From positions 217,987 through 241,986 of the forward strand of contig CAWDJZ010000003.1 in NCBI GenBank assembly GCA_963802765.1: a DNA stretch of 24,000 nt, read 5' to 3'. Within the stretch, counting starts at the first letter, position 1. Every line of letters starts with the position of its first letter. A program made the position numbers and the translations under genes. The notes under the pieces were generated by a model. It saw nothing but the letters and a program-made list of their open reading frames with translations. It made no database searches and was not told where the DNA came from. Source of the DNA: an uncultured Gaiellaceae bacterium (lineage in GTDB: Bacteria > Actinomycetota > Thermoleophilia > Gaiellales > Gaiellaceae). This document shows, piece by piece, positions 1 to 24,000 of the stretch.

Positions 1-333
1 CCGATCGTGCAGGTCGCCGTGCCGGCCGAGGTCGCGTGCGAGCTCGCCGAGCCGCAGCGCGGTCATCGTGTTCGGCACGACGTCGGGATGCGGGTTGTAC
101 TCGAGCCCGCGCTCGGCGAAGAACCGGCGAACGCGTTCGGTCATCCGGTCGCCGTAGCGCGCGAGCAATTGCGCTCGCGGGATCCCCTCGGGCGGGTACT
201 CGGGATGGAGGTTGAACGGGAGCCACTCGACGCGGGCGCCGTACCGGCGCTCGAGCTGCGCGGCCGTCGGCTGGCTCGCGCGGCAGAAAGGTCAGATGTA
301 GTCGCTCCAGATCTCGACGGTGTGCTCGCTCAC
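1..333 (-). CDS. DsbA/FrnE-family thiol:disulfide oxidoreductase (thioredoxin fold). First 111 codons only; the gene continues past the left window edge. In-frame TGA at the first Cys position of the CxxC motif.
   Basis: My own minus-strand translation from GTG 333-331 reads VSEHTVEIWSDYI*PFCRASQPTAAQLERRYGARVEWLPFNLHPEYPPEGIPRAQLLARYGDRMTERVRRFFAERGLEYNPHPDVVPNTMTALRLGELARDLGRHGDLHDR, with no other stop. The 'V.IWSD..CP(F/W)C ... W.PF.L.P' pattern is typical of DsbA-like/FrnE proteins. It is absent from the ORF track because of the TGA at 292-294 and the missing 3' end. Confidence 0.6.
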
Positions 334-378
334 GAGCCGAGCGTAGCCCCCGCCGCGCAGGGCGAGCGCGACGGCGGG

Positions 379-1633
379 CTAGGGCTCGCGGGCGAGCAGG
401 TCCTCGATCGTCTCGCGGCGGAGAATCAACCGCGCGCCTGCCTCCGAGACCAGCACGGCCGCGGGGCGCGGGACGCCGTTGTAGCTGGAGCTCATCGCGA
501 GCGTGTATGCGCCGGTCGCCGGGACTGCGAGCAGGTCGCCGCGACGCGGCAGCGGGAGGCGCGACGTCGTCGATCAGGACGTCGCCCGACTCGCAGTGCT
601 TGCCGGCGATCGTGAACTCGCCCGCCGGCGCCTCGTCCGCCCTGTTCGCGAGGAGAGCCGCGTAGCTGGCGCCGTAGAGCTGAGGGCGGGGGTTGTCCGA
701 CATGCCGCCGTCGATCGCGACGTAGCGGCGGTCGCCGGCTTGCTTCACCGCGCCGACCCGGTACAGCGTGAACGCGGCGGGCCCGACGAGCGCGCGACCC
801 GGCTCGACGATCACCTGGGGCGCGGACAGGCCGCGCAGCGCCCATTCGCGCGCGACGGCCGCGACGATCCCGCGCACGAGCTCGTCGACCGGCGGTTCGG
901 GCTCCTCCGGCACGTGCCGGACGCCGAAGCCGCCGCCGACGTCGATCGTCGCCGGTACCCAGCCGAGCTCGTCGCGGCAGCGGGCGGCGAACCCGGCCAG
1001 CAGCTCGACGGCGGCCAGATGCGCGCGCGCATCCGCCAGCTGCGAGCCGACATGCACGTGCAGCCCTTCGACGTCGAGGCCGGACTCGCGGGCGGCGCGG
1101 ACGGCGTCGATCGCGTCTGCTCTGCGTCCAGCCCGAACTTCGAGCCGTGGTGGCCGGTTCGGATCGCCTCGTGCGTCTCCGCGTCGACGCCGGGGGTGAC
1201 GCGCACCAGCACGCGCTCGACGCCGGCCTCGGCGGCGCGCGCCGGCTCGTCGGGCGCGTCCAGCACGACGAGCGCGCCCGCGTCGGCGGCCGCGCGAAGC
1301 TCCTCGTCCGACTTGTTGTTGCCGTGGACGACGAGGTGCCGCCCTCGATCCGGCCGCGCCTGGCGAACGCGAGCTCGCCGAGCGTCGAGACGTCCGCGCC
1401 GAGCCCCTCCTCGGCGAGCAGCCGCATCAGGGCGACGTTGGCGAACGCCTTCGTTCCGTAGACGACGAGCGCGTCCGGGCGCCGCCGCCGGAACATCCGC
1501 GCACGCTCCCGCACGCGTCTCTCGGAGTAGACGACGAGCGGGGTCCCGAAGCGTGCCGCGAGCTCTGCCGCGCGCCGACGACCCTCGAGCTCCAGCTGCC
1601 CGGAGGAGATCCTGGCGCCGTTGGGAACAGTGC

Positions 1634-1639
<6 letters not shown>
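379..1639 (-). CDS. lysA: Diaminopimelate decarboxylase (PLP-dependent), interrupted by about 4 frameshifts as sequenced
   Basis: Full-length LysA-like translation spread over three frames. '[60 protein letters not shown]' is in the frame of ORF 492..1691. '[48 protein letters not shown]' is in the frame of ORF 811..1266. '[79 protein letters not shown]' is in the third frame, which is open to the window edge and so not in the track. The end, '[43 protein letters not shown]', stops at TAG 381-379. Frame switches lie near 1622 (a CCC run), 1340, 1120 and 560. The start is taken as ATG 1639-1637 ([14 protein letters not shown]), which assumes the 1622 indel. Confidence 0.85.
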
Positions 1640-4202
<2,563 letters not shown>

Positions 4203-4278
4203 GACGAAACCGGCACAGATTCGCCACAGAGCCGTGTGCACCCTCCGTGACGGCGCGTTTCCCGCGCACGCTCGAGGC

Positions 4279-4848
4279 ATGCCCTCCCTGCCACGTCTCG
4301 CGCCGGCGGGCGCTCGTCTGTCGCCGCGGTCGCCCTTGCTGCTCCTCGCGGTGGCCGGGCGCACGCTGGTCGGGGCCGGCTCGGCCAGCGTCGAGCCGGC
4401 TGGCGCTCGTCCCCGAGCAGTCGGCGGCAGCGCCGAAGCTCGTCGTTCACGTCGCCGGAGCGGTCCGTCGCCCGGGTCTCTACCGGCTCGCCGAGGGCAA
4501 GAGAGTCGCCGACGCGGTCGCCCATGCGGGCGGAGCGACCGCGTCGGCCGACACCGCCGCGATCAACCTCGCCGCCCCGCTCGCCGACGGGATGCAGGTG
4601 CTCGTGCCGCGGCGGGTCACGTCCGGGGCGGACGCGGGTGCCGGCGCCGGCGGGCGGCCGTCCCAGTCTGAGCTCGGCCTCGCTCGACGGAGCTCGATGC
4701 GCTGCCGGGCGTCGGCCCCGTCACGGCCCAGAAGATCGTCGACTACCGGGCCGAGCACGGAGGTTTTCGCTCGGTCGACGACCTCGACGCGATCCCGGGA
4801 ATCGGTCCGGCGAGGATCGAGCAGCTCCGGGACCTGGTCTCGCCGTGA
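4279..4848 (+). CDS. comEA: Competence protein ComEA (DNA receptor; SLBB plus tandem helix-hairpin-helix), 3 or more frameshifts
   Basis: N-terminal hydrophobic segment '[11 protein letters not shown]'. SLBB-like '[49 protein letters not shown]'. HhH pair '[51 protein letters not shown]'. Frame switches lie near 4395, 4655 and 4688. The start codon is a best guess. TGA 4846-4848 overlaps the comEC GTG (GTGA). Confidence 0.72.
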
Positions 4849-7115
4849 TCGAGCGCAGCTGGCCGACGCTGCTCGTTCTTTGCGCCTGCGTCGGGCTTGC
4901 GTCCGCGAACGCCTGGCGGGCACCGGCTCTCGTCGTGGTGGTGATCTCGCTGCGGCGACAGCCGCCGTCGCCTCGGTCCGGGCTGCGCTTGCCTGCGTGC
5001 GCGCTCGCGCTGGCGTTGGTCGGCTGGTGGTGGGGCACCGCGCGTCTCGACGCGCTCGAGCGCAGCGTGCTCGTTGCCCGAGCTGGGACGGTCGGCGCCG
5101 CTCACGGCGGTCGTGACCGGTCCTGTGCGGCGAACGCCGTTCGCGCTTCGTGTTCCCGCGGAGGTGCGCCGATTCGATCGACGCGCGGTGCGGGAGCGCG
5201 TCCTGCTCGAGCTGCCGCTCGGGCGCTCGCCGCCACAGGGTGCCGTTCTCGCCCTCCGTGCAGTCGTCGACAGCTCCCCGCGGTCCCGAAGACGGCTTCG
5301 ACGAACGCGGCTGGCTCGCACGGCGCGGCGTCCACGTCGTTCTTCGCGGTGGCGAATGGCGCGTTGTCGGTCGTCGCGGCGGGATCGGCGGCGTCTCCGA
5401 TCGGCTGCGGGCACACGTCGCGCGCGCCATCGCCGCCTGGCCTCGACGGCGAGCGTCGTGCGGTGCTTGCCGGGATCGTGCTGGGCGAGGACGAAGGGCT
5501 CACCGACGAGCTCCGGGACAGCTTCAAGGCGTCGGGCCTCTACCACCTGTTGGCGGTGTCGGGGCAGAACATCACGTTTCTGGCGCTGGGCGTGCTGGGG
5601 CTCGCGTGGCTGCTCGGGATCTCGCGACTCTCAGCGCGAGCTGCTCGCAATCGTGGCGATCGCCGGCTACGTCCTCGCGGTCGGGTGGCAGCCGTCCGTC
5701 GTCCGGGCAGGGGTGGCCGGCGCGCTCGCGTCGCTGGCATGGCTGGTCGTCGCGGCCGCGAGACCGCTGGCACTTCCTCGCGCTCGGGGCTGCGGTCCTG
5801 CTCGCCTGGACGCCGGCCACGCCTGCTCGAGCCCGGCTTCCAGCTCTCGTTCGCAGCGGTTGGCTCGATCTTCCTCCTGGTGCCGAGGCTCAGGCTCGCG
5901 CTCGAGGGTTACCCGATGCCCGAGCTGGCTGCGCGAGGCGCTCGCGGTCTCCACCGCCTGCGGCGCCGCGACAGCGCCGATCCTCTGGCTCCAGTTCGGC
6001 AGCGTGCCGGTCTACTCGCTGCTCGGAAACGTTCTCGTCACGCTCGCGGTCGGGCCGCTGCTCGGGCTCGCGCTCGCTCGGCTCGCTCGTCGAGCCGGTG
6101 CTCCCGTCCGCGGCGCTCGCGCTCGCCTGGCTGAACGGCTGGCTGGCGGCGTACATCGCCGCCTGCGCGGCCATCGTCGGCGGCCTGCCGCTGGCCCAGA
6201 TCGGCTCCGGCGCGGCCGTGTGCGTGCTGCTCGGCACGCCGCTCGCGCTGCTCGGCCTGCGCCGCCTGCCGCCCTGGCGGCGAGGCGCAGCGCTCGCAGG
6301 CGCGCTGGCGATCGTGCCGGCACTCCTCGCTTGGCAGCTCGTGCCGGCGCAGTCGTTGCCGCCTCCGACCGGGCTGCGGCTCACGTTCCTCGACGTCGGC
6401 CAGGGCGACTCGATTCTCGTGCAGGTTCCGGAAGGGGCCGTGCTCGTCGATCAAGGACCGCCGGAGGGGGACGTCGCGCGGCAGCTGCGAGAGCTCGGGA
6501 TCCGTCGCCTCGCGGCGCTCGTGCTCACGCATCCCCAGCGCGACCACATCGGCGGCGCCGAGGCCGTCCTGCAACGGCTGGGCGTGGAGCGCGTGCTCGA
6601 CCCGCATCTGGCCGCGTCGAGCGAGTACCGGCGAGCGGCGCTCGCGGAGGCGGCGGAGCGGGGCGTGGCCGTCGTCGAGGCCCGGGCGGGCGACTCGTAC
6701 CGGCTCGGGCGGCTCCAGTTGCGCGTGCTCTGGCCGGACCGGCCGGGTACGCCGAGGCCGAGGATCCGAACCGGCTCCCGGTCGTCCTGCACGCGACCTA
6801 CGGCGACACCGACGCCTTGCTGACCGCGGACGCGGAGAACGACGTCACTGCGCGCCTCGTGTCCCGTCGGATCGAGATCCTCAAGGTCGCCCATCACGGC
6901 TCCGCCGATCCGGGTCTCGCAAGCGAACTGGGCGAGCTGCGACCCACCGTCGCGGTGATCTCGTGCGGCCGTGGCAACGACTATGGCCATCCGACAGCGT
7001 CGACGCTCGCGGCGCTGCGGGCGAGCCCGGGCTGAGCCTCTACCGAACCGACGAGGACGGGCGCGTAGTGGTCGAGTCGGACGGGCGCCGGATCTCGGTG
7101 CGGACCGACCGTTGA
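4845..7115 (+). CDS. comEC: DNA internalization competence protein ComEC/Rec2 with C-terminal metallo-beta-lactamase domain, 10 or more frameshifts
   Basis: '[54 protein letters not shown]', '[27 protein letters not shown]' and '[21 protein letters not shown]'. MBL domain '[55 protein letters not shown]', with tail '[27 protein letters not shown]'. The fragments alternate between ORFs 4524, 5074 and 5150. Frame switches lie near 5085, 5270, 5435, 5630, 5755, 5822, 5918, 6075, 6745 and 7030. Confidence 0.85.
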
Positions 7116-7120
7116 GTAGG

Positions 7121-8131
7121 GTGAACGACGTGGCCGGAACCGCCGACCTGAAGCCCGTGTACCTGCTCACCGGCAGCGACAGGCCGAAGATCGAGACCGC
7201 ACTCGCGCGCCTCCGCCGGCACTTCGAGCCGGAGGCCGTCGAACTCGTCTCCGCGCAGGACCTCTCAGGCCCCGAGGCAGCGGCGCTCTGCAATGCGGGC
7301 AGCCTCTTCGGCGATGCCAGACTCGTCGTCGTCGAGGGGATCGACGGCCGGCGGAACGCGGAGGGCCGGCTCGCGAACGGCTGGAAGGCGGCCGACGTGA
7401 AGGCGATCGAGGAGTACCTCTCGTCCCCGGCGCCCACAACCGTGCTCGCCCTCGTCGCCGAGGCGATCAAGAAGGACGCGCCGCTGGCCAAGGCGTGTGC
7501 GAAGGTCGGCGCGATTCTCGCCTACGACGTGCCGAAGCGAAACGTCGCGAGCTGGGTCGCCGAGCGCTTCAAGCAGGCGGGCGGCCGCGCCGAGCCCGAC
7601 GCCTGTGCGGCGCTCGTCCAGCTGGTCGGCGAGGACTTCCACCAGCTGGCGAACGAGATCGACAAGCTCGTGCTCTGGGCCGGCGACGAGCCGATCGGCG
7701 AGCGCGAGGTGGAACTGCTCGTCCCGGCAGTCGCCGACATGCCCACCTTCGCGCTCACCGACGCGTGGGGGCGGCGGGACACCAGTGCGACGCTCGAGGC
7801 GAGCGAGACGATCTTCGAGCGGGAGGGCCGTCCGCGTCGCGACACGGCGCCGCGGATGGCGGGTGCGCTCGGCAACCATCTTGCGCTCGTCCGCCGCTGT
7901 CAGCGTCTTGCCGCCGAAGGCGTCCGTCCACGAGAGGCCGCCTCGACGCTCAAGCGGCACCCTTTCTACGTCGACAAGGTGTTCGCCCAGGCGGCGAACT
8001 TCTCCGAGACCGAGCTCCTTGACGCGGTAGTGCGACTGGCCGCGCTCGACCATGCGCTCAAGGGCGGCAGCAAGCTAGCGCCCGACCTCGAGCTCCAGCG
8101 GGCGCTGGTCGACGTCGGGGCTGAGCCCTAG
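7121..8131 (+). CDS. holA: DNA polymerase III subunit delta
   Basis: Intact reading frame from GTG 7121 (an alternative GTG is at 7130): 'LKPVYLLTGSDRPKIETALARLRRHF..GSLFGDARLVVVEGID..LANEIDKLVLWAG..TFALTDAW..LKGGSKL'. Size (336 aa) and position between comEC and rpsT fit holA. Confidence 0.8.
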   Translation: MNDVAGTADLKPVYLLTGSDRPKIETALARLRRHFEPEAVELVSAQDLSGPEAAALCNAGSLFGDARLVVVEGIDGRRNAEGRLANGWKAADVKAIEEYLSSPAPTTVLALVAEAIKKDAPLAKACAKVGAILAYDVPKRNVASWVAERFKQAGGRAEPDACAALVQLVGEDFHQLANEIDKLVLWAGDEPIGEREVELLVPAVADMPTFALTDAWGRRDTSATLEASETIFEREGRPRRDTAPRMAGALGNHLALVRRCQRLAAEGVRPREAASTLKRHPFYVDKVFAQAANFSETELLDAVVRLAALDHALKGGSKLAPDLELQRALVDVGAEP

Positions 8132-8394
8132 GAGGGCTCGCCGACGGCGAGGCGGGCGGCGCGCGCCTTCTTGCGCGCGGCCGTGTTCTTGTGCAGCGCC
8201 CCGCGGGAGGCGGCCTTGTCGATCGTGCGCACGAGCTCGAGATGCTCTGAAGCGACCTGCTCGGCGTCCTCGCCCGCGACAGCGGCCTCGAGCCGCTTCG
8301 TCAGCGTCTTGACGGTCGAGCGGTAGCGGAGGTTCTCCTCCCGCTGGCGCTCGGCGATCCCGACGCGTTTCTTCTGTTGCTTGATGTTGGCCAT
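8128..8394 (-). CDS. rpsT: 30S ribosomal protein S20
   Basis: 'MANIKQQKKRVGIAERQREENLRYRSTVKTLTKRLEAAV..RTIDKAASRGALHKNTAARKKARAARL', 88 aa. The internal ATG 8394-8392 is preferred over the longer ORF-track start at 8502. Confidence 0.93.
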   Translation of the reverse strand: MANIKQQKKRVGIAERQREENLRYRSTVKTLTKRLEAAVAGEDAEQVASEHLELVRTIDKAASRGALHKNTAARKKARAARLAVGEPS

Positions 8395-8466
8395 ATCGAA
8401 GAAAGGCCCGCACTCGGCGGGCGCGCAGGATCGTAGCAGAGAAGCCGTTCCGGCAGACCTCGTTCC

Positions 8467-8472
8467 TATACT
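8467..8472 (+). promoter_or_regulatory. Candidate -10 hexamer (TATACT) placed for a leaderless murJ transcript
   Basis: TATACT ends 6 nt before the murJ GTG at 8479. There is no Shine-Dalgarno sequence between them. Confidence 0.3.
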
Positions 8473-8478
8473 CGCGCA

Positions 8479-10048
8479 GTGGAGACGCGAGCCCAGCCAC
8501 ACAGGCTCGCGTGGTCGACGGCGCTCTTCTCGGCCGCGACCGGTCTCTCACGCGTGCTCGGCCTCGTCCGGGAGATCGTGGCCGCGAACTACTTCGGCGC
8601 ACGCGGGCCGATCAACGCCTTCACCGTCGCGTTCCAGATCCCGAATCTCATCCGCGCTCTCGTCGCCGACGCGGCGCTCTCCTCCGCGTTCGTGCCCGTC
8701 TTCAGCGAGCTGCTCGAGAAGGGGGAGAAGGCGCGGGCGTGGCGGGTCGCGTCGACGGTCTTCTGGCTCTTCCTGCTCATCGTCGGCGGGATCACCGCCG
8801 CTCTTCATCCTGGCCGCGCCGGTGTTGATGCCGGCGCTCGTGGGCGCCTACGACGACCTCACGGTGACGCTGTCGCAGATCCTCTTCCCGATCGTCGTCC
8901 TGATCGGCCTCTTCGGGATCGTGACCGGGATCCTGAACAGCTACGAGCAGTTCACGATCCCCGCGCTGACGCCGGTCTTCTGGAACCTCGCGATCATCGT
9001 CGGGCTCGTCCTCGGCGTTCCTCGGGCCGACACCGAGGACGGCAAGCTCTACGTCTACGCAGGCGCGATCGTCGTCGGGACGTTGATCCAGTTCCTGCTC
9101 CCGCTCCCCTGGCTGCGCCGCCTGGACGGCCGGCTCGGCCTTGCCCTCGATCTGAAAGACCCGGCCGTGCGGCAGGTCTTCAAGCTGATGGTGCCCGTGA
9201 TGCTCGGGCTCGGCCTGATCAACGTGAACGCGGTGATCGGGACCGTCTTCGCCTCCAAGCTGATCGACCCGGAGCTCGCGCCGAGCGCAATCGACAAGGC
9301 GTTCCGCATCTACATGCTCCCGCAGGGGATGTTCTCGGTCGCGGTCGCGACCGTTCTCTATCCCGTCGCTCGCGCGCCTCGCGACACGAGGCGACCTGGC
9401 CGGCTTCCGGCGACCGTCTCGGCGGGCCTGCGCCAGATCAACTTCCTGCTCGTTCCGGCCGCGCGTCGCCTCCGCCGTCCTCGCGGAGCCGATCGTCCGC
9501 TTGCTCTACCAGCGCGGTGCATTCGAGCCCGACCAGACCCGGTCGTCGCCGCCGCACTCGCTGCGTTCTCGCTCGGCCTCACCTTCAACGGGATGATGCT
9601 GATGCTGAACCGGGGCTTCTTCAGCCTGCAGGCGCCGTGGACGCCGACGGCTGTCGCGCTCGGCTCGTGTTGGTGAACACGGCCCTCTACGGGCTCCTCT
9701 ACCGGGTCGGCACATGGGGGATCCCGCTCGCGATCTCGCTCACGAACATCGCCGGAGTGGCGCTGCTCGTCGTCGCATTGCGCCGGCGCACCGGGACGCT
9801 GGACATGAAGGCGGTGGTGCGTTCGCTCGCGCTCGTCACGCTCGCCTCCGTCGCGCTCGCCCTCGTCTCGTACGGCGTCTGGTGGCTCCTCGACGAGGCG
9901 CTCGGACGGTCGCTGGGAGCACAGGTCGTCTCGCTCGGCGCTCGCGCTCGTCGCAGGGGGAGCCGCCTATCTGCTCGCCTGCCGGGCGCTCCGAGTGCGC
10001 GAGATCACGACGCTACTCTCCCTGCGAGACCGCTTCCGGCGGAGCTGA
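8479..10048 (+). CDS. murJ: Lipid II flippase MurJ (MviN family), about 7 frameshifts
   Basis: '[62 protein letters not shown]', '[38 protein letters not shown]', '[20 protein letters not shown]', '[23 protein letters not shown]', '[29 protein letters not shown]' and tail '[27 protein letters not shown]' (TGA 10046-10048). Frame switches lie near 8805, 9369, 9410, 9465, 9540, 9665 and 9935. Confidence 0.85.
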
Positions 10049-10053
10049 CACGC

Positions 10054-11837
<1,784 letters not shown>

Positions 11838-11841
<4 letters not shown>

Positions 11842-12644
11842 CGTGGCTTCCCGGCGTCGCTCTCCCGGGCTGCGACCTCGGCGAGCCGCTTGATCGTCGT
11901 CAGCCGTTCGTCCCACTCCTCCGCGACTCGTGCCAGCCAGCGCGTGGCGGCGTCGAGGCGCTCCGCGCGGACGGCGTAGCGCACCTCGCGGCCCTCGCGC
12001 CTGCCTTCGACGAGGCCGGCTCGGTCGAGGACGGCGAGGTGCTTGGCGACCGCCTGTCGCGTCACGGGCAGCTCGGCGGCCAGGGCGGTGGCCGTTGCGT
12101 CGCCGTGGGCCAGGAGAGCGTCGAGGAGGCGGCGCCTGGTTGGGTCCGAGACCGCCGCCCAGAGCTCGTCCACCTCCTCGCGCGCTTCATCGCCTGCCGA
12201 GACGCCGGCCTGCTTCGACGCGTACTCGGCGAGCTCGCCGAGCTCGATCCGCCAGCCCTCCGTGTTCTCCTCGGCGTACTTCGCCTTCTCCGCCTCGGAG
12301 CCGTCGAGCTCGGTGAAGCCGCTCTCGACCACGCGCAGCCGGGTGCTCTCGCCCTCGCCGCTGAGGCTGAACTCGACGAGCGTCGAGTTGCCGGCGCGGG
12401 GCTCGGTGTCTGCCGGGCGTGACCAGCGAAACGCGAAGACATGCGGCGGCTCGACCTTCTCGACGCGCGCACGGAAGGAGCCGTACTCCTCCCACGTGAG
12501 AAGCGCTTCACCGCCGGGTCGCAAGTCGATCGCGGCCGAGTCGCCGAACCACGAACCGACATGCTCGGGCTCGGTCACGACCGCCCACACCACCTCCAGC
12601 GGCGCGTCGATCAGGATCTCACGTTCGATCCGATCCGGAACCAT
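11838..12644 (-). CDS. SRPBCC/AHSA1-like domain fused in one frame to a C-terminal ArsR-family winged-helix regulator
   Basis: ATG 12644 is preceded by AAGGAGG (12656-12650) with a 5-nt spacer. The N-terminal half, '[51 protein letters not shown]', is START/AHSA1-like. The C-terminal half, '[65 protein letters not shown]', is an ArsR-type HTH. The longer ORF-track start at 12941 is rejected. Confidence 0.8.
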
Positions 12645-12662
12645 CTGAACCTCCTTTGTCGT

Positions 12663-12677
12663 GCAACGATTGGTTGC
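12663..12677. promoter_or_regulatory. Operator-like near-palindrome, copy 1 (GCAACGATTGGTTGC)
   Basis: Its reverse complement GCAACCAATCGTTGC matches copy 2 at 14 of 15 positions. It lies 19-33 nt upstream of the ATG of the SRPBCC-ArsR gene, in a locally AT-richer divergent intergenic region. Confidence 0.5.
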
Positions 12678-12692
12678 GCATACTAGCAAAAC

Positions 12693-13897
12693 ATGCAACC
12701 AATGGTTGCTCCTCGTCGACGGGTCGCGCGCAACCCAGGGGTACACTCGACTCCGACCGAGGCACGTCGATCGATCGTTCGAGGGAGAGAGATTCCCGGA
12801 GCGCGCCACCTCTACGTCCACCTGCCCTTCTGCGCTCATCGCTGTGGCTACTGCGACTTCGTCACCGTCACGGGGGCAGAAGGCGAGCACGGCGACTACG
12901 TGGAAGCGCTCCTCGCCGAGCTCGAGGGCTCGAGCGGGCACACCTGGCGGACGAGGTCGAGACCGTCTTCGTCGGCGGCGGCACGCCGACTTTCACCGAG
13001 CCCACCGCGCTCGCGCGGCTGCTCGCCGGCCTTCCCGCGGCGGCCGAGAAGACGGTGGAGGCGAATCCCGAGACGGTGACGCCGGAGCTCGCCGCGCTTC
13101 TGCGCGAGCATGGCGTCGATCGCATCTCGCTCGGCGCGCAGAGCTTCCAGGCGCGCCTGCTCGAAGTGCTCGAGCGGCGAGCGCGGCCGGAGCACGTGCG
13201 CAGTGCGGTCGCCACGCTGCGCGACGCCGGCTTCGACAACGTCTCGCTCGACCTCATCTACGGCATTCCCGGCCAGAGCGCCGACGACCTCGAGCGCGAC
13301 CTCGACGAGGCGCTCGCGCTCGAGCCGGAGCATCTCTCCTGCTACGAGCTCGAGGCCAAACCGGGGACCCGCTTCACGCACGCGTACGGAGCGGAGCTCG
13401 AGCGCCAGGCGGAGGCGATGGAGGACTACTTCGAGCGTGTCGTCGAGGTGCTCACGGGCGCCGGCTACCGCTGGTACGAGACGGCGAACTTCTGCCGCAT
13501 GGACGCCGGGCGCGATCTTCGCGCTCGGCACAACCTGGCCTACTGGCTCGGCCGCGACTATCTCGGCATCGGCATCGGGGCCGTGTCGACCGTCGCGGGC
13601 CTGCGCTGGCGGAACGCACCGAGCCTGCCGCGCTACGTCGCGGCGCTGAGCCGGGGCGACCGACCCGCGCGCGAGCTCGAGCCGCTCGACGACGACGTGC
13701 AGGCGCGCGAGCGGCTGCTCCTCGGCCTCCGGCTCGACGAGCCGCTCGCGAGAGACGGCCTCGACGGCGCCGTCGACAGCGATGCGCTCGCGCGGCTCGT
13801 TCGCGGCGGCCTCGTCGACGCGGCCGGCGACACGCTCGTGCTGACCCGGCGGGGCCGCTTTCTCGGCGGCGCGGTGACTGCGGAGCTCCTCTCGTAG
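12693..13897 (+). CDS. hemW: Radical SAM heme chaperone HemW / HemN-like coproporphyrinogen III oxidase family, 1 frameshift near 12930
   Basis: 'RHLYVHLPFCAHRCGYCDF' (CxxxCxxC) is in the frame of ORF 12693. The rest, 'VETVFVGGGTPTF..TVEANPETVTPE..GVDRISLGAQSF..NVSLDLIYGIPGQS..HLSCYELEAKPGT..RWYETANF..HNLAYW', is in the frame of ORF 12656. The start is uncertain: the only in-frame ATGs (12693, 12702) give a 30-aa N-terminal extension and lie inside the operator-like palindrome. Confidence 0.85.
12695..12709. promoter_or_regulatory. Operator-like perfect palindrome, copy 2 (GCAACCA-A-TGGTTGC)
   Basis: Perfect 7-1-7 inverted repeat, centre-to-centre 32 bp from copy 1. It overlaps both candidate hemW ATGs (12693 and 12702). 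Confidence 0.5.
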
Positions 13898-13909
13898 AAT
13901 TACCTGCAA

Positions 13910-14935
13910 ATGGCCGAGATCAGCGAGCGCAAGCGGGACCTCCTCAGACGCGTCGTCGAGGTGTACGTCGCCACCGGCGAGCCGGTCGGCTCGAGGACGC
14001 TCGTCGAGCGGTCCGGCCTGCCGCTGTCGGCGTCGACGGTGCGCCACGAGCTCGCCGAGCTCGAGTCGCTAGGCCTGCTCACCCACCCGCACACCTCGGC
14101 CGGGAGGGTCCCGACCGAGGACGGATACCGCTTCTACGCCGGCGAGGTGCTCGCCCGCCAGGAGTCGCGACCGGCCCGGTTCCCGCTCGACCTGAGCTCG
14201 ATGCGAAGCGAGATCGAGGCGGCACTCCAGTCGACGACCGAGATGCTGAGCCAGGTGACGCGGCTGCTCGCGCTCGTCTCGGCGCCCGGCCTCGAGATCG
14301 CGACCGTACGGCACGTCGAAGTGCTCCTGTTGCAGCCGTCGGTCGTCATGGTCGTGACGATCACCTCCACCGGTGGCGTCGCGAAGAAGCTCGTCACCTT
14401 CGAGAACCCCGTTGATCCCGGGCTCGCCGCCTGGGCGAACGAGTACCTGAACGAGCGGCTTGTCGGCGTCGGGCTCGGCACGCACCTCCTCCGTAGGCGG
14501 ATCGACGATCCCGGCTTGACGCCGCGCGAGGTCGCGTTCCTCCACGCGGTCCGTCCCGCCTTCCTCGAGCTCGGCACGCCGACCGCGCAGTCGCTGTACG
14601 TCGGTGGAGCCGCGTCGCTGCTCGACGACGTTCGCGCGGACGAGCTCGAGGCGTGCCACCGTCTTCTCTCCGTGCTGGAACAGCGCGCCGCCGTGCTTGA
14701 GCTGATGAGCGACGCCTTCGACGTGCGGCGCCCGTTCGTCCGCGTCGGTCTCGACCATCCCGGCCTGCACGATGTCGCGCTCGTCGGCGCGACCTACGGC
14801 CTGCCGACGAGGACGCTCGGCACCGTCGGGCTGCTCGGTCCCGTCCGGATGGACTACGACAAGGCGGTGCGCACGGTCCGGGCCGCGGCGTTCGAGCTCT
14901 CACGCCTGGTCGAGACCGCGTACGGCGAAGGCTAG
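13910..14935 (+). CDS. hrcA: Heat-inducible transcription repressor HrcA
   Basis: Intact 341-aa ORF. 'RKRDLLRRVVEVYVATGEPVGSRTLVERSGLPLSASTVRHELAELESLGLLTHPHTSAGRVPTEDGYRFY' is the HrcA wHTH signature. It starts 12 nt after the hemW stop. Confidence 0.93.
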   Translation: MAEISERKRDLLRRVVEVYVATGEPVGSRTLVERSGLPLSASTVRHELAELESLGLLTHPHTSAGRVPTEDGYRFYAGEVLARQESRPARFPLDLSSMRSEIEAALQSTTEMLSQVTRLLALVSAPGLEIATVRHVEVLLLQPSVVMVVTITSTGGVAKKLVTFENPVDPGLAAWANEYLNERLVGVGLGTHLLRRRIDDPGLTPREVAFLHAVRPAFLELGTPTAQSLYVGGAASLLDDVRADELEACHRLLSVLEQRAAVLELMSDAFDVRRPFVRVGLDHPGLHDVALVGATYGLPTRTLGTVGLLGPVRMDYDKAVRTVRAAAFELSRLVETAYGEG

Positions 14936-14944
14936 GCTTCTGCG

Positions 14945-16061
14945 ATGGCGACGGCGGAGCGCGATTACTACGAGCTGCTCGGAATCGAGCGCACGGCCAC
15001 CGAGGCGGAGGTCAAGAAGGCGTTTCGCCGGCTCGCGCGCGAGCTGCACCCGGACGTCTCGCAGGCGCCCGACGCACAGGAGCGCTTCCGGGCCGTCGCC
15101 GAGGCGTACGAGGTCCTCTCGAAGGCGGAGACGCGGCGGCTGTACGACCAGTACGGCCACGCCGGGCTGCGGCGCGGCGGCTACGCGCCCTCCGACTTCG
15201 ACTTCTCGAACCTGACCGACATCTTCTCGGCGTTCTTCGGCGACGACCTGTTCGCGCGCGACCGCGGCGGCCGGATGCGGGGCGGCGATGTCGGAGCCGC
15301 CGTCGCGATCGAGCTTGCGGAGGCGTATACGGGCGTCACGCAGGACCGTCACAGTGGAAGTCGCCGCCGCGTGCACGCACTGCGACGGCGACGGCGCCGA
15401 GCCGGGGTCCGAGCGTGTCACGTGTCAGACGTGCGCCGGCCGGGGGCAGCTGCGTCACGTGTCACGGAGCGTGTTCGGGGAGTTCGTTCGGACCCAGTCG
15501 TGCCCGACGTGCGGCGGCGCCGGCCGAGTCGTCGAGACGCCCTGCACCGCCTGCGCGGGCGAGGGGCGCGTGCTCGGGACGAAAGAGCTCGAGGTCGAGA
15601 TCCCGGCCGGGATCCACGACGGACAGCGGATCCGGATGCGCGGCGAGGGCCACGCCGGCGCCAACGGGGGGCTTCCCGGCGACGCGTACGTCGAGGTTCA
15701 CGTCGCGCGCGATGCGCGATTCGAGCGCGACGGCGACGACATCCTCGCGTCCGTCGACCTCACGATCGTCCAGGCGGCCCGGGGCACGACGCTCACGATC
15801 CCCACGCTCGCGGGTGATGTCGAGCTCGAGTTCGAGCCGGGCACGCAGCCCGGCGAAGTGCGTGTGCTGCGCGGCAAGGGGATGCCGTCGCTGCAACGGT
15901 CCGGCCGCGGCCACCACCGCGTGCTCGTCAACGTGGCCGTGCCGCGGCGTCTGACCGACGAGCAGCGCGAGCTGCTCGACCGCTTCGAGCAGCTCTCCGG
16001 CGAGGACACCTACCGACGCGACGAGAGCTTCTTCGAGAAGCTCCGCAGCGCGCTCCGCTGA
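14945..16061 (+). CDS. dnaJ: Molecular chaperone DnaJ (type I: J domain, Cys-rich zinc finger, C-terminal domains), 1 frameshift near 15340
   Basis: J domain '[32 protein letters not shown]' is in ORF 14945. CxxCxGxG repeats 'CTHCDGDG', 'CQTCAGRG', 'CPTCGGAG' and 'CTACAGEG', plus the C-terminal domains, are in ORF 15288..16061. Confidence 0.92.
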
Positions 16062-16081
16062 GCCTTCTCCGCAAGGTCTCC

Positions 16082-16819
16082 GTGACTGTGCCGGCTGCGC
16101 GGGCCGAGGAGGCGCGTGCGGTCATGCTGGAGCTCTTCCCCGAGGGGTTCGAGGAGACCGGCGGTGAGAGCGGGCTCGAGCTCGTGGCCTACACGAACGC
16201 GGCCGGTGAGGAACGGATCTGGCAGGCGTTCGGCGGCGCCGCGACCGCCGACGTGGCCGACGACTGGGAGGACCGCTGGCGGCAGTTTCACAAGCCCGTC
16301 CGCGTCGGCAGTCTCTGGATCGGTCCGCCGTGGGAGAAGCCGGACGACGGCGCGATCGCGGTCGTGATCGACCCGGGCCGCGCCTTCGGCACGGGTGGCC
16401 ATCCCACCACCCAGCTCTGCCTGGAGCTGCTCGCGGAGGAGGAGCGGGGGAGCGTGCTCGACGTCGGCTGCGGCTCGGGCGTCCTCGCGATCGCGGCGGC
16501 GAAGCTCGGCTTCGAGCCCGTCCTCGCCTTCGACTTCGACCCGCAGGCCGTCGAGGCGACGGAGCGCAACGCTGCGGACAACCGCGTCACCGTCGACGTT
16601 CGCCACGCGGATCTGCGGGAGGACGCGCTCTCCGAGACGGATCTCGCACTCGCCAACATCGCTGCGGATGCGGTGCTCGAGCTCGCGCCGCGGCTGCGCT
16701 CGCCGCGGGCGATCACCTCGGGCTACCTGCTCGCCGACGCGCCGCGGCTCGACGGGTACCGCGTCGAACGACGGATCGACGGCGGGGGTTGGGCCGCCGA
16801 CCTGCACGTGCGCACGTAG
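16082..16819 (+). CDS. prmA: Ribosomal protein L11 methyltransferase
   Basis: Intact ORF with 'IDPGRAFGTGGHPTTQLCLELL' and SAM motif 'VLDVGCGSGVLAIAAAKLG'. Position after dnaJ matches the B. subtilis order. Confidence 0.85.
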   Translation: MTVPAARAEEARAVMLELFPEGFEETGGESGLELVAYTNAAGEERIWQAFGGAATADVADDWEDRWRQFHKPVRVGSLWIGPPWEKPDDGAIAVVIDPGRAFGTGGHPTTQLCLELLAEEERGSVLDVGCGSGVLAIAAAKLGFEPVLAFDFDPQAVEATERNAADNRVTVDVRHADLREDALSETDLALANIAADAVLELAPRLRSPRAITSGYLLADAPRLDGYRVERRIDGGGWAADLHVRT

Positions 16820-16849
16820 CGCCTCGGTTTCTCTAGCCTTTCCGGCTCG

Positions 16850-18157
16850 ATGGCGAGCTTCTCCGTCCGCTTTCTGGGCTGCAAGGTCTCGCAGACCGAC
16901 GCCCAGGCCGTGCGGGAGCGGTTGCTCCGAGACGGGCACCACGAGGTCGCCGGCGGCGGCGACGTGGCCGTCGTCAACACCTGCTGCGTCACAAACGAGG
17001 GGCTGGCGAAGTCGCGCCAGGCCGCCTCGCGGGCGGCGCGCTCGCACGCGCGGGTTTACGTGACCGGCTGCGGCGCGCGCCTCTCGGACACCGCGTTCGC
17101 CGGCCTGCCCGAGAACGTGACCGTCGTGCCGGGCCAGATCGAGCAGGCGGTCGAGACGGTCGCCGGTGACGTGGGGGCGATCGGCTGCGTCCAGGCGGAC
17201 GCGCGGCTCGACCGCGTGCGCGCGTTCGTGAAGATCCAGGATGGCTGCTCCTTCTCCTGCGCGTTCTGCGTCATCCCGCTGGTGCGCGGCGCCACCCGCA
17301 GCCGTAGCGCCGACGCAGTGCTCGGCGAGATCCGCCGTCGCGTCGCTCAGGGTCACCGCGAGATCGTTCTCACCGGTGTCAACCTCGGCTGCTTCCGGGA
17401 CCGCGCGGCCGGGATGACGCTCTCGGGACTGATCCGCGCCGCCGGAGCGATCGACGGCGTCGAGCGCCTGCGCCTCTCCTCGATCGAGATCAACCACGTC
17501 GACGACGACCTCGTCGCCGCGCTCCACGAGACGCCCGTCGTCGGTCCGCACCTGCACGTGCCCCTCCAGTCGGGCGACGACGCGGTCCTGAAGGCGATGG
17601 CCCGCCGCTACACCGTCGAGACGTACCTGCGCAAGCTCGAGCCGCTCGCGGACTTCAACCTGACGGCGGATGTGATCGTCGGCTTCCCGGCCGAGGACGA
17701 CGCCGCTTTCGAGCGCACGGTCGAGACCGTGCGCGCGGCGCGGCTGACGAAGGTGCACGTGTTCCCGTACTCGCCGCGGCCGGGCACGAGGACGGCCGCC
17801 GAGGACACCGTCCCGCCCGAGGTGAAGAAGGAGCGAAGCGCGCGCCTGCGAGCGCTCTCCGACGAGGCCTGCCGCGCCCGCTGGCAGGGGAAGATCGGGC
17901 GCGAGGACGTCGTCCTCGTCGACAGGCCCGGCCGTGGCTACGGCGCCGACTACTCGCCGTGGCTCGTCGACGGCCCCGTCGGCGAGCTCATCCCGGTGCG
18001 CGGGGCGGCCGTGACGGAGGAGGGGATCCTCGCTGCCGTAGCTCGGACGACTGTCTCTTCTGCCGGCTGTACCGCGAAGGCGACCACGTCGCCGCGGAGG
18101 ACGGCTTCGTCGCGATCCGCGACATCAACCCGCAGGCCGAGACGCACCTGCTCGTGA
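16850..18157 (+). CDS. mtaB: MiaB-family radical SAM methylthiotransferase, MtaB-like; true 3' end probably near 18040
   Basis: N-terminal cluster cysteines ('FLGCKVSQ', 'VNTCCVT', 'VTGCGA'). Radical SAM motif 'IQDGCSFSCAFCVIP'. Also 'REIVLTGVNLG', 'LRLSSIE' and 'HVPLQSGDD'. The mtaB assignment rests on synteny with prmA. The last ~35 codons of the ORF (ARTTVSSAGCTAKATT...) are the HIT gene read out of frame. Confidence 0.75.
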   Translation: MASFSVRFLGCKVSQTDAQAVRERLLRDGHHEVAGGGDVAVVNTCCVTNEGLAKSRQAASRAARSHARVYVTGCGARLSDTAFAGLPENVTVVPGQIEQAVETVAGDVGAIGCVQADARLDRVRAFVKIQDGCSFSCAFCVIPLVRGATRSRSADAVLGEIRRRVAQGHREIVLTGVNLGCFRDRAAGMTLSGLIRAAGAIDGVERLRLSSIEINHVDDDLVAALHETPVVGPHLHVPLQSGDDAVLKAMARRYTVETYLRKLEPLADFNLTADVIVGFPAEDDAAFERTVETVRAARLTKVHVFPYSPRPGTRTAAEDTVPPEVKKERSARLRALSDEACRARWQGKIGREDVVLVDRPGRGYGADYSPWLVDGPVGELIPVRGAAVTEEGILAAVARTTVSSAGCTAKATTSPRRTASSRSATSTRRPRRTCS

Positions 18158-18369
18158 TCCCGGAACGCCACGTCGAGACGTTCCGCGACGTCGCCGCGTT
18201 CCCGCCGGACGAGGCGAAACGGATGCTCGAGTTCGTCGCCGAGGTCGCCCGCGGGGCCGGCCTCGAGGACTACCGCGTGGTCGTCAACGTCGGCCCGGGC
18301 GGCGGTCAGACGATCTTCCATCTGCACTGGCACGTCCTGGGTGGGAAGATTCGCGGGATGCCGTCGTGA
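18037..18369 (+). CDS. HIT-family (HinT-like) nucleotide hydrolase; start codon not resolvable
   Basis: 'DDCLFCRLYREGDHVAAEDGFVAIRDINPQAETHLLVIPERH..NVGPGGGQTIFHLHWHVLGG' contains the histidine triad HxHxHxx. No ATG, GTG or TTG lies just upstream of DDCLFC. The only in-frame start (ATG 17959) is deep inside mtaB. Confidence 0.8.
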   Translation, partial: RSSDDCLFCRLYREGDHVAAEDGFVAIRDINPQAETHLLVIPERHVETFRDVAAFPPDEAKRMLEFVAEVARGAGLEDYRVVVNVGPGGGQTIFHLHWHVLGGKIRGMPS

Positions 18370-18394
18370 GGGTCGCGCGCCTTCGGCTTGCTCC

Positions 18395-18421
18395 CGTGGG
18401 GGAAACCATGTTTCCCCCACG
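18395..18421 (+). terminator. Perfect 12-bp inverted repeat with 3-nt loop, 26 nt after the HIT stop; possible U-tail-less terminator
   Basis: CGTGGGGGAAAC-CAT-GTTTCCCCCACG. No T run follows it. A near-copy of the 5' arm (CGTGTGGGGGAAC) recurs at 18441-18453. Confidence 0.4.
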
Positions 18422-18482
18422 AGCCCCCTTCTTCTCACCTCGTGTGGGGGAACTTCCCGGTTCACCGACGCCCCCTCCCCTG

Positions 18483-18510
18483 CTCATGCGCCAAGGTAGT
18501 GGCGCATGAG
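18483..18510 (+). promoter_or_regulatory. Hairpin that sequesters the yqeY start codon
   Basis: CTCATGCGCC-AAGGTAGT-GGCGCATGAG is a perfect 10-bp stem. The 3' arm contains the ATG at 18506-18508, and the 8-nt loop holds the SD-like AAGG. Confidence 0.35.
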
Positions 18511-18949
18511 CCTCATCGCCGAGATCAAGGAGCAGCTCGCCGATGCGATGCGCGACAAGGACACGGCGCGCCGCGACACGCTGCGCCTGATCCTCGCCAG
18601 CCTCCAGGGGGCGGAGAAGGAGCTGCAGCGCGAGCTGCACGAGGACGAGGAGCTGCAGGTGCTCCAGCGCGAGCGCAAGCGGAGGCTGGAGGCCGCGGAG
18701 GCGTTCCGCGCGGGCGGCCGCGACGACCAGGCCGACAACGAGGAGGCCGAGCTCGAGGTGCTCGAGGAGTTCATGCCCGAGCCGCTCTCCGAGGATGAGA
18801 TCGAAGAGATCGTCGACGACGTGATCGCCGAGGTCGGGGCGACGAGCATGCGCGACATCGGCCGCGTAATGGCGGACGTGATGCCGCAGGTCGCCGGCCG
18901 GGCGGACGGCTCCGCAGTGAGCCAGCTCGTGCGCGAAAAGCTCGCGTAG
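18506..18949 (+). CDS. yqeY: GatB/YqeY domain-containing protein
   Basis: Intact 147-aa ORF: 'IKEQLADAMRDKDTARRDTLRLILASL..EELQVLQRERKRRLEAAEAFRAGGRDD.A..E.AELEVLEEFMP..LSEDEIEEIVDDVIAEVGATSMRDIGRVMADVMPQVAGRADGSAVSQLVREKL'. Confidence 0.85.
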   Translation: MSLIAEIKEQLADAMRDKDTARRDTLRLILASLQGAEKELQRELHEDEELQVLQRERKRRLEAAEAFRAGGRDDQADNEEAELEVLEEFMPEPLSEDEIEEIVDDVIAEVGATSMRDIGRVMADVMPQVAGRADGSAVSQLVREKLA

Positions 18950-19037
18950 CGCCGGCGGCGACGCGGCGTTCGACGCCGATCGCTCGGAGGCGTTCGCCGG
19001 GCACGTTCTCGACATCATCAACAAGGGCTCGCTCGCG

Positions 19038-20033
19038 TTGATGGTCTCGGTCGGCCATCGCACCGGGCTCTTGGACGCGCTGTCCGGCGCGGGGGAGGTG
19101 TCGAGCGACGAGCTGGCGCGTGCGGGAGGACTCGACGAGCGCTACGTCCGGGAGTGGCTTGCAGCGATGACGGCCGGCCGGATCGTCGAATACGACCCCT
19201 CGAGCCGGCGCTACAGGCTTCCGGCCGAGCACGCAGTGTGGCTAACCCGGGCCGCGTCGCCGGACAACCTCGCCGTCACAGCGCAGTTCATCCCCCTACT
19301 CGCCACCGTAGAGGACGACGTGGTCGAGCGCTTCCGTGAAGGCGGCGGCGTTCCCTACGACCGCTACAGCCGCTTCCACGAGGTCATGGCCGAGGACAGC
19401 GGCCAGACCGTGCTCTCGTCGCTCTTCACCCACATCCTGCCGCTCGTCCCGGGCTTGGCGGACCGGCTCGAGGCCGGCGTCAGCGGCGCTCGACCTCGGC
19501 TGTGCCGCGGGCGAGCCCTCGTGAAGCTGGCCGAGCGCTTCCCGAGCAGCAGCTTCGTCGGCTACGACCTCTCGCAGGAGGCAATTGCGTTTGCGGGCGG
19601 CCAGGCGGCCGAACGAGGGCTCGCGAACCTCGAGTTCGCCGTTCGCGATCTGAGCACCTTCGACGTCGATGCCGAGCCCGGCGCATTCGACTTCGTCATG
19701 ACGTTCGACGCGGTGCACGACCAAGCCCGCCCGCTCGAGCTCCTGAAAGGGATCAGGCGCACCCTGGCGCCGGACGGCGTCTACCTGATGCAGGACATCT
19801 ATGCGTCGAGCAACCTCGAGGAGAACCTCGACCATGTTGCGGGGCCGTTCCTCTACACAGTGTCGACGATGCACTGCATGACGGTCTCGCTCGCGCAACG
19901 CGGCGAGGGTCTCGGGACGATGTGGGGCGAGCAGAAGGCGCGAGAGTTGCTGGAGGAGGCCGGCTTCGGCACGGTCGAGCTCCACAGGCTCGACCACGAC
20001 CCGATCAACGCGTACTTCGTCGTCCGTCCCTAG
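19038..20033 (+). CDS. Class I SAM-dependent methyltransferase with N-terminal winged-helix domain; compensating frameshift pair across motif I, and the start codon is missing
   Basis: 'GLLDALSGAGEVSSDELARAGGLDERYVREWLAAMTAGRIVEYD' is a wHTH. The MTase core includes 'FVGYDLSQEAIAFA', 'FDFVMTFDAVHDQARPLELLKGIRRTLAPDGVYLMQDI'. Motif I reads 'ALDLGCAAG' only in the alternative frame (ORF 19336..19524) between ~19485 and ~19512. Similarity ('AFDADRSEAFAGHVLDIINKGSLAL') extends upstream to ~18951 with no start codon. Confidence 0.8.
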   Translation: MMVSVGHRTGLLDALSGAGEVSSDELARAGGLDERYVREWLAAMTAGRIVEYDPSSRRYRLPAEHAVWLTRAASPDNLAVTAQFIPLLATVEDDVVERFREGGGVPYDRYSRFHEVMAEDSGQTVLSSLFTHILPLVPGLADRLEAGVSGARPRLCRGRALVKLAERFPSSSFVGYDLSQEAIAFAGGQAAERGLANLEFAVRDLSTFDVDAEPGAFDFVMTFDAVHDQARPLELLKGIRRTLAPDGVYLMQDIYASSNLEENLDHVAGPFLYTVSTMHCMTVSLAQRGEGLGTMWGEQKARELLEEAGFGTVELHRLDHDPINAYFVVRP

Positions 20034-20067
20034 AACTCAGGATTCGGGGACGTCTGCCGCTACCCTG

Positions 20068-20925
20068 GTGCGCGTGAAACGACTGCTCGCACTCCTGCCG
20101 CTCGTAGTCGTCCTCTGTGCGCTGCTCGTGCTGACGGGCTGCGGCTCCAAGGACGCGCTCACGCTCGATCCGGTCGCGTCCGCTGCGTCGAAGACGACCG
20201 AGGCCGGAAGCTCTCGCGTCGCGTTCGAGACGTCGATGCAGCTCTTCGGCAAGGACGTGTCGTTCACCGCCGACGGCCTTTTCGACTACGGCGACTCGAC
20301 CGGCTCGATGACGCTCGATCTGGGGTCGATGCTGCCGCTCGCGGGCGTCGGCCAGTTCGAGCTTCGCATGGTCGACGAAAAGATCTACATGCGCCTGCCG
20401 TCCCTGATGGGGCTGGGCCTGCCGACCGACAAGGAGTGGGTCTCGCTCGAGCCCGGCAAGGCGCTCGAGGGCGCGGGCTTCGGCGGTCTCGACCCGTCGA
20501 GCATGCAGCAGGATCCCGCCCAGCTGCTCCGCCTGCTGCGCGCCTCCAGCGAGGTGACCGCGGCGGGCACGGCGACGATCCGCGGCGTCGACACGACGCG
20601 CTACACGGCCAAGCTCGACCTCCGGAAGTCGATCGAGGCGAGTGCGGAGGAGCTCGAGCTGACGGCGGAGCAGCGCGCCCTGCTGCGCCAGGCCGCCGAG
20701 CAGCTGGTGGATCAGGTCGAGACCGACACGCTTCCGGTCGAGGTGTACGTCGACGACGACGGCCTCCTACGCAGGCTCGCGCTGGATCTGTCGCTGAGCG
20801 CCGAGGGCCAGCGGCTCTCCATGAAGCAGACGACGGACTTCTACGACTTCGGTGTCGACGTCGACGTGGAGGCTCCGCCTGCCTCGCAGGTCTTCGACGT
20901 GACGAAGCAGCTTCAGTCCGGCTAG
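20068..20925 (+). CDS. Secreted lipoprotein of unknown function (possibly LolA/LprG-like fold)
   Basis: Signal peptide plus lipobox 'LLALLPLVVVLCALLVLTGC|GS'. Intact 285-aa ORF with no catalytic motif recognised. The fold suggestion is only an impression from its strand-rich pattern. Confidence 0.7.
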   Translation: MRVKRLLALLPLVVVLCALLVLTGCGSKDALTLDPVASAASKTTEAGSSRVAFETSMQLFGKDVSFTADGLFDYGDSTGSMTLDLGSMLPLAGVGQFELRMVDEKIYMRLPSLMGLGLPTDKEWVSLEPGKALEGAGFGGLDPSSMQQDPAQLLRLLRASSEVTAAGTATIRGVDTTRYTAKLDLRKSIEASAEELELTAEQRALLRQAAEQLVDQVETDTLPVEVYVDDDGLLRRLALDLSLSAEGQRLSMKQTTDFYDFGVDVDVEAPPASQVFDVTKQLQSG

Positions 20926-23900
20926 TCCGGCAGGGCGAACTCCGCGATCAGGTCGAAGTCGCCTGCGAGCACGCGGTCGATCCGTCCCGTGCGCGCGCCG
21001 GACGCATACCTGACGAGTGGGGAGGGCTCGCGCCGGTAGCGGCGCACGATCACCGCTTCGGCGCCGTCCGTGCTCGCCCAGCCGGGATCGAGCGCGGCGA
21101 CGCTGACGACAACCGTCGCACGGTCGAAGGAGCTCTCGCCGGCCGGCGTCTCCAGGACGTGCATGCCGTTCTCCCCGCGGAGGAGCGTGTAGGCGCCGAG
21201 CCCGACAACCTCGAGTATGCGCGTGTCGTGCCCGTCCGCCTCGCGGATCTGCATCCCTCGCCCGGCTGCCCAGCTGACGTACATCTCGCTGAGCTCCACA
21301 ACGAATGCCGCACAGGCGTTGGCATCGTCGCCGTGCCCGGGTCGGAGCGTGATCCGCGCGTCACTCGGCTCGCCGTCCTCGAGGCCTCTGAGCGCGCCAC
21401 GCAGGACGAGCAGCCGCCGCGACAGCAGCTCGACGAGCTCGCGCGAATGCGTCTCGCGTCCGGACGCGAGCCTTCCGGCGAGCCGTTTGGCGGTCCGGGT
21501 CGCGGCTTCCAGCCGGTCGAGGTACTCGACTCGGGCGAGCACGCCGGTACGTGCGTCCGACTCCCAGAACCCGGGCTCGTGCATCGACCCGAGCGCCTCT
21601 TCCTTCACGCTTCGCCAATGCTGCGACTCGTCGTCCACCGCCTCGAGCTCGGCGCGAAGGAACGCAGCCTCGGCCTGAGAGCCCTGCGGGTCGAGCGCGA
21701 GGGCGGCAAGCGTCAGCGCGCCGTCGGGCGGGGCGACACCGAGCGGCTCATCGGCTGCGTTCGGGTCGACGAAGGTGACCTCGAGACCCGCGCCGGGCCG
21801 CGCCGTGATGAAGAGGAACTGGTCTCCCGCGGGAAACGTGCGCTCGACGATCGCCTCCGCGAGGCGGGTGAGCAGATGCCGTTCGACCGCCCGCTTGAGC
21901 GGCCGCGCGCCGAGCTCGGCGGTGAACCCCTTCTCGATCAGGAAGTCGATCGCCGCCTCGTCCCACTCGACCGCCCACGGCTGCATGCGAAAGCCACGCC
22001 TGCGCAGGACGTCGGTCAGCTCCTTCTCGAGCAGGTCGCGCATCACCCCGCGGCCGAGCGGGCGAAAGACGACGACGCGGTCGAGCCGATTCAGGAACTC
22101 CGGCCGGAACGACCGCTCGACCGACCTGAGCACACCGGAGGCGTCGAATGCCTCCGTCCGTCCGACGAAGCCGACGCCGGGGCCTGTCGGGATCGCAGAG
22201 CCGAGATTCGAGGTGAGGATGATCACGCAATGGCGCAGGTCGACCGTGCGGCCGTTCCGGTCGGTGAGACGGCCGTCGTCGAAGACCTGGAGGAAGATGT
22301 CCCAGATCTGCGGATGCGACTTCTCGAACTCGTCGAGGAGGAGGACCGAGAAGGGCTGCTTGCGGACCTGGGCGATCAGCGGCGCGGCGTGCTTCTCGGT
22401 GGCGGCGTCGCCGAGCAGCCGGTCCAGGCTCTCGGGCGTCTGGTACTCGCTCATGTCGAGGCGGACCAGCCGGTCCTCGGAGCCGAAGACGAAGGCGCTG
22501 AACGCCTTGGCGATCTCCGTCTTGCCGGTGCCGGTCGGGCCGACGAAGAGGAAGACCCCGAGCGGCCGGGTCGGGTCGGTGAGCCCCGCTTTCACGAGCG
22601 CGATTCGCTCCACGAGGCAATCGACCGCTTCGGGCTGCCCGAGTACCCTCGCCTCGAAGAACGCACGGACGCGCTCGAGGCTCAGCGTCGCGCGCGGGTC
22701 GAGCACGTGGAGCGGCAGTCCGGTCGCGTCGCTCAGCGTCGAGATCACCGTCTCCGGCGAGACCTCCGAGGCGACGCCGCGGCGGATTCGGTCGCGCACG
22801 AGCTCGAGCAAGCGCAGCAGGTTCCCGGGGGCCGCCGTGGCGGGCAGATAGTGCGACGCGAGATCGAGCGCTTCGGCGAGCGTGTCGTCGTCCACCTCGA
22901 GCTCGTTCTGTGCCGCCCAGCCGCGTGCCACCTCGAGCGCGTCGGCATCGGAGATCGGCGTCAGGCGCACGACCTCGAAGAGACGCGCGACCCGTGGCCG
23001 CTGCTGGATGACGAGCTCGTACGCGAGCGGGTCGATCTCGCCCACGACGATCGCGTCGCCCGACTCGACGAACGGGAGCAGCGCGTCGAGGACCCCGCGC
23101 GGGCTCTGCATGTGCTGGCCGGACCAGAGTGCCTCCTCGAAGCTCGGGAAGATCCAGGCGATCTTGCGTCCCGCGGTCCGGCGGACGATGTCGTGCACGC
23201 GCTCTTCGAGCATGCCGATGAACGCCTGGCCGGCGTTCACGTCCGCTGCACTCGCCTGAAACGCGAGCCAGCCGCCCTCGAGCCGGCGAACCGCCTCGAG
23301 GATCAGCGACGTCTTGCCCGCCCCGGGGTCGCCGACGAGCAGCACTGAGCGTGGCTGCGGCGAGTCGAGCGCGGCCGCGATCGCGTCGACCGCGATCGCG
23401 CGGGAGCCGACGATCGTCGCCGCGGGGAGTTCGTCCGGCTCGAGCACGCGGCCGAGCTCCTTGAAGAAGGTGACGTCGACGAACGAGCGGCGCCACTCCT
23501 GCATCGCGGGCTCGAACGCGACACGCGTCCGCTCGCTCCCGGCACGGAGGATCTCGTCGACGACGGGTTGCAGGCTCGCCTCGAGCTCGCCGAGCTCTTC
23601 GGCGGTGACGGTCTCGCCGGCCGCGACCCGGGCATCGACGAAGCGGGCGACCTCCTTGATGATCGGGGCATCGCTCCAGTCCTCCTCCGCCGCGCGCAGG
23701 ATCTCGAGCGTGAGACGGCCCTCGCACACTGCGAGCGCGCGCAACAGGAGCTGGCGCTCACCCCACTCGGCGCGTTCGAAGCGGCCGGCCGCCCACTCCG
23801 GCCAGCCACCCGGTGCTCGGCGTCCGGCAGCGATCGCGCCGAGCGCGCCCACGCGCAGGTGCTTGCTCGGCGCGCGCGCCGCGTCGGCGAACGCGCTGTA

Positions 23901-23966
23901 CGGCACGCGATCCTCGCTGCCGAGGAGCTCGACGAGCCGCTCGAAGTCCTCGTCATCGTCGAGCAT
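20922..23966 (-). CDS. ClpA/ClpC-type double AAA+ ATPase with an N-terminal helical domain and a C-terminal class-I release-factor-like module lacking the GGQ domain; frame stays open to the window end at 24000
   Basis: D1 has 'VLLVGDPGAGKTSL' with ClpA/B D1-like context ('AYELVIQQRPRVARLFEVVRLTPIS', 'APGNLLRLLELV'). D2 has 'LGQPEAVDCLVERIALVKAGLTDPTRPLGVFLFVGPTGTGKTEIAKA', 'SVLLLDEFEKSHPQIWDIFLQVFDDGRLTD', 'VIILTSNLGS', 'FRPEFLNRLDRVVVFRPL' and 'GARPLKRAVE'. The C-terminus has 'EPGFWESDAR', 'ARITLRPGHGDDANACAAFVVELSEMYVSWAAGRGM', 'GLGAYTLLRGENGMHVL' and 'VRRYRREPSPLVRYASGARTGRIDRVLAGDFDLI', all RF1/RF2-like. There are no frameshifts in 3 kb. The codons upstream of ATG 23966 (LAERHPWLDAD) contain no stop, so the true start may lie beyond the window. 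Confidence 0.85.
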   Translation of the reverse strand: MLDDDEDFERLVELLGSEDRVPYSAFADAARAPSKHLRVGALGAIAAGRRAPGGWPEWAAGRFERAEWGERQLLLRALAVCEGRLTLEILRAAEEDWSDAPIIKEVARFVDARVAAGETVTAEELGELEASLQPVVDEILRAGSERTRVAFEPAMQEWRRSFVDVTFFKELGRVLEPDELPAATIVGSRAIAVDAIAAALDSPQPRSVLLVGDPGAGKTSLILEAVRRLEGGWLAFQASAADVNAGQAFIGMLEERVHDIVRRTAGRKIAWIFPSFEEALWSGQHMQSPRGVLDALLPFVESGDAIVVGEIDPLAYELVIQQRPRVARLFEVVRLTPISDADALEVARGWAAQNELEVDDDTLAEALDLASHYLPATAAPGNLLRLLELVRDRIRRGVASEVSPETVISTLSDATGLPLHVLDPRATLSLERVRAFFEARVLGQPEAVDCLVERIALVKAGLTDPTRPLGVFLFVGPTGTGKTEIAKAFSAFVFGSEDRLVRLDMSEYQTPESLDRLLGDAATEKHAAPLIAQVRKQPFSVLLLDEFEKSHPQIWDIFLQVFDDGRLTDRNGRTVDLRHCVIILTSNLGSAIPTGPGVGFVGRTEAFDASGVLRSVERSFRPEFLNRLDRVVVFRPLGRGVMRDLLEKELTDVLRRRGFRMQPWAVEWDEAAIDFLIEKGFTAELGARPLKRAVERHLLTRLAEAIVERTFPAGDQFLFITARPGAGLEVTFVDPNAADEPLGVAPPDGALTLAALALDPQGSQAEAAFLRAELEAVDDESQHWRSVKEEALGSMHEPGFWESDARTGVLARVEYLDRLEAATRTAKRLAGRLASGRETHSRELVELLSRRLLVLRGALRGLEDGEPSDARITLRPGHGDDANACAAFVVELSEMYVSWAAGRGMQIREADGHDTRILEVVGLGAYTLLRGENGMHVLETPAGESSFDRATVVVSVAALDPGWASTDGAEAVIVRRYRREPSPLVRYASGARTGRIDRVLAGDFDLIAEFALPD

Positions 23967-24000
23967 GTCCGCGTCGAGCCATGGATGACGCTCGGCGAGC

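Follow-up and report, generated by a model that had tools for sequence, protein, structure and literature searches.

What kind of protein is encoded near the end of this 24,000-nucleotide stretch (the window), where a single reading frame joins a Clp-type motor to something resembling a class-I release factor (RF), and could such a protein act on ribosomes? The part of the gene inside the window spans 20922..24000 (all features below are on the minus strand), and from its first ATG at 23966 to the stop codon at 20922-20924 it encodes 1014 aa. The frame stays open upstream of this ATG for 11 extra codons (LAERHPWLDAD) up to the window edge, and the true N-terminus lies about 19 codons past base 24000, since a database protein 100% identical to the ORF (P0001) is 1044 aa long. 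GC at codon positions 1, 2 and 3 is 0.76, 0.47 and 0.90, the pattern of a real gene in a window of 70% GC, and the ORF is a real coding sequence. Its architecture is that of a double AAA+ Clp-type ATPase followed by RF domains 1, 2 and 4 without domain 3, an assignment that is statistically strong, and each of the four parts recognized in the sequence-only reading (N-domain, D1, D2 and a C-terminal RF segment) could be located.

The C-terminal ~255 aa are a class-I release factor module, RF2-like and devoid of domain 3. This assignment is based on a Pfam PCRF match above threshold (aa 854-950, 28.5-32 bits against a gathering score of 24), on the search of the PDB with the family profile, in which 38 of 39 matches at E <= 1 were RF2 or RF1 chains (best E 1.7e-10; the sole exception was ribosomal protein L35A, E 0.88), and on the AF2 model of the module (pLDDT 90.6, pTM 0.87), whose top 50 Foldseek matches were all RF1, RF2 or mtRF1 with probability 1.00. 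PCRF was matched by 27 of 30 diverse family members and the NCBIfam model prfB by 25 of 30. Matches to AAA_2, ClpB_D2-small and PCRF had been predicted and were found, but the predicted RF-1 (PF00472) gave no match, as the module has lost the domain described by that model. RF2 residues ~221-318 are passed over in the profile match to RF2, which falls into three collinear blocks. RF domain 1 (21378..21686, window aa 761-863) is a helical bundle with the RF2-type 'PGFWES', and domain 2 (21093..21377, window aa 864-958) retains the core motifs MY..WA..RG and G.GAY..L..E.G.H. A short variable loop (21051..21092, 14 aa here) replaces RF domain 3, which in RF2 has ~98 aa and bears the GGQ, and domain 4 with the C-terminal tail (20925..21050, IVRRYRREPSPLVRYASGARTGRIDRVLAGDFD...) is the best-conserved stretch of the protein. 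HMMER reproduced all four RF alignments originally made by eye: 'epgFWes.dra' with RF2 'PDVWNEPERA', the block 'D..v.v.a....a..fa..l..MY..Wa..RG', 'GlgAy.iL..E.GlHvl' with 'G.YAYGWLRTETGVHRL', and the block 'vRRYRrePSPLvRd....RtGr.drVLaGdFD' of the module with the release factor.

The module is therefore homologous to RF2 (prfB) and RF1 in sequence and fold over domains 1, 2 and 4, sharing with RF2 the 'P.FW' motif of domain 1 and the core motifs of domains 2 and 4, but it differs in what has been lost. No family member retains the GGQ domain or the motifs that read stop codons. Among the 72 loci in which both motifs could be located, 70 have 41-61 aa between the GxHxxE strand and RRYR; for RFs, the E. 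coli RF1 sequence gives an estimate of roughly 120-140 aa. None of the codon-reading elements (the PxT/SPF tripeptide, the GxxE tip of helix alpha5, the stacking His and the switch loop) is conserved. With all four lost, the earlier description of the module as 'decoding' does not hold. Judged by its sequence, it cannot hydrolyze peptidyl-tRNA or read stop codons and could at best bind the A site without regard to the codon. In a comparison of 59 loci from many phyla, the conservation of RF domain 4 (0.85) exceeds that of D2 (0.75), and the domain is rich in invariant Arg (RRYR, RTGR); being the best-conserved region, it implies a conserved binding partner. The window's own clade has a Tyr where the rest of the family and the RFs have a near-invariant Asp.

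In the motor, D1 and D2 together are collinear with ClpA residues 206-729. The D2 large domain (22062..22661, window aa 436-635) matches AAA_2 (aa 467-630, E 8e-41) and is followed by the D2 small domain (21762..22061; ClpB_D2-small at aa 639-716, E 1e-13), whose C-terminal side bears a conserved beta extension (FPxGDQFLF...VxFVDP), and by a variable acidic, proline-rich linker (21687..21761, window aa 736-760). A distance of 264 aa between the two Walker A motifs, taken with the collinear ClpA alignment, bears out the initial impression that a ClpB-type M-domain is missing. Walker A (GPTGTGKT, 22518..22541), Walker B (LLLDEFEK, 22320..22343), sensor 1 (TSN) and sensor 2 (GARPLKR) of D2 are invariant. 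ClpA, ClpB and ClpC pull their substrates with the GYVG pore-1 tyrosine, in a loop that is normally essential for translocation into ClpP. This tyrosine is deleted in all 92 full-length homologues, across phyla; where ClpB and ClpC have GAPPGYVGYEEGG, the window has a degenerate loop (GDAATEKHAAP, 22380..22412) with a 3-residue deletion and no aromatic, whose sequence varies within the family. D2 had been called canonical, which is right for its ATPase motifs but not for this loop, and the combination of a ring that appears catalytically intact yet lacks the pore-loop tyrosine is new. A surface loop after sensor 1 carries the tripeptide VGF (22167..22175), which HMMER aligns to the ClpP-docking VGF of B. 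subtilis ClpC. Its GF is kept in 91 of 92 homologues, preceded by L, V, I or M, and ClpB has no VGF-like motif at the corresponding position; from the alignment to ClpC, this [LIVM]GF loop appears to be of the ClpP-docking type, another new detail.

D1 (22662..23411, window aa 186-435, delimited by the collinear ClpA alignment and motif statistics) has its P-loop at aa 212-219. Its Walker A (GDPGAGKT, 23310..23333) keeps G.GK[TS] in 91-92 of 92 homologues, and its pore-1 loop (AGQAFIG, 23214..23234), the counterpart of ClpB AGAKYRG, has Y or F at the aromatic position in 89 of 92. Motif comparison places a Walker-B-like stretch (WIFPSFEEAL) at 23127..23156, with an acidic pair that is not kept in other phyla (FHEL, FQEL, FHLL and others), and neither a canonical Walker B nor an arginine finger is present. 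This divergent ring probably binds ATP with impaired hydrolysis, and its mixture of retained and non-canonical motor elements is also new. Since D2 has no pore tyrosine and D1 no conserved Walker B pair or arginine finger, the label 'unfoldase' cannot be assumed. The N-terminal domain (23412..24000, window aa ~1-185 plus the 11 upstream codons) has no Pfam match and is not a Clp_N domain. Its AF2 model (pLDDT 90.4) is all-helical, and the best Foldseek matches, designed armadillo proteins and AlkD2 (E ~0.02-0.1), weakly suggest an ARM/HEAT-like alpha-solenoid; its conservation (0.40) is the lowest of all parts of the protein.

Overall, the family is a conserved, stand-alone member of the double-ring AAA+ superfamily Clp/Hsp100. 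It shares with ClpA and ClpC, the class-I Clp/Hsp100 ATPases that work with ClpP, the two collinear AAA+ modules without an M-domain, a D2 made of AAA_2 and D2-small with intact Walker motifs and sensors, and the [LIVM]GF loop at the ClpC docking position. It differs from them in having an ARM-like solenoid instead of Clp_N, a degenerate D1 Walker B and arginine finger, and a deleted D2 GYVG loop, and the ORF scores far under the NCBIfam equivalog cut-offs (for ClpA, 251 bits against 993). The ClpA, ClpB and ClpC chains matched in the PDB lack the 255-aa RF-like module, their alignments stopping at D2-small.

The family spans about 10 phyla, with no fewer than 404 clusters (50% identity) and no fewer than 148 species, and its best 80 genome loci all come from MAGs. 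Unlike RF2 and RF1, the module was always the C-terminus of a larger protein (about 865-1230 aa) in the 150 best representatives and never stood alone among them, and almost all of the 80 loci carry it on an ORF with two Walker A motifs; the fusion of motor and RF module appears to be obligate. No conserved neighbor or partner gene was found at the family loci, so that targeting and motor may be self-contained. None of the 80 loci has clpP closer than 10 kb, though clpA and clpC, too, usually lie apart from it. We found no description of a Clp-RF fusion protein in the searchable literature, in agreement with the sequence-only reading, which knew of no characterized protein coupling the two; the fusion is widespread in bacteria, yet unstudied.

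The architecture suggests that an RF-tailed Clp motor could be delivered to stalled ribosomes, and a ribosome-targeted motor is plausible, an idea to which the extreme conservation of RF domain 4 and the conserved ClpP-docking-type [LIVM]GF loop add appeal. We tentatively favor, with somewhat less than even confidence, a mechanism in which the dead RF module is a codon-independent targeting device for an ATP-driven hexamer, leading to extraction and degradation by ClpP. With the module as anchor, the hexamer would sit at the A site or the factor-binding site of ribosomes with a vacant A site (e.g., stalled, non-stop, damaged or idle), the ATPase being tethered to RF domain 1 through the flexible ~25 aa linker. 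In RF-ribosome complexes domain 1 is on the solvent side near the L11 stalk, which makes a large N-terminal fusion to it sterically conceivable. The ATP-hydrolyzing D2 ring would power the machine, the hydrolysis-impaired D1 ring would grip the substrate with the sole remaining aromatic pore loops, and the ARM-like N-domain would perhaps select it. Docked at the [LIVM]GF loops, ClpP would then degrade the polypeptide pulled from the ribosome, be it a nascent chain, a trapped factor, a ribosomal protein or a hibernation protein. The invariant D2 motifs, the conserved Walker A and Y/F pore loop of D1, and the match of [LIVM]GF to the ClpC VGF argue for this mechanism, as do the RF identity of the module, its missing GGQ domain, the high conservation of its domain 4, the obligate fusion and the lack of a partner gene. 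Against it, the RF elements that make codon-specific contacts with mRNA and the decoding center are all lost, D1 has no conserved Walker B or arginine finger, and processive unfolding and degradation are uncertain because the D2 GYVG pore loop is missing. The absence of clpP near the 80 loci, a neighborhood without translation-specific link beyond a generic housekeeping cluster (hrcA-dnaJ ... phoH), and the replacement of the near-invariant Asp by Tyr in the window's clade also count against it.

In a different, somewhat doubtful reading, the RF scaffold has been reused as a non-ribosomal binding domain, and the protein is a specialized Clp protease or chaperone that has nothing to do with the A site. 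The scaffold might be a receptor for substrates or adaptors, such as proteins that normally bind RF2 (ArfA-like factors, PrmC, RF3), might bind another RNA, or might have a role in oligomerization or regulation. None of the ribosome- or codon-specific motifs tested has survived, the remaining conserved residues are largely the fold-determining core of RFs, and the gene context offers no translation-specific partner. However, the native order and fold of three RF domains have persisted in about 10 phyla. One of the three is domain 1, whose only role in RFs is to contact the ribosome and RF3, and a domain 4 more conserved than the ATPase, with its invariant Arg residues, typically points to a very conserved partner, probably an RNA.

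Other RF-related systems invite comparison. PrfH, an RF homologue that rescues damaged ribosomes and is paired with RtcB2, retains the GGQ and has no domain 1, the opposite of the module described here. Both are RF2-derived proteins with altered decoding motifs that act, or would act, on abnormal ribosomes (PMC12829566, PMC6514570). The prfH family was absent among the NCBIfam matches of family members, and no rtcB partner was found in their gene neighborhoods. Release-factor relatives also work with ATPases in Pelota/Dom34-ABCE1 and in Vms1-Cdc48, where Vms1 recruits the AAA+ unfoldase Cdc48 (PMC6514570). These are separate polypeptides with the unrelated archaeo-eukaryotic eRF1 fold, whereas the family has a bacterial-type RF fold covalently fused to a Clp-type AAA+; the likeness is analogy only, not homology, and the fold search returned only bacterial-type RFs. 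By that analogy, the protein might split or recycle ribosomes without proteolysis, with the GGQ-less module filling the A site like Pelota/Dom34 and ATP-driven AAA+ movement prying the subunits apart or evicting a peptidyl-tRNA-50S complex (cf. Pelota-ABCE1 or bacterial HflX). We consider this unlikely. It follows the logic of Dom34, an RF paralogue that has lost both catalysis and codon reading and is joined by an ATPase (PMC6514570), and the lost D2 pore tyrosine is compatible with a non-threading remodeler, as are the RF fold and domain 4 conservation, but without ClpP the invariant [LIVM]GF loop is not easily explained, and the conserved aromatic D1 pore loop suggests a gripped polypeptide.

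Quite improbable is an anti-phage or conflict system, with the RF-like module as sensor or decoy for a phage factor attacking termination or the A site and the AAA+ part, with or without ClpP, as effector. The patchy spread at 35-45% identity suggests horizontal transfer, and the AAA part matches the PADLOC models DolB (6e-28) and PDC-M37B, but these matches are limited to the generic AAA_2 region (aa 430-590), neither conserved partners nor a defense-island context were found at the loci, no copy occurred on 72,556 plasmids or 50,697 phages, there was no viral structural match, and in Gaiellaceae the surroundings of the gene are syntenic and of housekeeping type, with phoH on one side and the hrcA-dnaJ cluster on the other. 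Finally, dnaJ and leuS in the same window look frameshifted, pointing to an assembly with some errors, but an artefact (a chimera of a clp gene and a decayed prfB, or a pseudogene) is scarcely credible and was rejected, for the fusion recurs in hundreds of independent assemblies and in all the clusters and species counted above, several of these assemblies hold the identical 1044-aa product, the 3 kb ORF is uninterrupted with a GC3 of 0.90, and its RF part is under strong purifying selection.

We found that the gene on the minus strand at window positions 20922-24000 encodes a self-contained fusion under purifying selection, in which two AAA+ rings (D1 and D2) are followed by a C-terminal module that resembles domains 1, 2, and 4 of release factor (RF) 2. 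The stop codon lies at 20922-20924; counted from the first ATG, at 23966, the product has 1014 amino acids, and 11 further open codons (LAERHPWLDAD) extend upstream to base 23999. A database protein of 1044 amino acids (P0001), whose N-terminus reads MPRRRDKFKDKEIRSLVETLAERHPWLDADM, is 100% identical, which leaves about 19 codons outside the window and bears out the open-ended length of 1014 or more residues given by the sequence-only reading. In a window of about 70% GC, the GC content of the ORF at the three codon positions is 0.76/0.47/0.90, a pattern that marks the true frame, and the long overlapping ORFs on the opposite strand are GC artefacts.

The RF module is RF2-derived, has three domains, contains no catalytic or codon-reading elements, and has a hyperconserved domain 4. 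Pfam matches PCRF (PF03462) at window aa 854-950 with 28.5 bits when the whole protein is searched and 31.8 bits when its C-terminus is searched by itself (gathering score, 24), and phmmer found Thermotoga maritima RF1 with the single sequence (E 5e-4). When a profile (A2) built from 30 diverse C-termini was searched against all PDB sequences, 38 of the 39 matches at E <= 1 were RF2 or RF1 chains (best, 1.7e-10), the sole exception being ribosomal protein L35A (E 0.88). The match consists of three collinear blocks, one each for domains 1, 2, and 4, and the domain 1 block contains a P.FW motif of the RF2 type; domain 3 (RF2 residues ~221-318) is skipped. PCRF was matched by 27 of the 30 diverse members and NCBIfam prfB by 25. 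AlphaFold2 on the A2 alignment gave a model with a pLDDT of 90.6 and a pTM of 0.87, whose top 50 Foldseek matches in the PDB were all RF2, RF1, or mtRF1 (probability 1.00, E down to 2e-9), as the sequence-only reading had anticipated for the C-terminus. The four RF alignments that it had drawn by eye were all reproduced by HMMER. Three of the Pfam families it predicted (AAA_2, ClpB_D2-small, and PCRF) were found, but the fourth, RF-1 (PF00472, the GGQ-bearing domain 3), was matched neither in the target nor in the 30 diverse members.

In 70 of the 72 loci with both motifs, a spacer of 41 to 61 aa, free of any positional GGQ, separates the GxHxxE strand (domain 2) from the RRYR strand (domain 4). 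Little is left of the elements with which release factors read codons. At its N-terminus, where RFs have GTGGDEA, helix alpha5 differs in length and sequence within the family, only one Pro and one Arg (P971 and R979 in P0001 numbering) are kept of the PxT/SPF loop, the position of the stacking His is taken by V, A, or I, and a variable linker substitutes for the switch loop. The possibility that some members keep GGQ was rejected, as the five GGQ strings found are due to chance and lie in domain 1 or in a loop. The module has the PCRF region and the domain 2/4 superdomain fold of class I RFs but is missing their domain 3 with GGQ, the PxT/SPF tripeptide anticodon, and the GxxE of the alpha5 tip. 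Since it has neither GGQ nor the tripeptide anticodon, the target protein is not a release factor. PrfH, an RF2-like protein whose gene lies beside rtcB, has GGQ but lacks domain 1; the target, in contrast, has domain 1, no GGQ, and no conserved neighbor gene. Identity with PrfH was rejected on these domain differences and because no prfH family was among the NCBIfam matches.

Domain 4 carries the almost invariant motif VRRYRxxPSPLVRDxxxxWRTGRxDRVLxGDFD and is the best-conserved region of the whole protein, with a conservation of 0.85 over 59 loci from many phyla, where D2 reaches 0.75 and RF domains 1 and 2 reach 0.54. At window aa 987 (residue 1017 of P0001, window ~21006-21008), the window protein shares a Tyr (PLVRY) with its relatives at the species level, whereas Asp stands there in 88 of the 92 family members and at the aligned position of RF2 (MVKD); the Tyr is present in several independent MAGs and is therefore not a sequencing error.

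The motor belongs to the Clp/Hsp100 superfamily, with which it shares two tandem Walker A AAA+ modules and a D2 of the AAA_2/ClpB_D2-small type. Its closest PDB relatives are ClpB (1.8e-73), ClpC (2e-72), and ClpA (1.5e-51). The P-loop-type Pfam matches of D1 cover window aa 193-263, with Walker A (G.GK[TS]) at aa 212-219; D2 has its Walker A (GPTGTGKT) at aa 476-483, AAA_2 (PF07724) at aa 467-630 (E 8e-41), and ClpB_D2-small (PF10431) at aa 639-716 (E 1e-13). Both Walker A motifs are kept in 91 to 92 of 92 full-length homologs and in most of the best 80 loci. Their spacing of 264 aa and the collinearity of query 204-715 with ClpA 206-729, which spans both rings, leave no room for the M-domain, the coiled coil inserted in D1 of ClpB/Hsp104. 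NCBIfam models for ClpA, ClpB, ClpK, ClpG, and ClpV all match far under their cut-offs, the top scores being 277 bits for ClpB (cut-off, 1232) and 251 bits for ClpA (cut-off, 993), and the ClpB models cover D2 only (profile positions 524-840). Besides the M-domain and equivalog scores, the target lacks other hallmarks of ClpA, ClpB, and ClpC, namely Clp_N, a canonical D1, and the GYVG loop of D2.

Motif statistics, taken from the 92 homologs and then extended to loci of other phyla, separate the two rings. Walker A, Walker B (DEFEK), sensor 1 (TSN), and sensor 2 (GARPLKR) of D2 are invariant, and this ring is predicted to be competent for ATP hydrolysis. D1 does not show the combination of Walker B (hhhhDE), sensor 1, and arginine finger of a catalytically competent ring: its Walker B position reads P-x-F-E-E in the window protein and FHEL, FQEL, FHLL, or others in other phyla, and its arginine-finger positions are variable. 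D1 appears to be nucleotide binding but degenerate. Aromatic pore loops are confined to D1, where AGQx[YF]xG, the counterpart of AGAKYRG in ClpB, is conserved. In D2, the pore-1 loop of ClpB/ClpC (GAPPGYVGYEEGG) is replaced by a variable loop (GDAATEKHAAP in the window protein) that is 3 residues shorter than in ClpB and ClpC, the deletion being directly visible in alignments to PDB chains, and no aromatic pore-1 residue (GYVG) was seen across the 92 homologs or the loci from other phyla. In D2 of the target, the surface loop that follows sensor 1 holds a VGF tripeptide (window aa 598-600) of the [LIV]-G-[FL] type found after sensor 1 of the last ring in ClpA/C/E/X. GF is present in 91 of the 92 homologs, preceded by L, V, I, or M (IGF, LGF, VGF, and MGF across phyla). 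HMMER places it exactly on the VGF of Bacillus subtilis ClpC, which is the ClpP-docking tripeptide, and ClpB has no such motif there; the tripeptide of the target is of this ClpP-docking type. Whatever the target of the motor, it is of interest for AAA+ mechanism that an apparently hydrolysis-impaired ring keeps its pore tyrosines, while the presumably active ring lost them and keeps the putative ClpP-docking loop.

Pfam gave no match, to Clp_N (the double Clp repeat) or otherwise, in window aa 1-190. An AlphaFold2 model of the N-terminal 185 to 215 aa (pLDDT 90.4) is an alpha-solenoid, whose best, albeit weak, Foldseek matches are armadillo and HEAT-like repeats (E 0.02 to 0.1, TM 0.3 to 0.4). 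A subfamily of ~864 to 880 aa (P0089, P0094, P0097, and P0114) keeps D1, D2, and the RF module and misses this ARM-like domain, which indicates that it is dispensable for the core function.

As for function, the RF module may serve, independently of the codon, as an address label that directs the protein to the A site or factor site of the ribosome, and the ring would then act on a ribosome-bound target, most likely feeding polypeptide to ClpP. We hold this reading tentatively, with rather less than even confidence. The retention of RF domain 1, which has no known role in RFs besides contacts with the ribosome and RF3, favors a ribosomal role, as does an Arg-rich domain 4 conserved beyond the ATPase; the loss of every tested decoding contact argues against the proposed role. 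A scaffold repurposed for non-ribosomal binding would agree with that loss and would leave the state of domains 1 and 4 to be accounted for, and it strikes us as unlikely. Vms1-Cdc48 and Pelota/Dom34-ABCE1, which have an unrelated eRF1 fold and are separate polypeptides (PMC6514570), are the nearest functional analogies of the target. As an alternative to feeding ClpP, the ring might split or remodel ribosomes in the manner of Pelota-ABCE1. The evidence from domains 1 and 4 would apply here too; the D2 ring bears a candidate ClpP-docking tripeptide, and we regard splitting or remodeling as quite improbable.

Ribosome rescue and quality control in bacteria involve tmRNA, ArfA/B, BrfA, PrfH, HflX, MutS2, and RqcH, and AAA+ proteases are known to join bacterial rescue only downstream, via degrons on already released chains. 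If a Clp-type motor is physically joined to a module with the shape of an A-site ligand, bacteria would have a principle not seen in them before, which would parallel, by convergence, the eukaryotic Cdc48-Vms1 and the archaeo-eukaryotic Pelota-ABCE1. On the ribosomal reading, no earlier AAA+ machine of bacteria would be known to dock directly in the A site, as this family would via a catalytically dead RF scaffold, and then to extract and, with ClpP, degrade, or else forcibly remodel or split, a formulation that is conceivable and somewhat doubtful. If it were true, stalled or damaged ribosomes would be its targets, the family would match, with one bacterial polypeptide, the eukaryotic Vms1-Cdc48 and Pelota-ABCE1 systems, and it would have an odd division of labor, with a dead D1 ring that grips and a D2 without pore tyrosine that powers. 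No description of the Clp-RF fusion was found in the searchable literature, in which subscription journals are incompletely covered, or in PMC6514570.

The architecture is real and widespread, and it renders a specific hypothesis on bacterial ribosome quality control directly testable. A word-indexed search found more than 1200 homologs, the top 120 of which share the architecture and carry only the source names "AAA family ATPase" and "ClpC". When a profile of just the RF module was searched exhaustively, at least 404 representatives (50% clusters) matched at E <= 1e-30; in all 150 listed, it forms the extreme C-terminus, and the short proteins among these appear to stem from gene calls truncated at the 5' end. 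Scanning a single genome for each species turned up at least 148 species. The best 80 of these are all MAGs from uncultured soil and sediment lineages: Gaiellaceae and other Actinomycetota, Gemmatimonadota, Planctomycetota, Calditrichota, Acidobacteriota, Verrucomicrobiota, Bacteroidota/Rhodothermales, Thermodesulfobacteriota, several classes of Pseudomonadota, and Eisenbacteria, or about 10 phyla. The number of clusters and phyla, the generic names, and the uncultured sources suggest that a sizeable part of proteostasis or translation biology may be unexplored. In the best 80 loci, the stop-to-stop ORF that encodes the RF module has two Walker A motifs and exceeds 1000 aa, apart from a handful of shorter ones. 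Nine ORFs of 290 to 564 aa with an RF-like module (loci L003, L010, L011, L016, L017, L031, L045, L077, and L079) are probably frameshifted, since most are long-read MAGs, although genuine stand-alone or truncated versions are possible.

All-against-all clustering of the ORFs flanking the 80 loci revealed no conserved neighbor family beyond close relatives; the clusters reflected synteny within Gaiellaceae or large paralogous families (kinases, ABC transporters, GGDEF/EAL, histidine kinases, and SDRs), and operon partnership was rejected. A tblastn search with an E. coli ClpP query found clpP within 10 kb in 0 of the 80 loci; linkage to clpP is no defining feature of Clp ATPases that partner with ClpP. 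Heat-shock control through CIRCE was also rejected, the operator having no match with up to 3 mismatches in L001, a 96%-identical locus used for upstream context. Association with mobile elements or phages was discarded, as tblastn found no copies in plasmids or phages and viral structures gave no match. The matches to two PADLOC defense candidates, Dodola DolB and PDC-M37B, are confined to window aa 430-590 (DolB profile positions 130-280 of 375), and with these partial matches and no conserved partner gene, both identities were rejected. A role in defense is weakly supported, and we consider it highly improbable. A mis-assembled join of two genes, which the sequence-only reading had raised as a danger, is excluded.

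In the window, the target gene is convergent with a small ORF (20068-20925, +) that has a weak match to DUF7537 under threshold. The two share 4 bp at their stop codons (20922-20925), which leaves no space for an intergenic terminator. In L001, the target is divergent from phoH, and with a convergent ORF on one side and a divergent gene on the other, it should be monocistronic. The apparent starts of phoH and the target are only ~34 bp apart (L001 7672-7706, just past window base 24000), so that either the promoters overlap coding sequence or one start is mis-assigned. The surroundings are of a housekeeping kind (leuS, comEC, holA, murJ, a hemW-like gene, hrcA, dnaJ, a MiaB-like gene, yqeY ... 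phoH), and an ORF at 11838-12941 (-) has an AHSA1/SRPBCC domain and, at its C-terminus, an ArsR-type HTH. The dnaJ gene (14945-16061, +) is split across two frames by a frameshift that is either an assembly error or the mark of a pseudogene; its J domain is encoded by ORF 14945-15817 (+), its Cys-rich and C-terminal domains by ORF 15288-16061 (+). Apparently leuS (2472-5116, +) is fragmented too, its editing domain being on ORF 2472-3827 (+) and its anticodon-binding domain at the start of ORF 3824-5116 (+), followed there by a ComEA-like SLBB domain, which suggests more frameshift errors in the assembly. Unlike dnaJ and leuS, the target ORF itself is intact.

Follow-up and report, generated by a model that had tools for sequence, protein, structure and literature searches.

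The question raised by this locus is what a piece of release factor (RF) devoid of its GGQ domain does at the C-terminal end of a Clp-type ATPase. The window (the whole stretch of 24,000 nucleotides that was analyzed, from an uncultured Gaiellaceae bacterium) contains on its minus strand an ORF (20922..23966) of 1014 codons, counted from the ATG at 23966; the true start of the gene probably lies ∼30 codons upstream, beyond the window. The RF-like module comprises residues 764–1014 of this protein of at least 1014 amino acids (20925-21677, minus strand). All peptides quoted from it in a preceding sequence-only reading were found in the minus-strand translation of 20925-21674, that is, in the C-terminal 250 amino acids of the ORF. 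Elsewhere in the window, murJ, leuS, and comEC are broken across frames, which marks the assembly as indel-prone. The gene is composed of the following parts:

20922..24000, minus strand: whole gene, encoding a double AAA+ ATPase of the Clp type that ends in an RF-like tail; frame open up to the window edge
23433..23966, minus strand: N-terminal domain, family-specific and all-α, residues 1–178; replaces the canonical Clp_N
22647..23432, minus strand: AAA+ D1, residues 179–440
21732..22646, minus strand: AAA+ D2 and D2-small, residues 441–745; ATPase motifs intact
21678..21731, minus strand: tether, variable and of low confidence, residues 746–763; joins D2-small to the RF-like module
21378..21677, minus strand: equivalent of RF domain 1, a three-helix bundle, residues 764–863
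21093..21377, minus strand: equivalent of RF domain 2, residues 864–958
21051..21092, minus strand: residual linker replacing RF domain 3, residues 959–972; contains WASTDGAEA (21054-21080); low model confidence
20925..21050, minus strand: equivalent of RF domain 4, VRRYRREPSPLVRYASGARTGRIDRVLAGDFDL, residues 973–1014

The relation of the module to RFs, already asserted in the sequence-only reading, was far above chance irrespective of whether Pfam, phmmer, the family profile, or Foldseek was used. Pfam PCRF (PF03462) matched with E = 1.2e-7 (32.2 bits; cut-off 24), a phmmer search against the PDB found RF1 with E = 5.5e-5, and the family profile matched RF2 with E ∼ 3e-12 across RF2 residues ∼25–219 (domains 1–2). 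RF1 and RF2 were the only meaningful sequence matches in the PDB, RF2 being the closest. The AlphaFold (AF2) model of the module reached a pLDDT of 89.1 and a pTM of 0.85, except that the first 30 residues, the tether, ranged between 55 and 66. With this model, Foldseek returned an E of 5.8e-10, and all 50 PDB matches at E ≤ 1e-3 were class-I RFs (RF1, RF2, or mtRF1); the best match was RF2 for sequence profile and structure alike. Only the prfA and prfB models of NCBIfam matched, at 19.8 (TIGR00019) and 19.9 bits (TIGR00020) versus cut-offs of 423 and 370, which does not reach equivalog level. With RF2, and also RF1, the module shares the three-helix bundle of domain 1 (helices at model positions 45–75, 87–115, and 122–144) and the β-sheet superdomain 2/4, and it keeps the core motifs FW (domain 1), MY..W, E.G.H, and, in domain 4, (I/V)R.Y ... 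R.G ... VL.G.(L/F)D. Sequence and predicted fold together identify it as RF domain 1 plus the domain 2/4 superdomain, derived from RF2. Within it, the following elements were located:

21558-21578, minus strand: RF2-like EPGFWES motif in the domain-1 equivalent
21303-21344, minus strand: equivalent of the α5 tip, RPGHGDDANACAAF; unconstrained
21252-21287, minus strand: conserved core MY..W of the domain-2 equivalent
21150-21176, minus strand: E.G.H of the domain-2 equivalent
21120-21149, minus strand: PxT/SPF-equivalent loop, TPAGESSFDR; unconstrained

In an explicit alignment with RF1 and RF2 from E. coli, domain 3 had no counterpart in the module. From the E.G.H strand to VRRY, there are 36 amino acids here and 23–65 in 155 relatives, compared with 122–123 in RF1/RF2, so that the excision postulated from the single sequence could be traced through the homologues as well. 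Its upstream flank, ATVVVSVAALDPG, corresponds to residues 950–962 (21081-21119), and the downstream flank VIVRRYRRE begins at residue 972. The intervening WASTDGAEA (residues 963–971) is indeed present, but at 21054-21080 and not at the ∼21042-21083 originally given. The residual linker measures 14 amino acids here; in other members, its median length is 28 (range 9–38). The switch loop and helix α7, which position domain 3, are gone from the module, too. Of the Pfam families, PCRF alone matched it; RF-1 did not. The GGQ motif, claimed to be absent, is indeed missing from both the query and the first 51 homologues. In eight of 192 relatives, the tripeptide is found, in one sequence each and at differing, nonhomologous positions, which led to the rejection of a cryptic GGQ; no conserved glutamine or GGQ-like motif exists anywhere across the family. 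Of the two conditions named in the sequence-only reading as refuting it, a GGQ-like loop elsewhere in the protein and a deletion confined to this one sequence, neither was borne out. Because domain 3 is missing as a whole and a Pfam RF-1 match is lacking, the module is predicted to be incapable of hydrolyzing peptidyl-tRNA and, with it, of releasing peptides, as had been expected.

The elements required for reading stop codons fared no better. The alignment places LETPAGESSF at the position of the PxT/SPF tripeptide, in agreement with the sequence-only reading. Both the α5 tip and the PxT/SPF loop are conserved at only ∼1 bit per column and range in length between 3 and 14 and between 4 and 16 residues, respectively, across the family, in which none of the recognition elements (PxT/SPF, G..E of the α5 tip, stacking His) is conserved. 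Compared with RF1/RF2, the strand residues HR..R are changed to HV.E in the module. Judged by these motifs, it cannot read stop codons.

The ATPase part matched Pfam AAA_2 (E = 8e-41) and ClpB_D2-small (E = 9.6e-14), with additional P-loop matches in D1. Its NCBIfam scores are far below the equivalog cut-offs (250.8 versus 993 for ClpA and 276.8 versus 1232 for ClpB). The N-terminal domain is modeled as an α-solenoid (AF2 pLDDT 91.4) and is missing from family variants of ∼870 amino acids. Against the PDB, it found no match better than E = 0.07, merely a weak, generic ARM/HEAT-like resemblance, and none of the Pfam matches listed fell on residues 1–190, hence no canonical Clp_N was recognized there. 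The motifs of the two rings are:

23310-23333, minus strand: D1 Walker A, GDPGAGKT
23196-23234, minus strand: D1 aromatic pore loop, AGQAFIGMLEERV
23133-23162, minus strand: D1 Walker B, degenerate, IAWIFPSFEE
22518-22541, minus strand: D2 Walker A
22380..22412, minus strand: D2 pore-1 loop, GDAATEKHAAP; canonical GYVG tyrosine lost, variable in the family
22320-22346, minus strand: D2 Walker B
22206-22214, minus strand: D2 sensor-1
22161..22178, minus strand: GVGFVG loop past sensor-1, column-for-column with the ClpP-docking tripeptide IGL (617–619) of ClpA
21888-21911, minus strand: D2 sensor-2

In D1, the IDELH of Walker B is replaced by FPSFE/VPDFH and the Arg finger is degenerate; by its motifs, D1 is probably noncatalytic. 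In D2, an aromatic residue is found in the pore-1 loop of just seven of the 67 full-length members, and [ILVM]GF occupies the docking-loop position in 60 of 67; ClpB has a gap at this position in the alignment. The role of such LGF loops in ClpP docking has been described (PMC10149685). Such a distribution of features over the two rings is unprecedented for a Clp ATPase: the pore loop lies in the dead ring, and motor and ClpP loop belong to the ring that lacks the pore tyrosine.

With ClpA/ClpC, it has in common two AAA+ modules, ClpB_D2-small, an intact D2, and an (I/L/V)G(F/L) loop at the exact position of the ClpA IGL. It differs from them by an unrelated α-solenoid instead of Clp_N, the degenerate Walker B and Arg finger of D1, the absence of a GYVG pore loop from D2, and the C-terminal RF-like tail of ∼270 amino acids. 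A ClpB disaggregase was ruled out by the gapped M-domain columns of the alignment (an M-domain of ClpB length is not present), the VGF loop, and the ClpB score given above. ClpI is, likewise, a noncanonical double-ring Clp paralogue of Actinomycetota, with or without LGF loops (Jiang & Schmitz, 2023; PMC10149685). Its published description (PMC10149685) is of a protein with a Clp-type NTD and a ClpC-like M-domain, in which the motifs for ATPase activity and translocation are intact, and mentions neither a C-terminal extension nor a release factor; identity with ClpI was rejected on motifs and architecture. What is decisive for the module, and was left out of account in the sequence-only reading, is this setting: it hangs by a flexible tether at the C-terminus of a double-ring AAA+ protein of the ClpA/ClpC type that has a ClpP-docking-type loop.

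This combination is not a peculiarity of the Gaiellaceae sequence. The family consists of 638 representative clusters from at least 10 phyla, many of its members being 1,050–1,230 amino acids long, and it is widespread in soil metagenomes. Two Walker A motifs and the RF-like tail reside in a single ORF in 60 of 80 genome loci; apparent stand-alone modules, short matches on long contigs, were traced to genes that frameshifts had split in long-read assemblies. A dN/dS of 0.17–0.26 indicates that the module is under purifying selection. In databases, its members carry no label other than "AAA family ATPase" or "ClpC," and full-text literature searches turned up no published description; the RF survey of Burroughs & Aravind (2019) does not mention Clp.

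Genome context was assessed by clustering ORFs of at least 100 amino acids from the 80 loci. No neighbor gene, translation-related or any other, was common to several phyla. A synteny block with Era/YbeY/PhoH and HrcA/DnaJ/LepA was present in 15 Gaiellaceae loci, but because this synteny is lineage-restricted, it is not usable as functional evidence; 11–17 other loci from Actinomycetota/Thermoleophilia contained a Ser/Thr kinase, an enoyl-CoA hydratase, and an M20 peptidase. A CIRCE element, which would have indicated heat-shock control, was found neither in the window nor in locus L010. An anti-phage defense system was discarded as well, since PADLOC matches were confined to the AAA+ core, such as DolB on residues 430–590 of D2 and short P-loop stretches of D1, and none fell on the N-terminal domain or the tail.

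The likeliest function, to which slightly less than an even chance is given, is that the dead RF2 module is the anchor by which the ATPase attaches to the factor/A site of the ribosome. Domain 4 is its most constrained part (fixed length, Arg-rich, ∼4 bits per column), with the fold core at a similar ∼4 bits per column, and the domain-4 hairpin is more basic than in RF1/RF2 (median of 8 K+R versus 4–5; net charge ∼+5). RFs can release peptides without domain 1, whose contacts are with the L11 stalk and RF3; its retention in the module, together with RF2-like motifs, is hard to explain unless binding to the factor site matters. The RF2-derived module would, thus, be a targeting anchor that binds the translation-factor/A-site region via domain 1 and the invariant Arg-rich hairpin of domain 4 and brings an ATP-driven remodeler, possibly coupled to ClpP, to ribosomes. 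Binding to ribosomes, docking to ClpP, and the nature of the substrate are what we infer from this arrangement. To the sequence-only reading, the module looked like an A-site docking scaffold, which was not established: the loops that contact codon or rRNA in the decoding center in RF1/RF2 and PrfH are free to change here, both in sequence and in length, and a canonical, specific A-site pose is therefore unsupported. Similarly, processive threading into ClpP is doubtful, and an "unfoldase" step weak, because the pore tyrosine of D2 and the catalytic Walker B of D1 are lacking. The tail exits near the ClpP-docking face, so that a bound ribosome and a docked ClpP might get in each other's way.

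Precedents, taken as analogies, favor anchoring: inactive RF paralogues that bind the A site, an RF-like protein paired with an AAA+ ATPase, and PrfH (RFH). Associated with RtcB2, PrfH resembles the module in that it is a paralogue derived from RF2 and has lost the reading of stop codons by domain 2; its superdomain has been repurposed for the recognition of rRNA and the ribosome state. It lacks domain 1 and keeps GGQ, and its altered "anticodon" loop is conserved (PMC1586002); it is, therefore, the opposite of the module, which has domain 1 but not GGQ. Most ribosome contacts of PrfH come from its highly conserved loop at the SPF position, the equivalent of which is unconstrained in the module; residues in the part of domain 4 that the module retains contact H69 and S12. 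PrfH is also a stand-alone protein encoded in an operon with rtcB, whereas the module is covalently joined to an ATPase, and no RtcB family was found among the window genes scanned with Pfam. In Dom34/Pelota-ABCE1 and Vms1-Cdc48, an RF-fold protein is paired with an ATPase on stalled ribosomes, Dom34 being a catalytically inactive RF paralogue and Vms1 the RF-like partner of a double-ring AAA+ protein (PMC6514570). The analogy is functional and does not imply homology: these proteins have an unrelated fold (aeRF1 superfamily), are separate polypeptides, and Vms1 is catalytic. The family protein would, then, be a bacterial single-polypeptide counterpart of a noncatalytic RF paralogue plus its ATPase.

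Other explanations have to be weighed against such anchoring. A decayed prfB fragment or an assembly artifact, fused to a Clp gene by chance, is effectively refuted. Broken genes in the window and frameshifts in some relatives might suggest it, but the ORF is intact through 1014 codons, its fold is predicted with confidence, and the same architecture and deletion recur in hundreds of clusters; family size across phyla, the family-wide deletion, and purifying selection make a new function, as initially proposed, much likelier than decay. It is very improbable that the module still participates in peptide release as the A-site recognition part, with GGQ being supplied in trans (e.g., by an ArfB-like protein) or by a cryptic loop. 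Such a division of labor would complement the idea that the module is the mirror image of ArfB/ICT1, also a partial RF, which consists of the catalytic GGQ domain without domains 1, 2, and 4, and a partner, ArfA, is indeed able to bring RF2 to ribosomes without a stop codon. Yet a GGQ-like motif, a Pfam RF-1 match, the switch loop, and helix α7 are all missing, and the 80 loci offer no conserved neighbor gene.

Binding of RNA away from the A site, by which the ATPase would be recruited to mRNA, tRNA, or a nonribosomal RNP, is improbable, too, despite the invariant Arg-rich hairpin, the loss of the codon-reading loops, and the precedent of plant plastid PrfB3, an RF2 relative that has lost SPF and GGQ, as has the module, and binds and stabilizes petB mRNA (PMC5897788). 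PrfB3 is eukaryotic, plastid-specific, stand-alone, and without an ATPase; domain 1, with its L11-stalk/RF3 contact, would not be needed for plain RNA binding but is kept; and no RNA-metabolism neighbors are conserved in the 80 loci. More serious, but still rather unlikely, is a domain for protein–protein interaction or autoregulation that has no role at the ribosome or on RNA and reuses the RF fold as a scaffold, the sheet face bared by the loss of domain 3 and the domain-4 hairpin binding a client or adaptor or gating the ATPase ring. Accessory domains of Clp ATPases commonly serve as receptors for clients or adaptors, and roles of the Clp NTD are discussed in PMC10149685. That the tip loops for ribosome and mRNA contacts are unconstrained, that constraint centers on domain 4 and the sheet core, and that no translation-related neighborhood is conserved in the 80 loci would all fit; what does not is that RF domain 1 and the RF2-like motifs were kept across phyla, that the conserved hairpin is strongly basic, as is typical for nucleic acid binding, and that the 80 loci revealed no co-occurring partner gene either.

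On balance, the evidence speaks against a decayed gene and for an undescribed machine, one that is probably directed to the ribosome. Anchoring at the factor/A site could be taken further, to a ribosome quality-control or remodeling machine in one bacterial polypeptide: a vacant, stalled, damaged, or hibernating ribosome would be recognized at this site by the dead RF2, and the coupled Clp hexamer, driven by ATP and possibly linked to ClpP, would extract, degrade, or split components bound to the ribosome, an analogue of Pelota-ABCE1/Vms1-Cdc48 evolved from RF2 and ClpA/C parts. This is possible, if doubtful. Ribosome rescue and quality control in bacteria are currently ascribed to tmRNA, ArfA/ArfB, PrfH, RqcH/RqcP, HflX, and MutS2-type factors, none of which, to our knowledge, is an Hsp100/Clp ATPase with its own release factor–derived targeting domain. 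If the tail binds ribosomes, the family would connect the Clp machinery for proteolysis and remodeling directly with the ribosomal factor site, and bacteria would have their first example of a "dead release factor plus ATPase," a design that archaea and eukaryotes are known to use. If it does not, the family is still a clean natural experiment, in which the scaffold of RF domain 1 and 2/4 proves stable and open to selection in the absence of the GGQ domain.

The module lies at the 3′ end of an ORF on the minus strand, and translation of 20925-21674 recovered every peptide that the sequence-only reading had quoted:

20922..23966, minus strand, ORF of the window protein (1,014 aa), carrying the release factor (RF)-like module at its 3′ end
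Residues 950-962, minus strand, 'ATVVVSVAALDPG', by translation
Residues 963-971 (nt 21054-21080), minus strand, 'WASTDGAEA', by translation
From residue 972, minus strand, 'VIVRRYRRE', by translation

The frame is open up to the edge of the window, with 'LAERHPWLDAD' upstream of the called Met (23967-24000). Because the frame in a 96% identical Gaiellaceae MAG (locus L010) extends upstream for 30 more codons before reaching an ATG (MPRRRDKFKDKEIRSLVETLAESHPWLDAD...), which is the gene start there, the ATG at 23966 is probably internal; the true protein would comprise ∼1,044 aa, starting just outside the window, and the gene would run off it. On the plus strand, a 285-aa ORF (20068-20925) with a lipoprotein-type signal (…LVLTGCGSKD) and without a Pfam match converges on the Clp-RF gene, the 3′ ends overlapping by 4 nt (20922-20925). 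A related Gaiellaceae locus (L001) contains a 276-aa gene at the equivalent position (10784-11614), also without a Pfam match.

By four independent measures of sequence and predicted structure (Pfam, phmmer, family profile, and AlphaFold2/Foldseek), the module is RF-like. PCRF was the sole Pfam family matched within it (E = 1.2e-7; 32.2 bits vs a gathering score of 24), and no match to Pfam RF-1 (the GGQ domain) was found there. The only meaningful phmmer matches among all PDB sequences were RF1 (E = 5.5e-5) and RF2, the alignments ending at '..VAAL', which is the end of domain 2. A profile built from 35 members of the family, that is, proteins with a Clp-type double AAA+ body and a C-terminal RF-like tail, matched RF2 with ∼3e-12 over residues ∼25-219 (domains 1 and 2), and RF1 with ∼2e-10. 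The AlphaFold2 model of residues 720-1014 (mean pLDDT 89.1, pTM 0.85) predicts, for the module, a bundle of three helices and then an alpha/beta domain; all 50 of its 50 Foldseek matches in PDB at E ≤ 1e-3 were RF1, RF2, mtRF1, or mtRF1a, and it superimposed globally best on free, closed RF2 (1gqe; TM 0.52). Domain 1 is kept, including the RF2-like 'P.FW' motif. The claimed resemblance to RFs is real and statistically solid.

Aligned (MAFFT) with the RF1 and RF2 sequences extracted from the genome of E. coli K-12, the window protein had no counterpart for the region that begins at 'PE(L/V)..', includes GGQ and helix alpha7, and ends immediately before 'IR(T/S)Y'. The E.G.H and (V/I)R.Y strands are 36 residues apart, compared with 122-123 in RF1/RF2, and what replaces domain 3 is a low-confidence loop in the AlphaFold2 model. 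Across 155 family members, this spacing ranged from 23 to 65 residues (mode ∼48-54); therefore, no member retains domain 3. The excision deduced from the window was thus borne out, and, being present in all 155 members measured, it is not peculiar to this sequence. Nor was a GGQ-like loop found elsewhere in the protein: GGQ was absent from the first 51 homologues and occurred in only 8 of 192 relatives, each time in a single sequence and at a different, non-homologous place (for example, the AAA+ body, the alpha5 tip, or the recognition loop), and no invariant Gln was found in the module.

The elements by which RFs read stop codons are likewise unconstrained. Column information content over 67 full-length members was ∼1 bit at the alpha5-tip position (RF 'GTGG(D/T)E') as well as at the PxT/SPF loop and the subsequent 'R.HTS' positions, but ∼4 bits in the fold core (MY..W, E.G.H, R..V.V). 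Both loops differ among members in length (3-14 and 4-16 residues) and in charge, and where the RF strand has basic residues, 'HR(V/L).R', the family has 'HV.E'. The module thus has no conserved codon-reading apparatus, in line with the lack of a PxT/SPF-type motif first seen in one sequence. Constraint is highest in the domain-4 segment VRRYR..PSPLVRD..RGWRTGR.DRVL.GDFDL (∼4 bits per column), which is recognizably homologous to 'IRSYVLDDSRIKDLRTG...VLDGSLDQF' of RF2, has a fixed length of 26-27 residues and a net charge of ∼+5, and contains a median of 8 basic residues vs 4-5 in RF1/RF2.

The remainder of the protein is a double AAA+ body of the ClpA/ClpB/ClpC type according to Pfam and NCBIfam (AAA_2, E = 8e-41; ClpB_D2-small), with partial matches to the ClpB (the best one) and ClpA equivalogs far below their cut-offs. 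The 67 full-length members, aligned with E. coli ClpB and ClpA, have no M-domain of ClpB length. In D1, Walker A and an aromatic pore loop (AGQ.[YF].G.LE.R) are preserved; in place of the Walker B 'IDELH', the sequence (23133-23162) is 'FPSFE' or 'VPDFH'-like, and the Arg-finger position is unconserved. D2 aligns with Walker A and B, sensor 1, Arg finger, and sensor 2 all intact. Instead of the pore-1 loop 'GAPPGYVGYEEGG', it has a shorter one that varies among members ('GDAATEKHAAP' in the window protein, 22380-22412) and contains an aromatic residue in only 7 of the 67. The ring features are oddly split, with an aromatic pore loop and a degenerate Walker B in D1 and all ATPase motifs, without the GYVG tyrosine, in D2; to our knowledge, no Clp/Hsp100 protein combines D1 and D2 features in this manner. 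After D2 sensor 1, an insertion carries [ILVM]GF in 60 of 67 members; the GVGFVG loop of the window protein (22161-22178) aligns exactly with the IGL tripeptide of ClpA (617-619), where ClpB is gapped. Loops of the LGF type dock Clp unfoldases on ClpP and serve as a marker to tell ClpC from ClpB (PMC10149685). This insertion makes the ATPase ClpA/ClpC-like rather than ClpB-like, despite the best NCBIfam match. The N-terminal ∼178 residues were modeled as a confident all-alpha bundle (pLDDT 91.4) with no significant match in PDB, only a weak ARM/HEAT resemblance (best E = 0.07). Four family members of ∼865-894 aa (P0052, P0055, P0105, and P0107) are devoid of this alpha-solenoid, with the D1 Walker A at residues ∼55-70, and have D1, D2, and the RF-like tail all present. 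The N-domain is thus an optional accessory, and D1-D2-[tether]-RF-like module the invariant core of the family.

With E ≤ 1e-3, the deep search yielded 638 representative clusters (50% identity), 104 of them at E ≤ 1e-30; in many, the protein is 1050-1230 aa long and ends with the module at its very C terminus. A species-level genome scan found 108 relatives; the 80 loci kept for locus analyses belong to Actinomycetota (including the window), Acidobacteriota, Planctomycetota, Gammaproteobacteria, Eisenbacteria, Rhodothermales, Verrucomicrobiia, Methylomirabilota, Thermodesulfobacteriota, and others, with cultured Rudaea sp. 3F27F6 and Tahibacter sp. UC22_41 among the gammaproteobacterial carriers. 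In 60 of the 80, two Walker A motifs and the tail are encoded by one uninterrupted ORF; the other 20 lie at contig ends, are frameshifted in long-read MAGs, or are variants whose D1 P-loop was not recognized. The module's dN/dS was 0.17 vs L010 and 0.26 vs L012, another relative; D2 is under tighter constraint (0.07-0.09), but selection on the module is still clearly purifying. A family of this breadth, in one ORF and under such selection, rules out a decayed prfB copy and agrees with the new function that had been preferred.

Caution about sequence errors was reasonable for the window, which is indel-prone, but does not apply to the Clp-RF ORF or to the deletion. MurJ profile positions 2-73 and 74-292 are in different frames (murJ-lepA, 8381-9676 / 8437-11838), as are the LeuRS editing and anticodon-binding domains (leuS, comEA, 1801-5116), and the Competence and Lactamase_B parts of comEC (4524-7035) are spread over three frames, a pattern suggestive of pseudogenes or of the indel errors that long-read MAG assemblies typically contain. 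In the complete genome of the Tahibacter isolate (L089, 5155-8867), two overlapping ORFs (5155-6735 and 6597-8867), each in a frame of its own, make up the family gene; a sequencing error, a frameshift, or a pseudogene could explain the break. Rudaea sp. 3F27F6 (L072), whose ORF is intact, would be the better experimental model. Two different contigs of MAG MFD10007.bin.3.89 (L037 and L038) carry one member each, and the match statistics of the two are the same (43% identity, E = 8e-51); gene duplication, strain heterogeneity, or duplication in the assembly could account for this.

In Gaiellaceae, the gene is located between a phoH-ybeY-era block and an hrcA-dnaJ-mtaB-yqeY-lepA block; the surroundings of distant members are unrelated to this context, and clustering of all flanking ORFs of the 80 loci revealed no neighbor common to different phyla. 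No CIRCE operator was found in the window or in L010, nor a defense-system signature beyond the AAA+ core. Between lepA and a hemW-like radical-SAM gene, a stop-to-stop ORF on the minus strand (11841-12992) with an ArsR/MarR-type HTH and an AHSA1/SRPBCC domain breaks, being on the opposite strand, the co-directional lepA-hemW-hrcA-dnaJ block.

The protein fits none of the classes it was compared with. Lacking the GGQ domain and the reading motifs, the module is neither RF1 nor RF2 (19.9 bits vs 370), and it differs from PrfH, in which the domain pattern is the reverse and the loop is conserved. The ATPase is not strictly ClpA/ClpC (no Clp_N, no GYVG in D2, degenerate D1) and not ClpB (no M-domain, ClpP loop present). 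The recently described actinobacterial class ClpI is set apart by its description: its motifs are intact, it has an M-domain, and a C-terminal tail is not reported for it (PMC10149685). Databases label family members 'AAA family ATPase' or 'ClpC' only, and the architecture of Clp plus RF tail was found neither in a full-text literature search nor in a 2019 survey of RF evolution. The window protein is a variant combining known kinds, an RF-derived non-catalytic module and an Hsp100/Clp ATPase, and its family is widespread, unnamed, and unusual.

The module is an RF2-derived scaffold without a catalytic domain and without conserved codon-reading loops, which supports its interpretation as a "dead RF". 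From its motifs, the partner to which it is flexibly tethered is a predicted Clp-type hexameric ATPase with a putatively active D2 ring and a ClpP-docking-type loop. In RFs, domains 2/4 are the part that binds the 30S decoding centre, and ArfA can recruit the RF2 superdomain to codon-less A sites. In PrfH, this superdomain is re-purposed for rRNA recognition, retained domain-4 residues touching H69 and S12. Docking of the module in the A site, as had been proposed, is plausible. Dom34 is a catalytically inactive RF paralogue that probes the A site, and RF-like Vms1 is a partner of the AAA+ protein Cdc48 (PMC6514570). The RF-like tail may, on these precedents, be a ribosome-targeting anchor for the ATPase. 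This anchoring is possible but falls a little short of probable because the tip loops with which RF1, RF2, and PrfH contact the decoding centre are unconstrained here, because there is no cross-phylum genomic association with translation genes, and because D2 lacks the pore tyrosine that a processive unfoldase feeding ClpP would be expected to have.

Alternatively, the face vacated by domain 3 might serve a protein-protein or autoregulatory role, which we consider unlikely. Binding of RNA off the ribosome has a precedent in plant PrfB3, an RF2 relative that has lost SPF and GGQ and stabilizes petB mRNA (PMC5897788); for the module described here, such a role would be quite improbable. The function of this family is testable and potentially important.
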